Position numbers and translations under genes: made by a program. DNA of 64,000 bases from an uncultured Chloroflexia bacterium (GTDB taxonomy: Bacteria; Chloroflexota; Limnocylindria; Limnocylindrales; CSP1-4), in assembly GCA_963721545.1 (NCBI GenBank), contig CAVRKB010000001.1, forward strand, positions 38,131 through 102,130, in the 5' to 3' direction. Under the pieces are notes generated by a model. It ran no database searches, was not told the DNA's origin, and saw only the letters and a program-made list of their open reading frames with translations. Each line of letters begins with the position of its first letter. Within the stretch, counting starts at the first letter, position 1. Below are positions 1 through 64,000 of this stretch, one piece after another.

Positions 1-1080
1 GGCCGCCGGCTGAGCGCCTCGCAGGCGTACCTGAAGCCCGTCCGGCGCCGGCGCAACCTGACCGTCCGGACGCGGACGCTCGTCACCGAGGTCGTGTTCG
101 ACGGCCGGCGCGCCGTCGCCGTCGACATCGAGCGGCAGGGTGGGGGGACGGAGCGGATCGAGGGCGGCGAGATCATCCTCGCCGGCGGCGCGATCAACTC
201 GCCGCAGCTGCTGCAGCTGTCGGGCGTCGGGCGGGCGGCGGACCTCGAGGCGCTCGGCATCCCGGTCGTCGCCGACGTGCCGGGCGTCGGCGCCCACCTC
301 CAGGATCACCTCGAGGTCTACATCCAGCACCGCTCGCTCCAGCCGGTCTCGATGCAGCCGTCGGCGACGCAGCTGTGGCGCCGGCCGTTCATCGGCGCGC
401 AGTGGCTGTTCCTGCGCAGCGGGCCCGGGGCGACCAACCACTTCGAGGGCGGCGGGTTCGTCCGCGGCGACGAGGACGTCGCCTATCCGAACCTGATGTT
501 CCACTTCCTGCCGCTGTCGATCCGCTACGACGGCAGCGCCGGGACGCCGGGGCACGGCTACCAGGTCCACGTCGGGCCGATGTATTCCGACGCGCGGGGA
601 TCGGTGACGCTCAAGACGACGGATCCGCACGATCATCCGGCCCTGCGCTTCAACTACCTGTCGACGAAGCAGGATCGCCGTGAGTGGATCGAGGCCGTGC
701 GGGTCGCCCGGCACATCCTCAGCCAGCCGGCGATGGCGCCGTTCAACGGTGGCGAGACGTCGCCCGGCTCTGCGGTCACGACGGCCGACGAGATCCGCGA
801 CTGGGTCGCCCGCGACGCGGAGACGGCGCTCCATCCGTCGTGCACGGCACGGATGGGCGTGGACGACGCGTCCGTGCTCGATCCGCTGACGATGGGCGTC
901 CACGGGCTGGACGGGCTGCGCGTCGTCGACGCCTCGTCGATGCCATACATCACCAACGGCAACATCTACGCGCCGGTGATGATGCTCGCGGAGAAGGCCG
1001 CCGACCTGATCACCGGCGATACGCCCCTGCCGCCCGAGCCGATCCCGTTCTACCGGCACCAGCCGGCGGTCCGCCCTGGC
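1..1080 (+). CDS. betA: GMC oxidoreductase, choline dehydrogenase-like (5' truncated by window; 3' end approximate)
   Basis: Motifs [53 protein letters not shown] typical of GMC/BetA. Frame is open from base 1. The track ORF runs on past the natural C-terminus, probably through an indel. Confidence 0.8.
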
Positions 1081-1138
1081 GCACGGTCGACGTCTCACCG
1101 CCGTGGGATCATCGGTCGACGATCAGGGGAGGTGACCC

Positions 1139-1507
1139 ATGGCCGAGCCGACCACGGTGGACGAGTACATGGCGACGCTGCCGGACGAGCGGCGGGGGCC
1201 GATGAACGAGCTCCGCGAGGCGATCCGGGCCGGTGCTCCCGAGGCGACCGAGGTCATCTCCTACAAGATGCCCGCGTTCCGGAGCCACGGGCAGTTCCTC
1301 GTGTCGTACGACTCGTTCAAGCAGCACTACAGCCTGTTCCCGGCGAGCGACGCCGTGGTCAAGGGGCTCGGCGACGAGATCACGCCGTACCTCGCGGGCA
1401 AGGGCACGATCCGCTTCCCGGCCAGCCGCCCGATCCCGACCGCCCTGGTCACGAGGGTCGCCGCGATCCGGTTCGAGGAGAATGCCGCGCACGACAAGCG
1501 CCGCTGA
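1139..1507 (+). CDS. DUF1801/YdhG-like protein
   Basis: [38 protein letters not shown] pattern; GGAGG RBS upstream. Confidence 0.8.
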
Positions 1508-1523
1508 CGCCGGTCGGAGCGCG

Positions 1524-2333
1524 CTACAGGGTGCGCACGTCGAGCGCGGCCCGGCCCCAGCGCAGGAAGCGGACCGACACGAGCACCCCGAACGCCGCCA
1601 GCACCAGGATGGCCGCGGCCGCCACGGATGCGTCGAGGTCGCCGCCGCCGAACTCGGAATACACGACCAGCGGCAGGGTCTGGGTCCGGCCCTCGATGTT
1701 TCCCGCGAACATGATCGTGGCCCCGAACTCGCCGAGCGCCCGCGACCAGCTCATGACCGCGCCGGCGGCGAGTGCCGGTCCGGCCAGCGCGGTCGTCACG
1801 TGGCGGAACACGTGGCCCTCCGTCGCCCCGTCGACGCGGGCCGCATCCTCGACGTCACGGTCGACCCCGGCGATCCCGGCCCGCGCCGAGCGGACGTAGA
1901 ACGGCGCGGCGACGAACGTCTGGGCAAGGATGACCGCGAACGTCGTGAACGGGATCGAGATGCCGGCGGCATCGAGGCTGCCGCCGATCAACCCCTGGCG
2001 GCCGAACACGAACAGCAGCGCCAGCCCGGCGACCGACGGCGGCAGGACGATCGGCAGGTCCACCGCCGTCTCGACCAGCGACGAGCCGCGGAACGACCGT
2101 CGCGCCAGCAGGTACGCGAGCGGGGTCCCGAACGCCAGCGTCAGCCCCAGGCTGATCGCCGTCGTGATCATGCTCAGTCGCAGGGCGTCGAGGACGACCG
2201 GGCTGGTCAACGCCTCGGCCAGGCTCCCGCCGACGAGCGATCGAGCCGTCAGCGCAACGACCGGGATGGCCAGGAACAGGACCAGCGGGAGCGAGAGCAG
2301 GACGACAGCGCGTCCCGGCCGGCCGGGCCTCAC
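1524..2333 (-). CDS. modB: Molybdate ABC transporter permease
   Basis: [25 protein letters not shown] (EAA motif), [25 protein letters not shown]; GTG start overlaps the TGA of the upstream gene. Confidence 0.9.
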
Positions 2334-2866
2334 GACGTGGTCGGCTCGGCGCCCCCGCGCTCGGCGTCCCTGCCCGCCTCGCCGAAGCGGTCGTCCGCCC
2401 GGGCCGACGCGAGGCGGCCGAGCTGATCGGTGTACCAGCCGATCCGGGCGTCCGGCCGGTCGTCCAGCGCGGGCACATACGGCTTGATGTCGAGGCAGGG
2501 TGTCCCATCGAGCATGTCCACGTCGCGGATGTCCAGCCGCGTGCCGGTCACGCCGACGAGCCGGACCGTGGACAGCGCGATCGGGTTGGGTCGAGCGGGC
2601 GATCGCGTCGCGAACACGCCGTGCGTCCGGTCGTCGAGGAACGGGACGACCGACAGCTTCGTCGGCCCGGCAAGGTGGCACCACGACAGCACGATGAGGT
2701 GGCTGAACCCGTCGAGATCGCGCAGCCCCTCGGCGAACTCGGGCTCGATGTCGATCCAGCCCGGGGCGCCGGCCGCCGCGGCTGCCTGAATCGGCATGCC
2801 CTCGACGTGCTCGAACGGCGTGTGGATGACGCCGATCGGACGGATGGAAACCGGGTCCATGGTCAA
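2330..2866 (-). CDS. tsaA: tRNA m6t6A37 methyltransferase TrmO/TsaA (YaeB family)
   Basis: PIGVIHTPF..MPIQ, GLRDLDGFSHLIVL, GVFATRSPARPNPIALS, DMLDGTPCLDIKPYVP. Confidence 0.9.
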   Translation of the reverse strand: MTMDPVSIRPIGVIHTPFEHVEGMPIQAAAAAGAPGWIDIEPEFAEGLRDLDGFSHLIVLSWCHLAGPTKLSVVPFLDDRTHGVFATRSPARPNPIALSTVRLVGVTGTRLDIRDVDMLDGTPCLDIKPYVPALDDRPDARIGWYTDQLGRLASARADDRFGEAGRDAERGGAEPTTS

Positions 2867-3708
2867 TCCCCCGGCGCCTGGAAGCCCAGCTCGGCGAGGA
2901 TCGCCTGGCCGTCCGGGCCGGTCAGCCAGGTCATGAACGCCTCGGCTGCGTCGCCCGCGACCGAGCCTTTGAGCACGACCCCGGCGTAGGTAGCCGGCAC
3001 GTTTGCCTCCCGGGGTACGGCGACCGTCGTGACCTTGCTCGATGTCTTCGCATCGGTCGCGTACACGATCGCCGCGTCGCCCTCGCCGACCTCGATCTTG
3101 GCCAGCACCGCGCCGACGTTGTCCTCCTTCGAGGCAACGTTCGCCGCGTACGCGGCGGCAAAACCGGCCGGGTAACCGGGGAGGCCCGCGAGGTTCTCGA
3201 CGAGCTGCGTCGCGTACTTCGTGATCGGAACCGCGTCGCCCGCGCCGATCACCTTGATCCCCGGATTCGCCAGGTCGGCCGGGCCCGAGAACCCGGCGGG
3301 ATTGGCGATCGGGACGATGATCGTGAGCGTGTTGCCCGCGAAGGCGATGGCCGGTCCGTTCGTGAGGCCCTTGTCAACCAGCTTGTCCGGGTTGGTGGTG
3401 TCGGCGGACAGGAACACGTCGGCCGGCGCACCTTGTTCGATCTGCGTCTCGAGGGCGGCTGACGAATCGGTCGAGACGGTCAGCGCCGTCCCGGGCGAAG
3501 TGATCGCGTACGCCACCTTGACCTTGTCGAGGGCGCGCTTGAGCGAAGCCGCTGCGTAGATCGTGAGCCGCGCCGGACTGCTGACCGCCGCCGGGGGGCC
3601 GCTCGAGGTGCCGATCGGTGACGATCCGCCGCCCGACGAGCAGGCAGCGATGAAGAGGGCGGCCATCAACGCCGTCGCCATCCTGCCGGCGGGTCGGCCG
3701 CGGATCAC
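2863..3708 (-). CDS. modA: Molybdate ABC transporter substrate-binding lipoprotein
   Basis: Lipobox-like IAAC, LTIYAAASL, QIEQGAPADVFLSA, FAGNTL, VPITKYA, GEGDAAIVYATDA. Confidence 0.9.
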   Translation of the reverse strand: MIRGRPAGRMATALMAALFIAACSSGGGSSPIGTSSGPPAAVSSPARLTIYAAASLKRALDKVKVAYAITSPGTALTVSTDSSAALETQIEQGAPADVFLSADTTNPDKLVDKGLTNGPAIAFAGNTLTIIVPIANPAGFSGPADLANPGIKVIGAGDAVPITKYATQLVENLAGLPGYPAGFAAAYAANVASKEDNVGAVLAKIEVGEGDAAIVYATDAKTSSKVTTVAVPREANVPATYAGVVLKGSVAGDAAEAFMTWLTGPDGQAILAELGFQAPGD

Positions 3709-4125
3709 GGTCGGTGCTCCCTCGACGACGGGACTTCGACGATCACGTTGGTGGCCTTGACGACGCCGACCGCCTCGTCGCCGACCTTGAGGCCCATCTC
3801 GTCGACGGCCTCGGCGGTCATCAGGCTGACGATCCGGTGCGGGCCGGCGAGGATTTCGACGACCGCGGCGATCCGGTCCTTCTCGATGCGGGTCACGATC
3901 CCGGGAAAGCGATTGCGGGCGGATCCGGCGACGGTCGGTCGCTCCGTGCCAGTCTTCCGGCGCTCTGGCGAGCAGGCGGGTCACTTCGGAAATCGACACC
4001 AGGCGCTGGCCGCCGGTCGAACGCTCGACCTTGAGCCGGCCTTCGGTCTCCCAGCGACGGACGGTCTCGACCGTCACGCCGAGCATCTCGGCCGCCTGGC
4101 CGACGCGGATCCGATCCTCACCCAT
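3705..4125 (-). CDS. MerR/excisionase-type HTH plus TOBE domain molybdate regulator (one frameshift near 3960)
   Basis: N-terminus RVGQAAEMLGVTVETVRRWE..GGQRLV; SARNRFPGIVTRIE..IVSLMTAEAVDEMGLKVGDEAVGVVKATNV (TOBE) continues in another frame. Confidence 0.8.
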
Positions 4126-4238
4126 TGCTAGGACCTATTGGCGTCTCGATGCTTGATAGACAGGTATGCCAGCAATCATACCCCGCTATCATCGCTCGTG
4201 GGGGACGGCCGCCACGGCCGGGGTGATAGCCTCGCGCC

Positions 4239-5480
4239 GTGGCGGCCCGTTCGCCTTCGGCGATCTCCCTCGGCCTGCGCGCCAACTCGGGTCAGTTCGC
4301 GCTGCTCGTCGGGGTCAGTGCGCTCGTCGGCGGGATGGTCGGCCAGGAACGGGCGATCGTGCCGCTCCTGGCGGTCCACGTGTTCGGCCTCGCGACGGCC
4401 AGCGCACTCACCTTCCTCGTCGCGTTCGGGCTGGCGAAGGCGATCACGAACCTGGTGGCCGGCGCGCTCGCCGATCGGATCGGGCGCAAACCGGTCCTCG
4501 TGGCCGGCTGGCTGGTCGGACTGCCCGTGCCGTTGATGCTGATGCTCGGGCCGACCTGGGACTGGATCGTGGCGGCCAACGTGCTCCTCGGGATCAACCA
4601 GGGCCTGACCTGGTCGACGACCGTCCTGATGAAGATCGACCTCGTCGGCCCGCGCCGGCGCGGACTCGCCCTTGGTCTCAACGAGGCCGCGGGCTACGTC
4701 GCGGTGGCCGCGGCGGCGTTCCTGACCGGGGCGATCGCGGAGGCGGCCGGGCTCAGGCCGGCGCCGTTCTTCCTCGGGATCGCGATCGTCGGGCTCGGCC
4801 TCGGGGCGTCGGTCCTGTTCGTCCGGGAGACGCGGGGTCACGCCGTGCTCGAGAGCGGCGCTTCGGGCGCGGCGCCCCCGTCGGACGCCCGCTGGCTGCG
4901 GTTGGCCTGGCAGAGCACGATCGCCGATCGATCGCTGTCCGCCGCGTCGCAGGCCGGTCTCGTGAACAACCTCAACGACGCGTTGGTGTGGGGCCTGCTC
5001 CCGATCGTCTGGGTGTCGGCCGGCCTGGACCTCGGGCAGGTCGGGGTCCTCGCTGCGGCCTACCCGGCGACGTGGGGCATCGTCCAGGTCGTGACCGGCG
5101 GGCTGTCCGACCGCATCGGCCGCAAGGGCCTGATCGTCGCGGGCATGCTGGCCCAGGCCGCCGCGATCGCCGCGTTCGCCGTGTGGACGGGCTTCGGGCC
5201 GTGGCTGGCGGCCGCGATCGTCCTCGGCCTCGGCACGGCGATGGTCTACCCGACGCTGATCGCCGTCGTGGCCGACGTCGCGGAGCCGCGGCGGCGGGGC
5301 GCGATCACCGGGATCTACCGCTTCTGGCGCGATCTCGGATTCGCGGTCGGCGCGGTGATCGTGGCAATCGTCGCCGACCGGGTGGACGCCCGGGCCGCGA
5401 TCCTCGTCGTCGCCGTCCTGACCGCCGCGTCGGGCGCGGTCGTGGCGCTCCGGATGCGCGAGACACGCCCGGCGTCCTGA
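4239..5480 (+). CDS. MFS transporter
   Basis: About 12 hydrophobic segments; GALADRIGRKPVL and GGLSDRIGRKGL MFS motif A repeats. Confidence 0.9.
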   Translation: MAARSPSAISLGLRANSGQFALLVGVSALVGGMVGQERAIVPLLAVHVFGLATASALTFLVAFGLAKAITNLVAGALADRIGRKPVLVAGWLVGLPVPLMLMLGPTWDWIVAANVLLGINQGLTWSTTVLMKIDLVGPRRRGLALGLNEAAGYVAVAAAAFLTGAIAEAAGLRPAPFFLGIAIVGLGLGASVLFVRETRGHAVLESGASGAAPPSDARWLRLAWQSTIADRSLSAASQAGLVNNLNDALVWGLLPIVWVSAGLDLGQVGVLAAAYPATWGIVQVVTGGLSDRIGRKGLIVAGMLAQAAAIAAFAVWTGFGPWLAAAIVLGLGTAMVYPTLIAVVADVAEPRRRGAITGIYRFWRDLGFAVGAVIVAIVADRVDARAAILVVAVLTAASGAVVALRMRETRPAS

Positions 5481-5630
5481 CGGCCCGGCCATCGGCCCGA
5501 CGTGGTCGATCGGAGGCGACGGATGTCCATGCCGGCGACCCGACGGCCGTCGGCAGCCGGTGGCCCGGGGCCGAGGCGACGATGCAGGCACCCCTCCACT
5601 CGCATCCGACACCCCAAGGAGCCCCAGCGC

Positions 5631-7040
5631 ATGGAAGCCTTCCGCATCGATCGCCCCGACATCGACGACGCCCTCGACCTCGAAGCCTTCGAGGCCGGGC
5701 TGGCCGGCTCGATCCTCCTGCCAGGCAGCCCGGAGTACGACGAGGCGCGCCGCGTCAAGTCGGCGATCAATGACCGTCACCCGGCGCTCATCGTCCGTGC
5801 CGCCGATGCGACCGACGTCTCGCGGACGGTGACCCTGGCGCGCGAATCCGGTCTCCCGCTGTCGGTCCGCGGCGGCGGCCACAGCCTCGCCGGTCACGGC
5901 ACGAATGACGGCGGCATCGTGCTCGACCTCGGCGCGATGAAGGGCCTCCTCATCGATCCCGAGCAGTGCCTCGCCTGGGCCGAGCCCGGCCTGACCGCGG
6001 GCGAGTACACCGTCGCGGCGGCAGCTCACGGCCTCGCCACCCCGTTCGGCGATACCGGCTCGGTCGGCATCTCCGGGCTGACGCTCGGCGGCGGGATCGG
6101 CTGGCTGGCGCGCAAGTTCGGGCTGGCCATCGACGCCCTCGTCGCGGTCGAGATCGTGACCGCCGATGGCCGGCAGGTCACCGCGAGCGCCGAGTCGCAC
6201 CCGGACCTGTTCTGGGCCGTGCGCGGTGGCGGCGGCAACTTCGGCGTCGTCACTCGCTTCCAGTTCAGTCTCTATCCGGTCGGCGAGATCCTCGGCGGCG
6301 CGCTGTTCATGCCGGCCACCCGCGACGTGCTGCGCGGCTACGTCCCGATCGCCGCGAGCGCCCCCGACGAGCTGACCACGATCTCGTTCCTCATGCCCAT
6401 CCCGCCGGCGCCGTTCGTGCCGGCCGAGCTGGTCGGCACGCCGTCGCTGGTCATCATGTTCGTGTGGTCCGGTGACGATCCGGCCGGCGGTCAGGCCGCG
6501 CTCCAGCCGTTCCGCGACGTCGCCACGCCGCTCATCGACATGGCGATGCCGATGCCATACCCGGGGATCTACCAGCTGACCGCGCAGGGCGAGCACGCGG
6601 GCCTGAGCGTCCATCGCTCGCGCTTCCTCGCCACCCTCGACGACGACGCGGTCGACGCGCTGCTCGCGGCGATCGCCGCCCCCAGCTCGCCGATGACGAT
6701 GGTCCAGCTCCGCGTCCTGGGTGGCGCGATGGCCCGCGTCCCCGCCGACGAGACGGCGTTCGCCCATCGCGACGCCGGGGTCATGGCCCTGGTCGCCACC
6801 ATGTTCGACGATCCCGCCACGGAGCCGGTCCACCGGGCCTGGACCGAGGCGCTCCACGAGGCGCTCGGTGCGAACGACGTGGGCGTCTACTCGAACTTCC
6901 TCGAGGCCGAGGGCGAGGAGCGTGTCCGGGCAGCGTATCCGGGCGGCACCTACGAGCGCCTCGCGCAGATCAAGGGCCGCTACGACCCGAGCAACCTGTT
7001 CCGCCTCAACCAGAACATCCGCCCGGCGATCATGAGCTGA
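5631..7040 (+). CDS. FAD-binding oxidoreductase (FAD_binding_4 + BBE domain)
   Basis: VRGGGHS flavinylation motif, GLTLGGGIGWL, DLFWAVRGGGGNFGVVT, KGRYDPSNLFRLNQNI; AAGGAG RBS. Confidence 0.9.
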   Translation: MEAFRIDRPDIDDALDLEAFEAGLAGSILLPGSPEYDEARRVKSAINDRHPALIVRAADATDVSRTVTLARESGLPLSVRGGGHSLAGHGTNDGGIVLDLGAMKGLLIDPEQCLAWAEPGLTAGEYTVAAAAHGLATPFGDTGSVGISGLTLGGGIGWLARKFGLAIDALVAVEIVTADGRQVTASAESHPDLFWAVRGGGGNFGVVTRFQFSLYPVGEILGGALFMPATRDVLRGYVPIAASAPDELTTISFLMPIPPAPFVPAELVGTPSLVIMFVWSGDDPAGGQAALQPFRDVATPLIDMAMPMPYPGIYQLTAQGEHAGLSVHRSRFLATLDDDAVDALLAAIAAPSSPMTMVQLRVLGGAMARVPADETAFAHRDAGVMALVATMFDDPATEPVHRAWTEALHEALGANDVGVYSNFLEAEGEERVRAAYPGGTYERLAQIKGRYDPSNLFRLNQNIRPAIMS

Positions 7041-7133
7041 CGGATCGCCCCCCGATCCGCCCGCTCGACGCCAAACGGCGCCCCGCTTCCCGGTCGATAC
7101 CGGGGCGGGGCGTCGTCCGTGTTCGGTTCCCGC

Positions 7134-7893
7134 CTAGCCGCGTTTGCGCTCGACGAAGGCCCGGAACCGCTCGCGCGTCTCGGGCGACTGGAAGCACGCG
7201 AGCTCGGCCGCCGCCTCGCTCCGGGTCGCCGCCGCGAAGTCGCTCTCGAGGGCGGCGTGGAAACCGAGCTTCGTCCACGCGACACCGACCCGGGGATACG
7301 ACGCCAGCCGCTGGGCGAATGCCTCCGCCTCGGCGAGGAGGTCGTCGGGCTCGATCACGCGATCGACCAGCCCGATCCGCTGCGCCTCGTCGGCGTCGAT
7401 GGAATCGGCCGACAGGGTCAGGTACATCGCCCGGCCGAGGCCGACGATCCGGGGCAGGAGCCAGGTCATCCCGCTCGTCGGGCTGAGACCGAGGGGCGTG
7501 TCGGGCAGCCCGAACTGCGTCCCGCGGGCGGCGAAGCGGACGTCGCAGATCAGGGCCAGCTCGAAGCCGCCGGCCAGGGCATAGCCGTGGACCGCGGCGA
7601 CGAACGGCTTCGGACACGCTCGCACGGCGGCCGACACCTCCATGTAGCGCGCGATCGTCGCGGCGAACGCGTCGTCGTCCATGCCGTCCATCGCGGTGAT
7701 GTCGCCGCCTGCCGAGAACGCCCGTCCGCGCCCGGTCAGCACCGCGGCCCCGATCGCGTCCGTCCGGCCGACCGACTCGACCGCAGTCGAGCAGGCCGAT
7801 CAGCATCTCGTCGTTGATGGCGTTCAGCTTGTCCGGCCGGGCGAGCGTGACGATCGCCACGTCGCCACGGGTCTCGAGCTCGACGACGGGCAT
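7134..7893 (-). CDS. Enoyl-CoA hydratase/isomerase family (frameshift near 7790)
   Basis: IVTLARPDKLNAIN, AFSAGGDI, KPFVAAVHGYALAGGFELALICD, FGLPD. Confidence 0.85.
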
Positions 7894-9238
7894 CAGGCGA
7901 CCTCCCCTCGATAGCGTCGGACGACGCGGCGGGTCTTCACCTCGGTGGCGATGGTGCCCGGCCCGACGAGGGTCACCGCCGCCTGGAAGTTGAGCTCGGC
8001 CTGGAGTCGCGCCGCGACATCGCGGGCGAGCGCCTCGTGCGTCGGCCGCCGGGACGTCGCCCGCGGCCTCGACCGTGATCGGCACCGGGTAGTCGATCGG
8101 CGGCGGACGGTCGATGACGACCCGGAACTCGCCGGTCACGCGCGGCGCGAGCCGCATCAGGACGGCCTGCACCGCCAGCGGGAAGACGTTCACGCCCTTG
8201 ACGATGAACATGTCGTCGGACCGGCCGAGGATCCGGAACCGGAAGCTCGTCCGTCCGCACGGGCACGGCTCGGTGAACACCTGCATCAGGTCGTGCGACC
8301 GCATCCGCAGCAGCGGCGACGCCTCGCGCCGGATCGAGGTGTAGACCACCTCGCCCTGCCGGCCGTCGGTGAACGGCAGGACCTCGCCCGACTCGGGATC
8401 GATCAGCTCCGCCACGGCGAAGCCGATCGCCGCCGAAATGGACGCCGTCCCGTTCGTCGCATTCGCCGGAGTGGAGCCCGAGCTCGCCGGTCCCGTACTG
8501 GTCGCGCGCGACCATGCCCCAGGTCGCCTCGATGCGCTCGCGATAGCCCGGGACCTGGAGCCCGGCCTCGCCCGAGAAATAGCCTCGCCGGAGGCCGACG
8601 TCGCGCGGCTCCATGCCGAGCTGGGCGGCCACCTCGGCGAGGCGCACCGCGTAGGACGGCGTCGCCCAGATGCCGACCGGGTCGGTCAGCCCGGCCATCA
8701 TCGTCAGCAGCCGCTCGCTGTGCCCGACCCCGAACGGGATGGTCGCCGCGCCGAGCGTCTCGAACGTCAGGTGGTCGGACAGGCCGCCCGCGTACAGGTT
8801 GTAGTTCATGCACTCGAACACGATGTCGCCGGGCCGGCAGCCCATCGCCCACAGCGCCCGGGCGCCCATCTCGCCGTAGTCGGCGATGTCGCGGCGGGTG
8901 AGCCCGATGCGCATCGGCTGGCCGGTCGTGCCGCCGGTCGCCTGGATCCGGACGATCGTGTCGAGCGGTGCGCACTGGTTGACGCCGAGGAGCGTGCCGT
9001 CCGCCTGCGAGTCGGCGATCTCGGCCTTCTCCATCAGCGGGATCCGGGCGAGGTCCTCCACGTCCCGGATCTGGTCGGCGCGGACGCCCGCCGCGTCCAG
9101 CCTGGCCCGGTAGAACGGGCTCGTGGCGACGTCCCAGGCGATCTGCTCGGCGAGGCGCTCGTTCTCGAGCCGGCGGGTCTCGGCCGGCGTCAGCGTCTCG
9201 ATCGCCTCGTTCCAGAACCGGTCGGGCATGGCCGCCAT
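7893..9238 (-). CDS. Phenylacetate-CoA ligase-like (PaaK family; frameshifts near 8430 and 8040)
   Basis: IQATGGTTG.P, GLYAGGL, YGTGELG, PLLRMRSHDL, CPCGRT, GRSDDMFIVKGVNVFP. Confidence 0.8.
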
Positions 9239-9307
9239 GATGCCGGAACGGTCGGATGCGCCGGGCCACGACCCCGTCGTGGCCCGGCGCGAGTGCCTGC
9301 GGGTTGC

Positions 9308-9652
9308 CTACATCAGGCCGACGATGTGGCCCTCCGGATCGGCGAACAGGGCGATCGTCGTCTCGGGTGCGATCTCGGTCAGTGGCATGAGCACGCGCCC
9401 GCCGGCTGCCTGGACCCGCTCGAGCGTCGCCGCCGGATCGTCGGCGTGGACGTAGAACGTGACGTGGCCGGCGCCACCGTCCTGCGCGGTCCCGATCCCG
9501 CCGCCGATGCCCTCGCCGTCGCCCGGCCGGTACATCCCGTAGCCGCCGGGGTTGTTCGTGTCGAGCTTCCAGCCGAACACGTCGCTGTAGAACGACTGGA
9601 GTCCGGGCCCGTCCTTGCCGACGACCTCGAAGTGGATGACCTGAGCGCCCAT
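9308..9652 (-). CDS. VOC/glyoxalase family protein
   Basis: VIHFEV..FYSDVFGW..GIGGGI..VTFYV..AGGRVLMP..FADPEGHIVGL; GGAGG RBS. Confidence 0.9.
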   Translation of the reverse strand: MGAQVIHFEVVGKDGPGLQSFYSDVFGWKLDTNNPGGYGMYRPGDGEGIGGGIGTAQDGGAGHVTFYVHADDPAATLERVQAAGGRVLMPLTEIAPETTIALFADPEGHIVGLM

Positions 9653-9737
9653 CGGAGCCTCCTCGCTGGTGCCGGCGACCGATTGGCCACCGCTCAACGG
9701 GACGACGAACGGCACGGACCCGAATCGACAGGTCCGG

Positions 9738-10132
9738 TTACGGCTTCGACGCTGCCTTCGACGAGCCTTCGACTTCGGTGCCTTCTTCTCCTTGGGCGGG
9801 AGGGTCGCGCCGTAGGCGACGGCGCGGCCGACCCAGCGGTGGATCGCCGCGTCGTCGTCGACGATCGAAGGCGGCAGCACCGTGAAGCCGGTCATCGGCT
9901 TGCCGGGCATCGGAAAGAACGGTTCGGCGCCCGGGATCCTCTCGAGCTCGCGCCGCTCCTCTGGCCCGAGCTTGACGTGCCAGCTCGACTCGAACAGGCC
10001 GCTGACCATGTTGCCGCCGACGTACAGGCATGGGTAGCCGAACGTCAGCCGGCGGGTGGCCTCCGGGTAGTCGGCGGCGATCGACTCGAACCGCTCGACG
10101 AGCTCCGGTGGCGATTTCGCGAAACCGGGCAT
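9738..10132 (-). CDS. TfoX/Sxy N-terminal domain protein
   Basis: RRLTFGYPCLYVGGNMVSGL, PFFPMPGKPMTGF..LPP; the Lys-rich tail needs one indel to reach TAA at 9738. Confidence 0.75.
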
Positions 10133-10198
10133 GGCCCACCTCCAGCGGCTACGGTACTCGTGCGACGCCGGCTCGGGGCTCGGCGCACGGAGGTCACG

Positions 10199-11126
10199 AT
10201 GACGGCTGGCTCGGGTGCGGACGGACGGATGCGGGTCGGGGTCGTGCTGCCGATCGCGGACGAGGACGACGGCACGGGCGTGCAGTCCTATGCGTCGATC
10301 CGCGAGATCGCGCTCGGCGATCGAGGCGGCCGGGCTCGATTCGGCCTGGGTGTTCGACCACCTGCTGTTCCGTGGCGACGGCGAGACGTCGGGGATCCAC
10401 GAGTGCTGGACGATCCTGGCGGCGATCGCCGAGGCGACCAGCCGGGTCGAGCTCGGGACGATCGTGCTGTGCACCGCGTTCCGCAACGCCGCGCTGCAGG
10501 CCAAGATGGCGGCCACGCTCGACGAGGTCAGCGGCGGGCGGCTGATCTTCGGGATCGGGTGCGGCTGGCACGACCCGGAGTTCGAGGCGTTCGGCTACCC
10601 GACCGATCACAAGGTCGGCCGGTTCGAGGAGGCGCTGGCGGTCATCACCGGGCTCATCCGCGAGGGACGGGCCGACCTCGACGGCCGGTACGTGACCGGC
10701 GCGCGACGCCGTGCTGCTGCCGCCGGCCCGGCCCGACCTGCCGATCCTCATCGCGGCCAAGGGTCCGCGGATGCTCGAGCTGACCGCGCGCCACGCCGAT
10801 GCCTGGAACCTGGCGTGGTTCGGCTACCCGGACGAGCGCCTCGGCCCGGGTCCGCGGCGAGCTGGTCGAGGCGTGCGAGCGGGTCGGCCGGGACCCGGCC
10901 GACGCTGACGATCACGGTCGGCGTCACCGTCCGCTATCCGCAGCCGGGGGTCACGCGCCGCGACGACCACCGGCCCGGCCTGTCCGGCACGCCCGACGAG
11001 ATCGCGGCCGGGCTCCGGGCGCATGCCGAGGCGCGGTGCGCAGCACCTCATCGCCTCGCTCGAGCCATGCACGCCGGCACCGTGGCGCGAGTTCGCCGAA
11101 GCCGTGCGAGCCTGGCGCGGGCCTAG
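10199..11126 (+). CDS. LLM-class flavin/F420-dependent oxidoreductase (several frameshifts)
   Basis: DSAWVFDHLL, ECWTILAAIAEATSRVELGTIV, KMAATLDEVSGGRLIFGIGCGW, ILIAAKGPRMLELTARHADAWN. Confidence 0.85.
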
Positions 11127-12030
11127 AGGTCCTCGATCCGGCGTCCGGTCAGCCGCGGGCCGTAGCGCGGGGCCTGGATCCCGCTCAGCTCGAGCAGGCG
11201 CACGACCCTGGCCCGCTGGCCGCGGTACGGCTCGAGCAGCTCGAGCATCCGCGCGTCGGTGCCGCGCGGCTCGCCGGCCAGGGCAAACGCCACCAGGTTC
11301 GGGCAGGTGGAAGTCGCCGACGCTCACCGCGTCGGGGTCGCCGAGCGCCCGGACGCCGACCTCGGCCGCGGTCCACGGCCCGATCCCGGGCACGGCCGTC
11401 AGCCGCGCGTAGGCGCTCGGGCAGCGGCAGGTCGACGATCGCCTCGAACCAGGCCGCGCGCGACGCGACCCGCCGGATGACCTCGGCTCGTCGCTGCTCG
11501 ACGCCGAACGGGTGGTAGGCGTAGTAGGGGAGCGCCGCGAGCGTGGCCGGTGCCGGTCCGCAGGCGGAGCCGCCACTCGGCGCGGGCCCGGGGCGGGCTC
11601 GCCGTGGACGCGGATCAGGCCGGACCACGCTCGATGGGCCTCCTGCCCGGTCACCTTCTGCTCGAGGATGGCCGGGACGAGCGATTCGAGGACGGCCGCG
11701 GTGCGCGGGATGCGGATCCCCGGCGCGCGGCGCGCGAGCTGGCCGACGAGCGGGTGCCCCGGCGGGATCGCCGGGCCGTGCCGCCTCGAGCCCGAGCAGC
11801 GCCGGCACGCCGTCGAGCAGCCGCTCGGCGCCCGGTCCCCAGGCCTCGGCGGCCGGCTCCGCGTCGCGGTGGACGAGGGCGACCGAGGCCGGCCCGTCGG
11901 CCGTTCGGGTGGCCAGCCAGGCGCGGCCGGCGGCGAGGTGGATCGTCGGGTCGCCGCGTCCGCGCGACAGCGGCGCGAGCGTGCGTCGGAGGTCGAGCGG
12001 AGCACGGACGGGGTACCTGCGAGCGTGCAT
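11123..12030 (-). CDS. AlkA-like DNA-3-methyladenine glycosylase 2 family (frameshifts)
   Basis: ESLVPAILEQKVTGQEA, HhH motif LTAVPGIGPWTAAEV..ALGDPDAVSVGDFHLP. Confidence 0.85.
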
Positions 12031-12089
12031 CGGGCCTGATCCTACCCGGACGCGGTCGGTCGCCATCCGTGATAGGGTCCCCGCGAGAC

Positions 12090-12693
12090 GTGCGACGCCC
12101 CAGGATCGTCGCGAGCGTGGCGCTCATCGCCATCCTCGCCACGGTCGCCGTCCCGGGTCCGGTTGGCTCGAGGCTCCCCAGCCCCGCCGCCACGGTGGAC
12201 CCAGACCTCTTCGAAGCGATCGAGGTCGCAGCGCTCGTGCGCGGGACGTCGATGACGATCACGCCCCAGGATCCAGGGGCCCGGTCCGCCGGAAGCCTGG
12301 ATCAAGGCTCGACCCTCGTCGAGCCGACCCTGCGAACCGAGCCCCTCCCGGCTCCGGTTCGACCTGCCCGCGCCGGCCCCGACGGCCGGGTCGGTCAGCC
12401 TGAACCCGTGGCGCCACGACCCCGACATCTCGTGGTTCGGTCCGCACTTCTACGGCAACGGCACCGCCTGCGGCCCGAAGATGACCAGGGAGCTCGTCGG
12501 CGTCGCCCACCGGACGCTGCCGTGCGGGACGCTGGTCACCTTCCGCCACAAGGGCCGGGTGGTCACGGTGCCCGTCGTCGACCGCGGCCCGTACGTGGCC
12601 GGACGGACCTGGGACCTGACCCGCGGCGCGTGCGCGCTGCTCGACCACTGCTTCACCGGCAGCATCGACTGGAAGTTCGCCTCGGGCCGCTGA
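12090..12693 (+). CDS. RlpA-like double-psi beta-barrel protein with N-terminal signal/anchor (frameshifted)
   Basis: ISWFGPHFYGNGTACG, GVAHRTLPCGTLVTF, VPVVDRGPYVAGRTWDLT. Confidence 0.8.
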
Positions 12694-12838
12694 GCCGGAG
12701 CGGTGGTCGCCAAGCCGCCGGGCGGCGCCGCCAGGACGTCGTCTTCGACCATGGTTTCGCCGAAGACGAAACGATTTCGCTTGGTTGGAAGCATTTCTCG
12801 AAATCGATCGCGCGGAGGACGCGTTCCGAGGCGTCAGG

Positions 12839-13271
12839 TCAGGGCTCCGGTGGCTCCCAGCCGGGCGGCGCGAGCTCGAAGCCGTCGAACTCGAAGGCCG
12901 GCGAGACCATGCAGCCGACCAGCGTCCATGCGCCGAGCGAGCGTGCGGCCTGCCACGATCCGGCCGGGACCACGGCCTGCACCACCGAGCCGATCGACAG
13001 GTCCGTGGCGAGGCGATGGACGGTCGTGGCGCCGTCGCCCTCGGTCCAGACGCGCAGCTCGAGCGGATCGCCGGCCGAGATCTGCCAGACCTCGGCCGCG
13101 TCGACGCGATGCCAGTGCGATCGCTCGCCCGCGGCGAGGAGGTACACGATCGCGCTGGCGGAGGGACGCCCACCGGCGACCGACGGGCGCACGCCACGTC
13201 TCGGCGTACCAGCCGCCCTCGGGATGGGCGCGCAGCCCGAGCGCCTCGATGACGTCCGTCGCGGCCGTCAC
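12839..13271 (-). CDS. Cupin_5 (DUF985) protein
   Basis: LGLRAHPEGGWYAETWR, SAIVYLL..SHWHRVDAAEVW, QAVVPAGSWQAAR..LVGCMVSPAFEFDGFEL. Confidence 0.9.
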
Positions 13272-14308
13272 CCGAGGCCGAGCTCCGACCGGAACGACCA
13301 GTCCATGTCGGGCTCGAAGTTGACCTTGATCCGCCTCGCGGGCAACCCTTCGACGATCGAATCGGGGAGCGAGGCAGCCCAGGCATCGATCGCCGGCCGC
13401 ATCGCGTCGGGTGCCTCGGTGACGTAATGGAGGGTTCGGACGCCGGCAGCCGTCGTCCGGCCGACGATAGATGGCGGCGCCGCCGAGGCGCGCGAGGAGG
13501 TCGTCCTCCTCCGCGTTGAGGACCTCGGACTCCGCCTCGTTGGGCATCCGATCGACGCCCAGCAGGATCGCGATCGTCGACGTGATGGTCGGCAAACGGG
13601 TGATCGATCCGCTTGAGCGAAGCGTCGGCGACGATGATCGTGTTCGTTCCGTCCGGACGGGACATCGTCCCGAGGACCCAGTTCGCGTCGCCGCTCGATT
13701 TCGATCGCCCGCCGCTCGACCTCCGCCTTCAGCTCGTCCGGCGTCCGCCCGCCGGTCGGGGCGTCGAGGATGTCGATCTGGCCGACCCAGCGTTCGACGT
13801 CGTCCTCGCCCAGGAGGTTGTCGAGGAACAGGAAGGCGACCTGGAGCTTGACCTGCTGCGGCGCGCCGTCGAAGCCCGGGTGCCATAACCGGACGTCGAC
13901 CCGCTGTCGCTGTTCGTCCCACGAGGTGATCGCCCGCATCGCCGGGAAGTCGAATGACGAAGGGCCGATGGCCACGCCCGACAGCGACGCCGCGGCCTGC
14001 CTCGACGGGTGGTATTCCCATGTCGCATCGACCGGCGGCGCCGCCGCGAGCCAGCGCAGCGCCACCTGGCGGAGCTCCGCGTTCCCTTCCGGCGAGATGC
14101 AGAAGGCGTGCTGGGCCGTGCGCCCGGGGCCCAGCTCCCAGGCCATGGCCGGATGGATCGTGTTGACGGCACGGCCGATGTCCTCGATCAGGCGGTCGTC
14201 GAAGCCGCCGGTCGCGATGGCCGCGGCGACCCGGTCACGATTGCCGGGCCACCAGGCCCAGAAGTCGCCGATGTCGTCAGCCGGCGAGCCGCGTTTCAAG
14301 AACCGCAT
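13268..14308 (-). CDS. Conserved hypothetical protein, DUF695-like C-terminus (frameshifted)
   Basis: FWAWW..IHPAMAWELGPG..AFCISPEGN..FLFLDNLLGE pattern; C-terminal DMDWS. Confidence 0.6.
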   Translation of the reverse strand: MRFLKRGSPADDIGDFWAWWPGNRDRVAAAIATGGFDDRLIEDIGRAVNTIHPAMAWELGPGRTAQHAFCISPEGNAELRQVALRWLAAAPPVDATWEYHPSRQAAASLSGVAIGPSSFDFPAMRAITSWDEQRQRVDVRLWHPGFDGAPQQVKLQVAFLFLDNLLGEDDVERWVGQIDILDAPTGGRTPDELKAEVERRAIEIERRRELGPRDDVPSGRNEHDHRRRRFAQADRSPVCRPSRRRSRSCWASIGCPTRRSPRSSTRRRTTSSRASAAPPSIVGRTTAAGVRTLHYVTEAPDAMRPAIDAWAASLPDSIVEGLPARRIKVNFEPDMDWSFRSELGLG

Positions 14309-14386
14309 CGCTGGGTTCCTCCCTCCGAAGCCGCGTCATCGGGGCGAGGATAGCCCGCCCGCAGGGCGGACGGCAGTCGCCGCGCG

Positions 14387-15283
14387 TCAGCGAGCGAGCT
14401 CGACCAGGCGGCGTGCCGCGGCGACGACCAGGTCCGGCCGGTCGAACTGGATGTTGTGGCCGGCACCCCACGCGATCGTGTAGGTCACGGATCCCGGCGA
14501 CAGCGATTCGATGCCGGCCTGCCGGGCGGCCGCGATGGCGTCGTTCGTCGGCTGGTCGAGGCGCGGCTCGCCGCGCGGCGCCTCGAGGGCCTCGATCGGC
14601 AGGCCGGCCAGCCCGCCTAGCCGGAGCTGCGCCTCGCTGGCCGGCCAATCGAGCGAGTCCGTGGCCGCCACCTGGGCGCGCAGGCCGTCGAGCCGGGCTT
14701 CGTACTCGCCGCGGAGCGGGCCGAGCAGCGGGTGGATCCAGGCCTTCTCGAGGTCCGGCTTGAACGCGTCGACGAGGACGAGCCCGGCGACCTCCGGCCG
14801 GTACGTCCCCGCGAACACGCGGCCGTAGGCCCCGCCGAGCGAATGGCCGACCACGATGAACGGCGGCTGCTCCCCGGCCGCGGCCAGCAGGCGCCGCAGG
14901 TCCGTGGCCGCGTCCCCGAGCGTGTGCCGCTCGCGCGGATCGCTGCGGCCACGTCCGGCGCGGTCGTAGGCGCACGTCCTGGTCGTGGCCGCCAGCTCGT
15001 CGTGGACGGCGACCCAGGTGGAGCTGTCTGCGCCCGAGCCGGCCTCGAGCACGATGGTCGGCGTCCCCGAGCCGCGGCAGTCGAGATACAGCGCCCGCCC
15101 GCCGACGTCGAACCGTTGTCCGCCGGCGAGATACGGCGCGGGCAGCTGGTGGCGGGCGAGCCAGCCGCCGGGCCCGCCGTTGCGCGCGACGTCGATCACG
15201 AGTGCGATGAGCAACCCGACGAGCACGGCGGCCACGACCATCGCGACGAGGGCGGCGGGCCTCGGGGCTCGGGTGGTCGGCAT
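14387..15283 (-). CDS. Membrane-anchored alpha/beta hydrolase
   Basis: N-terminal TM segment; IVLEAGSG, CAYDRAGRGRS, nucleophile elbow VGHSLGG, AGHNIQ. Confidence 0.9.
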   Translation of the reverse strand: MPTTRAPRPAALVAMVVAAVLVGLLIALVIDVARNGGPGGWLARHQLPAPYLAGGQRFDVGGRALYLDCRGSGTPTIVLEAGSGADSSTWVAVHDELAATTRTCAYDRAGRGRSDPRERHTLGDAATDLRRLLAAAGEQPPFIVVGHSLGGAYGRVFAGTYRPEVAGLVLVDAFKPDLEKAWIHPLLGPLRGEYEARLDGLRAQVAATDSLDWPASEAQLRLGGLAGLPIEALEAPRGEPRLDQPTNDAIAAARQAGIESLSPGSVTYTIAWGAGHNIQFDRPDLVVAAARRLVELAR

Positions 15284-15324
15284 CGGCGGTAGCGTACGTC
15301 GCCATCCTTGGGTACCCTCGTCGC

Positions 15325-15583
15325 ATGTGCAGAAGCATCAAGACCCTGCGTCGGGCCGACGAGGCCGCAACGACCGGCGAGCTGGAGGCAGCCGCCCTCC
15401 AGTACGTCCGCAAGATCAGCGGCTTCCGGGCCCCATCGGCGCGCAATACCGAGGCGTTCGAGACCGCGGTCGCGGAGATTGCCGCGCGCCTCGGACCGGC
15501 TGCTCGGCGCGCTCGGCGTCGAGGTCGAGGAAGGCCCCAACCGCTGGACGCCCGGCTCCGGAACCGCTCGCGCCCGGGCCTGA
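15325..15583 (+). CDS. DUF2277 family protein
   Basis: MCRSIKTLR..AAALQYVRKISGFRAPS..N.EAF; a frameshift in the 3' part is needed to reach the stop. Confidence 0.85.
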
Positions 15584-15611
15584 CGCCGCTACCGTCGGCT
15601 ACATTGGGCGC

Positions 15612-16848
15612 GTGGTCCTGACCGCCGCGCCATGGTGGGTTCGCCCCGGCCTCGACATCGACGAGGCCGGCCGGGTGCGCGTGGCCGGGCTCGACGCCGA
15701 GGCGCTAGCGCGCGAATTCGGGACGCCGCTGTTCGTCTATGACCGGCGCCGATTTGCCGAGCACGCACGACGGCTGCAGGCCGCACTGGCCGCCACGGGC
15801 TTCCCGTATCGCGTCCGGTTCGCGCTCAAGGCCAACCCGCTGCCGGAGGTCCTCGAGGTCTTCCGCGCACTCGGCGAGCCCGGGTCGACCGAAGCGATCG
15901 GGATCGATGCCTGCTCACCCGGCGAGGTGGAGCGCGCGCTCGCCAGCGGCTGGCGGCCCGACGAGATCAGCTACACCGGGACGAACGTGTCCGAGCGCGA
16001 CCTCGACGTCATCCTGGCCCACGGCGTCCACGTCAACCTCGACGCGATCAGCCAGATCGAGCGGTTCGGCCGGCGGGCGCCGGGGAGCGCGATCGGGGTC
16101 CGCGTCGATCCCGGGCACCGGCGCCGGGTACAACGAGCACCTCGAATATGCCGGCGACCGGCCGACCAAGTTCGGGATCGACCTCGAGCGGCTCGACGAC
16201 GCGATCGCTGCGGCGCGCCGCCACGACCTCGCGATCGACACGGTCCATTTCCACGCCGGGTCGGGCTGGCTGGCCGACGGGCTCGACGGGTTCGAGCGGG
16301 CGCTCGCGCGGGCGTCGACGCGGTCGGCGTCCTGCGGGCGGCCGGCCACCCGATCGCCGAGGTCAACGTCGGCGGCGGGCTCGGGGCGCCGGCCCGCCAG
16401 GAGGAACGCGCGGTCGATCTCGACGCCTACGCGGCCGTGCTCGCCCGCCACCTCGGACCGCTCGGCGTGACCATCGCGCTGCGAGCCGGGCGACCTGCTG
16501 TCGAAGGACGCGGCGATCCTGCTCGGCGAGGTCGTCAGCGTCGAGGACCGGCGTGGCGTCACGTTCGTCGGCCTCGACGTCGGCTGGAACCTCAACTGCT
16601 CGTACTTCATCTACCGCTTCGCCCAGGAGTTCGTGGTCTGCCGGGCGGCCGGGGCGGACCGGACCGAGCGGGTCACGGTGGCCGGCAACATCAACGAGGC
16701 CGGCGACGTGTTCGCCGAGGACTACCCGATGCCGCCGGTCGAGGAGGGCGACATCGTTGCGATGCTCAACGCCGGGGGCTACCTCCAGGCGATGAGCTCG
16801 ACCCACTGCCTGCGGCCGCTGGCGAAGGCCGTGTTCCTCGACCGTTAG
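15612..16848 (+). CDS. lysA: Diaminopimelate decarboxylase-like PLP enzyme (fold III; frameshifts)
   Basis: FGTPLFVYD, FALKAN (PLP Lys), IDACSPGE, KFGI, HFHAGS, NVGGGLG, EPG, VAGNINEAGDVF, AGGYLQAMSS. Confidence 0.75.
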
Positions 16849-17292
16849 GGCGTCGTCCGGGCCGAGCGGGCCCCAACCCGTCGTGTGCTCGACGGTGATG
16901 GCGATGACCGGGCGCGTCTCGAGGCGGTGCGACCGGTACGGCGGGTACTTCGCGCGGAGGGCCTCGACGACGGTCGCGCGGCCGGCCGCGCCGGGCGCGA
17001 CCAATGCCGCCCGTCCGTCGATGCGGAGCCAGGCGAGCCGTGACCAGTCCTCGTCCCAGCGATCCGCCAGCACGGTCACCCGCGGGTCGGTCTCGATGTC
17101 CCGGACTCGGGCGAGCGCGAGCGGGTCGTCGTCGCGCTTGGGCTTGTCGTCGAGCGGCGTGTACAGGACCGGCGGTTCGGGATCGAGGACGAAGCAGATC
17201 GGGACGAGCCGTGGCCTGCCGTCCGGTCGGATCGTGGCCAGGACGGCGCGCCGCGTTGCGGTGAGGAAGGCCCGCTCGGGCTTGGTCAGCAC
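16845..17292 (-). CDS. PPOX-class probable F420-dependent enzyme (TIGR03668-like)
   Basis: RRAVLATIRPDGRPRLVPICF, D.KPK..L.RVRDIETDPRVTVLADRWDEDWSRLAWLR, LRAKYP.Y; 3' end approximate. Confidence 0.8.
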
Positions 17293-17346
17293 CGGCCCAT
17301 CATGCGCGACCGTCCGCTGCGGCGAACGCCCGTACACTCGTCGCGG

Positions 17347-17990
17347 ATGTCGACTCGACGGTGGCTCGTGCTCGGAGGTGTCGTGGTCGTGGCCCTCGTC
17401 GCGCTCGTGGCGGTGACGGCGCCGCGGCAGGCCGCCGTGCCGTCCGCGTCGCCGGTCGGGTCGAGCGGGCTGCTCCCGCCCGCGACCTCGGTGGCGTCGC
17501 CGTCACCGACGATCGCCGCGTCGGCGTCGGCCTCGGCGACAGCGTCACCTGCCGCGACCAGCCGGCCCGCGACGGCGCCGCCCCGCGCGACCGGCGACCC
17601 CCGCCTCGCCTACGCCGAGTTCCTGCTCCGGGTCAACGACGACCGGACGACGGTCGAGCAACTCAACCAGGACCTGTCGACCGCGGCCCAGGCGCAGAAC
17701 ACGGATGCGGTCCACGCGGCGGCCGTGGCCATCCTCGATTTCGCCGACGGCGAGCGCGACTGGCTGCGCGAGCATCCACCGGCCGATTGCTACGCGGCCG
17801 CCCATGCCGCGGCGACGGCCATGCTCGACGCGTACGCGGCGGCGGCAGACGGGTTCATCCGATGGGCGGCGACCGGTCGGCGGGCTGGCGGGCCTCGCCG
17901 GCCCTCGGCGAGGCGCTCGAGGCCGCGCGAGGTGGCGAGCGACGCGCTGACCGCGTTCGGCCGCGCGCTCGAAGCGACCTCGTGCCGGCT
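17347..17990 (+). CDS. Hypothetical exported protein (N-terminal TM, Ser/Pro/Ala linker, helical domain)
   Basis: MSTRRWLVLGGVVVVALVALV, S/P/A-rich linker; end approximate because of an indel. Confidence 0.6.
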
Positions 17991-18860
17991 GAGCGACGAC
18001 GGCTCGCCGCCCGTCCGGCACGTCACGAGCCGGCGGATCGTCGCCGTCCGCGGCGAGTCGCTCGAGGTCCGCGACGACCGGGTCGTCGGCGAGGAGCCGC
18101 TCGAGATCCGCGCCGCCGGCCCGGGCCAGGAGCCGGTCGCGGTCGCGGTCACGATGCGGACGCCCGGGCACGAGGACGAGCTGGCGGTCGGGTTCCTCCG
18201 GACCGAGGGCCTGCATCGACGGCCCCGAGGTCGCTCGGCTCGAGCGGCGGCGACCCGGCGGCGCTCAGCCAGCCCGACGACACGATCCTCGTCCGGCTGT
18301 CGCGTGCCGTTCGACGCATCGAGGTCGCCGAGCGCCACTTCGTCGCGACGGCGTCGTGCGGGATCTGCGGCAAGGCCTCGATCGACGAGGTCGCGCTCCG
18401 CTGCGAGCCGCTGCCGCGCCGGGCCGGTCGTCGCGCGGGCGGTCATCCTCGCCCTGCCGGACCTGCTGCGCGCCGCCCAGCGCGCGTTCGACGAGACCGG
18501 CGGGCTCCACGCGGCCGGGCTGTTCACGCCCGGCCGGCGAGCTCGTCGCGATCCGCGAGGACGTCGGGCGCCACAACGCGCTCGACAAGCTCGTCGGGTC
18601 GCAGGTGCTGGCCGGGGCGCTGCCGCTCCACGAGCGGATGCTGATGGTCGTCGGGCCGGGTCAGCTTCGAGATCGTCCAGAAGGCCGCCGTCGCCGGCAT
18701 CCCGATCATCGTGCGCGGTGTCGGCGCCGTCGGACCTCGCGATCGAGACCGCGGAGCGGCTCGGCGTGACGCTGGTCGGCTTCCTGCGCGGCGACGGCTT
18801 CAACGTCTACGCGCACGACGGCCGGATCGACCTGCGCGACCTCAGCGGCTCGGCTGGGCG
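17989..18860 (+). CDS. fdhD: Formate dehydrogenase accessory sulfurtransferase (frameshifts)
   Basis: VVGEEPLEIR, TMRTPGHEDELAVGFL.TEG, TASCGICGKASI, TGGLHAAGLF, REDVGRHNALDK, AVSAPSDLAIE. Confidence 0.9.
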
Positions 18861-18891
18861 GCTCGGCCGCGCGACCTCGAGCACGCCGCGG

Positions 18892-19964
18892 TCAGCCGTC
18901 GGCGCGGTTGTTGACGAACTCGAAGCCGAAGCGGCCCTTGATGCAGAGGTGGCCGTCGGTCACCGACGAGTCGAGTCGGCGAGGTGACCTTGACGATCGG
19001 GTCGTCCTGGACGTGGAGCGTCAGCGTGCAGCCGACGCCGCAGTACGGGCAGATCGTGTCGGTCACGCGTCTGGGCCGCCTCGTCCCAGGTGCCGGCCGC
19101 GCGCATGTCGTACTCGGACTTGAACATCAGCGCGCCGGTCGGGCAGACGCCGATGCAGTTGCCGCAGTAGACGCAGGCCGAATCGGGCAGCGGGACGGCC
19201 TACTCGGTCGAGATCCGGGCGTCGAAGCCGCGGCCGGCGACGGCGATGGCGAACGTGTTCTGGGCGTCCTCGCCGCACGCCTCGACGCACTTGTAGCAGA
19301 GGATGCACTTCGCGTAGTCGCGGACGTAGAGGTCGTTGTCGACCTTGACCGGCTGGGCGACGGTCGCGGCCGTCGGCGTCGCCGGCCGGCGGCGTGGTGG
19401 TGGCCGGGCTCGTGCGCGTCGCGCTCGCCGGCGGCCGCCGGCGCGCGCCGGCGGGCCGTAGCGCGCCGGGATCGGCGCCGTAGCGCTCCGGGTAGCGCGG
19501 CGATCGACCCGTCGGGCGCGTCGGCCGGTCAGCGACAGGTCGACCGACGAGCCGAGGAACTCGAGCACCATCTTGCGCGAGAGCCGGACGCGCTCGGAGT
19601 CGGTCTGGACCTCCATGCCGGCCTCGACCTGGCGCGAGCAGGCGGGCACGAGCACGCGCGAGCCGTTGACCTCGACGACGCAGACCCGGCAGACGTTGAC
19701 CGGCGTCAGGTTCTCGAGGTAGCACAGCGTCGGCGTGTCGATGCCCTGCGCCCGGCAGGCGTCGAGGATCGTCGAGCCGGCCGGCACGGTCACGGCCTGG
19801 CCGTCGATGGTGAGCTCGATCGGCGCCGGCGCCTCGCCGGCGGCGGCGTCGGCGGCCGGCTCGGCGCGGGCCGGCGGCGTGAGCAGGATGTCGGTCAGCG
19901 GCTGCGCCCCGGGGTCCTCGCCGCTGTGCGGTGCGAGCGGATCGGGCGCCGGGTCGCGGTCCAT
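18892..19964 (-). CDS. Fe-S subunit of NAD-linked FDH: 2Fe-2S + 2x4Fe-4S + C-terminal Molybdop_Fe4S4 domain (frameshifts)
   Basis: PTLCY..CRVCVVE..PACS; [11 protein letters not shown]; [16 protein letters not shown]; [28 protein letters not shown]. Confidence 0.85.
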
Positions 19965-19979
19965 GCTGAGCCCGTCGCG

Positions 19980-21830
19980 TCACAGCGCCACCATCCCGGG
20001 CTGGCGCAGCGCCGATTCGATCGCCGACGACGCGGTCTGGCCGAGGCCGCAGATCGAGGCGTCGCGCATCGCCTGGCCGATCTCGCGGAGCAGGGCCAGC
20101 TCCTCGTCGCGCGGGCGGACCCGCGAGCCGGCCGCGAGGCGCGCCAGCAGCTCCTCCTGGCGCACGGTGCCGACCCGGCACGGGACGCACTGGCCGCACG
20201 ACTCGTCGCGGAAGAACTGGGCGATCCGGCGGAGCGTGTCGACCAGGTCGGCGGTCTCGTCGAAGACCATGACGACGCCCGAGCCGAGCGTCGCGCCGGT
20301 GGCCCGGGTCCCCTCGAACGTCAGCGGCATGTCGAGCGCGTCGGGCCCGACGAAGACGCCGGCCGCGCCGCCGAGCAGGATCGCCCGGATCGCGCCGGTC
20401 GCCCGGCACGCCGCCGGCCAGCTCGATCAGGTCGCGCAGCGTCGCCCCGAACGCGACCTCGTAGACGCCGGGCCGCGCGACGTTGCCGGACAGGCAGAAC
20501 AGCTTCGGGCCGGTCGAGCCCTCGGTGCCGATCGCGGCGAACGCGTCGCCGCCCTCGAGCACGATGAGCGGCACGTTGGCCAGCGTCTCGACGTTGTTGA
20601 CGACGGTCGGCTTGCCGAAGAGGCCGACCTCGACCGGGAACGGCGGCTTGTTGCGCGGCTCGCCGCGCTTGCCCTCGATCGACTCGAACAGCGCCGTCTC
20701 CTCGCCGCAGATGTAGGCGCCGGCGCCGCGGCGCAGCTCGATGTCGAAGGCGAAGCCCGAGCCGAGGATGTCCGCGCCGAGGAGGCCGGCCTCGCGCGCG
20801 CCGGCGATCGCGGCGGCGATCCGCGCCTCGGCCTCCGGGTACTCGCCGCGGATGTAGAGGTAGCCCTTCGACGCGCCGGTGGCGAACGCGGCGATCGTCA
20901 TCGCCTCGACCGATCGCGAACGGGTCGCCCTCCATCAGGACGCGGTCCTTGAACGTGCCCGGCTCGGACTCGTCGGCGTTGCACACGAGGTAGTGCGGCT
21001 GCGCCGGCTGGGCCGCGACGGCGGCCCACTTGCGCCCGGTCGGGAACGCGGCGCCGCCACGGCCGATCAGCTTGGACGCGGTCACCTCGGCGATGACGGC
21101 CTCGGGGCCGAGCTCGAACGCGCGCGCCAGGGCGAGGTAGCCGCCGTCTCGCCCGGTAGTCGTCGAGCGACGTCGGGTCGACGACGCCGATGCGACCCAG
21201 CAGCCGCGACGACCCGACGGCCGGTGGCTCCGTGGCCGTCCGCCCGCCGGCGCGCGAGCCGGTCTCGAGGGCGCCGGTCACCGCCGACCGCGTCGGTCGG
21301 CGCGATCGCGAAGGTCGCGGCCGTCTCGCCGGCGATCGTGACCAGCGCCGCCGGCGCCCGGTCGCACAGGCCGAGGCACGGGCTGCGCAGCCAGGTCGCG
21401 CGGCCGTCCCGTGCCGGCTCGCCGGCCGGCCCCACGGCCCGCGTCAGGTCGGCGCACAGCTCCTCCGCGCCGGCCAGCCGGCAGGCGATGTCGTCGCAGA
21501 CATGGGCCACGAGCGGTGGCCGCGGGTTCGTCGCGAACAGGGCATAGAACGTCGCCACGCCATAGGCCTCGGCCGGGGCGACGGCCAGTCGGCGGCAGAC
21601 GTAGTTGAGCGCAGGCTGGCTGATCCAGCCGATCCGCGACTGGACGGCATGGAGCGCCGGGATCAGCTGGGAGCGTCTGGCGCGCGTTGCGTGCCCGCCG
21701 CGCGCGGCGTGCCCGTCGACCCGCGAGTCCCGCGCGCCGCCGACCCAGCCCGACTCGGCGGGCCGAGGACCGCATCCACCGCGGCGCGCTCGGCGGGCGA
21801 CGCCAGCGGCCCGATGACGTGCAGATCCAT
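19980..21830 (-). CDS. NuoE+NuoF-like fused NADH-binding subunit (FdsG/B, HoxF-like; frameshifts)
   Basis: [22 protein letters not shown]; [57 protein letters not shown]. Confidence 0.9.
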
Positions 21831-21864
21831 CGCTTCGAGTGTAGGCGCCGCCGGCGGGGAGCGG

Positions 21865-23180
21865 TCAGGCGGTGGGAGTCGCGGCAGCCGTGGCCTGCCG
21901 GCGGGCCAGCGACATGAGCACGCCCGATCCGGAGATGGCGAGGTAGGCGGTGAGTACCGCGACGGCGACCGGCGCGATCTGCAGCGTGCCGATCTGGGTC
22001 GTGAGGGCGCCGATCAGGAGCAGCGAGAACGGGGCGGGGACGAGCGCCGCCGGGAGGGCGGCGAACATCGTCGTGAAGGCGAGGCCCTCCGGCAGGCCAG
22101 GGAGCAGCACGGTGGGCGGTCACCCCGGCCGTGCCGCCGATGAACAGCATGACGAGGAACGGCCCGCCGATGAAGCCGGTGGCCTCACAGACTGCGAACA
22201 CGAGGATCTTCGCGAATACGATCGCGATCAACAGGCCCGCTGCCGAGCGCCGCCCCGTCGTTGATCACCGTCGTGAGCTGATCGGTCCCGGTGAACAATG
22301 TCAGGGGCAGGGCGACGCCGACGAGCCCGAAGACGATCCCGCCGATGACCGGCCGCAGGATCGGGAACTTCGCAAGCGGGGCCGTGAGTCTCTTCATGAG
22401 CGCGATAGCGACGACGGTGATCAGCGCGAGGGCACCGGCCGCGAGACCTAGGGGGATCGCCGCGAGCATGTGCCAATCCTCGTATTGGTAGGGCGGCAGC
22501 GTGTAGATCCCGACGAACGTCGAGCCCGCGATCGGAAAGAACACGGCGAACGCGACCGAGGCGGCCAGAAGACCCCCGACCAGCGTATCGGCGAAGCGGG
22601 CGGCGGTCGGTCGCCCGATCTCGAGCGTGAGGATCGACGCCAGGATCGGAGACGACAACAGGCCGCCGTAGCTCGCGGACATCCCACTGAGCGTGTTCGT
22701 CGCGCGGAGGTCGTCGCTGAGCTTCTGCCGCTCGGAGATCCAGGTCCCCAGCCCGCCGCCCATCTTCCCCAGTGCGTCCTCGGGCCCGAGGCTCGCCCCG
22801 CCACTGAGCGACACCACCGAAACGGCGACCGCTCCCAGCACCATGGACGGCTCGACGCGCCCAGCCTGGATCATGGCGACCGTGCCGGGCACGCGATCTG
22901 GTACTCGAAGAACGTGGCGTAGCAATCCAACGACCAGACCGGCCCCAGCGGTCACCGCCACCCACCAGGGGCTGCCGCCGAACCATCCGAGGTCATCGGG
23001 AAGGCTGAACCAGAGGTTGGTGCCGAACGCCACCACTGTCAGGAACGCCAACGCGGCAAAGGCCAGAACGACGCCGAAGAGGATGGCGTAGCGCACGATC
23101 ACCCAGAACCCGGGTGACTCCATCAAGGCGACTTGATTTGGGCCTGGAGGCGGTTCCCCGCCGGTCGCGCGCGTGCTCAT
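21865..23180 (-). CDS. CLC (EriC) chloride channel family protein (frameshift near 22190)
   Basis: GGASLGPEDA (gating Glu), LSSPILASILTLE, LTLFTG, FIGGPF.VM.FIGG; many TM helices. Confidence 0.85.
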
Positions 23181-23391
23181 CGCATTCCGGACCTCGAGCT
23201 AGGCTTCCGCTTGCCGCGGCGTTGAGCGCTCGATCTGGCTATCCGTGCCGGGCGGCGGCGGCCGCCCGACCGCATTATCGACTGCCGCGCGGCATGGCGA
23301 CGGAACGTCCTCGCCAGGTGCAAACGATGTTGCGCATTTTCCGGCACGCTGACGCTGGGCGCCTCGGGGCGTCGCCCCGGAGGGACCCCGA

Positions 23392-24397
23392 TCAGTTCTT
23401 GAGGTCGTCCGCCATGTCGGCCAGCGCGCCGGCGGAGCCGATCTCCTCCATGCCCACGGCGGCCTCGGCAAGCCCGGCGGCCCCGACCTCGACCGCGGTT
23501 CGGCGGACGGCCTCGCCGACCTCCATCTCCTCGAAGCCTTCGTAGGCCAGCGCAGCGCCGTCCTCCGCCAGCTCGTCGCCGCGCTCGGCGAGGCCCTCGG
23601 CCACGACGATCCGCGCCACGCCCTCCGCCGCCTCGGTCGCACCGAGGATCTCGACCCGCTCGCCGGTCTCGGCGAGGGCCCGGGCGATCGCCCGGGTGCC
23701 GCCGGCGCGGACGATCGAATCGACCGACACGTCGAGGAGCTGGTCGCCGCGATCGGCGAGGAACGCGGCCAGGACGGGCATCCCGATCCGGCTCACGACG
23801 ATCGCCACCGCGCTGAGCTCGCCGCTGACCCGCGCCACCTGGAGCCCGCGATCGAGGTCGTCCTCGCTGATCGCCCCGACGACGGCGCCGAGGATCGCGA
23901 TGTCCTCCGAGGTCGCGAGCAGCTGCGCACCCTGCTCGACGTCGTTGATCCCGGCGGCCGCGACGACGTCGCCGAGCGCGGCCACACGACCGGCTACGAC
24001 GAGCTCGTCCGCGCCGCGGGTGAGGTCGCTGGCGCCACGCACCACCGACGCACGGCCGGCTGCGGCCGCGTCGGCCGCTGCGGCCGCGACTTCCATGCCG
24101 GCCACGACACGCGCGGTGCCGTCGATCGCCTCGGCCTGGGCAGCCGTCCGCGCGAGCTCTGCGGTCGCCTTCGCGCTGGCCTTGCCGCGGGCCTTGGTCG
24201 GGGCCTTCGTCTTGGCCTTGCTCGCGCCGCCCTTGGCCGCGGCGCCCTTGGCCGCGGCGCCCTTGGCCGCGGCGGTCGGCGCCTTGGTGCTGGCCGTCGC
24301 CGCCGTCGCCGGCCTTCGCCGTCGCCTTCGTTGCCGCCTTGGCCGCCGCGCTGGCCTTCGCCGGGCGCTTGCCGCTGGATGCCGTCTTCGCTGCCAT
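23392..24397 (-). CDS. Hypothetical protein with Ala/Lys-rich N-terminus and acidic helical C-terminus
   Basis: MAAKTASSGKRPAKASAAAKAATK..; AGGAGG RBS; one indel near 24300 joins the two frames. Confidence 0.65.
24230..24274. repeat. 3 x 15-bp tandem repeat CCCTTGGCCGCGGCG (AAAKG-type units)
   Basis: Direct reading: copies at 24230-24244, 24245-24259 and 24260-24274. Confidence 0.9.
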
Positions 24398-24578
24398 GAC
24401 TGGTCCCTCCTGAGCCCCACCCGTCGACGCGCGTGGCGCGGACCGTGAGGCTAGCACGCGATCGCGATGACGATGTCGGCGCGGCTTCGGCGGAGCGCGC
24501 CGGCGCGAAACCGCTCGTTCCCGGGTGTGTCGCCTGCTACCCTTCGGTCCCGCCCAAAGGGCAGGGATGGAGGGGACC

Positions 24579-25886
24579 GTGGACACGACGACGACGCCTA
24601 CGACGACGGAACCGGCACGCCCGCCGGCGCGCCGCTCGCGGCGAATCCTGGCCGGGATCGCGCTGGTCCTGGCCTGCCTGTTGATCCTGGTCACGACCGT
24701 CATGGTCTGGGCCCACCAGGTTGCGTTCAACACGGACCGGTTCACCGCGCCTGGTGACGACCGTCGTGGACGAGCCGGCGGTCATCGACCCGCTCGCCGA
24801 CGCGATCAGCACGCAGGTCGTCGACGCGATCGGCGTCGAGGCGCGGGTCTCCGCTCGCCTCCCGGAGGCGATGCTGCCGCTGGCGGCTCCGCTGACGGAG
24901 GCCGTCCGCGAGGCGATCGACAGGCGGCTCCAGGTCGCCCTCAAGGACTCGCGCATCCAGCAGGCGCTGGTCAACACCGTCGCGTTCGCCCATGAGCAGG
25001 TCATGCGCCTGCTGCGCGAGGGAATCCGATGCCGTGAGCGTGGTCGACGGCTACGTCGTCATCGAGGTCTTCCCGGTCGTCGGCGCGGCCCTCGCCGAGC
25101 TCCAGTCGATGGGCATCCTGCCCGCCGACATCCAGCTGCCCGACCTGTCCAACCCGGAGGCGCCGGGCGTCCTCGCCGGGCGGCTCGAGACCGCGTTGGG
25201 CGTGACCCTGCCTGAGACGTTCGGGACGATCCAGCTGATGCCCGCCGACCGGCTGCTCACCGCGCGCACCGTCGTCCGCGTGCTCGATCTCGCGGTCATC
25301 CTGCTGATCGTCCTGAGCTTCCTGCTCGTGGCCCTCGCGATCTGGCTGGCGCGCGATCGCCGCCGGATGCTGATCTACGTGGCGATCGGCACGATCATCG
25401 CGTTCCTGCTGGCCCGCCTCGCCATCAACGCCGGGGTCAACGCGATCATCGGGGGGATCGCCGACGAGGGGCTCGCCGGCGCCGTCCGGTCCGTCGTCGA
25501 CGCCACGGTCGCCGACCTCCGCGGCCTGACGACGGTCATCCTCATCGCAACCGGGATCGTGGCCATCGCGGCCTACCTGGCCGGGCGTCCCGCCTGGCTC
25601 AACGCGGCCGGCTCAAAGGCGAGCGCGACCGCCGGCCAGGCCGGATCGGTGGCCATGGCCATGGGCAGCGACGGGGTTGCGGCCGCCGGCGCCCGGCGCC
25701 CGACCCGCGACACGCTCGAGACGACCCTCCGCGACAACCGTCAGGCGGTCGAGCGCATCGGCATCGGCGTGATCGTGTTCATCGTCGCCTGGATCGCGCT
25801 CGGAATCGAGGTCGCGCTCGTCGGCGCGGCCCTGGTCGATCGGCTTCGAGCTGATCCTGCGGGCGCTGTCCTCGGACGAGGTCTGA
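24579..25886 (+). CDS. Hypothetical integral membrane protein (frameshifts)
   Basis: Multiple TM segments; WAHQVAFNTDRF; GC-rich codon usage across three frames. Confidence 0.65.
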
Positions 25887-25902
25887 GCCAGGACCCCACG
25901 TC

Positions 25903-26207
25903 CTACGGGGCGGCGTCCCCGTCGTACTGGCTGAACGTGGCGGAGCGCGGTTACCGAACGCGCTGCTGCCGTACGAGGCGATGTCCACGGCCAGCCCGAT
26001 GGCCAGCCACAGCCAGTCGAGCCCCTCGATGCCGCCCGGGAAGACGATCACGTACATGATCGTGGTCCATGGCAGGAACAGGATGCCGATGATCGGGATG
26101 AATGCCGACTGGAAGGTGAGCGCCCAGCGCTGCGGCTCGACCAGCCACCAGAAGAAGATGACGGCTCGTGGTCCGAGTAGGACGAAGATCGCGAGGAGCA
26201 GGCACAT
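25903..26207 (-). CDS. Small hypothetical membrane protein
   Basis: MCLLLAIFVLLGPRAVIFFWWL..IGILFLPWTTIMY..DWLWL; 3' end needs one indel. Confidence 0.7.
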
Positions 26208-26294
26208 GACGACGACCCTCCAACGTGGTCGCCGACGGCGGTTGGCCCGGGACCGCCGCCACTGTACAGGAGCGTGCGCGCCGCGCGGCGGTCG

Positions 26295-28209
26295 TCAGGC
26301 GGGCGCCGCGACCGCCAGCTTCTCGATCCGGATGGCCGTCGCCTTGAACTCGGCCGTGCCCGACTTCGGGTCGGTCGCGTCGATCGTCAGCAGGTTGACG
26401 GCCACGTCGTCCTGGAAGTGCAAGGTCATGAACGTCAGCCCTGGCCGCAACGACGGGTCGATCCGGATGGGAACCTCGACCTGGCCGCGGCGCGACACGA
26501 CGCGCACCGCCTCGCCTTCGGCCAGCTCGTAGGCGGCGGCGTCCTCCGGGCTGATGTCGAGGCTCTCGCCGCGGCGGAGCGGCGAGGTGTAGCCCGCGGT
26601 CTGGACGCCGGTGTTGTACGAGTCGAGGCGCCGGCCGGTGGTCAACCGGATCGGGTAGTCGTCGGTCAGCTTGTCGACCGGTGGGTCGTGGTCGACCGGC
26701 ACGAACGGGACGCGGTTGCCGGGCACCGGGTCTTCCCACAGTCGCGAGTGGAGGAACAGCTCGCCGGGATGCGTCTCGTCGTAGCACGGCCACTGGATCC
26801 CGCCGAGGTCCTCGAGGCGCCGGTAGCTCATCCCGGCGTGGACCGGGGACAGGCGGCGGACCTCGTCCCAGACGGCCTCGGGAACGGCGGCGCCCCAGCC
26901 GGCGCCCATCCGGTTGGCGATGTCGAAGATGATCTCGAGGTCGTCGCGCGCCCCGGGCGGTGGGTCGACGGCCTTGCGCACGCGCTGGACGCGCCGCTCC
27001 GAGTTGGTGACGGTGCCCTCCGACTCGGCCCAGGCCGCGGTCGCCGGCAGGACCACGTCGGCCAGCTCCGCGGTCTTGGTCAGGAACAGATCCTGGACGA
27101 CCAGCATGTCGAGGCCTTCGAGCAGGTGGATCGCCCGCTTCTGGTCGGCCTCGGACTGGACCGGGTTCTCGCCGATGCAGTAGACCGCGGTCAGGTCGCC
27201 CCGCTCCATCGCGTCGAACATGCCCGACAGGTGCCAGCCGCGCGCCGGCGGGACCGTGACGCCCCACTCGGCATCGAACTTCGCGCGCAAGCACATCGTT
27301 CTCGACATGCTGGAAGCCGGGCAGGCGGTCGGGGAGGGCGCCCATGTCGCCGCCGCCCTGGACGTTGTTCTGGCCACGCAACGGGTTGACGCCGCTGCCG
27401 TACCGGCCGACATGCCCGGTCAGCAGGACGAGGGAGATGAGGGCCAGCACGTTGTCGACCGCGTTGTGGTGCTCGGTGATCCCGAGCGTCCAGCAGATCA
27501 TCGCCCGCGGGGCCGTGGCGAAGGCGTGGGCCAGCTCGCGGATGGCCTCGGCCGGGACGCCGGTCTCGCTCTCGGCGTACTCGAGCGTGTACGACTCGAC
27601 CTTCGCCTTGTACGCGTCGAAGTCGACGGTGGCGCGCTCGATGAACTCGCGGTTCTCGAGGCCGGCGTGGATGATCTCGCGGGCCATCGCGTTGGCAAGG
27701 GCGATGTCGCTGCCGACGTCGAGCCCGAGCCAGATGTCGGCCCACTCGGCGGACGACGTCCGGCGCGGGTCGACCGCGTACAGCCGGGCGCCCTTGCGGA
27801 CCCCCTTGAGCAGGTGATGGAAGAAGATCGGATGCGTCTCGCGGGCGTTGCTGCCCCACAGGACGATCAGGTCCGTATCCTCGGCCTCACGGTATGAACT
27901 TGTGCCGCCACCGGCACCGAACACGGTCGCCAGACCGGCGACGCTAGGGGCGTGTCACGTCCGGTTGCAGCTGTCGATGTTGTTGCTGCCCAGGACCGCC
28001 CGGCTGAACTTCTGGGCCGCGAAGTTGACCTCGTTGGTCGCCTTGCTGCAGCTGAAGGTGCCGAATGTCGTCGGGCCGTGAGCCGCCTTCGCGGCCCGGA
28101 ACCCTTCGACGGTCCGGTCGAGCGCCTCGTCCCACGTCGCGGGTCGAAGCTCGCCGCCCTTCGTGTCGCGGACGAGGGGCTGGGTCAGTCGCACGTAGGG
28201 TTTCGCCAA
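26295..28209 (-). CDS. fdhF: Formate dehydrogenase catalytic subunit, selenocysteine-containing (UGA at 27955-27957; one indel near 27290)
   Basis: NNIDSCNRT-UGA-HAPSVAGL matches FdhF ARV-U-HGPSV; GSNARETHPI, PLRGQNNVQGGGDMGALP, LTTGRRLDSYNTG, AEFK; TTG start with GGAGG RBS. Confidence 0.93.
27926..27942 (-). promoter_or_regulatory. Bacterial SECIS element
   Basis: GUCGCC-GGUCU-GGCGAC perfect 6-bp stem starting 13 nt after the UGA, similar to the E. coli fdhF SECIS apical GGUCU region. Confidence 0.85.
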
Positions 28210-28274
28210 GGCGTGGCCTCCTGCGGGTTCGACAGGGGGAGTGTAGAGCGGGCCGGTCGTGGCGGGCGAACGGC

Positions 28275-30388
28275 TCAGCCGCCGCGTGACGCCTTGGCGC
28301 TCCGCGCTCCGCTCGGCCGCCCGGACTGGGCCTTGGTCACGGGTCCGTCGAGCTTGACCCGGCCGCGGCCGAAGGCATCGATCCTGCCCCAGCGACCGGG
28401 GATGTCGAGCAGCTCGAGGTGGCCGATCGCGTCGGGCAGGGCCGCGTCGACGACGAGGTGGTCGCCGATCGGCTCGAGCCCGAGCATCGTGCGCAGCAGC
28501 AGCAGCGGCGCACCGGTCGACCAGGCCTGCGGGCTGCAGGCCGTCGGGTACTGGACCGGGTACTTCGTCACCGACCGGTCGTAGCCGCCGAACGCCTCCG
28601 GCAGGCGCCCGTCGAACAGCGCGGCGGCGTCAAGGATGTCCCACGCGATGCGGGCCGCCTCCTCCTTGAACCCGTAGCGCCGCAGGCCCCAGGCGATGAA
28701 CGAGTTGTCGAACGGCCAGACCGTCCCGAGGTGATAGCCGATCGGGTTGTAGCGGGCCTCGCCCTCGGCCAGCGTTCGCACGCCCCAGCCCGAGTACAGC
28801 CGCGGCCCCATCAGGTGGTCGACGACCGACTTCGCCTTCGCCGTGTCGACGATCCCGCTCCACAGGAGGAGCCCGTTGTTCGACGCGAGCGAATCGACCT
28901 GGCTGCCGTCGGCGTCGAGGGCGATCGCGAAATACCCGCGATCGGCCAGCCAGAAGTCGCGGTTGAAGCGCCGCTTGAGGTCGTGCGCCTCCGCTCGAGC
29001 CGGTCTGCGAAGGCCGGGTCGTTCCAGACCAGCCGCGCCAGCCGCGCGCCACGCAGCTTCGCGTCGTAGGCGTAGCCCTGGAGCTCGCACGTCGCCCGCG
29101 GGAAGCTCGGCAGCCGGCCGTCGCTGTACGAGATCGAGTTCCAGGAATCCTTCCACGACTGGTTCTCGATCCCGGTCTGCTCGTTGCGCCGCTTGTACGA
29201 GATGTAGCCGTTGCCCATGAGGTCGGCGTACTCGTCGATCCAGTTGAGGGCGGCGCGGGCCTCGAACTCGAGGTCGCGGACCAGCTTCCTGTCGCCGGTC
29301 CAGCGCTCGTACTCGTCGAGGAGCACGACGTACAGCGGGGTCGCGTCGACCGAGCCGTAGTAGGGCGAGTGCGGGCGCTCCTCGAACGCCGCCATCTCGC
29401 CGTATCGCATCTCGTGCAGGATCCGGCCGGGATCCTCATCGCGGAAATCGTCACGACGACTGCCCTGCCAGTTGCCGAGCACGCGCAGGGTCGTGGCCGC
29501 CAGCTCGGGCGTGAACGGGAGCGACTGCAGGCTGGTGAAGATGCTGTCGCGGCCGAACATCGTCATGAACCACGGCAACCCCGCGGCCGGCAGGCTCTTC
29601 CCGCCGGCAACGGGCGGCGAGAACCGGAGGGCCGCCAGGTCGATCAGGCTGCGCTGGTACGTGGCCTTCAGCGGCGCGAGGTCGCATTCGAGGCGGGGAG
29701 CGCCTCCGATCCACCGTTCGAGGCCGCCCTCCAGGTTCGGGCGGGCCTGCTTTCGGCCGCGTTGGTACTTCGGTTTCGCGTAGGTACCGGCGGCGCCGGC
29801 ACGCGTCGTGACGACGTCGAGATCGGTCGTCCAGCTGCCGTGCGGCTCTAACCGGACGGCGAACGTCAGGCCGTGCTCGTCGACGCTGGCCGGTGCCGAG
29901 GCGGAGATGACGGTCTCGCGCTTGAACGTCTCGCGGGCGTACTGGAGGTGCAGCCGGCCGTCCTCGATCCGCGTGGCGTAGTCGCCCACCTTCTTGAGCG
30001 CGTCCTTGACCTCGAACAGGTCGGCGAAGTCGCTGGCCGCATCGATCCGGATCGTGAGCTCCACCGGCTCGCTCTCGTGGTTGAGGACCGTCAGCTCCTC
30101 GTGGAACCCGTCGCCGACGGAGCGCTCCCGGATGACCGACAGCTTGGCGTCGATGTAGACCGTGCCGGTCCCGGGCACCAGGAAGAACCGCGACTGGAAG
30201 TACTGGAGGTCATCGACCGACAGGGAGTTCAGCTTCTGTCCGTCGACCGTCAGCACCCACTTCGACAGGAACCGCGTGTCGAACGAGAAGAGACCCGTCG
30301 GCTCGGTCGGCGAGGCCTCGACGTCGCCGCGCTCGTCGCACACGACGAAGGTGTTCCCGTCCAGGATCCTGACCGTCTGCGTGGCCAT
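28275..30388 (-). CDS. Amylo-alpha-1,6-glucosidase (glycogen debranching GDE_N_bis + GDE_C; frameshift near 28995)
   Basis: GLFSFDTRFLS, AAGLPWFMTMFGRDS, PGRILHE.R, YYGSVDATPL, QSWKDS, YHLGTVWPFDN, ACSPQAWS. Confidence 0.9.
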
Positions 30389-30390
30389 CG

Positions 30391-30768
30391 TCAGCCCCTC
30401 CGCTTGCCGACGGTTCGAGCGGACGCCGTCATCTTCCGCTCGGTCGGCGCCGGAAAGAGCCGCTGGAAGCGGATCAGGAGCTCCGGCTCACCGTCCGCCT
30501 GGAGCTGGCCGCGCAGCAACGCGGCCATGGCGTTGGCCCGGCCACGGGCCAGGTCGTCGAACAGGCTCGCGTCGGCGCGGACGACGCAATCGGCTGCGTC
30601 GGCGGCGCGCGCGACCGTGACGGCACCTCGCCGGAATTCGACGCGCCAGTGCTCGGTGGTGTCGTCCCGGGTCAGGTCGAACCGGACGCTGCCGGTCGTG
30701 CGACCAAACCCCGGCTCAAGGCCGCGCGCAGCGAGCCCGTCGAAGAACTCCGATGTCGCAGTAGCCAT
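30391..30768 (-). CDS. SCP2 sterol-binding-like domain protein
   Basis: GSVRFDL..HWRV..ADCVV..F..G..NAMAALLRGQLQADG...L..FQRLFP. Confidence 0.8.
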   Translation of the reverse strand: MATATSEFFDGLAARGLEPGFGRTTGSVRFDLTRDDTTEHWRVEFRRGAVTVARAADAADCVVRADASLFDDLARGRANAMAALLRGQLQADGEPELLIRFQRLFPAPTERKMTASARTVGKRRG

Positions 30769-30829
30769 TGCGATCCCCCAATCGCTCGTCGATCGAATGA
30801 TAGGCCCCTCCTCAGAGGAGCGTCCGGGA

Positions 30830-33003
30830 TCAGGACTCCCGCCCGCCGCGCTCGAAGAACAGCCGGAACAGGACCACGAAGCTGACGACGAGGGTGACCG
30901 CGAAGGCGATCATGGCGGCATAGGCCAGGCCCTGGAACTGGGTCAGCGACGGCTGGAGCATGATCGCCATCACGATCGCGGTGCCGATCAGCTGGCCGAC
31001 GACGATCACCCCGACCGTCGCCTGGCGGCCGATCTCGCTGACGCTCGAGATCGACTTCTCGAGGCCCTTGGTGTCGACCTCGACGACGAACTTGCCCTTG
31101 TTGTACTGGTCGAGCCAGCTGAGCGTTGCGGCCTCGAGCGACGGCACCCGGCGGGCGAGCTCCTTGCCGATCCGCACGGCGCTGCCCTGGAGCTGCTTCT
31201 GGATCTTCTCCGGCGTGAAGTTCTCGAGCAGCGCCGCCCGCGCCTCGACGACGGCGGCTTCGCCGAGGTCGATGTCGAATGACAGGGCGCGCGCCGTCTC
31301 CTCGGACTGGATGACGGCCTTCATCGCCAGCGTCAGCTGGCTGTCGAGGCGGTAGCCCGTTGTCGAACACGGCACCGAGGAAGGCCCCGAGCGCGTTGCC
31401 GAGCGAGCTCGCCTTGCCGTAGATCAGGTACTGGCGGGCGAGCCGGTCGATGTCGTCGCGGAAGCCGGCCTCGTCGAACTCGTGCGTCGGCTTGCCAAGG
31501 GCGAGCAGGCCGTCGCCGATCCCCGGGATGTCGACCTCCTTGATCGAATAGATCAGGCCCAGCAGGTCCACGCGCTGCTGGGCGTTGAGCTGCCCGACCA
31601 GCCCGAGGTCGAGGAAGATGATCTGCTTCGAGATCGGGTTGGCCAGGATGTTGCCCGGGTGTGGGTCGCCATGGAAGAACCCGTCGACCAGGACCTGCTT
31701 GATGATCGAGCGGATGAAGACCGTCCCGAGCTCCGCGGTGTCGAAGCCCGCTTCGCGCAAGCGCGTCCGCCTTCGAGATCTTGATCCCGTTGACGAACTC
31801 CATGGTGATGACCCGATGCCCCGACAGCTCGTCGTAGACGATCGGGATGTGGATCTCGGGGAAGCGGGCCATGCCGTCCGCCAGGCGGCGGGCGTGGTAG
31901 GCCTCGTTGCGGTAGTCGAGCTCCTTGAGCACGCCTTTCGCGAACTCGTCGACGACGCCGCGCAGCCCGACCTTGCGGGCCGTCGCCAGCCGGCGCTCGG
32001 CGAGTGACGCGAGCTCCTGCATGACCCCGAGGTCGGCCTGGGTCTTGGCCTGGATCCGCGGCCGCTGGACCTTGACCGCGACCAGCGTCCCGTCGTGGAG
32101 CGTTGCCTGGTGGACCTGGGCCGTGGAGGCGGCCGCGAAGGGCACCGGGTCGAACGTGGCGTACAGCGCCTCGGGCGGCGCCCCGAGCTCCTTCCTGACG
32201 ATGAGCACGACGTCGTCGTAGCCGAACGGGGCGGCTTCGCTCTGGAGCTTCGACAGCTCCGCGATCCACTCCGGCGACAGGACGTCGCTCCTGCTGGCCG
32301 CCATCTGGCCGATCTTCACGTAGGTCGGGCCGAGCTGCTGGAGCATCGCCCGGATCCGGGCCGGGCCGCTGGGGTCGTCGATGACCGAGCGGTCCCCCAG
32401 CACGACCCGGGCGAACCAGCGCCGTACGGAGCCGATCGGCGTGTCCGCCAGCGCGATGTCGAGGCTGGTGGTGTAGATCGCGTTGTAGACCTGCCCGAGG
32501 CGCAGGTTCTCGATGATGACGTTGCGGCGTGGCGTCGGCAGGCGCTCCAGGAACCCCCAGATGCCACGGCTCCGATCGGCGGACAGGTCCGGTCGATTGA
32601 GCCCGAGAACGGCGTCGAGGACCGTCGACAGCCCGGTGTACAGCGCCGCGGCGACGATGACCCAGAGCAGCGTCGGGTCGGCGACGATGCCGATCTTGAT
32701 CGGGGACAGGACGGACGTGATCCAGATCGCGATCGCGTTGATGATCACCACGAACAGGCCCATCGTCGAGAACAGCAGGCGCCCGGTCAGCGCCATGATG
32801 GTCGGTCGGGCAAAGCGATTGACCAGGACGAGGATGGCCGCCCAGGTCAGGAATCCGATGACGCCGGCGTTGTTGAGCCGGATGATCGGGGCGGACGTCG
32901 GCCCGAACGGGAATGGCTGGGCGATCGAGATGGCGCCGAGCAGGAGGACGATGACGAAGAGGAGGAGGGCGTCGAGCACGACCTCGACGATGAATCGGCG
33001 CAT
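30830..33003 (-). CDS. ABC1/UbiB (AarF) atypical kinase with N-terminal 4-TM holin-like domain and C-terminal TM pair (frameshifts)
   Basis: LQQLGPTYVKIGQ, PFAAASTAQVH.A, VAVKVQRP, ELDYRNEA, DGFFHGDPHPGN, LDLGLVG. Confidence 0.85.
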
Positions 33004-33103
33004 CTTGCCCTCCCCTGAGTCGGCGGTCCGGCGGGCACCTGGGCCCGGTGTGAACGCCCATTGTCGGCCACGCGAGGCCGTCCCGGCACGCGGCCGGGCG
33101 GCC

Positions 33104-34163
33104 CTAGGTCAGGGTGACGCGCGCCTCGCCGGCATCGACGCGTCCGATCCACCAGCGCTCGATGCCGGCGGCCTCGAACGCGGCCTCGAGGATCTCGACC
33201 CGGTCGGCCGGGACCGCGGCCAGCAGCCCGCCCGAGGTCTGCGGATCGTGGGCGAGCGTGACGAGCTCCGCCGTCACGGCCTCGCCGACGGCGAGCGAGC
33301 CGGCCACGAAACCGGCGGTTGTGGGCCGCGCCGCCGGTCTCGACTCCGGCCGCGGCGAGCGCGAGGGCGCCCGGCAGTGCCGGCAACGCCGCGGCGTCGA
33401 ACACGAATCGCGTGCCGGACGCGCGGGCCATCTCCAGCCCGTGCCCGAGCAGCCCGAACCCGGTCACGTCGGTCGCCGCCCGGACGCCGGAGGCGACGAG
33501 CGCCTCGGAGGCAGGGCGGTTGAGCCGGCGCATGGCGTCGATCGCGGTCGCCAGGTCGGCCCCGCTCGTCTTGCCCTGGCGCGAGCCGGACACGAGCACG
33601 CCGGTCCCGAGCGGCTTGGTCAGCACGAGCCGATCGCCCGGCCTGGCGCCGCCCTTGCGCAGCAGCCGGTCGGGATGGGCGGCGCCGATGACCGCCAGCC
33701 CGTACTTCGGCTCCGGGTCGCGGATCGTGTGGCCTCCGGCCAGCGTGCCGCCCGCCTCGCGGACCTTCGACGAGGCGCCGCCGAAGATCTCGGTCAGCAC
33801 GTCACGCGGCAGGTCCTCGGGAAACGCCGCGATCGACAGTGCGAAGAGCACCCGTCCGCCCATCGCGAAGACGTCGGACAGGGCATTGGCCGCCGCGATC
33901 TCCCCGAAGGTCCGCGGGTCGTCGACGAGCGGCGGGAAGAAGTCGAGCGTGCCGATGATCGCGAGGTCGTCGCTGACCCGGTAGGCGGCGGCATCGTCGG
34001 GCGGGTTCAGCCCGGCGATCAGCGCACCGGGGGCATCCGCGGCGGCCTCGGCGCCCAGCCCAGCGAGCGCGTCCGCAAGCAGGTCGGCCCCCAGCTTCGC
34101 GGCACAGCCGCCGCAATCGGTCAGCTCGGTCAGGCGGAACGGCGGGGGCTCGATCGCGGTCAC
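33104..34163 (-). CDS. selD: Selenide, water dikinase (frameshift near 33310)
   Basis: LTDCGGCAAKLG, DDAAAY, TLDFFPPLVDDP..FGEIAAANALSDVFAMGG, GGHTI, TDVTGFGLLGH, DPQTSGGLL. Confidence 0.93.
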
Positions 34164-34192
34164 GCGACCGATGATACGGCTACCATCGCGAC

Positions 34193-34289
34193 GGGAGCGG
34201 TCGGGTCCCGGTGGGTCCCCTGGTCTTCAAAACCAGTGGCGCGGCGCTCGGCGCGGCGCGGTGGGTTCGACTCCCACGCGTTCCCGCCA
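34193..34289 (+). tRNA. selC: tRNA-Sec (anticodon TCA)
   Basis: Anticodon arm CTGGT-CTTCAAA-ACCAG, long variable arm, T arm GTGGG-TTCGACT-CCCAC, acceptor GGGAGCG/CGTTCCC, encoded G-CCA; 97 nt. Confidence 0.95.
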
Positions 34290-34299
34290 CGGAGGCACC

Positions 34300-35693
34300 A
34301 TGTCGTCGGATCGTCCGCGTCCCCCGAGCGTGGCGAGGCTGCTCGCGGCGGCCCGGCCGCACGTCGCGGCCGAGACCGATCCTGACGCCCTGACCGCGGT
34401 CGCGCGCGAGGTCGTGGCCGACGAACGGTCCCGGCTCGCGGCCGGCGAGCCGTCGGCGACGATCGAGCGCCTGGCCGACGACGTGCGTGCCCGGCTCGCG
34501 GCGTTCACCGACCCCGCGGGGAGCGGCCTGGTCACGGTCCTCAATGCGACGGGCGTCATCCTCCACACCAATCTCGGGCGCGCGCCGTGGGCGGCCGAGG
34601 CGATCGCCGCGGCCCAGGCTGCCGCGGCCGGCTATTCGCTGCTCGAGTTCGATCGCGAAGCCGGGCGTCGCGGGCCGCGCTTTCGGGCCGCGGAACGCCA
34701 TCTCGTCGCGCTGACCGGGGCCGACGACGCACTGGTCACGATCAACAACGCCGCGGCCCTCGCGCTGGCGGTCGGGCTGGCCGGCCGCCGGGGCGTGGCC
34801 GTTTCGCGCGGGGAGCTGGTCGAGATCGGTGGCGGCGTGCGCATCCCGGAGATCGTCCGGCGCGCCGGCGCGCGACTGGTCGAGGTCGGCACCACGAACC
34901 GGACCCGCGCCGCCGACTTCGACGCCCCGCTGGCGGACGGGCAGGCCGTCATGGTCCTGCGCGTCCACCCGTCGAACTTCGCCCAGACCGGGTTCGTCGA
35001 GGCGCCCGATCCGGTCGAGGTCGCGCGCGTCGCGCGCGAGCACGGGGCGATCGTCGTCGACGACCTCGGCAGCGGCGCGCTGCTCGACACCGCGCGGTAC
35101 GGCCTGGCCCACGAGCCGACACCGGCGGAACGGCTGGCTGCCGGGGCGGATCTCGTGACGTTCAGCGGCGACAAGCTCGTCGGGCGGGCCGCAGGCGGGG
35201 CTGCTCGTCGGTCGGGCGGAGCTGATCGCCCGGATCCGGCGCGACCCGCTGGCCCGCGCGGTGCGCCCGGACAAGACGATCCTCGCCGCGCTGGCGGCCA
35301 CGCTGGGCCTCTACCGGGCGGGGCTGGCGACGACCCGGATCCCCGTCTGGCGGATGCTCGCGGCGTCCCCGGACGAGCTGCTCGTGCGTGCCGCCGGCGT
35401 CCTCGCGGCCCTGCCCGACGCCATCCCCGACCGCGTCGAGATCGCGTCGATGACCTCGGCGATCGGCGGTGGCTCGCTGCCCGGCGAGACGCTGCCATCC
35501 GTGGGGCTTCGCCTTGGGGGCCGGCGGGCCGGCCGCGCTGGCCGCCCGACTGCGGGCGGGCGACCCGCCGGTGGTCGGCCGGGTCGAGGACGACGCCGTG
35601 TGGCTCGACCTGCGCACGATCGATCCCGACGACGATCTGGCGCTCGCCGGCGCGCTGGCACGCGGCCTCGGCGGAACGGCATCGGGCGGATGA
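34300..35693 (+). CDS. selA: L-seryl-tRNA(Sec) selenium transferase (frameshifts near 35190 and 35520)
   Basis: [63 protein letters not shown]. Confidence 0.95.
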
Positions 35694-37530
35694 CCGTCGT
35701 CGTCGGCACGGCCGGGCACATCGACCACGGCAAGACGACGCTCCTCCGGGCGCTGACCGGGATCGACGCCGACCGGCTGCCCGAGGAGCGGCGGCGCGGG
35801 ATGACCATCGACGTCGGCTACGCCCACCTGACCCTGGCGGACGGCAGCGCGCTGGACTTCGTGGACGTCCCAGGGCACGACCGGCTGGTCGGCAACATGC
35901 TCGTCGGTGCCGGCGAGATCGACGCCGCGATGCTCGTGGTGGCCGCGGACGACGGCCCACGCGCGCAGACGATCGAGCACCTCGCGCTGCTCGACGCGCT
36001 GGGGATCGAGAACGGTGTGGCCGTGGTGACCAAGACCGACGTCGCAGGCTCCGAACGGACCGCCGAGGTCGTGGCCGAGGTCCGGCGGTTGCTCGACGGG
36101 ACGTCGCTTGCCCGCGCAGCCGTCATCGCGGCCTCGTCGCTGGACGGGGAGGGGATCGACGCCGTCCGGGCGGAGCTCGAGCTGGTCCGCGACCGGGTGA
36201 GGGCAGCTCGCCCGACGGGCCGCCCCGCTCGCCCCGGGTCGCGCCTCGCGATCGACCGGGTCTTCGCGGTCAAGGGTCGCGGCGCGGTTGTGACCGGCTC
36301 GCTGCGTGGCGGGACGGTGGACCGCGGCGTGACATTGCGGGTCGTGCCGGGCGATCGGTCGGTGCGAGTGCGCGAGGTTCAGGTCCACGGCACGACGGTG
36401 GATACCGCAGGTCCGGGCCGGACGGCGCTCAACCTGGCCGCCGTCGATGCCGGCGAGCTGCATCGGGGGCTGGTCCTGACCGACGATCCGGCGGTGGTCG
36501 CGAGCGACCGGCTGCTCGTCCGCCTCGACGTCCCGCTCCCCGACCGAGTCCGAGCGAGGCTGCACCTCGGCACGGCTGCCGTGGATGCGGCGGTCGGGCG
36601 GAGCGGCCGGGATGCGCTCGACCTCGCGGACGGCACCGCCGCCGCGATCCTGCGGCTGACGGGTCCGATCGCGACCGCACCGGGCGACCGGTTCGTCCTG
36701 CGGCGCGCGAGTGGCCGCGATCCGATCGTCGGCGGGCTGGTCATCGATGCCGCTCCGGCGCGCGGCGTGTCCCGCCGGCGCCAGACCGCCGAGCGGGTCG
36801 GGCGCCTGGCCGCGGCCGTCGCAGCGGGCGACGAGACGGCGGCCGCCGCCGCTCGGCTGGACCTCCACGGGATCCTGGCGCGCGGTGACGGGACCGTCGC
36901 CCTGGCACCGGACGTCGCCGAGGCCGCCGGGCAGGGCCGCGCTCGCGGCGCGTCGCCGGCGATCCGACGCTCGCCGTCGCCCGGACCGTGGTCGCGCGGG
37001 CGCTGCGCCGGGTCGCGACCGCCGACCGCACGACCGCCGCCGCAGCCGCCGCGCTCGTGATCGACGGCCTCGTGGCCGACGGGCGCCTGGTCCGTGACGG
37101 CGCCGCGCTCAGGCTGCCCGGCGGCGACGTGGCCGACACGATCCCCGACGCGGCCCTCTCGGCGGCGATGGACCGCCTCGAGCGCGCGCTCGAGGTCGCG
37201 GCGCCGCCCGATCTCGCCGACGCGGCCCGCGCCGCGGATTGCCCGCCGGCCGGCATCCGCGAGCTCGAACGCAGCGGACGGATCGTCGTGCTCGAGCCGG
37301 GCCTCGCCTACGCCGCGTCGACGTACCGGACGATCGAGGCGACCGCGCTGGCACTTGCCGGCGCCGCGCCGCTCACCCCGGCTGCGCTGCGCGACGCGAC
37401 CGGCACCAGCCGCAAGTACGTGATGGCGATCCTCACCGACCTCGATCGGCGCGGGATCCTGCGGCGAACCCCCGACGGACACGTGCCGGGTCCACGGGCG
37501 GCCACCGTGGCCGGTCCGTCCGCCCGATGA
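35690..37530 (+). CDS. selB: Selenocysteine-specific elongation factor (frameshift near 36950)
   Basis: [49 protein letters not shown]; C-terminal winged helix [14 protein letters not shown]. Confidence 0.95.
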
Positions 37531-38200
37531 CCGACCGGCCGGTCGGGCGCGCCACCCGAGCCAGGCGCGCCGCCGGCCGTCGGCGCGATCGTCCTCGCGG
37601 GTGGCCGTTCGGAGCGCTTCGGGCGCGACAAGCTCTCGGAGCCGATGGCGGGCCGGCCGCTGCTGTGGCACGCGATCGATGCGGTCAGGCCGCTGGCCGG
37701 CGAGGTCGTCGTGGTCGTCGCCCCGGACGCGCAGCCCGACCTGCCGGACGACGTGCTGGTCGCCCATGATTCGGTCGCGTTCGAGGGTCCGCTGGCCGGA
37801 CTGCTTGCCGGGCTGACCGCCACGCGGGCGGATGCGGTGATCGTCGTCGGAGGCGACATGCCGTCGCTCGTCGGGTCGGTCGCGCGGGCGATGCTCGCGG
37901 GCCTCGGCGACGAAGGGCTGGACGCCGTGGTCCTCGAGCACGATGGTCGACCGCGACCGTTGCCGCTCGTCGTCCGGCGCGAACCCGCCGTGACTCGCTG
38001 CGCGCCGGCTGATCGAAGGCGGCGAACGACGGCTGCGGGTGCTGACGACCACGCTGGCGACGACGGTCATCCCGGAGGCGACCTGGCGCCGGCTCGATCC
38101 GGAGGGCCGGTCCATCCGCGACGTCGACACGCCCGACGACCTGCCGATCCCAGCGCGGCTGACCGAAGCGAACCGTCGACGCCGATCGGCGGACACACGA
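37527..38200 (+). CDS. mobA: Molybdenum cofactor guanylyltransferase (frameshifts; end approximate)
   Basis: IVLAGGRSERFGRDK, GPLAGL, GGDMP, RDVDTPDDL. Confidence 0.88.
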
Positions 38201-38201
38201 A

Positions 38202-38274
38202 GACCTCCGCCGGAGGAAGCGGAGGTCGTCGCGTATTGAAGGGTGGCGAGGAGGCTGAGGGAGGATCAGCCTCC
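38202..38274 (-). terminator. Two tandem 9-bp hairpins after the small ORF; the distal one is terminator-like
   Basis: GGAGGCUGA-UCCUCCC-UCAGCCUCC and GACCUCCGC-UUCCUCCG-GCGGAGGUC followed by UUCGUGUGU. Confidence 0.6.
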
Positions 38275-38472
38275 GTAGGGATAGTTCTTGAGCGCCGGGA
38301 CGGTGGGCCCGGAGGCCTCGATCCCGAGGGTCCGGCGGAGCTCCGCAGTGGCGCTCGCGATCCGGCTGCGGATGCTGCGGCTCTCGGCCTGGCCGGCCGA
38401 CCGGCGCTGCTGGGCCTCAGACCGAAGCGACTCGAGGTGCTCGTTCACGTACATGACGGCGATGGCGTTCAC
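38266..38472 (-). CDS. Small hypothetical protein (68 aa)
   Basis: GTG start with AAAGGAGAG RBS; GC3-rich codons. Confidence 0.75.
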   Translation of the reverse strand: MNAIAVMYVNEHLESLRSEAQQRRSAGQAESRSIRSRIASATAELRRTLGIEASGPTVPALKNYPYGG

Positions 38473-38637
38473 TGGGTCTCTCCTTTCCGCTTCCCCGGAT
38501 CAGTTCCGTGGTGCATGGGCATCATCGACCCGCCCCATGCCGCCAGCCACCGACATCCGGCGCCGAATCGCATCGTCATGCGTCCATGCCGCACGAGACG
38601 CCGCGTGCCCGGACGCGGTCCGACGAGCGAGCGGCGC

Positions 38638-40309
38638 TCAGCCCTCGAGCCCGGCCGGCCTCGTGGACCGCGACGCCGTCGACGAACGTGGCCACCACCC
38701 GCGCCTCGCCGATCTCGCCGGCCGCCCGGTCGAACAGGTCACGATCGAGCACGACCAGGTCGGCCGACTTGCCGACCTCGATCGAGCCGACCTCTGCCTC
38801 GAGATGGTTGACCCACGCCGAGCCGAGCGTGAACGCCGCGAGGGCGTCCTCGAGCCCGATCCGCTCGTCGGGCAGGAACGGCGGCTTCTCGCCCGCGATG
38901 CACGTAGCTGACCCGGTTGACCGCGACCTCGATCTGGAGCAATGGGATCGGCGGTGGACACGCTCCAGTCCGAGCCCATCGCCAGCCGCGCCCCGGCACG
39001 CAGCAGCGAGCCGAACGGATAGACCCGGTCGGCGAGCTCCGGCGCGAGGAAGGGGAGGGTCAGGAGCTCGAGCTGATCCTCGAGGGCGGCCCAGTCGGCC
39101 TGGGCGTTGGCCGCCACGTCGAGCGCCCGGAAGCGCGCGACGTCGGCCGGGATCGACGAGCTGGAGGTGGGCGATGTGCGGCCGGGTGTCGCTCGGGCCG
39201 TTCGCCTGGCGCGCGACGGCGACCGCGTCGAGGGTCTCGCGAACGGCCCGGTCGCCGATGGCGTGGACGTGGGCCTGGAAGCCGAGCGCGTCGAGCCGCG
39301 CCACGTACTGCCCGAACGCCTCGGGCTCGATGATGCTCCGGCCGTGATCGCCGGTCGGCCGGCCGTCGCGGCCGAGGTACGACGAGAGCAGCGCGCCGCT
39401 GAAGTTCTCGAGGATCCCGTCGGCGAAGAACTTCACGCTGGTCGGCCGGTAGCGCGGTGCCGCGGTCCGGGCGCGGCGCTCGACGAGCTCGTCGATCTGG
39501 TCCGCGCCGCGGAGCTCGTCCCAGCCGAGCGCGCCGACGACGCGGGCCGTCAGCTCGCCGCGGCCGGCCAGCGCGACGTAGGCGCGTCTCTTCCTCCTCG
39601 GGCCGGACGTGGGCGTCCTGCCAGCTCGTGATCCCGAGTGCGTGGAGCTCGGCCTGGGCGAGCCGGAGGCCCGGTGACGAGGTCGTCGGTCGTCGTCGGC
39701 GGGAGGATCCTGACCACGAGGTCGCGGGCCGCCTCCTGGAGCGCGCCCGACGGCTCGCCGGTCGCGTCGTGCTCGATCCGGCCGTCGAGCGGGTCGGCGG
39801 TCGAGGCGTCGATCCCGGCCAGCTCGAGGGCCCGGCCGTTGACCCACGCGGCATGCCCGTCGCGGCTCTCGAGGTAGACCGGGCGATCGGGCGCGACCCG
39901 GTCGAGGTCGGTGCGGGATGGGATGCCGTCCGGGAAGTCGGTCAGCGACCAGCCGCCGCCGCGGATCCAGGCGGCGTCCGGGTTGGCCGCCGCGTACGAC
40001 GCGATCGCGTCGAGATACCGGTCGAGGCCGCGAAGCCCGGTCAGGTCGCAGCGCAGCCGCTCGACGCCCGACGAGACCGGATGGACGTGCGCATCGCCGA
40101 ACCCGGGGGTGACCGTCCGACCGCGGAGGTCGACGACCCGGGTGCGCGGCCCGGTCAGCCGGCGAACCGTCGGGTCGTCGCCGACCGCCGCGATCCGGCC
40201 TCCGGTGACGGCCACGCCGGAGGCCATGCGCCGAGCGGCATCCATCGTCGCGACCCGGCCGTTGGCCAGGATGAGGTCGGCGGCGCGATCGGGTGGCTCG
40301 GGCGGTCAC
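38638..40309 (-). CDS. Amidohydrolase_3 (YtcJ-like) family (frameshifts)
   Basis: DLRGRTVTPGFGDAHVH, DGHAAWVN, VKFFADG, HAIGDRA, IAHLQ, GSDWSV, AFTLGSAW, GSIEVGKSADLVVLDRD. Confidence 0.9.
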
Positions 40310-40406
40310 CGCCGCAGGATGACAGCCCGGCGGCACCCGGGACGCGCCACATCCCGTCCGCCGCGACGGCCGCGCCCGGCGGCCGTCCGCCGCGTAGCAT
40401 CCATGG

Positions 40407-40980
40407 GTGACCTCGGTCGACCTCCTCCATGCCGGCTACACCGGCGAGCACACGGCCAGCACCGTCGTGCTGGTCCGCGACGGCGACGCGATCATCGTTG
40501 TCGACCCGGGCATGGTCGCCCGCCGCTCGCTGATCCTCGACCCGCTGGCGGCGCTCGGCGTCGAGCCCGACGCGGTGACCCACATCTTCCTGAGCCATCA
40601 CCACCCCGATCACACCGTCAACTGCGCCCTGTTCCCGAACGCCGAGATCGTCGACTTCTGGGCGCGCTACCGCGACGACCTGTGGCTCGACCACGACGGC
40701 GACGGCTACCGGCTCGCGCCGCACAGCCAGCTGTGGCTGACGCCGGGCCACAGCGAGGAGGACGCCTCGCTCGTCGTCGAGGCGGACGACGGGGTGTACG
40801 CGATGACGCACCTGTGGTGGCACACCGACCGCACGCCGGCGGTCGATCCGTTCGCATCGGATGCCGACGCCCTGGAGCGCGGCCGGGCGAGAGTCCTGGC
40901 GGCGGCCGACATCGTCATCCCGGGGCACGGCGCCCCGTTTCGGTCCGAGGCTGACGCGGCTGACGCGCCGCACCGGGATC
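40407..40980 (+). CDS. MBL-fold metallo-hydrolase (end approximate)
   Basis: IVVDPG, FLSHHHPDH, TPGHS, IPGHG. Confidence 0.85.
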
Positions 40981-42579
40981 AGGTCAGGCGGCCGGCCCGC
41001 GGCTTCTCGGTCGCCGGCCGCGCCTCGGCGCTCACCGCGGCCCGGCTCCGCTCGCGCAGCCCGAACCACGACACCGCGGCCCCGATCGCGAGCAGCCCCG
41101 CGCAGATCACCATCGCCAGCCGGAACGAATCGATCGACGCCTGGTTCGCCGCGGCGACGAGCTCGGCGCTGGCGTCGAGCCGGCGGCGGGTTGAGCGGCT
41201 GGAAGTCGTGGCGCACCGTCGCGTCGGTCGTGTCGAGCCCGGCGTTCGCCGCCAGCGAGGCGTAGTACGAGGCGCTGATCACGATGAACACCAGGGCGCC
41301 GATGAGCGGCTGGCCGACCCGTGAGATCGAGTTGTTGATGGCCGACCCGAGGCCGGAGAAGCGCCCCGGGATCGAGCCCATCAGCGTGCTCGTGAGCGGT
41401 GCGACGACGAACGAGATCCCGACCCCGAACAGGAGCGAGTAGGGCAGCACGTCGATCAGCACGTCGGTCGGCGGGATCAGGCTCCGCGGATCGTTGAGCG
41501 ACGCCCGCCAGCTCGCCGAGTCGACCGGCAGCCGTGCGTACCACAGCAGCCCGAGCGCCATCAGCAGCGGCCCGGCGACGAGGAACCGTCGGGCGCCGAT
41601 CCGGCCGGCGAGCGTGCCGATCCGCGTGGACAGCAGGGCCAGCATGATCCCGCCCGGCAGCCCGATGATCCCGGCCGCGAGGGCCGTGTAGCCGAGGACG
41701 CCCTGCAGGATCACGGCCTGGTAGAAGAACGTGACGTACAGGCCGCCGTAGATGAAGAACGTGGCCAGGTTGACCGTCGCGAACGCCCGCACGCGGAACA
41801 GCTCGAGCGGCACGAGCGGGTTCGGGCGGCGGGCCATCAGCAGCGGGAAGGCCACCAGGCAGACGACGCCGATCCCGATCGCGACGAACGCGCCGGGATC
41901 GGCCCAGGCGTTGGCCTGCCCGCGGATGACGCCGAAGGCCAGCCCGCCGACGGCCAGCGCCGCGACGAACGCGCCGAGCCAGTCGAACCGACCGGTCGTC
42001 TCGGTGTCGCGCGACTCGTTGACATGGCGGAGCGTCGCCCAGACCGCGAACGCGAGCAGCGGCACGTTGATCAGGAACGCGAAGCGCCAGCCGATCGTGT
42101 CGACCATGGTCCCGCCGACGATCGGGCCGACGACGACCAGGCCGGACGTCGCAGCGGCCCAGATCCCGAACGCGCGCGCTCGCTGCGGCCCGTCGAACGC
42201 GTGGGTGATCAGCGCCAGCGAGCCCGGGATGAGCAGCGCTCCGGCGGCGCCCTGGGCGAGCCGGAAGACGACCAGCCATTCGAGCGTCGGCGCCAGCCCG
42301 CACAGCGCGGACGTCACGGCGAAGCCGACCAGCCCGATGGTGTAGACCTTGCGCCGTCCGTAGTGGTCGGACAGGGCGCCCGACAGGATCAGCAGCGCGG
42401 CCAGCACGGCCAGGTAGCCGCCGACGATGTAGGCCTGCCCTTCGAGCACCCCGATCAGCGTCGCCGGCAGCTCCTGGCCGATGTGCTTGAGCGCGGCGTT
42501 GACGATCGTCCCGTCGAGGAAGACCGCGCCCGACCCGATGACCGTGCAGATCAGCGTCCAGCGCTGACGGGACGTCATG
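40979..42579 (-). CDS. MFS efflux transporter (DHA2, EmrB/QacA-like)
   Basis: FLDGTIVNAAL, GALSDHYGRRK, FRLAQGAAGALLIPGSLA, F.INVP; 14-TM pattern. Confidence 0.9.
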
Positions 42580-42680
42580 GACTGTGGGGCGGACGGCAAA
42601 TCCGGAGCGCGGCGGTCATCTGCCCGGCAGTGTCGCAGCGCGCGCGGGGATTCGGGCAAGGTCCGGGTAGACTCTCCGCC

Positions 42681-43388
42681 ATGCCCGGACCCGTGGCGCT
42701 CGTCGGCGCCGGTGAATTCCTTCCCGCGATGGCCGAGTTCGACGCCGGGCTGCTCGCCGCGACGGGCCGCGCCCGGCCGCGCGTCGCGATCCTCCCGACG
42801 GCCTCGTATCCCGACGGCGAGGAGGTGTTCACTCGCTGGGCGACGATGGGCGTGTCGCACTTCGGTGAGCTCGGCGCCGAGGTCGAGCCCGTGCTGGTCC
42901 GCGATCGGGCCTCGGCCGACGATCCCGCCGCGGCCCAGGCGATCGGCGAGGCCGACCTGGTCTATCTGTCGGGCGGGAAGCCGGCCTACCTGATGCGCGT
43001 GCTCGACGGCAGCGCGGTCGGGCAGGCCCTCGCCGACGCGCACCAGCGCGGCGCGGTGCTGGCCGGCTGCTCGGCCGGGGCGATGGTCCTCGCCCGCCAT
43101 GCGTTCGACTTCCGGGTCCGCATCGCGCCGTGGCCGCTGCGCTGGCGCTTTGGCCTTGGGTTCGTGGATGCGGCCTCGGTCATCCCGCACTACGACGCCT
43201 GGCCCGAGCCGTTCTCGGCGCTGATCGCGCTCCAGGCGCCACGCGGCTCGGCGGTGCTCGGGATCGACGAGGAGACCGCGGTCGTCGGCCGCGACGGAGC
43301 CTGGCAGGTCCACGGTCGGTCGCGGGTCACGGTCTGGCGCGGTCGGCGGCGCGACCGCTATCGGGCCGGGGAGACGTTCCGGATCTGA
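42681..43388 (+). CDS. Peptidase S51 / cyanophycinase-like type 1 GAT-fold protein
   Basis: LVGAGE, ILPTAS, YLSGG, AGCSAGAM, IPHYD, GIDEETA. Confidence 0.85.
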   Translation: MPGPVALVGAGEFLPAMAEFDAGLLAATGRARPRVAILPTASYPDGEEVFTRWATMGVSHFGELGAEVEPVLVRDRASADDPAAAQAIGEADLVYLSGGKPAYLMRVLDGSAVGQALADAHQRGAVLAGCSAGAMVLARHAFDFRVRIAPWPLRWRFGLGFVDAASVIPHYDAWPEPFSALIALQAPRGSAVLGIDEETAVVGRDGAWQVHGRSRVTVWRGRRRDRYRAGETFRI

Positions 43389-43406
43389 CCGCGTCCCGTC
43401 GGCGGG

Positions 43407-43745
43407 TCAGTCCGGGCGGACCGTCCGGAAGCAGTCGGAGCAGTAGACCGGGCGGTCCATGCGCGGCTTGAACGGCACCTGCGCCTGGTTGCCGCAGGAC
43501 GAGCAGATCACGGCGAAGTACTCGCGGGCCGGCCGGTCGTCGCCGCGCTCGTAGCCGCGCGGGCCGCCGATGTCGCGGACGTCATAGCCGCCATCGCGGG
43601 TGGCGCGCCGGCTGGCACGGCAGCTCGAGCAGCGCTTCGGGTCGCTGACGAACCCTTTCTGCTGGTAGTACTCCTGATCGGCCGCGGAATGGATGAATTC
43701 CACTCCACAGTCGACGCAGTTGAGGGTTCGATCGACGTAGGTCAC
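43407..43745 (-). CDS. Zinc-ribbon / CxxC-x17-CxxC domain protein
   Basis: CVDCG.EF..SAADQEYYQQKGF..PKRCSSCR and CSSCG....VPFKPR.DRPVYCSDCF; GGAGGAG RBS. Confidence 0.9.
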   Translation of the reverse strand: MTYVDRTLNCVDCGVEFIHSAADQEYYQQKGFVSDPKRCSSCRASRRATRDGGYDVRDIGGPRGYERGDDRPAREYFAVICSSCGNQAQVPFKPRMDRPVYCSDCFRTVRPD

Positions 43746-44143
43746 TGGTGCTCCTCCGGGGCGCGTTTACGCTGTAGAGGTGCGCCTGCGGGGCGGCCGC
43801 ATCGAAAGGACGAAGGTGCGGGTCTGGCGCTGGATGGCCGGGACGCGTTCTGCGTATGACGATGTCGGGTCCCCGGCCAGGGCGCACCGGTTCAGTGCCG
43901 CGGAGAATACAACGGCTGCCGGAATCCGTCCCGCGCGGCGTCCGCTCAGGCAATTCGTGCATGGCGACCGTGACAGGGGACCTGTCACAATGGCGGGCGA
44001 ATATCGGAGTCGGCGAGCGGGGAGTCATGGGGGCGCCTCGCTCGCACCATAGCCGGGGGATCGCGCGGCGATCCGGGCCCGCACCGGCATCGCCGACCCC
44101 GAGCGGTTCGTACGGCACGTTCAGGGGAGGGCCCGCCAGCGCG

Positions 44144-45313
44144 ATGCTCAGGATCATGCATACCGCGGACGTCCACCTCGGCGCCCGGCACGACGACCTC
44201 GGGGAGCAGGCGGCCGCGCAGCGCGAGCGGCAGTTCGCCGCGTTCAAGGCGTCGATCGACCTGGCGCTCGCCGAGAAGGTCGATCTCGTGCTGATCGCCG
44301 GCGACCTGTTCGATTCCAACGTCCAGCCACGGCGCTCGGTCGAGCGCGTGGCGGCCGAGCTCAAGCGACTGGCCAATGCGCGGATCCGGACGGTCATCAT
44401 CCCGGGCACCCACGATTGCTACGACCGTGCGTCGATCTACCGCGCCTACGATCTCGTGGCGATGGCCGGCAGCGGGCTGGACGACGGCATGGTCACCGTC
44501 CTCGATCCCGACCATCCGTCCGTCCACCTGACCGCGCTCGACGCGGTCGTCCACGGCCCCGTGTTCGCCACGAAGCGCGCGCCGCACAGCCCGTTGCGTG
44601 CCCTTGGCGACGCGACCGACGCGCCGGTCGCCACCTGGCGGATCGGGATGGTCCACGGCTCGATCGCCATCCCGGGCAAGACCGAGCACGACGAGGTCGT
44701 GATCACGACCGACGAGATCGCGGCCACCGGTCTCGATTACCTCGCCCTCGGGCACTGGCATTCGACCCAGCGGGGCAAGGCCGGCGGGGTGACCTACGCC
44801 TACTCGGGCTCGCCCGAGGCCGTCGCACTCGACCAGGACCGGTCGGGCAAGGTCCTCCTCGTCGAGCTCGAGGAGCGGGCCGGCACGCGCGCCGTCACGA
44901 TCGCCGAGCACGCGGTCGGGCGCACGCGCTTCGACAAGGTCGAGGTCGACGCGGCGACGCTGGCCGGGCAGCCGGCCCTGATCGACCTCCTGGCGCCACG
45001 CGCCGACCCCGACCTCGTCCTCGACGTCCGGCTCGTCGGGGTGCGCCGCGACGACCTCGACATCCACGTCGACGAGATCGAGACCGCGCTGGCGCCGTCA
45101 TTCCTCAAGGTCCGCGTCCGCGATGCCTCCGTGCCGGCCCTGACCGAGGGTCCGTTGCCCTCGCCGGACACGATCGCCGGCGCGTTCATCCGCGACCTCG
45201 AGGGACGGATCGGCGAGCTGGAGGCGGCGGGCTCGACCACCGAGGCGGCCGAGGCCCGCGACGCGCTCCGGCTCGGGCGCCTGCTGCTCGCCGGCCAGGA
45301 AGTCTCGCTGTGA
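44144..45313 (+). CDS. SbcD/Mre11-like DNA repair exonuclease
   Basis: HTADVHLG, IAGDLFD, IPGTHD, MVHG, YLALGHWH, YSGSPE. Confidence 0.92.
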   Translation: MLRIMHTADVHLGARHDDLGEQAAAQRERQFAAFKASIDLALAEKVDLVLIAGDLFDSNVQPRRSVERVAAELKRLANARIRTVIIPGTHDCYDRASIYRAYDLVAMAGSGLDDGMVTVLDPDHPSVHLTALDAVVHGPVFATKRAPHSPLRALGDATDAPVATWRIGMVHGSIAIPGKTEHDEVVITTDEIAATGLDYLALGHWHSTQRGKAGGVTYAYSGSPEAVALDQDRSGKVLLVELEERAGTRAVTIAEHAVGRTRFDKVEVDAATLAGQPALIDLLAPRADPDLVLDVRLVGVRRDDLDIHVDEIETALAPSFLKVRVRDASVPALTEGPLPSPDTIAGAFIRDLEGRIGELEAAGSTTEAAEARDALRLGRLLLAGQEVSL

Positions 45314-47520
45314 GAGTCCGCAAGCTGAGCGGCCGCGACTTCCGACGCTACCGGGAGTTCGACCTGGACTTCGCGCCCGGCCTGACGATCGTCCGTGGGC
45401 CGAACGAGTCGGGCAAGACGACGATCCAGCGCGCGATCGAGCTGGCGATCACCCGTCGCGCGACCAGCACGGCCAACGAGCTCGAGACGCTCCGGCCGTG
45501 GGGCGCACCCGCGGAGGCTCGCTCGGTGATCACCGTCGAGTTCGAGCAGGACGAGGAGGACGGCCAGAAGGTCGGCACGCTCGAGAAGACGTTCGCCGGC
45601 TCGAAGGGCACCGTCCGCCTCGACTACGACGGCCAGTCGATCACCGATCCGACGCTCGCCGACCAGGTGATGGCCGAGCTGACCGGCATCCCGACCGAGG
45701 GCTTCTTCCGCTCGACCGCCTCGGTCCACCACTTCGAGCTGAGCGACCTGTCGCGCGACGACGGCGCCCTGCGCGACCGGCTGCAGGCCTCGATCAGCGG
45801 GGCCGACCGCGGCACCAGCCGGGCGCGTCGAAAGCTCGACCGCGCGCTCCACGAGCTGAACACGCGAGGGGATCGCAACCCCGGCCGGCTCAAGATCGCC
45901 GAGCAGGCGGTCGAGCAGGCCCAGATGGCAGTCGAGCAGGGCGAGCTGGCGCTGACCCAGCTCGAACGGGACCGCGACGCCCTGGCATCCGCTCGCGAAC
46001 GGCGTGGGGAAGCCGATACCGCCCTGGCCGAACGGCGGAGCTTGCTCGACAAGGCACGCCAGGCGGAACGGATCATCAGCGAGCGCGACGCCGCGACCGA
46101 GCGCTACGACCGCTACCGGCAGGCAGTCGACGTCGCCGCCGAGGTGCAGGCGCTGGCCACGACCCATCCATCGCCCCATCCGCTTCCGGTCGTGCGCACC
46201 GCGGTCGAGCGGCTGCGCTCGCTCGACGGACGGATCCGCGAGCTGCGCGCCGCGCTGTCCGGCGAGGTCGCCGTCCAGTTCAACGTCGCACCCGAGCCGA
46301 CGTGGCGCCCGTTGTCCCGGGTGTCGGTGGCGCTCGTCGTCATCGGCATCCTGCTCGCGGCGGTGCCGGTCGTGATCAAGGCGCTCGGCATCGTCGACCT
46401 CGGGTTCGTGGTGCAGGCCATCGGCGGGATCATGGCCATCGTCGGGCTCATCCTCGCCGCCGTCGCGTTGTGGCTGCGCCGGAGCGCCAAGCTCCAGGCC
46501 CAGCTGCGCGACGTCGAGATCGATCGGCGGCTGCGTGGGCGGTCGGACATGGAGGCCGAGCTCAAGGACTGCGAGGCGCGCTCGACGGCGCAGCTCGGGT
46601 CGCTGGGACTGGCCGGCCTGCCCGAAGCGGAGGACCTGCTCGCCCGCGAGGAGGCGCACGTCGCCCACATCGACCGGCTGACCGCGCAGCTCGAGGGGCT
46701 CGTCGGCAAGGAGCCGCCCGACAAGCTGCCCGAGGCGCGCGACGCCGCCGCGCTCGAGATCTCGCAACGGACCAGCGCGCTCGAGGCACTCGGGCCGATC
46801 GCCAAGGAGCCGCGAGCCCGCGAGCGCCTCGAGGTCGAGGTCCGCGATCAGGAGGCGGCGCTCGAGCGCGCCCGCGACGACGAGGCGAACGCCCGAGCCC
46901 GGGTCGAGGCCAACGGCGTCGACGCCGAGGAGATCGCCGGGCAGGCCGAGCGGCTGGCCGCGTGGCGCGAACAGCTCGCCGCGTAGCAGCGCCGGGAACG
47001 GGTGTTCGCCGCGACGCTGGCCGCGATCGATCGTGCCGAGCAGGCGACGATGAAGTCCGCGACGCGCTATCTCGAGACGCACATGGTCCGCGACCTGGCC
47101 GTGGCGACCGGCGGCCGCTACCGGCGTGTCCGGGTGGACGATCGGACGCTCGACATCGAGGTCCACGCCCCCGAGAAGGGCGACTGGGTGCCCGTCGAGT
47201 CGTTGAGCCAGGGAACGGTCGATCTCGTCTATCTCGTCGCTCGCCTCGGGCTGGTCCGCCTGGTGACCGGCGACCGGCGTCCGCCGCTCGTGTTCGACGA
47301 CCCATTCGTGACCCTCGATGACGCGCGGGCGACCCGGGCGATCGGGCTGCTGCGCCTGATCGCATCCGACTTCCAGGTCATCTACCTGACGACGTCACCG
47401 CGCTACGACGACGCCGCGGATGCCGTCGTCGTGCTCGATGGTCCGACGACGGTCGACGCGGCCGCCGACGGCCTGCCGACGAACGGTGCGGTCATCGCCC
47501 GATGCGACGCCCGAACGCGG
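45310..47520 (+). CDS. SbcC/Rad50-like (YhaN/AAA_27-type) coiled-coil ATPase; in-frame TAG at 46984-46986; end approximate
   Basis: Walker A GPNESGKTT, long coiled coil, signature LSQGT, Walker B LVFDDPF; GTG start overlaps the sbcD TGA. Confidence 0.85.
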
Positions 47521-47544
47521 GGCGGCACCGATCGGACAGCGCGG

Positions 47545-48408
47545 CTGAACGAGCTCGGCGGGGCCGCGTCGGCCACCGTCCTCCTCGGCCTCTTCTCCGC
47601 CGTCGCATGGGGCTGCGGCGACTTCGGTGGCGGGCTGCTGACCCGGCGAACGGCGCTCTTCGGGGTCGTCCTGATCTCGCAGTTCGTCGGGCTCGTGCTC
47701 GCGCTGATCCTGGCGGTCGTCCGCGGCGAGACCATGCCCGCGCCGGCGGACGTCGGCTGGAGCGTGCTCGCCGGGATCGCCGGCGGGGTCGGGATCAGCG
47801 CGCTCTACCAGGGGCTGGCCGTCGGCCGGATGGGGATCGTGGCACCCGTGACGGGCGTGATGGCGGCCGTCATCCCGGTCGCCGCCGGCATCGTCCTCGA
47901 GGGCGTGCCGCCGCCGCTCGTCCTGGTCGGGATCGCGCTGGCGATCGTGGCGGTGGTCCTCGTCTCGCGCGTCAGCGACGCGGCCGGCGGGCGCTCGGGC
48001 CTGGAGCTGGCCCTGCTGGCGGGCGTCGGCATCGGCGCCATGAGCGTGTGCATCGCCCAGATCGGCGATGGGCACGTGTTCGGCCCGCTGGTCGTGATCC
48101 GCTCGACGCAGGCCCTCCTGATCGTCGCAGTCGTGCTCGTGACCCGCTCCGCGTGGCGCGTCGACCGACGGCTCGTGCCCGCCATCGCCGGCGTCGGCGT
48201 CCTCGACATGGCCGGCAACGGCGCATTCATCCTGGCCGTCCAGACCGGGGCGCTGGCGGTGGCGGCGGTGCTGTCATCGCTCTATCCGGTCACGACGGTC
48301 ATCCTGGCCACCGTGGTCCTGCGCGAGCGCGTGACCCGATCGCATGCGGTCGGGATCGCGCTGGCCGCGGCGGCGGTCGGCTGCATCGCGGCCGGCTCGG
48401 CGACCTGA
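47545..48408 (+). CDS. EamA/DMT transporter (paralog 1)
   Basis: GCGDFGGG, LYQGLAVGRMGIVAPV, AAVLSSLYPV; 10 TM. Confidence 0.9.
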   Translation: MNELGGAASATVLLGLFSAVAWGCGDFGGGLLTRRTALFGVVLISQFVGLVLALILAVVRGETMPAPADVGWSVLAGIAGGVGISALYQGLAVGRMGIVAPVTGVMAAVIPVAAGIVLEGVPPPLVLVGIALAIVAVVLVSRVSDAAGGRSGLELALLAGVGIGAMSVCIAQIGDGHVFGPLVVIRSTQALLIVAVVLVTRSAWRVDRRLVPAIAGVGVLDMAGNGAFILAVQTGALAVAAVLSSLYPVTTVILATVVLRERVTRSHAVGIALAAAAVGCIAAGSAT

Positions 48409-48537
48409 CCGCCTGACCGTCGGTCGCCGATATGCTGCCATCGGCATCGCGCGTCCCGCCCGTGCCACCCCAGGAGACCCGCCGATGATCCAGAACCCGC
48501 CCGGCGTCACGACCCGGCCCGTCAGCGGGCCTGCGGC

Positions 48538-49398
48538 GTGAACGAGCTCGGCGGGCCGGCGATCGCGACCGTCGTCCTGGGCCTGCTCGCAGCGCTCGCC
48601 GGGGGCTGCGCCGACTTCGGCGGGGGCCTCCTGGCCCGCCGAACGGCCCTGTTCGGGGTCGTGCTGCTCTCGCTGTTCGTCGGGATGCTGCTGGCGATCG
48701 TCCTCGCGATCGGCCGTGGCGAGACCGCGCCGACCCAGGCCGACATCGCCTGGAGCGTGCTCGGTGGCATCGCCGCCGGGATCGGGTTCACGACGCTTTA
48801 CCAGGCGCTGGCGGTCGGGCGGATGGGGATCGTCGCGCCGGTCACGGGCGTGATCGCGGCGGTCGTCCCGGTCGCCGCCGGGATCGTGCTCGAGGGCGTG
48901 CCTGCGCCCCTCGTCCTGGCCGGCATCGCCTTCGCCATCGTCGCCGTGGTCCTCGTGTCACGCGTCGCCGACGAGGGCGGCGGCCGATCGGGCCTCGGCC
49001 TGGCGGTGGTCGCCGGGCTCGGGATCGGCTCGCTGAGCATCTGTGGCTCCCAGCTCAGCGACGGCCACGTATTCGGCCCGCTGGTCCTGATCCGCGCAAC
49101 CCAGGCGCTGCTGATCGTCGGCGTCGTCCTCGTCACGCGATCGGCCTGGCGCGTCGACCGCCGGCTCATCCCGGCCACCGCCGGCGTCGGCGTGCTCGAC
49201 ATGGTTGCGGCCGGCGCGTTCGTCCTGGCCGTCCAGACCGGCGCGCTTGCGATCGCGGCCGTGCTGTCGTCGCTCTACCCGGTGGCGACGGTGATCCTCG
49301 CGACCGTCTTCCTCCGGGAACGCGTGTCGCGCTCGCACGCCGTCGGCATCGTGCTGGCGGCGCTCGCCATCGGCTGCATCGCCGCCGGTTCGGCCTGA
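48538..49398 (+). CDS. EamA/DMT transporter (paralog 2)
   Basis: Same motifs; colinear with paralog 1. Confidence 0.9.
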   Translation: MNELGGPAIATVVLGLLAALAGGCADFGGGLLARRTALFGVVLLSLFVGMLLAIVLAIGRGETAPTQADIAWSVLGGIAAGIGFTTLYQALAVGRMGIVAPVTGVIAAVVPVAAGIVLEGVPAPLVLAGIAFAIVAVVLVSRVADEGGGRSGLGLAVVAGLGIGSLSICGSQLSDGHVFGPLVLIRATQALLIVGVVLVTRSAWRVDRRLIPATAGVGVLDMVAAGAFVLAVQTGALAIAAVLSSLYPVATVILATVFLRERVSRSHAVGIVLAALAIGCIAAGSA

Positions 49399-49438
49399 TC
49401 GGCGGCTGAATTCCGGGCGCGTCCGTTCGGACGCGTGC

Positions 49439-49978
49439 TCAGGATGGCGGGAGCCGGATCCGCCGGATCCTGACCAGGTCGACCTCGGCCGGGTCGCGCA
49501 GCACGACGATCTCGGCGAAGCCCTCGCGGCGCATCGGCGCGTCGGCGCCGTCGAGCGAGGCCCGCAGCCGCGCGAGGTGGCGCTGGACGATCGACTCGGC
49601 GACGGTCCGCGGCCGACGGGCCGCGTTGCGGGCCAGCACGACATCGGCCGGCAGGTCGAGCACGATCGCCGTGGCCGGCACGCCGGCCGCCATCGCCCGC
49701 GCGAGGAGCGCTCGGCGAGCGGCCGGTTCGACGCTCGTGGCGTCGACCACGGTCAGCAGCCCACCGGCCAGGCGGACCGCCAGCTCCCGGTCCAGCCGCC
49801 CGAACGCCGCCCGCGTTGCCCGTTGATCCGCCTCGTCGCCCGACACGAGCTCGCGGAACCGGTCGGACGACAGGACCTCGGAGGCATCGAACCAGCGCGC
49901 CGCGAACGTGGTCTTGCCCGAGCCGGCGGCGCCGACGAGGACGACGAGGCTCGGATCGGGAATGACGATCTCGCGCAT
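49439..49978 (-). CDS. AAA_33 P-loop kinase (polynucleotide kinase-like domain)
   Basis: LVVLVGAAGSGKTTFA..LSSD.FR..VSGDE.DQ..TVVDAT, matching the kinase domain of Pnkp. Confidence 0.85.
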   Translation of the reverse strand: MREIVIPDPSLVVLVGAAGSGKTTFAARWFDASEVLSSDRFRELVSGDEADQRATRAAFGRLDRELAVRLAGGLLTVVDATSVEPAARRALLARAMAAGVPATAIVLDLPADVVLARNAARRPRTVAESIVQRHLARLRASLDGADAPMRREGFAEIVVLRDPAEVDLVRIRRIRLPPS

Positions 49979-50000
49979 CGGCCGATGATGCGCCACCCGA

Positions 50001-50866
50001 TCAGCTGCGGCGGACCTCGTAGCCGCCGCCATCGGCGGCCCGGATCTCGTAGCTCGGCTGGTCGTACAGCGCCGGGCCCCGACGGAGGTGGCCGTCGGTC
50101 AGCCGGAAGCGCGAGCCGTGCCATGGACACTCGATGCAGCCGTCGACCACGGAGCCCTGCGCCAGCGGGCCGCCGGCGTGCGCGCACACGGCGTGCATGG
50201 CGTGGACCGTGTCGCCGATCCGGACCAGCAGGATGTCGTTGATCCCGGCCTTTGCCTTCGTCGGCGTCGCCTCGGGCAGACCGGCGAGATCGGTCACGTC
50301 ACCGGTGTCGAGCCGGACCCACTTGGTCCCGGCGCCGCGGAACGCGTGGCGGTTGACCATGTTGCCGAGCAGGTACACGACATCGCCACCGATGAAGGCA
50401 CCCGCCGTGACGATCAGGAAGCCGACGATCGACAGCGCGATCGGGATCGTCCGGTCGGCGGGGTTGCCGGCGCGCAGGAGGAGGGACACGAGGAGGACGA
50501 GCAGGGCGACCACCATCAGCGTCGAATGCGTCGTCGCGCGGACCCGGGCGGTGCCATCGGTGTCGGAGTAGTCCGCCGCGCCGGTCGCGGCCGCGGCGAG
50601 CATGAACAGGATGGTCGCCACGAGGGCGATGTCCGCGGCGGCTGGCTGGTTGAGCAGGTCGAGGACGACGGTCGCGAGCAGCGTCCCGATCGGGATGTCG
50701 GTGACCGCCGCCATGGAGCGGGATGGCCGAGCCACACGCCGTTGAGGAAGTCCTTGAGCGGCCGGATCGGCCGGAACAGCGCGCTCAGCCAGCGATGGTT
50801 GAAGTCCCCCAGCGGTCGGGCCCAGCCATCCTGGGCTGCGACGAGCTGAGCAAGCAGACGACGCAT
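50001..50866 (-). CDS. DUF2231-like membrane domain + Rieske 2Fe-2S protein (frameshift near 50720)
   Basis: FLNGVWLGHP, TDIPIG; Rieske motifs CAHAGG and CPWHGSRF. Confidence 0.88.
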
Positions 50867-50966
50867 GCGGCACCTCCCCGGCGAGTGTATCCACAGACCG
50901 TCCACAACGGCATCAAGTTCGGGGATAACTTTCGACCGATTCGCGACAAGTTCGTGGACAAGCCCG

Positions 50967-50995
50967 TTGTGGTGACCGGGGCCCCACCGTACATT
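50967..50995 (+). promoter_or_regulatory. sigma70-type promoter (-35 TTGTGG, 17 nt, -10 TACATT)
   Basis: TTGTGG at 50967-50972, TACATT at 50990-50995; predicted TSS about 51001. Confidence 0.5.
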
Positions 50996-50999
50996 TCGT

Positions 51000-51220
51000 C
51001 TTGCCCGAAGGGGCAGGTTGAACCGCCAGACCGGTTCGAGGAGTGATCCTCGGGACGGTCCCGGGAACCAGGTTCGCAGGTCGCAAGGCCGGCGAGCGAG
51101 GAACCCGGCGACGACCAGGGACTGCGGACTTGTTCGTAGCCTCAGGACCCGTCGAACGGAGGTCCCCACCAGTTCCTTCGGGCGCTTTCGTGTGCGCGGG
51201 AACCTGCGAGACGGTTGCAA
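51000..51220 (+). ncRNA. Candidate structured non-coding RNA of unknown family
   Basis: Dense hairpins with GAAG, GUGA and GCAA loops and a long-range closing helix; no credible ORF. Confidence 0.5.
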
Positions 51221-51277
51221 GCGATCGGCCGCCGCGGCGCGCATCCGCGGCCCGCGGCGCCCACGCATGATCACGGC

Positions 51278-51469
51278 ATGTGGCGACTCCTGCTCCTGCG
51301 AATCCTCCCGCGACGGCTGCTGCCGTTGCTCGTTCCTGTTCGAGCTGGTCCAGCTGGTCCGCCGGCTTGCGGTCGCGCGACGCCCAGCCGGCTGTTCGAT
51401 TACGACGACCGGATCATCGAGGGCCACGCGACGGCAGTCCCGCCGCGAGCCATCGATCGGGGCGCCTGA
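51278..51469 (+). CDS. Small hypothetical basic/hydrophobic protein (probable indel)
   Basis: MWRLLLLRILPRRLLPLL..; CATGAT element 6 nt upstream of the ATG. Confidence 0.5.
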   Translation: MWRLLLLRILPRRLLPLLVPVRAGPAGPPACGRATPSRLFDYDDRIIEGHATAVPPRAIDRGA

Positions 51470-51534
51470 CCCGCCCGCTCCCCGAGTCGCCGAGCGTCGG
51501 CGCCCGCCGCTGCCGGATCGGCTAGGCTCGGCGC

Positions 51535-52816
51535 GTGCCCACGACCGACCCCACGGATGCCGGTTCGCGCCGCCCCGCCCAGGACTGGCGCATCCTCGTC
51601 GCGGTCTTCTGGGTCACCTCGATGGTCGAGGGTCTCGGCGTCAGCCAGATCTTCGCGCTTGCTGCCGACGTACCTCCGCGAGATGGGCGTGGCCGAGGGT
51701 GACCGCCTCGCCTTCATCGGGCTGTTCAGCGCGCTGATCTTCGTCGTCGGCATGCCGCTCGTGCCGTTGTGGGGCGCGTGGGCCGACAAGTACAGCCGCA
51801 AGGCCGTCATCGTCCGGAGCGCGCTCGTCGAGGCGGTCGTGTTCGCCGCCGTCGCGCTCGCCCGCGAGCCGTGGCAGGTCGCCCTGGCGATGTTGCTGAT
51901 CGGCTTCCAGCTGGGCAACACCGGGATCATGCTGGCCGGCATCCGCGACGTCACCCCGCGCGCCCGCCTGGGCACGACGATCGCGATCTTCGGCGCCTCG
52001 GGCCCGATCGGGTTCGCGGTCGGTCCGGTCCTCGCCGGGGTCCTGATCGACGGGTTCGGCTGGGCGTTGCCGCCGGTCTTCGCCTTCTCGGCGCTGCTGT
52101 CGGTCGGGACCGCGCTGCTCGTCACGTTCGGCTCGAAGGAGGTCCGGCCGGAGGTCGTGCCCGAGGGCCGGATCGTCGACCTCGCCTTCGCCTCGCTCCG
52201 CGGCGTGCTGACCGACGTCCCGACCCGGCGGATCTTCGTGATCTTCGGCATCTCGTTCGTGGCCATCCAGATGAGCCGGCCGTACATCCCGGTCCTGGTC
52301 GAGGGCATCACCGGGGTCGGGCCGGGCCTCGCCTCGGCGATCGGGCTGGTGATGGGCACGGCCGCCCTGGTCGGCGCGCTGGTCTCGCCGCTCGGGGGCG
52401 TGCTGGGCGACCGGATCGGGTTCCGGCCGGTGCTCGTCGCGGCCCTCGCGGGTGCCGGGACCGTCCTCCTGCTCATGCCGCTCGTCGCGTCGGTCGGGGC
52501 CCTGGCGCTGCTGGCCGTCGTCCTCGGTGCCGGGACGGCGACCGTCAGCTCGATGATCTTCGGCCTCCTCGCGACCGAGCTGCCCGCCGAGCGCCGGTCG
52601 GCGGCGCTCAACCTCGTCTACCTGCCGCTCTACGCGGCCGGCATCATCGGGCCCGCCGCCGGCGCCGTCGTGGCCTCGGTGAGCGGCGTCAACGGCCTGT
52701 TCGTCGTCGGCTCGGTGGTCTTCTTCGTCGGCGCGCTGACGATCCTGCGCCGGCGCGACCGGCCGTCGGGCGAGGTGCCGTCGGAGGGCCGGGCGCCCGC
52801 CGCGTCGGAGCTCTGA
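51535..52816 (+). CDS. MFS transporter (DHA1/TetA-like; frameshift near 51660)
   Basis: WGAWADKYSRK, GGVLGDRIGFR, 12 TM. Confidence 0.9.
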
Positions 52817-52820
52817 TCGA

Positions 52821-53765
52821 CTAGCCGGGTCGCCGGCGAGTGACGACGAACCCGGCGAGGAGCAGCGCCACCAGCGTTCCGCCGGCCAGCGCCAGGGCCT
52901 CGCGGGTTTCGACGAACCGGTAGCGCTCGCCGGGCACGACGATCGAGACGATCGGGTACTTGGGGTTGCCGAACTCATCGTACGGATCGGCGCCACCGAA
53001 GTAGCCGTAGTCGACGAGGCTGCCGTCCGGCAGCACGAATTTCTGGTCGATATACAGGTCGCCCGACGGGCCGCCGCCAAGGCCGTTGGCGTCGGCCGGG
53101 ACCGCGATGGCCTCGTTGGCGAGGATCATCTGGTGGACACGCTCTCCCCCGGTGAGGCCGACGGTCGCGATCACCGCGGTCAGGATCACGGCGGGGAGCG
53201 CCCGAGCGACGACCGCGCCGACGAGAACCGCGACCCCGAAGATGAACAACGCCCGGCTGGCGATCAGGACGCCCCGGAAGCCGAATGCCGTGAACGCGTT
53301 CGACAGGTCCACGCCCGGGGTGATCGCCCCGACGTAGCGATCCGCGGCGATCCCGCCGACGAACGTGACGATCGCGAGCACGATGAGGATCGGCACCATC
53401 CTGGCCAGGAACCAGCGCGTCCGCGATGGTGCCAGCGACCAGGCCAGCCGGCTCGTCCCACGCTCGACCTCGCGGGCGACGATCGGCACGCCGAGGAAGA
53501 CCGCGGCCGCGAACGACAGGAAGATCAGCAGGCCGTAGCTCAGCCCCGTCACGCCGTACTGGGCCGAGTACCACGCGTCGAGCTTCGCCTGGCAGCCCGG
53601 CACGATCGTCTCGGTGGCCGCCAGGCACTCCGCCGGCGGGCGGAGCGAGTCGATCCACACGGCGGTCAGGAGGGTGGCCGCCCCGAACGCGACGATGACC
53701 CCACCGAACGCGAGCAGCTCGAATCGGCTCAGACGGAGCGTGAGCCGCGCCCATGTCAGGCTCAT
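52821..53765 (-). CDS. ABC-2 type exporter permease
   Basis: FLGVPIVAREVERGT.RLAWSL..SRTRW; TM segments. Confidence 0.85.
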   Translation of the reverse strand: MSLTWARLTLRLSRFELLAFGGVIVAFGAATLLTAVWIDSLRPPAECLAATETIVPGCQAKLDAWYSAQYGVTGLSYGLLIFLSFAAAVFLGVPIVAREVERGTSRLAWSLAPSRTRWFLARMVPILIVLAIVTFVGGIAADRYVGAITPGVDLSNAFTAFGFRGVLIASRALFIFGVAVLVGAVVARALPAVILTAVIATVGLTGGERVHQMILANEAIAVPADANGLGGGPSGDLYIDQKFVLPDGSLVDYGYFGGADPYDEFGNPKYPIVSIVVPGERYRFVETREALALAGGTLVALLLAGFVVTRRRPG

Positions 53766-54640
53766 GCGGCACGCTCCGTCGGTGCGACGATCGACCGGGG
53801 GACGCGCCCTGCGGCCAGGTGGCCGAGAACGACTTCCTCGAGCGTCGCTGGGCGACCTCCGGGCGCGGGGCCACGCACCAGGCCGAGCCGCTCGCCGGCC
53901 GGACCCGGAAAGATCCCGACGATCGTGCTGCCGCCCGGAACGACGGGGCTCGCTCCGGCCGAATCGATCACGACATGCTCCGCGATGGCGCCGGCGATCG
54001 ACAGGTCGAGCAGGGTCTGGCCTCCACCGAGCACGAGCAGTCGGTCGCACGCCTGCTCGATGTCGGTGATGACATGCGACGACAGGAGGGCGGTCGCACC
54101 ATCGGCGCGGACAGCATCAACGAGCACGTGAAGGAACTCGCGGCGGGCCAACGGGTCCAGGCTGGCCAGCGGCTCGTCGAGCAGGAGCACCGGTGCCCGC
54201 ACGCCGAGCGCGAGCGCCAGCCCGACCTGTGCCTGCTGACCGCCGGACAGCTCCTCTGCCCGCGCCGCGAGTGAGATGTCGAGATCGTCGAGCCGGCGCC
54301 GGGCCATGGCCATGTCGAACCCGGGCCGGAGCGAATCGGCCAGGGCAACGTGCTCGTCGACGGTCAGCTCCCGGTACAGCGACGGCGCCTGCGGCACGTA
54401 GCCGATCCGGCGGATCGCCGCGCCCCGGTCACGCCACGGATCGATGCCGTCGACGGTGAGGTGGCCCTCGCTCGGCCGCTCGAAGCCGACCCACGCCTTG
54501 AGCAGCGTCGACTTGCCCGAGCCGTTCGGGCCGACGAGCGCGGTGATGCTCCCGTCCGGGACCGAGAGGTCGACGTGGCGGAGCGCCCAGCGGCGTCGCC
54601 CATAGCGCTTGCCGATGTCATGGGTCTCCAGGATGGCCAT
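53762..54640 (-). CDS. ABC transporter ATP-binding protein
   Basis: GPNGSGKST, LSGGQ, LLLDEP, SSH. Confidence 0.95.
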   Translation of the reverse strand: MAILETHDIGKRYGRRRWALRHVDLSVPDGSITALVGPNGSGKSTLLKAWVGFERPSEGHLTVDGIDPWRDRGAAIRRIGYVPQAPSLYRELTVDEHVALADSLRPGFDMAMARRRLDDLDISLAARAEELSGGQQAQVGLALALGVRAPVLLLDEPLASLDPLARREFLHVLVDAVRADGATALLSSHVITDIEQACDRLLVLGGGQTLLDLSIAGAIAEHVVIDSAGASPVVPGGSTIVGIFPGPAGERLGLVRGPAPGGRPATLEEVVLGHLAAGRVPRSIVAPTERAA

Positions 54641-54749
54641 CGATCCCTCCGAGTGGCCGGTGGCCCGGGACGCCCCGACCGGCTGATGCTACGCGACCGC
54701 TGCTTCGGGGACGCGCCACTCGCGCGGGTGTGACGGCTACGATGGTGAC

Positions 54750-55754
54750 GTGCCGAACCTCGCCTTCCCGCGCCCGCTCCCACGGCCGCGCGGCCGTCGC
54801 CACCCGCTGCCCGCCGAGCTCGTCGCGGCGGCCGACGTTGCGACGCCCGACATCATCGAGGCCGCCGGCATCCGCTGGATCCACATCGAGTCGCCGCGGA
54901 CCGCCGACCGCGACTGGCTCGAGGAGCACTTCGACTTCCACCCGCTCGACTACGAGGACGTCTACTCGCGCAACAACCGGCCCAAGCTCGACCAGTACGA
55001 CGACTACGTGTTCATCGTCCTGCACTTCCCGATGTTCGAGAAGGAGTCGGGCCGGATCCTGACCGCCGAGCTCGACCTGTTCATGGGCCCGGACTTCCTG
55101 ATCACGCTGCCGAACATCCCGCTCCCGCCGCTGGCGGCGATGTACGAGCGCTACCGCGAGAAGGAGGAGCTGCGCGAGGAGACCTTCGCCAAGGGCACCG
55201 GCTACCTGCTCTACAAGATCGTCGACACGTGCGTCGACGCGTCGTTCCCGATGCTGCGCAAGATGGCGGTCAAGCTCGACCGGATCGAGGACGACATCTT
55301 CGAGGGCCGCTCGTCCGAGATCGTGCGCGACATCTCCGAGGCCAAGCAGGAGATCATCAACTTCCGGCGGATCGTGCGCCCCCAGCGAGCGGTGCTGCGC
55401 GACCTCGAGCGGACGAAGCAGCGATACCTCCAGGAAGAGCTGGAGATCTACTTCGATGACATCTCCGACGCCGCCGAGCGGATCTGGGACACCCTCGAGA
55501 ACTACAAGGAGGTCATCGAGGCCCTCGAGTCGACGAATAAATCGGTCCTGTCGCACCGGCTGAACAATTCGTTCCGGGTGCTGACCGCGGCCAGCGTGGT
55601 GCTCCTGCCGCTGACCCTCATCGCCAGCATCTTCGGCATGAACGTGCCAGTCCCGGGCGAGGGGCAGGCCTTCTCGTTCCTGGCGATCCTGCTGCTGATG
55701 GGCCTGCTGCTCATCGCGCTGGTCGCCTATTTCCGACGGCGGGGGTGGTTGTAG
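54750..55754 (+). CDS. corA: CorA family Mg2+/Co2+ transporter
   Basis: FHPLDYED, RPKLD.Y, SIFGMNV (GMN motif), two C-terminal TMs. Confidence 0.93.
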   Translation: MPNLAFPRPLPRPRGRRHPLPAELVAAADVATPDIIEAAGIRWIHIESPRTADRDWLEEHFDFHPLDYEDVYSRNNRPKLDQYDDYVFIVLHFPMFEKESGRILTAELDLFMGPDFLITLPNIPLPPLAAMYERYREKEELREETFAKGTGYLLYKIVDTCVDASFPMLRKMAVKLDRIEDDIFEGRSSEIVRDISEAKQEIINFRRIVRPQRAVLRDLERTKQRYLQEELEIYFDDISDAAERIWDTLENYKEVIEALESTNKSVLSHRLNNSFRVLTAASVVLLPLTLIASIFGMNVPVPGEGQAFSFLAILLLMGLLLIALVAYFRRRGWL

Positions 55755-55789
55755 GGTTGTAGCCAGCCCGACCACGCGGGCGCAGGCAG

Positions 55790-57428
55790 ATGGACCACAT
55801 GGCAGAACCGGGATCGCTCGAAACGGGGCGTGACGCCGTCGTCCGACAGGCGTGGGGCGACGCCTACCGCGACCTGTCCGAAGCCGACGCTGCTACGCCA
55901 CTTGAGCTCGACGATCTCGAGCGGCTCGCCCTCAGCGCCCACATGGTCGGGCGCCCGGACGAGACGGCACGCGCCTGGGAGCGGTCGTACCACGCGGCCG
56001 TGGCGCACGGTCAGCCCGCGCGCGCGGTGCACGACGCCTTCCACCTGATGATGGGCCTCGGCCAGCGTGGCGAGTTCGCCAAGGCCGGGGCCTGGCACGC
56101 CCGCGCGACCGGGATCCTCGACGCGGGCGGTCTCGACGTGGTCGAGCGAGGCTACCTCTACATTCCCGAGGCTCTGATGGCGCTGCAGTCGGGCGACCCG
56201 GGCGACGCGTTCGAGCTGTTCGAGCGGGTCGCCGCGCTGGCCGAGCGGTTCGGCGACCCCGATCTCGCCACGTTCGGCCGGCTGGGCCGCGGCCAGTGCC
56301 TGGTCGCGCTTGGCGAGGCGCAACGCGGCGTCGCCTTCCTCGACGAGGCGATGCTGGCGGTGGCGACCGGCGAGGTGTCGCCGATCACGGTCGGGACGGT
56401 GTACTGCGCCGCGATCGAGGCGTTCGGCGAGCTGTTCGACCTGCGCCGAGCGCAGGAATGGACGGCGGCGCTCAGCGCGCTGGTGCGATGCCCAGCCCGA
56501 CCTCGTGCCGTTTCGCGGCAAGTGCCTGGTGTACCGGACCGAGATCATGCGAGTTCCACGGCCAGTGGATCGATGCCGACCGGGAGGCGCAGCGCGCGTA
56601 TGCCTGGCTGTCGCGACCGCCGGTCGAGCCGGCCATCGGCGAGGCGCACTACCGGCGCGCCGAGCTCCATCGACTGCGCGGTGACGGGGCCGCGGCCGAG
56701 GAGGACTATCGCGAGGCCAGCCGCTGGGGCCGCTCGCCCGACCCGGGCTTGCCCTGCTCCGTCTCGCCCAGGGCGACGGCGCCGCCGCCGCGGCATCGAT
56801 CCGCCGGGCGCTCGATGAGGCAATCGGCATGAACCGCGCCCGGCTGCTCGAACCGTTCATCGAGATCATGCTCGAGACCGGCGACATCGAGGCAGCCACG
56901 ACGGCCGCCGAGGAGCTGGCTGCGGTCGCCGATCGGTCTGGCGCGCCGTTGCTGATGGCGCTCGCCGCCCGGGCGGATGGCGAGCTCCGGCTCGCGGCAG
57001 GGGACGCCCGGGCAGCGCTGCCCGTGCTGCGTCAGGCCGAAACCCGCTGGCACGAGCTCGACGCCCCGTACGAGTCCGCGCGCGTTCGCGTCCAGATCGG
57101 CATGGCGTGCCGGCCCTCGGCGACGCGGACGCGGCCGGCCTCGAATTCGACGCCGCGCGGCGGGTGTTCGCCGAGCTCGGGGCACGTCCGGACCTGGGGC
57201 GCCTCGGCCGTCTGGTCGGCGGCACAGCGCAACCGCCCCTGGCGGCCTGACCGGCCGCGAGCTGGAGGTGCTGCGACTCGTCGCCCTCGGCCGGACGAAC
57301 CGGGAGATCGCCGCGGAGCTCGGGATCAGCGAGCGGACCGTCGACCGGCACGTCAGCAACATCTACACCAAGCTCGATGTCTCGTCGCGGGCGGCGCGCG
57401 ACGGCCTTCGCCTACGAGCACGGCCTGA
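55790..57428 (+). CDS. LuxR-family HTH regulator with TPR-like N-terminus (frameshifts)
   Basis: [44 protein letters not shown]. Confidence 0.88.
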
Positions 57429-57568
57429 CCTGACCCCGCGGTACCCATGCCGCGTCGCCGGCGGTTTGGGTAGTTCCACCGATGCGCTCCGTCGGCGCCC
57501 ACGCCTACGGTCGGCATGGCGGCCGGATACCCCGGTCGCCTCCGACACCAAAGCCGAGGGCAGCAGCC

Positions 57569-58709
57569 ATGGATCGCATGCAGGACGCGGAGCGGATCGA
57601 CACGATCGTCATCGGGGCGGGGCAGGCCGGCCTGTCGGCCGGCTACCACCTGAAGCGCCGCGGCGTGCCCCACGTCATCCTCGACGCCGACGCGCGCATC
57701 GGCGACCACTGGCGGGACCGCTGGGACTCGCTCCGGCTGTACAGCCCGGCCCGCTACGACTCGCTCCCGGGCATGCGCTTCCCCGCGCCGTCGTCCCACT
57801 GGCCGACCGGCCGCGAGATGGGCGACTACCTCGAGGCGTACGCCCGACAGTTCGACCTGCCCGTCCGGAGCGGGACGAGCGTCGATCGCGTCGAGCCGGT
57901 CGGCGGCGGCTTCTTCGTGTCGACCGCGGACGGCGGGCGCCTCGCCGCACGCCAGGTCATCGTCGCCACCGGGCCGTTCCGGCAGCCGAACGTCCCGGCG
58001 TTCGCTGCCGAGCTCGACCCGTCGATCCGGCAGATGCACTCGCACGACTACCGCAACCCGGCCCAGCTCAGCCCGGGCCCGGTCCTCGTCGTCGGCCTGT
58101 CGCATTCCGGCGCCGACATCGCGTTCGAGGCCGCCAACGCCGGCCACCGGACGATCCTTTCCGGCAAGTCCCATGGCCAGCTGCCGATCCGAGGTCACCG
58201 ACTCGAAGCGGGCCATGCTCGGCTGGCCGGTCGTCGAGTTCATGTTCGGACACGTGCTCACGATGCGCACGCCGATGGGGCGGCGGATGCGCCCGGAGAT
58301 CCGCAAGGGTGGCGGCCCGCTCATTCGAATTCGCAAGGGGGACCTGGACCGGGCCGGCGTCGAGCGGCACGACGCGAAGACCGTCGGCGTCCGGGACGGC
58401 CGCCCGGTGCTCGCCGACGGCACGGTGCTCGACGTGGCCAACGTCATCTGGGCCACCGGCTACCGCCCCGACTACTCGTTCGTCGCGGCGCCGATCGTCG
58501 GCGAGGATGGCTGGCCGATCGAGGAGCGTGGCGTCAGCCCGACGGTGGCGGGCCTGTATTTCCTCGGCGTCCCGTTCCAGTACGCCTTCTCGTCGATGCT
58601 CGTGGCCGGCGCCGGGCGTGACGCGGGATACGTCGCCGAGCAGGTCGCGAAGCGAGCGGGTGCTCGCGACGGCGCCCCCTCGGCGGCAGCGGCGCACGCC
58701 GCTCGCTGA
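57569..58709 (+). CDS. Flavin-containing monooxygenase-like NAD(P)/FAD oxidoreductase (CzcO/TrkA type; frameshift near 58195)
   Basis: [43 protein letters not shown]. Confidence 0.88.
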
Positions 58710-58737
58710 GCGGCACAGTCCGAAGGGGGTTGCTCCG

Positions 58738-59730
58738 ATGACGGACCATGCGATCGCCATGCCGCGGCGTACCTCGGCGATGGAGCGGTATCTGGCCGCG
58801 GAGACGCGGCTGTGGCAGCACTACGGATTGGCACCGCGCGAGCGGTTCGTCGAGATCGCCCGGCCGCGGGCGAAGCTTCGCGTGCTCGAGGCGGGATCGG
58901 GACCGCCGGTCCTGTTCCTCCACGGCACGGTCGGTCCGGGATCGTGGCCGTCGCTCGTCGCCGGCCTGCCCGGGTTCCGGAGTCTCGTGCTGGACCGTCC
59001 GGGATGGGGCCTCAGCACACCGGTGGAGTTTCCGCGCAGCGGCTACCGTGCCTTCGTCGCGGACCTGCTCGCCGCGTCGCTCGATGCGCTCGACATCGAC
59101 CGGATCGACGTGGTCGGCGGGTCGATCGGCGACCTGTGGGCGCTCAGCCTCGCGGAACACCATCCGGATCGGGTCGGCCGCGTCGCCCTCCTGGGTGCCG
59201 GTCCAATCGCCCCGGCGGTCCCGGTCCCGACCGTTCATCCGGGTCGTGTCCTCGCCGATCGGAGCGATCATCGTCCGCCTGCCCGTCAGCCCGGACCGAG
59301 TCCGCTCGATCCTGCGCGACAGCGGGCACGGACCGAGCCTGGACGCCGGCCGGATCCCGGAGGCGTTCGTCGAGTGGCGCGTGGCGAACGACACCCAGAC
59401 GATCGCGATGCGACACGAACGATGCGATGGTGCGCCGGGTCGTCGACGGCTCGGCCTATCGGGCCGGCATCACTCTTCGACGACGACGCACTCCGGCTGA
59501 TCGATGCGCCCGTGCTGCTCGTCTACGGGACCGCCGACCAGACCGGGGACGCGGGCATCTGGCGGGCGTTCACGACCACCCTGCCGAACGGCTCCCTGGA
59601 GCTGATCGACGGCGCCGGCCACATGCCGTGGTTCGATGATCCCGGTCGCGTCGCGGCCCTGGTTGACGGGTTCCTGGCGCGCCCGGCGATCGAGGCGATG
59701 GTGCCCGACGCCGAGATCGGCATCGGCTAC
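58738..59730 (+). CDS. Alpha/beta hydrolase (frameshifts; end approximate)
   Basis: [38 protein letters not shown]. Confidence 0.85.
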
Positions 59731-61087
59731 GCGACCGCCGGCACCGGCTGCGCGGTCCTGACGAGATCCGGGATCACCTGCACGTCCAGCCACGACGCGG
59801 GATCGACCCGCGGCCGGATGAGCGCCGCCTCGCCGCCCGACGCGACCACCTCGGCCGGGATCGGGTGCGACAGGAAGTACGGGCATCGATTCGGTGAAGC
59901 CGTAGGCGCCGACATCGAGCACCGCCATGAGGTCGCCGACGGTTGGCGGCGCCATGACGGCGCCGGTCGCCAGCACGTCCAGGCCGGAGCACAACGGGCC
60001 CGCGACGGTCACCGGCGCGGGCCGTCCGCTCGAGGCGCCGAACAGCCGGACCCGGTGCTCCGTGCCGACCAGCGCCGGTCGCAGCACGTGGTGGACGCCG
60101 CCGTCGAGGATCGCGATCGACGTCCCGTCGACGGTCTTCGTGTCGACGACCCGGGCGAGGTAGGCGCCCGCCGGGCCGACGAGGAAGCGACCGGGCTCCA
60201 GCACGAGCCGCGCCTCGGCCAGGAAGGGATCGGTCGCCCAGCCGTGGACGATGCCGTCCAGCCCACGACCGAACCCGACGAGGTCGAGCGACTCCTCGTG
60301 CGGTTCGTACGGAATGCCCAGCCCGCCCCCGGCATCGACGATCCGGACGGTCGTGTGGCTCAGCCGCGCGAGCTCGCGGGCGGCGTGGGCGGTGCGTGGC
60401 GACGTGGGCGACGAGCGAGCTCGCCTCGAGCACGTTCGACGCGCCGAAGGCGTGCAGCCCGAGCAGGTCGAGATGCGCGGAACGCGCGGCCAGCCGCGCG
60501 GCGTCGATCAGGTCGCCCGCGTCCATCCCGAACTTGCCGGCGCCGTCGTCGCCGACGAGGCGGACGCGTTCGAGCCGGGCGACCTCCGACACCGCCGCGC
60601 GGAGCAGCACCGGCTGGCGCCGGCCGGCCGTGCGCGCGATGCCCTCGAGCCGTCCGAGCTCACCGAGCGATTCGACGGTGACCGCGCGGATCCCGGCGGC
60701 GACCGCCGCCTCGAGCTCACGGTCGCGCTTGCCCGGACCGGTCATGACGATTCGGTCCGGACGGATCCCGGCGCGGATCGCCGTCGCCAGCTCACCCTCG
60801 GACGCGACGTCGGCGCCGAGGCCGAGGCTGCCGAGGTGGGCCACGACGGCGAGCGCGGGGTTCGCCTTGACCGCGTACGCGAGGTCGACGCGCTCGGGCA
60901 GCACGGCACGGAGCGCCGCCACCTGCCGGTCGACGACGTCGAGGTCGTAGACGTACAGCGGCGTGCCGAACCGCTCGGCGAGATCGCGCGGATCGAGTCC
61001 GGCCAGCCGGCCCGCCTGGAGGATCTCGTTGCGCGCGGGCGGCCGGCCGCGACGCGGGCGGCCGGGCGGATCGAGGCTGGCGCTCAT
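59727..61087 (-). CDS. lysA: PLP-dependent fold-III decarboxylase, diaminopimelate decarboxylase by operon context (frameshifts)
   Basis: [61 protein letters not shown]. Confidence 0.75.
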
Positions 61088-61892
61088 CGGAGCGCCTCCT
61101 CCAGCGCCACGCGCGCGCTCGTGCCGGCGTCGCGGTCCTTGACGAGCAGCGCCACCGCCGCCGTCAGGCCGTGCGCCTGGGCGAACGCGCCGCCGACGGC
61201 CCGGGCGCCCGGGATCACGACCGCGCCGGGCGGCACTGCCAGCGGCATGTCCGCGGTCCCGACGAGCACCCGTTCGCGGACGAGGTCGTACAGGCGTGAC
61301 GTGCCGGTCAGCGTCACCCCGGCGCCGATGACCGCCTCGCGCCCGACGAGGACGCCGTCGAGCAGCGCGGAGCCCGCCCCGATGAACGCGCCGTCCTCGA
61401 CGATGACCGGCCGAGCCCCGGGCGGCTCGAGCACGCCGCCGATCGTGACGCCGGCCGCGAGGTGGACGTTCGCCCCGATCTGGGCGCAGGACCCGACCAG
61501 GACGTGCGAATCGACCATCGTGCCGTCGCCGATCCAGGCGCCGATGTTGACGTAGCTCGGGGGCATGACCACCACGTCCGAGCCCAGGTGCGCGCCGCGG
61601 CGAACGGCCGTTCCGCCCGGGACGATGCGCCACGGACCGTCGCGGACGTCGCGCGGCGGGACCGTGGCCCGGTCGCGGAAGGTGAGCGGCCCGGCCGCCC
61701 AGGTCGCGGCGGTCCGATCGCGGAACCGGTCCAGGATCGCGGCCTTGACGTCGGCTCGAACGCGCCAGCCACCCGGGACGGCCGGGTCCGGTTCGGCGGC
61801 GCGGATCCGCCCGGCTTCGAGGTCCTCGAGGAGGGTGTCGGGATCGACGGCGGCCGCGTCGTCTCGGTCGCGCCATCGTTGCCGGTCGTCAT
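61084..61892 (-). CDS. dapD: Tetrahydrodipicolinate N-succinyltransferase (frameshift)
   Basis: VKAAIL.RF, RIVPGGTAVRRGAHLG, MPPSYVNIGAWIG.GTMVDSH..VGSCAQIG..VHL.AG..IGGVLEP. Confidence 0.9.
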
Positions 61893-62845
61893 GCGACGGC
61901 CGCCCGGTCGGCGCTCTCGATCCGGCCGCCGGCCGATTCGACGATGCCGAGCCGGCGCAGGAGGCCGGTCAACGCCGCCCGCGGCTCCGGCTCCAGCGGC
62001 AGCAGGGGGGCCCGCACGGCGTCGCCGTCGAGCAACCCCATCGCGGCGAGCGCGGCCTTGACCGGCACCGGGTTCGGGGCGCCCCGGAAGTTGGCCAGGA
62101 ACAGCGGCAGCCAGCGCGCGTGGATCCGCCGGGCCGCGTCCCAGTCCCCCGACCGCGCCGCCGCGCACAGCGCCACGAGGGGACCGGGGATCTCGTTGCC
62201 GGCCACCGACACGACGCCGTCGCCACCGAGGGCGAGGACCGGCAGGGTCCAGGCGTCGTCGCCGGCAAGGACCGCGACGTCGCGCGGCCGCTCGGCGCAG
62301 ATCCGCGCGATCTGCTCGAGGTTGCCGCTCGCCTCCTTGACCCCGATGACGCGCGGATGCTCCGCCAGCCGCAGGAACGTGTCCGCGTCGACGTTCGAGC
62401 CCGTCCGCGACGGGACGTTGTAGACGACGATCGGCAGGTCGCCCTCGTCGGCGACCGCGCGGAAATGGGCCTCGAGCATCCGGCCGTCCGGCCGGTTGTA
62501 GTAGGGCGCCACGACGAGCGCCGCATCCGCACCGAGCTCGGCGGCCCGCCGCGTGGCGACGATCGTGGCCCGCGTGTCGTTCGTGCCGGTCCCGGCGACG
62601 ACGTGGACGCGCGCCCGGGACGGCCGTTCGGCCACGACCTCGACCGTCGTCGCGATCAGTCGATCGCGCTCGTCGGCCGACAGGGTCGGGGCCTCACCGG
62701 TCGTGCCACAGGGCACGAGACCGTCGATCCCGGCGAGGACCTGCCAGCGGACGAGCCGCCGGAACGCGTCGTCGTCGAGCCGGCCGTCCGGGGTGAATGG
62801 GGTGACGAGCGCGGTGTACGCGCCGCGGAGCATGGGTCGGGGCAT
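61889..62845 (-). CDS. dapA: 4-hydroxy-tetrahydrodipicolinate synthase
   Basis: TALVTPF, CGTTGE, GTGTN, APYYNRP, YNVPSRTG, GVKEASG, NPVPVK. Confidence 0.95.
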   Translation of the reverse strand: MPRPMLRGAYTALVTPFTPDGRLDDDAFRRLVRWQVLAGIDGLVPCGTTGEAPTLSADERDRLIATTVEVVAERPSRARVHVVAGTGTNDTRATIVATRRAAELGADAALVVAPYYNRPDGRMLEAHFRAVADEGDLPIVVYNVPSRTGSNVDADTFLRLAEHPRVIGVKEASGNLEQIARICAERPRDVAVLAGDDAWTLPVLALGGDGVVSVAGNEIPGPLVALCAAARSGDWDAARRIHARWLPLFLANFRGAPNPVPVKAALAAMGLLDGDAVRAPLLPLEPEPRAALTGLLRRLGIVESAGGRIESADRAAVA

Positions 62846-62883
62846 CGGAAGATCCTTTCTGGTCGAGGGCTGGACGGGGACGG

Positions 62884-63615
62884 TCAGGCGGCCACGGCGG
62901 CCGGCCGGGCCAGGAGGTCGTCGACGACGGGGTCGAATGGATGCAGGCCGGCCGTCCGGGTTGCCCCTCGGAGCCAGTCCGCTGCGGCCAGGGCGCCGGT
63001 CGCGTAGGCCGATCGGTCGCGGGCGGTCAGCCGGAGCTCGACGGTCTCACCGGCCGCGTCGAAGCCGACCAGGTGCATGCCCGGCGACGCCCCGGCCCGG
63101 ATCGACACGATCTCGAGATCGTGCTCCGGTGCGGGGTTCCGCCGACCCTCCGCCATCCGGCGGGCCAGCTCGAGGGCGGTTCCGGACGGACGATCCGCCT
63201 TCGCGCGCCGGTGCCACTCGACGAGGAACGGGTCGAACCCGCCGACGCCGCCGAACAGCCCCGCCGCCGTCTCGGCGAGCCGGAGGAAGAGGGCCACGCC
63301 GACGCTGAAGTTGGCCGACGCGACCGCCGCCGCTCCGGCATCGCGCAGGTCGCGCTCGACGGTCTCGCGGTCGTCCGCCCAACCCGTTGTTGCGATGACG
63401 AACCGCCGGACGCCGGCCTCGAGCGCGACCTCCACGTTGGCTCGCACGGCGATGCCGCGCGTGGCGTCGACCACGAGGTCCGCGTCCGCGAACGTCGCAG
63501 GGTCATGCCGGCCGGCCGCGGGCCGCCCGTGGATCGAAGCGCGTTCGCCGCGTGCCGCGGCCGCTGTCGCGATGGCGCCGCCGAGGTGGCCGTCGCCGAG
63601 GATGATCGTGTGCAT
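62884..63615 (-). CDS. dapB: 4-hydroxy-tetrahydrodipicolinate reductase
   Basis: VIATTGW, NFSVGV, EWHRRAK.D.PSGTA, SIRAG..PG.H, DRSAYATGAL; an alternative GTG start exists at 63630. Confidence 0.92.
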   Translation of the reverse strand: MHTIILGDGHLGGAIATAAAARGERASIHGRPAAGRHDPATFADADLVVDATRGIAVRANVEVALEAGVRRFVIATTGWADDRETVERDLRDAGAAAVASANFSVGVALFLRLAETAAGLFGGVGGFDPFLVEWHRRAKADRPSGTALELARRMAEGRRNPAPEHDLEIVSIRAGASPGMHLVGFDAAGETVELRLTARDRSAYATGALAAADWLRGATRTAGLHPFDPVVDDLLARPAAVAA

Positions 63616-63663
63616 CTGCGTGGTCCTCACTCATGCGTGGGGACCTCACGGGCCGGAGACATC

Positions 63664-63695
63664 AAAAAACCGCGGCCACCGTGATGGTGCCGCGG
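63664..63695 (-). terminator. Intrinsic terminator in the dapB leader (attenuator)
   Basis: CCGCGG-CACC-AUCAC-GGUG-GCCGCGG stem followed by UUUUUU, about 50 nt upstream of the dapB ATG. Confidence 0.85.
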
Positions 63696-63748
63696 CCCCT
63701 GGAGCCTCCGTTCCCTGGAGGCCCCGGTTCGTCGTTTCGGACGCGCCG

Positions 63749-63826
63749 TCAGAGCCCCAGGGCCCGTGCCTCCCGGCAGGGCCGCCAGAGCTTCTTCTTC
63801 GATTCCTCGGAGAAGCGGCGGTTCAT
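63749..63826 (-). CDS. Putative leader peptide MNRRFSEESKKKLWRPCREARALGL
   Basis: ATG at 63826, AAG AAG AAG at 63799-63791, TGA at 63751-63749; ATG lies 6 nt after the -10 hexamer. Confidence 0.65.
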   Translation of the reverse strand: MNRRFSEESKKKLWRPCREARALGL

Positions 63827-63832
63827 GCGCGA

Positions 63833-63861
63833 ACCATACGCATCAAACGAAGTTGATGCAA
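63833..63861 (-). promoter_or_regulatory. sigma70-type promoter of the lysine operon leader
   Basis: -35 TTGCAT (63861-63856), 17-nt spacer, -10 TATGGT (63838-63833). Confidence 0.65.
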
Positions 63862-63889
63862 CCATTTCTCCGGAGCGCCCGGATGACCC

Positions 63890-64000
63890 TCAAGCGGGGA
63901 GGTCGCGCTCCGCCGGTCCGACGTAGTTGACGTCGGGGCGGATCAGCCGGTTGTCGGCGGCCTGCTCGAGGACGTGGGCGGTCCACCCGGCGGTCCGCGC
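63890..64000 (-). CDS. Citrate synthase family C-terminus (5' part outside window)
   Basis: [36 protein letters not shown]-stop. Confidence 0.85.

Follow-up and report, generated by a model that had tools for sequence, protein, structure and literature searches.

The stretch of DNA analysed here, a 64,000-nt window of a metagenome-assembled genome, comes from an uncultured soil bacterium of the Limnocylindria (Chloroflexota). Our analyses revealed that positions ~51003-51192 of this window, on the plus strand, are a stand-alone non-coding RNA gene of about 190 nt, whose product is absent from RNA catalogues. The RNA is one of a family of small RNAs, specific to the lineage, in which a clamp joins the 5' and 3' ends. 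A preliminary description of the locus, whose quoted sequences all lie where it placed them, had proposed an unannotated and independent multi-hairpin RNA with its own promoter. That interpretation is supported by the conservation of the sequence, the covariation of its helices, the conserved promoter and the varying neighbours, while the description misplaced the boundaries of the RNA and was mistaken about several of its helices.

Of the 36 genus genomes, 34 contain a single strong match to the gene, at 77-100% identity. On the larger scale, a covariance model (R1) recovered full-length homologues in 90 of 401 genomes of the class, all within one family and spread over 25 genera. The homologues are single-copy across the genus and carry compensatory base-pair changes. 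Conservation drops sharply at about 51194, a few bases past the CUUUCGUG tail. The preliminary description gave a length of ~220 nt and a long-range helix between UCGCAGGU (51074-81) and ACCUGCGA (51202-09), which is not conserved. The 3' arm of this helix lies beyond the conservation boundary, and its 5' arm is inside the P4 arm; the RNA is therefore about 190 nt long instead of 220 nt. The features of the locus are collected in Table 1.

Table 1. Coordinates of the RNA gene, its helices and its upstream elements (window positions)
Feature	Position	Strand	Remarks
DnaA-box-like site 1	50887..50895		GTATCCACA, orientation TTATCCACA; matches TTATCCACA at 8/9
DnaA-box-like site 2	50898..50906		CCGTCCACA; box 1 orientation; weaker here, 6/8 in core
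DnaA-box-like site 3	50921..50928		GGGGATAA; inverted relative to boxes 1 and 2
DnaA-box-like site 4	50954..50961		GTGGACAA; directly upstream of the -35 element
Promoter	50967..50995	+	-35 TTGTGG (50967-72), 17-nt spacer, -10 TACATT (50990-95)
RNA gene	51003..51192	+	Predicted start 7-8 nt past the -10; predicted end from clamp and tail and from the conservation boundary
P1, 5' strand	51002..51014	+	UGCCCGAAGGGGC; alternative local hairpin GCCC-GAAG-GGGC possible
P2, short variable hairpin	51016..51024	+	GGU-UGA-ACC here; GNRA cap in most of the genus
P3, hairpin	51029..51060	+	GUGA (GNRA) tetraloop
P4, long arm with internal loops	51061..51108	+	GCAA tetraloop at 51083-86
P5, arm	51109..51154	+	CUUG-type apex at 51128-33
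P6, 2-bp mini-hairpin	51161..51170	+	C-rich loop; UCCCCA here, UCCUCCCA in most of the genus
P1, 3' strand	51172..51184	+	GUUCCUUCGGGCG; invariant in the genus
U-rich tail	51185..51192	+	CUUUCGUG; presumed termination point; conservation ends within a few bases after

The plus strand folds better than its shuffled versions (z = -3.66, with 1 of 200 shuffles equally good), and the corresponding value for the minus strand is z = -2.54. Conserved G·U pairs, which would be A·C mismatches on the opposite strand, are frequent, and the plus strand is therefore fixed. The minimum-energy fold of the single sequence contains the same P1, P3, P4 and P5 helices. In a genus alignment produced by MAFFT and not fitted to the structure model, 97.3% of the cells are paired, and double changes occur at 16 pairs as compared to 5.4±1.4 after shuffling (none of the 500 shuffles gave as many); slid controls on the same alignment gave 2-6 such pairs. 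Across genera, double changes were found at 33 of 59 pairs versus 17.4±2.1, in an alignment that was fitted to the model and thus favours the structure.

Covariation supports the P3, P4 and P5 hairpins as real. Double-sided changes affect 8 of the 12 pairs of P3 across genera and 4 of 12 within the genus, 10 of the 16 pairs of P4 across genera, where G·U pairs are also numerous, and 12 of the 13 pairs of P5 across genera (9 of 13 within the genus). In some genera, P5 is swapped for a segment containing GAGAUCACAUCAAGG. The apices of these three arms, GAGGA-GUGA-UCCUC in P3, GGUC-GCAA-GGCC in P4 and CUGCGGA-CUUG-UUCGUAG in P5, correspond to three of the seven stems listed in the preliminary description, and all three covary. 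A fourth, CUUGCCC-GAAG-GGGCAGG, is present and invariant, yet it competes with the end-to-end helix described below. The remaining three are not conserved: the 3' arm of GAACCG/CGGUUC becomes GCACC, ACAAC or ACGCA without compensation, and neither GGACC/GGUCC nor GUUCC/GGAAC is retained. Support for P2 and P6 is weak, as P2 is paired in 71-88% of cases, with a pairing register that varies between genera, and the loop of P6 is C-rich within the genus only.

The RNA is closed by the P1 helix, in which 51002-14 pairs with 51172-84 over 12-13 bp, followed by CUUUCGUG. Among 41 sequences, 99.2% of the cells are paired over 13 pairs. All changes in P1 are wobble-compatible and none is double, so that no compensatory change proves this nearly invariant helix, and every natural variant seen fits both P1 and the competing local 5' hairpin. 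With regard to termination, the GC-rich helix that precedes the tail, as would be required of an intrinsic terminator, is formed with the distant 5' end, and the tail contains only 3-4 U residues. A generic terminator scanner called no site at the 3' end of the RNA, the tail being too U-poor for it.

The same ends recur in shorter RNAs. At least five family members were found in this genome, including the ~190-nt RNA, whose 5' (U)UGCCCGAAGGGGC pairs with the 3' GUUCCUUCGGGCG ahead of the U-rich tail. The clamp and the U-rich tail are common to all of the paralogues, which fold as panhandles through the P1 helix, while the inner parts of the family members are not homologous to one another. In 22 of 24 genomes of the family, the 14-mer RGTTCCTTCGGGCR is present in 1-4 copies, and the rest of the phylum shows it at background level. 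One further match to this 14-mer, at C8:110084, possesses neither the 5' module nor the tail and was discarded as a chance match. Most paralogues also share an upstream GTGGAYAA box: it precedes four of the five family members found in this genome, the ~190-nt RNA included, the exception being the paralogue at C7:440.3 kb, and it lies about 50 nt before the clamp of 18 short paralogues in related genomes.

In front of the ~190-nt RNA, this box is accompanied by further conserved elements. The TTGTGG-N17-TACATT promoter of the preliminary description is present, and 55 homologous loci keep it in the form TTGnnn/TAnnnT at a constant position; a generic promoter scanner did not call it at 50967-50995, because just 3 of the 6 bases of its -35 element agree with the consensus. 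Four DnaA-box-like sites precede it. Box 1 precedes box 2 by 11 bp in 50 of the 55 loci, box 2 precedes box 3 by 23 bp in 43, and box 3, which scores 7-8 out of 8 in 54 loci, precedes box 4 by 33 bp in 45. These spacings of 11, 23 and 33 bp place the four boxes on one face of the DNA helix. Box 4 is a perfect GTGGAYAA in 54 of the 55 loci, and starts 49-50 nt before the G of GCCCGAAGG. The four-box array is conserved better than much of the RNA itself.

The boxes at the promoter match the DnaA boxes of the organism's own origin. GTGGAYAA-type motifs cluster in the dnaA-dnaN origin spacer, adjoining an AT-rich stretch, and a preference for the flank (C/T)GTGGAYAA is common to the RNA promoters, the dnaA-dnaN origin and the region upstream of parA. 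Only 13 loci in 3.8 Mb have at least two near-consensus boxes within 300 bp, and they include the ~190-nt RNA, two of its paralogues, the origin and the parA upstream region, so that this rare class of loci is enriched for origin, parA and small RNA genes. A tblastn search found only one dnaA-like gene in the genome; dnaA lies at C10:118864-120238 of the assembly. Judged from the sequences of the sites, DnaA, or a protein of the same specificity, most likely gates the transcription of the RNA, probably as an activator.

Another possibility would be that the RNA gene is real, and that the boxes are read by a dedicated regulator of DnaA-like sites or that the array is mainly a DnaA-titrating DNA element, comparable to E. 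coli datA and DARS or to the B. subtilis clusters of DnaA boxes. We consider this unlikely, although it deserves serious weight. The GTGGAYAA core is short and one paralogue has no box, and a phased array of four boxes in two inverted pairs resembles chromosomal DnaA-binding clusters as much as an activator site. However, the motif fills the dnaA-dnaN origin and precedes parA with the same flank, and the position of box 4 relative to the -35 element is fixed in 54 of the 55 loci and in most paralogues, as expected of a promoter element. The single dnaA-like gene found by tblastn also argues against this reading.

The RNA falls into none of the common families, as the preliminary description had surmised. 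A search of the whole window with Rfam 15 at the gathering threshold returned only a tRNA-Sec, located elsewhere in the window, and the only match at the locus itself for E <= 10 was dauA, with 17.3 bits and E = 5.9 against a gathering score of 45. The Rfam search that the earlier description had suggested thus matched no family at the locus, and the paralogue loci gave no Rfam match either. ARAGORN detected no tRNA, tmRNA or tRNA-like module at the locus. We found nothing relevant in the literature on non-coding RNAs of Limnocylindria, or on Chloroflexi small RNAs with DnaA boxes. Two local resemblances were also discarded. A likeness to SRP helix 8 (ACCAGGUUCG..GCAA..AGCGAGC) was accompanied by no SRP model at E <= 10, and the would-be AGCA motif is not conserved. 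A mimic of the 16S 3' end, or extended Shine-Dalgarno sequence, in P3 (GGAGUGAUCC) proved to be a GNRA-capped GGA/UCC helix, whose sequence is not conserved in other genera. The C-rich loop UCCUCCCA of P6, a possible anti-Shine-Dalgarno loop, is restricted to the genus.

We also considered that the RNA might be the functional 6S RNA of the lineage, or an Ms1-like RNA, abundant and bound to RNA polymerase. Like 6S RNA, it is about 190 nt long, single-copy, paired at its ends and near-universal in the genus, and its branched fold differs from the 6S rod and bubble. The 6S model RF00013 was found neither at the locus nor in 31 genus genomes, so that the 6S role appears unfilled; this absence is weak evidence, since the same search found 6S in only 5 of 14 control genomes. 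Moreover, the locus has no 6S match even at E <= 10, covariation supports three or four local hairpins around a junction and no rod with a central bubble, and belonging to a multi-copy family whose inner modules are interchangeable is not typical of 6S RNA. On our analysis, a 6S-type identity is therefore improbable.

Still less probable is a cis-acting leader or riboswitch of the downstream MFS transporter gene. In its favour, 24 of 30 loci in the genus have a co-directional MFS gene next downstream, the closing P1 and the junction of several helices give the fold the look of an aptamer, and the clamp with its tail could act as a terminator-type expression platform. However, none of the riboswitch aptamer models, guanidine-I ykkC included, matched the locus even at E <= 10. 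Between the RNA and the MFS start lies a variable 60 to 470 nt of unconserved sequence, and a separate -10 element, TAGGCT, sits 6 nt ahead of the GTG start codon of the MFS gene. Six of the 30 genus loci and nearly all of the other genera lack an MFS gene nearby. Between genera, the neighbours are unrelated (luciferase-like, DAO, DnaB_C, GroEL, MFS, PGA_cap and PNP_UDP), and the downstream gene is convergent in several of them. The RNA thus occupies no constant leader position, and with flanking genes that change from genus to genus it is hardly a leader. The paralogues with the same ends also adjoin unrelated genes. Because of the linkage to MFS and Rieske genes at the genus level, a local cis role retains a small probability. 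Synteny was discarded as a clue to function, the neighbours being unrelated outside the genus.

The reading of the locus as a small protein gene or as chance structure in GC-rich intergenic DNA has a negligible probability: open frames do span it on both strands (for example, a 75-aa frame at 51043-51270) and GC-rich DNA folds well anyway, but the substitution and indel patterns rule out protein coding (38, 39 and 36 variable columns by codon phase, without periodicity; 15 of 16 gap runs not multiples of three), none of the open frames has a Pfam match, the fold is better than that of dinucleotide shuffles, and the compensatory changes are far above the controls.

Among known systems, the RNA resembles the orphan structured bacterial non-coding RNAs that comparative genomics has brought to light, such as the raiA-motif RNA, ROOL and HEARO. 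These are likewise stand-alone genes of about 200 nt with a multi-helix junction, tetraloop-capped arms, strong covariation and a lineage-restricted distribution, and their structures also suggest a protein or ligand partner. The present RNA shares no sequence or model similarity with them, and differs in forming a multi-copy family with a common end clamp and a four-site DnaA-box-like promoter array. The pairing of the 5' and 3' ends in a long stem that closes variable inner modules, the several paralogues per genome and the U-rich 3' tail recall the Y RNAs and YrlA/YrlB, the partners of Ro60/Rsr. However, no Ro60 gene (TROVE, PF05731) was found in the 31 genus genomes, with 2 of 14 controls positive, including Deinococcus radiodurans. 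The RNA also has no tRNA-like module, and its clamp helix is perfect, with no bulged Ro-binding motif.

Sibling small RNA sets, such as Qrr1-5, RsmX/Y/Z, CsrB/C and GlmY/Z, similarly consist of several related genes in one genome; every member is transcribed from a promoter of its own, with an upstream protein-binding site that is common to the set, and ends at a separate terminator. In contrast to these sets, CsrA (PF02599) was found in only 1 of the 31 genus genomes and Hfq (PF17209) in none, and a tblastn search of this genome with the B. subtilis Hfq gave no hit. Here, the inner parts of the siblings are non-homologous and the common site resembles a DnaA box, which to our knowledge is not the case for any small RNA set. 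The promoter itself is reminiscent of DnaA-regulated promoters, in which several consensus boxes just upstream of a sigma-70-type promoter are phased by whole helical turns. DnaA-box clusters of this kind are present at the promoters of sda, dnaA and ywlC in B. subtilis, and of nrdAB and dnaA in E. coli. Unlike in those cases, the product is a structured RNA and no protein, and the array, conserved in at least 25 genera, is found again in front of paralogous RNA genes.

Our best guess is that the ~190-nt RNA is a trans-acting, protein-binding RNA gated by DnaA. Transcription would start at the sigma-70-type TTGTGG-N17-TACATT promoter, with DnaA or a protein of the same specificity at the four phased boxes gating the start, probably by activating it. 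The nascent 5' end may fold first into the small GCCC-GAAG-GGGC hairpin, followed by the four tetraloop-capped arms P2-P5. The emerging 3' strand GUUCCUUCGGGCG would then capture the 5' strand to form the 12-13-bp end-to-end clamp, ahead of CUUUCGUG, and this clamp would both end transcription and hide the two RNA ends from nucleases. The core is compact, GNRA-rich and multi-helix, and for this reason the model suggests that the RNA works by binding a protein or another macromolecule, and not by linear antisense pairing. Within the family-specific set, which has a common box promoter, clamp and tail and differing inner modules, no member is larger or better conserved than the ~190-nt RNA. Of this account, the gene, its strand and structure, the conserved promoter array and the family membership are shown by the data, and the transcript ends, the part played by DnaA, the terminating action of the clamp and the mode of action are predictions. 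Taken as a whole, a stand-alone, structured, trans-acting RNA with a box-gated promoter and clamp termination is the best explanation of the locus, and we regard it as probable.

We propose a further reading only tentatively, as possible but on balance doubtful. The boxes may be true DnaA sites, and the RNA and its clamp-ended paralogues may constitute a DnaA regulon that broadcasts the replication or cell-cycle status, sharing a self-terminating, nuclease-proof clamp, with the ~190-nt RNA as its ancient core member. In such a regulon, the end clamp may also be a handle for one shared protein.

To conclude, our work describes a structured RNA of a size and conservation that are rare among RNAs without a known function, several earlier orphans of which turned out to be new riboswitches, ribozymes or protein regulators. 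We know of no RNA biology on record for the Limnocylindria, an abundant, uncultured lineage of soil and freshwater, and of no bacterium in which an RNA output of DnaA has been described. The DnaA and clamp ideas can both be tested in vitro, without growing the organism. The reusable end clamp would join the control of co-transcriptional folding, termination and end protection in a compact natural design. If DnaA truly drives these RNA genes, they would tie replication initiation directly to regulation by RNA.

The DNA of the window is high in GC, and its host is an uncultured member of the Chloroflexota, class Limnocylindria. We found that the region ~51003–51192 is a conserved, independently promoted, non-coding and structured RNA gene on the plus strand, belonging to a lineage-specific family. 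It sits within a 640-bp intergenic gap, bordered by a divergent Rieske/DUF2231 membrane-protein gene and an MFS transporter gene. When 60 related genomes were searched with BLAST, 34 of the 36 from the same genus gave one strong match each, at 77–100% identity. In the alignment, the conserved block extends from the start of the divergent gene through the promoter to ...GGGCGCUUUCGUG(UG), ending abruptly at about 51194. A preliminary description had proposed an unannotated, independent multi-hairpin ncRNA of 220 nt with its own promoter, and every sequence that it quoted was found in place. That reading is supported, as the RNA is outside Rfam, conserved, covarying and non-coding; of the 220-nt unit, the conserved part stands, while about 26 nt are unconserved flank.

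A 22-mer of the element is present in 79 species-level MAGs, mostly from soil, whose record titles read Limnocylindrales, Limnocylindria, Chloroflexia or Chloroflexota. Of 401 genomes searched in the class, 90 gave full-length matches (194–209 nt) to our covariance model of the RNA, all confined to the window's own family (25 of 65 genera).

Features of the RNA locus and of related sites (C-numbers, contigs of the same assembly; L-numbers, loci)
Feature	Position	Strand	Remark
tRNA-Sec gene	window 34193–34285		Rfam RF01852, 65.5 bits
Rieske/DUF2231 gene	start codon 50866–50864	-	divergent; borders the gap
Box 1	50887–95		GTATCCACA, DnaA-box-like
Box 2	50898–906		CCGTCCACA, DnaA-box-like
Box 3	50921–28		GGGGATAA, inverted, DnaA-box-like
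Box 4	50954–61		GTGGACAA, inverted, DnaA-box-like
Promoter	-35 50967–72; -10 50990–95	+	TTGTGG, 17 nt, TACATT; conserved position
P1	51002–14 with 51172–84	+	UGCCCGAAGGGGC with GUUCCUUCGGGCG; pairs the two ends
P2	about 51016–24	+	short, variable, weaker
P3	51029–60	+	supported helix, GNRA loop
P4	51061–108	+	supported helix, GCAA loop
P5	51109–54	+	supported helix, CUUG-type apex
P6	51161–70	+	2-bp, weaker
MFS gene	GTG start 51535	+	borders the gap
Clamp-RNA member 1	window ~51003–51192	+	this RNA
Clamp-RNA paralogue	C3:~25.4 kb	-	
Clamp-RNA paralogue	C7:440.3 kb	+	without box
Clamp-RNA paralogue	C7:545.0 kb	-	
Clamp-RNA paralogue	C12:~143.6 kb	-	
dnaA	C10:118864–120238		
Probable origin (L189)	C10:118380–118870		DnaA-box cluster and AT-rich stretch, dnaA–dnaN
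Boxes with promoter (L187)	C4:5113–5330		three DnaA-like boxes
Dense boxes (L188)	C2:171813–171900		DnaA-like
GAGCGAGCGCACnCAAGGTGCGTGAGCGA repeat	C10:~74290, C10:~265160, C2:~123270		at least three copies

Neither Rfam nor the searchable literature contains this RNA. A search of the whole window against Rfam 15 gave a sole match, to tRNA-Sec, away from the RNA locus; at the locus itself, with E ≤ 10, only dauA appeared, scoring 17 bits where the gathering score is 45. ARAGORN found neither tRNA nor tmRNA, and a literature search returned no report of such RNAs. A protein-coding reading was rejected: variable columns are spread flatly over the codon phases (38, 39 and 36), 15 of 16 distinct gap runs have lengths that are not multiples of three, and the open frames overlapping the RNA have no Pfam match.

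The plus strand of 50995–51225 folds at -117.4 kcal/mol, compared with -98.2±5.2 for dinucleotide shuffles (z = -3.66); for the minus strand, z = -2.54. Conserved G·U pairs are abundant in the alignments; read from the opposite strand they would become A·C mismatches, which places the RNA on the plus strand. The RNAalifold consensus has 59 pairs and was derived from a MAFFT alignment of 28 distinct genus sequences that was not fitted to structure. In this alignment, 97.3% of the cells are paired, and 16 pairs show two-sided changes, against 5.4±1.4 in column shuffles (0 of 500 as high) and 2–6 when partners were slid by 1–3 columns. Across genera, 33 of the 59 pairs are doubly changed, against 17.4±2.1 shuffled and 11–19 slid, in 41 model-aligned sequences whose alignment leans to the model.

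Four of the seven stems in the preliminary description proved real, as did its promoter. GAGGA-GUGA-UCCUC, GGUC-GCAA-GGCC and CUGCGGA-CUUG-UUCGUAG are confirmed with covariation, and CUUGCCC-GAAG-GGGCAGG is present as an alternative to P1, the end-to-end clamp. GAACCG/CGGUUC falls, since its 3' arm changes to GCACC, ACAAC, ACGCA or GGCGG while the 5' arm stays constant; GGACC/GGUCC and GUUCC/GGAAC are not conserved. The boundaries were wrong, as was a long-range helix (51074–81 with 51202–09), whose 3' arm is beyond the conserved block and whose 5' arm is within P4.

In P1, 99.2% of the cells over 13 pairs are paired; only wobble-compatible single changes were seen, and covariation therefore neither proves nor disproves this helix. 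The hairpin GCCC-GAAG-GGGC draws on the P1 5' strand, and the variants observed among orthologues and paralogues (C to U; A to G; G19 to A with C12 to U; C21 to U) permit both pairings. It may be a temporary 5' hairpin, displaced by the clamp at a later stage.

The promoter is as previously described, and in every homologue the -35 TTG and the -10 TAnnnT keep a constant spacing to the RNA; a generic promoter scanner missed the site. Assuming a start 7–8 nt past the -10 element, the 5' end would be U51001–G51003, the clamp's first base. Upstream, four sites resemble the DnaA box (TTATCCACA or TTGTCCACA). We compared 55 orthologous loci, which represent at least 25 genera. In 54 of them box 4 reads as a perfect GTGGAYAA, starting 49–50 nt ahead of the GCCCGAAGG G; box 3 lies 33 bp upstream of box 4 in 45, box 2 lies 23 bp upstream of box 3 in 43, and box 1 lies 11 bp upstream of box 2 in 50. 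These spacings are whole helical turns, and the four sites therefore share one DNA face.

The boxes match the DnaA motif. The genome encodes DnaA (57% identity over 333 aa to the B. subtilis sequence that served as the query), and immediately past dnaA lie TGTGGATAA, GGTGGAAAA, TGTGGACAT and several (C/T)GTCCAC, then an AT-rich stretch and dnaN. This is how a classical origin is arranged, and the region is probably the replication origin. Near-consensus 9-mers are rare, numbering 238 in the 3.8-Mb genome, and just 13 loci have two inside 300 bp, among them this RNA, two paralogous sRNA genes, the origin, the parA upstream region and a small structured transcript at C4:5113. DnaA may bind the boxes and act there. 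Some DnaA-dependent promoters are activated from a site abutting the -35 element, and the box adjoining the -35 element here would favour activation.

Similar boxes were observed elsewhere. On C4, GTGGATAA, GTGGATGA and GTGGACAA adjoin a TTCCGG-N17-TACGAT promoter, from which a two-hairpin transcript of ~110 nt with a classical terminator (z = -3.3) and without the family clamp is predicted; a 154-aa ORF without a Pfam match follows. The run on C2 (GTGGACAA, GTGGATAG, GTGGACAA, GTGGATGA, GTGGAAAT), close to the contig end and adjoining an IS481-like transposase fragment, could be a further origin-like site or one that belongs to a mobile element. Two copies of a separate repeat (...GAGCGAGCGCACnCAAGGTGCGTGAGCGA...) lie shortly downstream of GTGGAYAA boxes.

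Within the genus, the Rieske gene is upstream of the RNA in 27 of 30 loci and the MFS gene downstream in 24 of 30, across an unconserved gap of about 60–470 nt. Only the closest relative (G021) shares the window's gap of ~340 nt. The MFS gene carries a -10 element of its own, TAGGCT (51523–28), 6 nt ahead of its GTG start; this position suggests a leaderless mRNA. Outside the genus, the RNA adjoins genes for a luciferase-like monooxygenase, DAO oxidoreductase, DnaB_C-type ATPase, GroEL, another MFS, PGA_cap or nucleoside phosphorylase, and several of the downstream genes are convergent with the RNA. Because the neighbours are unrelated between genera, several are convergent and the MFS gene has its own -10, a cis-regulatory role is unlikely.

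As to the neighbours themselves, window 51200–51530 (~330 nt) contains a 63-aa frame (MWRLLLLRILPRR...), kept in G021 and without a Pfam match, and the gap is 60–160 nt in other species. GCTAGGCT, at the MFS start region (51523–51537), is kept in many relatives. At L156, L166 and L169 (two or three genera), a DnaB_C/KaiC-type ATPase gene lies directly upstream on the same strand. The N-termini of the Rieske/DUF2231 gene (MRRLLAQ...GVWLGHP, ~50700–50740, minus strand) and the MFS gene (MPTTDP...QIFAL, ~51640–51700, plus strand) are out of frame with the remainder. As both genes are frameshifted and this 13-contig, 3.8-Mb assembly has a completeness score of 61%, long-read indel errors are suggested rather than true pseudogenes.

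The covariance model also matched ~100-nt elements, up to four per genome and some in tandem, which resemble the RNA over ~20 nt at the 5' end (GUUCGUCUUGCCCGAAGGGGC) and ~20 nt at the 3' end (GUUCCUUCGGGCGUUUUCGUG) and differ from it in the interior. Upstream of most are (A)AAnTCGTGGATAAg, a -35 TTGnCn and a -10 TAnnGT. This genome has at least five family members, and the three of the four shorter ones that were folded all form panhandles via the clamp. Of 24 genomes sampled from the window's family, 22 contain the 14-mer RGTTCCTTCGGGCR, in 1–4 copies; outside this family, in the class as in the remaining phylum, it is at background level, equal to a reversed-pattern control. In some orthologues from other genera (loci L156, L162–L166 and L168–L174 inspected), a motif GAGAUCACAUCAAGG (variants GAGAUUGCAUCAAGG, GAGAUCGCCUCAAGG) stands in place of P5; it also occurs in short paralogues (those on C3 and C12 examined). 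In other paralogues, a direct repeat CAUCUAGUGAUC flanks the central hairpin on both sides.

Among 31 genus genomes, with control genomes positive in every search, 6S RNA (RF00013), TROVE/Ro60 and Hfq were not found, and CsrA was found in one. With Ro60 and Hfq absent and CsrA in a single genome, the RNA does not qualify as a Y RNA, a Csr/Rsm sponge or an Hfq-dependent sRNA; unlike 6S RNA, it has a branched fold. DnaA or a look-alike regulator on the four phased boxes may gate the promoter. The 5' strand would be held in the small hairpin while P2–P5 fold, and the 3' strand would then make the 12–13-bp clamp beside CUUUCGUG, which would end transcription and seal both RNA ends. With its three or four GNRA/CUUG tetraloops around a junction, the compact core would bind a protein or other macromolecule in trans. 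We class the RNA as an orphan structured sRNA, marked by the end clamp that it shares with its family and by a DnaA-box promoter array that is unusual and deeply conserved.

Follow-up and report, generated by a model that had tools for sequence, protein, structure and literature searches.

A probable ribosome-mediated lysine attenuator upstream of the dapB-dapA-dapD-lysA genes in Limnocylindria (Chloroflexota)

We analysed a stretch of 64,000 nucleotides, referred to below as the window, from a Chloroflexota MAG that belongs to the class Limnocylindria. On its minus strand the window carries a putative operon for lysine biosynthesis, dapB-dapA-dapD-lysA, which spans 59470..63615 and consists of the following genes:

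63615-62884, minus strand: dapB (Pfam DapB_N/DapB_C), with its ATG at 63615
62845-61889, minus strand: dapA (Pfam DHDPS)
about 61880-61084, minus strand: a gene for a dapD-like hexapeptide transferase (Pfam Hexapep)
about 61111-59470, minus strand: lysA (Pfam Orn_Arg_deC_N and Orn_DAP_Arg_deC)

Both dapD and lysA contain one frame break apiece in this assembly. On the other side of the leader, the upstream gene ends near 63890, and its C-terminal residues appeared citrate-synthase-like when inspected by eye. The leader itself, which precedes dapB on the same strand, is composed of these parts:

63833..63861, minus strand: promoter, with the -35 box TTGCAT at 63861-63856, a 17-nt spacer and the -10 box TATGGT at 63838-63833
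63749..63826, minus strand: leader ORF of 25 codons plus TGA, MNRRFSEESKKKLWRPCREARALGL, with the ATG at 63826 and the TGA at 63751-63749
63791..63799, minus strand: the putative regulatory Lys codons AAG AAG AAG, the first bases of which lie 14, 11 and 8 nt 5' of strand A
63754..63791, minus strand: hairpin P2 (strands A and B), 16 bp, within the ORF, -27.5 kcal/mol
63778..63785, minus strand: core of strand A, GCGGCCCU, whose partner is either the P2 3' arm or strand D''
63730..63743, minus strand: small hairpin P3 (CGUC...GACG) 3' of the stop codon, differing in sequence and length among relatives
63701..63725, minus strand: hairpin P4 (strands C and D'), GGGGCCUCC AGGGAAC GGAGGCUCC, -16.9 kcal/mol
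63692..63699, minus strand: strand D'', GGGGCCGC, the partner of strand A, which includes the lowest 4 bp of the terminator 5' arm
63664..63695, minus strand: intrinsic terminator CCGCGGCACC-AUCAC-GGUGGCCGCGG followed by U6, -17.8 kcal/mol (ViennaRNA)
63616..63663, minus strand: linker from the terminator to dapB, with a hairpin GGUCC...GGACC in the minimum-free-energy fold

A preliminary description of the locus had already placed here a promoter, an ATG 6 nt past the -10 box, a 25-codon ORF, three AAG codons, a hairpin, a U6 terminator and dapB, and each of these was found again at its position. The largest feature of the leader, the ORF-internal hairpin P2 (GCUCUGG-C-GGCCC-UGCC GGGA GGCA-C-GGGCC-CUGGGGC), was absent from that description; it extends from the final base of Lys codon three to a point 2 nt short of the stop. 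The terminator lies between the leader ORF and dapB and has a GC-rich 10-bp stem with a one-base bulge (3' arm GGUG(G)CCGCGG). A simple promoter/terminator scanner called no promoter and no terminator in the leader, because the stem carries this bulge and the -10 box is off-consensus. In the linker, the hairpin is predicted to take in part of the dapB Shine-Dalgarno (SD) sequence GAGGA, and relatives have CCCCUC...GAGGGA at the corresponding position. When the leader was folded as a whole, it was more stable than all 200 shuffles (z = -4.2).

Translation of the leader ORF probably starts in a leaderless or near-leaderless manner, because the ATG sits 6 nt after the -10 box and this promoter geometry leaves no room for an SD sequence; the assignment was made purely from promoter geometry. 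The same arrangement (TTGNNN-N16-19-NANNNT ending 5-9 nt before an in-frame ATG or GTG) was present in 76/86 relatives, compared to 1% in shuffled upstream sequence, and an SD-like motif was seen in only 1/76 of the leaders that have it. The result depended on how the -10 box was defined: a strict search for TANNNT recovered only 42/92, and the count of 76/86 was obtained with the relaxed form combined with the -35 requirement.

Next to the structure of the leader we considered its distribution. The exact 25-mer TGGCGGCCCTGCCGGGAGGCACGGG occurred in more than 119 species-level genomes, almost all of them labelled Chloroflexota or Candidatus Limnocylindria/Limnocylindrales MAGs, indicating that the context is an uncultured, mostly soil Chloroflexota lineage. 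A covariance model that was built from 14 leaders matched 85/151 genomes of the family, in 35/49 of the genera of the family, and it also matched a second family of the class Limnocylindria. Strong matches were single-copy, and the dapB-type leaders stood directly upstream of dapB in every copy inspected. Some of the weak matches (L060, L235 and three antisense rows of alignment A2) were judged spurious.

We then aligned 92 dapB leaders, which come from two families and about 36 genera. Start, frame, stop and at least two Lys codons were kept in 92/92 of them, and the terminator was present in all 92 as well, so that all four features first described in the window (Lys run, frame, stop and terminator) are conserved in both families. 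Of the three Lys codons in that run, however, only two are invariant: the usual form is K-x-K just 5' of P2, where x can be K, Q, R, E, A, S, P or T. The distance from the first Lys codon to strand A was 14 nt in 86/92 leaders. All three stop codons are used at equivalent places (TGA in 54 leaders, TAG in 33 and TAA in 5). Among the leaders with an assignable promoter-proximal start, the ORF has 19-29 codons (median 25), and its N-terminal part is variable both in sequence and in length, with indels that stay in frame. DapB proteins from genomes of the same genus are just 61-66% identical, yet the leader shows hardly any nucleotide variation in the part that runs from the Lys codons through the terminator. 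Lys accounts for 1.7% of the residues encoded in this genome, with AAG as 97% of the Lys codons. Judged from the sequences, the leader arrangement is far beyond chance because of the z-score given above, the rarity of Lys and the recurrence of the arrangement before dapB in every aligned relative.

The covariance model also gave weak second matches in some genomes, and these proved to be paralogous leaders that share the scaffold of the dapB leader: the start is promoter-proximal, ..UGG CGG CCC.., GGAGG and a stop follow, and after them come a hairpin and a terminator with GGGGCCGCGG at its shoulder. A search with this scaffold as a pattern returned 62 sites in 53/151 family genomes and 0 sites with the reversed control pattern. 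AUG stands exactly 14 and 8 nt before strand A (M-x-M) in 30/33 distinct paralogous leaders, and one paralogous leader contains as many as eight Met codons. Most of the Met-type leaders inspected precede metY (Pfam Cys_Met_Meta_PP on one representative), and two precede the gene of a ThrC-like PALP enzyme. Leaders of the Cys type (C-S-C, C-C or a single Cys) precede either a putative cysE-like gene, in which no Pfam family was found and which was identified by eye, or a beta-carbonic-anhydrase-like gene (Pro_CA). The genome from which the window derives has a Cys-Cys leader of this kind on contig C2. Two conserved triplets thus switch identity with the end product of the operon, which is a signature of the sensing of tRNA charging, unlike that of a metabolite pocket.

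This observation bears on whether the leader could be a new class of metabolite-binding riboswitch, specific for lysine or for an intermediate of the DAP pathway, in which the ORF would be incidental. Such a riboswitch would be in agreement with the extreme nucleotide conservation from the Lys codons to the terminator in the face of DapB divergence, and with the presence of several helices besides the terminator. However, it would not be expected to keep the start, frame and stop of an ORF in all leaders, with three different stop codons and indels in frame. Moreover, the conserved triplets are Lys codons with a free codon in the middle, Met or Cys codons take their place in the paralogs that precede Met or Cys genes, and a change of two codons outside the helices would not re-specify a ligand pocket. 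The conserved bases lie in stems that have alternative partners, and not in junctions. There was also no match to a known RNA family: Rfam cmscan of both strands of 63400-64000 with 4227 families and E values up to 10 gave only chance-level matches to asR3 and mir-1538, and no T-box match was obtained for the leader. The lysine riboswitch model RF00168, for which a negative result had been anticipated, had no match in 31 genomes (the genome of the window and 30 relatives), while controls from E. coli, B. subtilis, Thermotoga and Lactococcus scored. Taken together, we regard a riboswitch at this position as extremely unlikely.

Support for the helices came from covariation, which was present in P2, P4 and the terminator; the pairs were counted in an alignment that had been fitted to the structure of the model. 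In P2, 94.5% of the cells were paired and both sides had changed in 8/16 pairs, compared to 3.2 ± 1.1 in shuffles. For P4 and the terminator together, 96.8% were paired and both sides had changed in 14/19 pairs; in the P4 core covariation was seen in 6/8 pairs, and in the terminator stem both sides had changed in 7/10 pairs.

The preliminary description had further pointed out that GCGGCCC (63785-63779), just after the Lys codons, is complementary to GGGCCGC (63698-63692) at the 5' arm of the terminator. These segments do pair as it had claimed. The helix they form, A:D'' (GCGGCCCU:GGGGCCGC, 8 bp, -16.6 kcal/mol), is termed ATa here and was pairable in 96.8-98.7% of the cells. Three of its pairs had changed on both sides compared to 0.3 in shuffles, although these events are few; compensatory changes are found in L098 (GCGACCC with GGGUCGC) and in L106 (GCGGCUC with GAGCCGC). 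D'' sites picked by a regular expression were wrong in many leaders and were left out of the counts. The Met and Cys paralogs also keep ATa, in the form GCGGCCCC:GGGGCCGC. A second pairing proposed in the same description, GGCCCUGG:CCAGGGGCC, fared less well. The complementarity between the P2 3' arm and CCAGGGGCC exists (pairable in 92% of the cells), but it showed no covariation beyond shuffles and overlaps only 2 bases of the terminator. It was rejected as the main antiterminator and kept as a minor alternative only, GCGGCCC:GGGCCGC being better supported in this role. A further helix, P3L, is formed by strand B with the P4 5' arm and loop (strand C). The duplex has -19.8 kcal/mol and is 91% pairable in dapB leaders, with weak covariation. 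In two paralogs the B:C complementarity was recognised by eye between unrelated sequences (GUCUGAGGUC:GACCUCAGAC in L236 and GUCCCGC:GCGGGAC in L053).

P2 lies within the ORF, and its compensations alter the peptide. UGCC/GGCA is replaced by UUCC/GGAA, which turns Cys to Phe and Ala to Glu, and AGCC/GGCU and UGUC/GACA were also found; at the tip of P2 there is an in-frame deletion of 6 nt (two codons). Over the 13 codons that follow the Lys codons, 70 variant codons were non-synonymous and 15 synonymous, and the pairing was kept. Radical changes of the peptide in the presence of preserved pairing indicate that what selection maintains is the RNA pairing together with the frame, the stop and the Lys codons, and not the peptide. 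A helix between the N-terminal codons and the Lys codons (CUUCU:AGAAG in the genus-level consensus) was also considered as a cause of AAG conservation and was rejected, as it is lost in diverged leaders.

The same data can be held against a second possible explanation, a ligand-sensing arrest peptide of the TnaC/SpeFL type (..L-W-R-P-C-R-E-A-R-A..), in which the ribosome would stall near the stop codon on lysine or a related molecule. The R-P that follows the Lys codons is nearly invariant, and W-R-P resembles motifs of known arrest peptides. In addition, the model predicts that strand A becomes free while the ribosome is held at the stop. In a lysine attenuator, too, a ribosome dwelling there is predicted to permit ATa, which would raise basal read-through and is a weak point of that reading. 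Nevertheless, the invariant CGG-CCC coincides exactly with strand A, and the excess of non-synonymous changes, which include radical ones (C to F/S/Y, A to E and W to G/E/M), together with the two-codon deletion and the maintained RNA pairing, argues against a conserved peptide. An arrest peptide would also leave unexplained why Lys, Met and Cys codons track the operon, and antitermination at abundant lysine would have the wrong sign for a biosynthetic operon. We therefore consider an arrest peptide very unlikely.

The folding of the leader was described in terms of five strands: A would be the P2 5' arm, B the P2 3' arm with the stop region, C the P4 5' arm with its loop, D the P4 3' arm (D') followed by GGGGCCGC (D''), and E the terminator 3' arm. 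The model assumes an OFF state with A:B, C:D' and D'':E and an ON state in which B:C (P3L) is nested within A:D'' (ATa). The calculated energies were -86.9 kcal/mol for OFF versus -82.4 kcal/mol for ON, a difference of 4.5 kcal/mol. When ATa was enforced, the terminator was reduced to a 6-bp stem that falls short of the U tract; the overlap of ATa with the terminator is limited to 4 of its 10 pairs. In equilibrium folds of the full-length leader, the terminator belonged to the minimum-free-energy structure in every ribosome-masked state. As the terminator wins at equilibrium, the switch must be kinetic; a purely thermodynamic switch was rejected, since the equilibrium fold keeps the terminator whatever is masked.

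The dominance of the terminator in all modelled states could also mean that the hairpins and the terminator are constitutive, or that a protein controls them, either a regulator that binds the RNA or a transcription factor that recognises the inverted repeat of the promoter, with the ORF encoding a micro-protein or modulating mRNA stability. The promoter spacer does carry an inverted repeat (GCATCAA/TTGATGC), and a GCAT...ATGC repeat that overlaps the promoter is conserved in the genus. Such control does not account for the distance of 14 nt that separates strand A from the first cognate codon and is fixed in the Lys and Met families alike, nor for the match between codons and pathway. The ATa and P3L fold is moreover nearly isoenergetic with the terminator fold, and a peptide that drifts freely is unlikely to be a functional protein. 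Constitutive or protein-based control is thus quite improbable in our view.

The reading in which a ribosome governs termination was modelled by folding transcripts that stop just short of strand E. When the A site was occupied by the first Lys codon, ATa together with P3L was the minimum-free-energy fold of the leader in the window. Over the whole set, ATa formed in 81/92 leaders with a ribosome at the first Lys codon versus 24/92 without a ribosome; P2 formed in 62/92 leaders when no ribosome was present. We also varied the codon and the edge of the ribosome footprint. For the codon at -14, ATa formed in 62-73/85 leaders whichever edge from 7 to 14 nt was assumed. With the codon at -8, ATa required an edge of at most 8 nt (helicase-type) and formed in 0 leaders with an edge of 12 nt (toeprint-type); with this 12-nt footprint the ribosome on the last Lys codon covers part of strand A, and no antiterminator is predicted. 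For the codon at -5, which is one past the last Lys codon, ATa formed in at most 40/85 leaders with a 7-nt edge, in 20/85 with an 8-nt edge and in none with edges of 9 nt or more. In the model, the codons at -14, -11 and -8 (KKK in the window) may thus form a sensing window in which the base of P2 is opened and strand A is left free. The paralogs behaved in a similar way, as ATa formed in 29/33 of them with the first cognate codon masked versus 12/33 unmasked.

We propose that the leader operates as follows. When Lys-tRNA is ample, the ribosome would reach the stop just past P2 and depart, P2 would re-form and hide strand A, P4 and the terminator would form, and transcription would end before dapB. 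When Lys-tRNA is scarce, the ribosome would stall with a Lys codon in its A site, the base of P2 would be melted and strand A left uncovered. The freed 3' part of strand B would then pair with strand C into P3L, and the formation of P3L would exclude P4. Strand A would next pair with D'' at the base of the terminator stem, and with the stem now falling short of the U tract, RNA polymerase would continue into the operon. P2 is thus predicted to be an anti-antiterminator. This differs in part from the preliminary description, according to which a stalled ribosome would free the antiterminator strand and full translation would mask it: the model agrees with the first point, but in the fed state the strand would be hidden by P2, not by the ribosome.

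We conclude that the leader is very likely a ribosome-mediated transcription attenuator of dapB-dapA-dapD-lysA with charged tRNA-Lys as its signal. The preliminary description had read the locus in this way from a single sequence, and conservation, covariation and the occurrence of Met and Cys paralogs on the same scaffold now speak for it. The specific five-strand mechanism, which derives from modelling, is held with middling confidence. We further suggest, with about an even chance of being correct, that there is one re-programmable attenuator family in Limnocylindria in which the amino acid is set by the codons at -14 and -8 (Lys before dap/lysA, Met before metY and the ThrC-like gene, Cys before the cysE-like and beta-carbonic-anhydrase-like genes) and which works by a five-strand, ribosome-triggered toehold exchange and not by the four-region scheme. 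Its proposed common scaffold would consist of a leaderless ORF, strand A (GCGGCCC) in the ORF hairpin, the exchange helix B:C and a terminator with GGGGCCGC at its shoulder. An uncultured and widespread soil lineage thus appears to sense lysine with the ribosome, and a swap of two codons seems to retarget the scaffold to methionine or cysteine. Should this be confirmed, lysine (and methionine) would join the amino acids that leader peptides read, and attenuation would be extended to Chloroflexota and to leaderless mRNAs. The scaffold would also offer a small codon-programmable sensor design, as well as an annotation marker for a conserved 170-nt element with a 25-codon gene that is missed by gene callers.

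Finally, we compared the dapB leader with known systems. The principle of attenuation is known, and the classical leader-peptide attenuators are trpL, hisL, leuL, thrL, pheL and the ilv leaders of E. coli and Salmonella. Like these, the dapB leader has an intrinsic terminator before the first structural gene, exclusive helices that would be chosen by the position of the ribosome, and sensing codons just 5' of the first helix. In contrast to them, it concerns lysine and Chloroflexota, has no sequence or Rfam match and is probably leaderless rather than SD-led. It also has only two invariant cognate codons, with a free codon between them. The classical 1-2-3-4 scheme would be replaced by five strands, the antiterminator strand would be the 5' arm of the ORF hairpin, released via the B:C exchange, and the antiterminator would overlap the base of the terminator only.

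Lysine biosynthesis is a textbook case of riboswitch control. The lysine riboswitch (L-box, RF00168) has the same task, i.e. lysine-dependent premature termination before lysine biosynthesis genes, but it binds its ligand directly and needs no ORF, unlike the dapB leader. Lysine sensing by attenuation is probably known as well: Tsubouchi et al. reportedly described, for the lysine (alpha-aminoadipate, AAA) cluster of Thermus thermophilus, a short leader ORF with tandem Lys codons, a terminator and an antiterminator. If this is so, lysine-sensing attenuation is not unprecedented, and the dapB leader differs from the Thermus leader in belonging to the DAP and not the AAA pathway, in occurring in another phylum and in its leader sequence. 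Our literature searches found no attenuator with a dapB leader or a Lys-codon leader, and a description of the leader family, its lineage, the leaderless start or the five-strand, codon-swappable layout was not found in the literature or catalogues searched. A comparative survey of RNA regulators in Actinobacteria, which are another phylum, did not find RNA elements at operons for lysine or methionine (PMC1262725).

The remaining comparison is with the leaderless polycysteine sORFs of mycobacteria, which attenuate the genes further down their operon in response to cysteine; they do so at the level of translation, by sequestering the SD sequence, and have no intrinsic terminator (10.1101/834739). 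The dapB leader resembles them in having a short ORF with cognate codons that is leaderless (probably so in our case). It differs from them in its conserved intrinsic terminator and its lysine codons, and the Cys-codon paralogs of the dapB leader are the nearer functional analogues of the mycobacterial polycysteine sORFs.

The region around the leader upstream of dapB carries two further elements that could add to its control, and two frame changes lie in the operon behind it:

63840-63860, minus strand: the spacer of the dapB promoter, occupied by an inverted repeat with perfectly matching 7-bp arms, GCATCAA-N6-TTGATGC
63616-63663, minus strand: a hairpin, GGUCC...GGACC, 3' of the terminator, which takes in part of the dapB Shine-Dalgarno sequence
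about 61860: a frame change at the 5' end of dapD (one change in the assembly)
about 60200-60360: a frame change in lysA (one change in the assembly)

The GCAT...ATGC arms of the inverted repeat are kept at the dapB promoter spacer in relatives from the same genus, and in other genera repeated TGCAT/ATGCA boxes are found 5' of the dapB promoter. The repeat is a possible operator, through which a protein would provide a second layer of control. The hairpin between the terminator and dapB may in turn allow additional translational control in transcripts that read through. In most relatives this post-terminator region contains CCUCC and GGCGGCCCCUC...GAGGGA, a segment which again resembles strand A, the 5' arm of the hairpin within the leader ORF.

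In dapD the sequence shifts out of the ATG frame after about 12 codons, and the N-terminal and C-terminal domains of LysA are encoded in different frames. These breaks could mark real pseudogenes or indel errors in the assembly; we consider the two equally likely because the genome has an estimated completeness of only 61% despite consisting of just 13 contigs. Elsewhere, a leader in genome G174 (L073) has a 1-nt deletion within strand A (TGGCGCCCTGCC) that breaks the frame of its short ORF, and the N-terminus of the dapB 3' of it is likewise atypical; this leader is perhaps a copy in decay. Three same-genus genomes, each at least 90% complete (G006, G020 and G023), yielded no DapB match, nor did the sister family with small genomes, and the leader covariance-model search gave no match in G006, G023, G120, G144, G181 and a few others (G120, G144 and G181 lay outside the DapB search). 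These missing matches suggest that the dap operon is variably present within the lineage, or that the pathway is divergent.

Paralogous leaders were also found, one of which (L237) belongs to the genome that the window comes from:

contig C2, about 64130-64340, minus strand: paralogous leader L237

Its promoter is TTGCGC-N17-TATCGT, with a GTG start 6 nt downstream, and its short ORF reads VNIRWSDAQVVRAPECCPGRPRRPEARV up to the stop, with Cys-Cys codons immediately 5' of GGCGGCCCCGCCG. A terminator follows, and then a beta-carbonic-anhydrase-like gene with an apparent frame break. L237 is a candidate cysteine attenuator. In relatives (L053, L056-L059, L107, L110, L111, L236 and L238-L267), C-S-C versions of the leader precede a cysE-like gene, and Met-x-Met leaders sharing the scaffold of the dapB leader mostly precede metY (O-acetylhomoserine sulfhydrylase), with two (L262 and L263) upstream of a gene for a ThrC-like PLP enzyme; one paralogous leader contains eight Met codons. 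None of the classical attenuators is known to have a methionine-sensing leader peptide.
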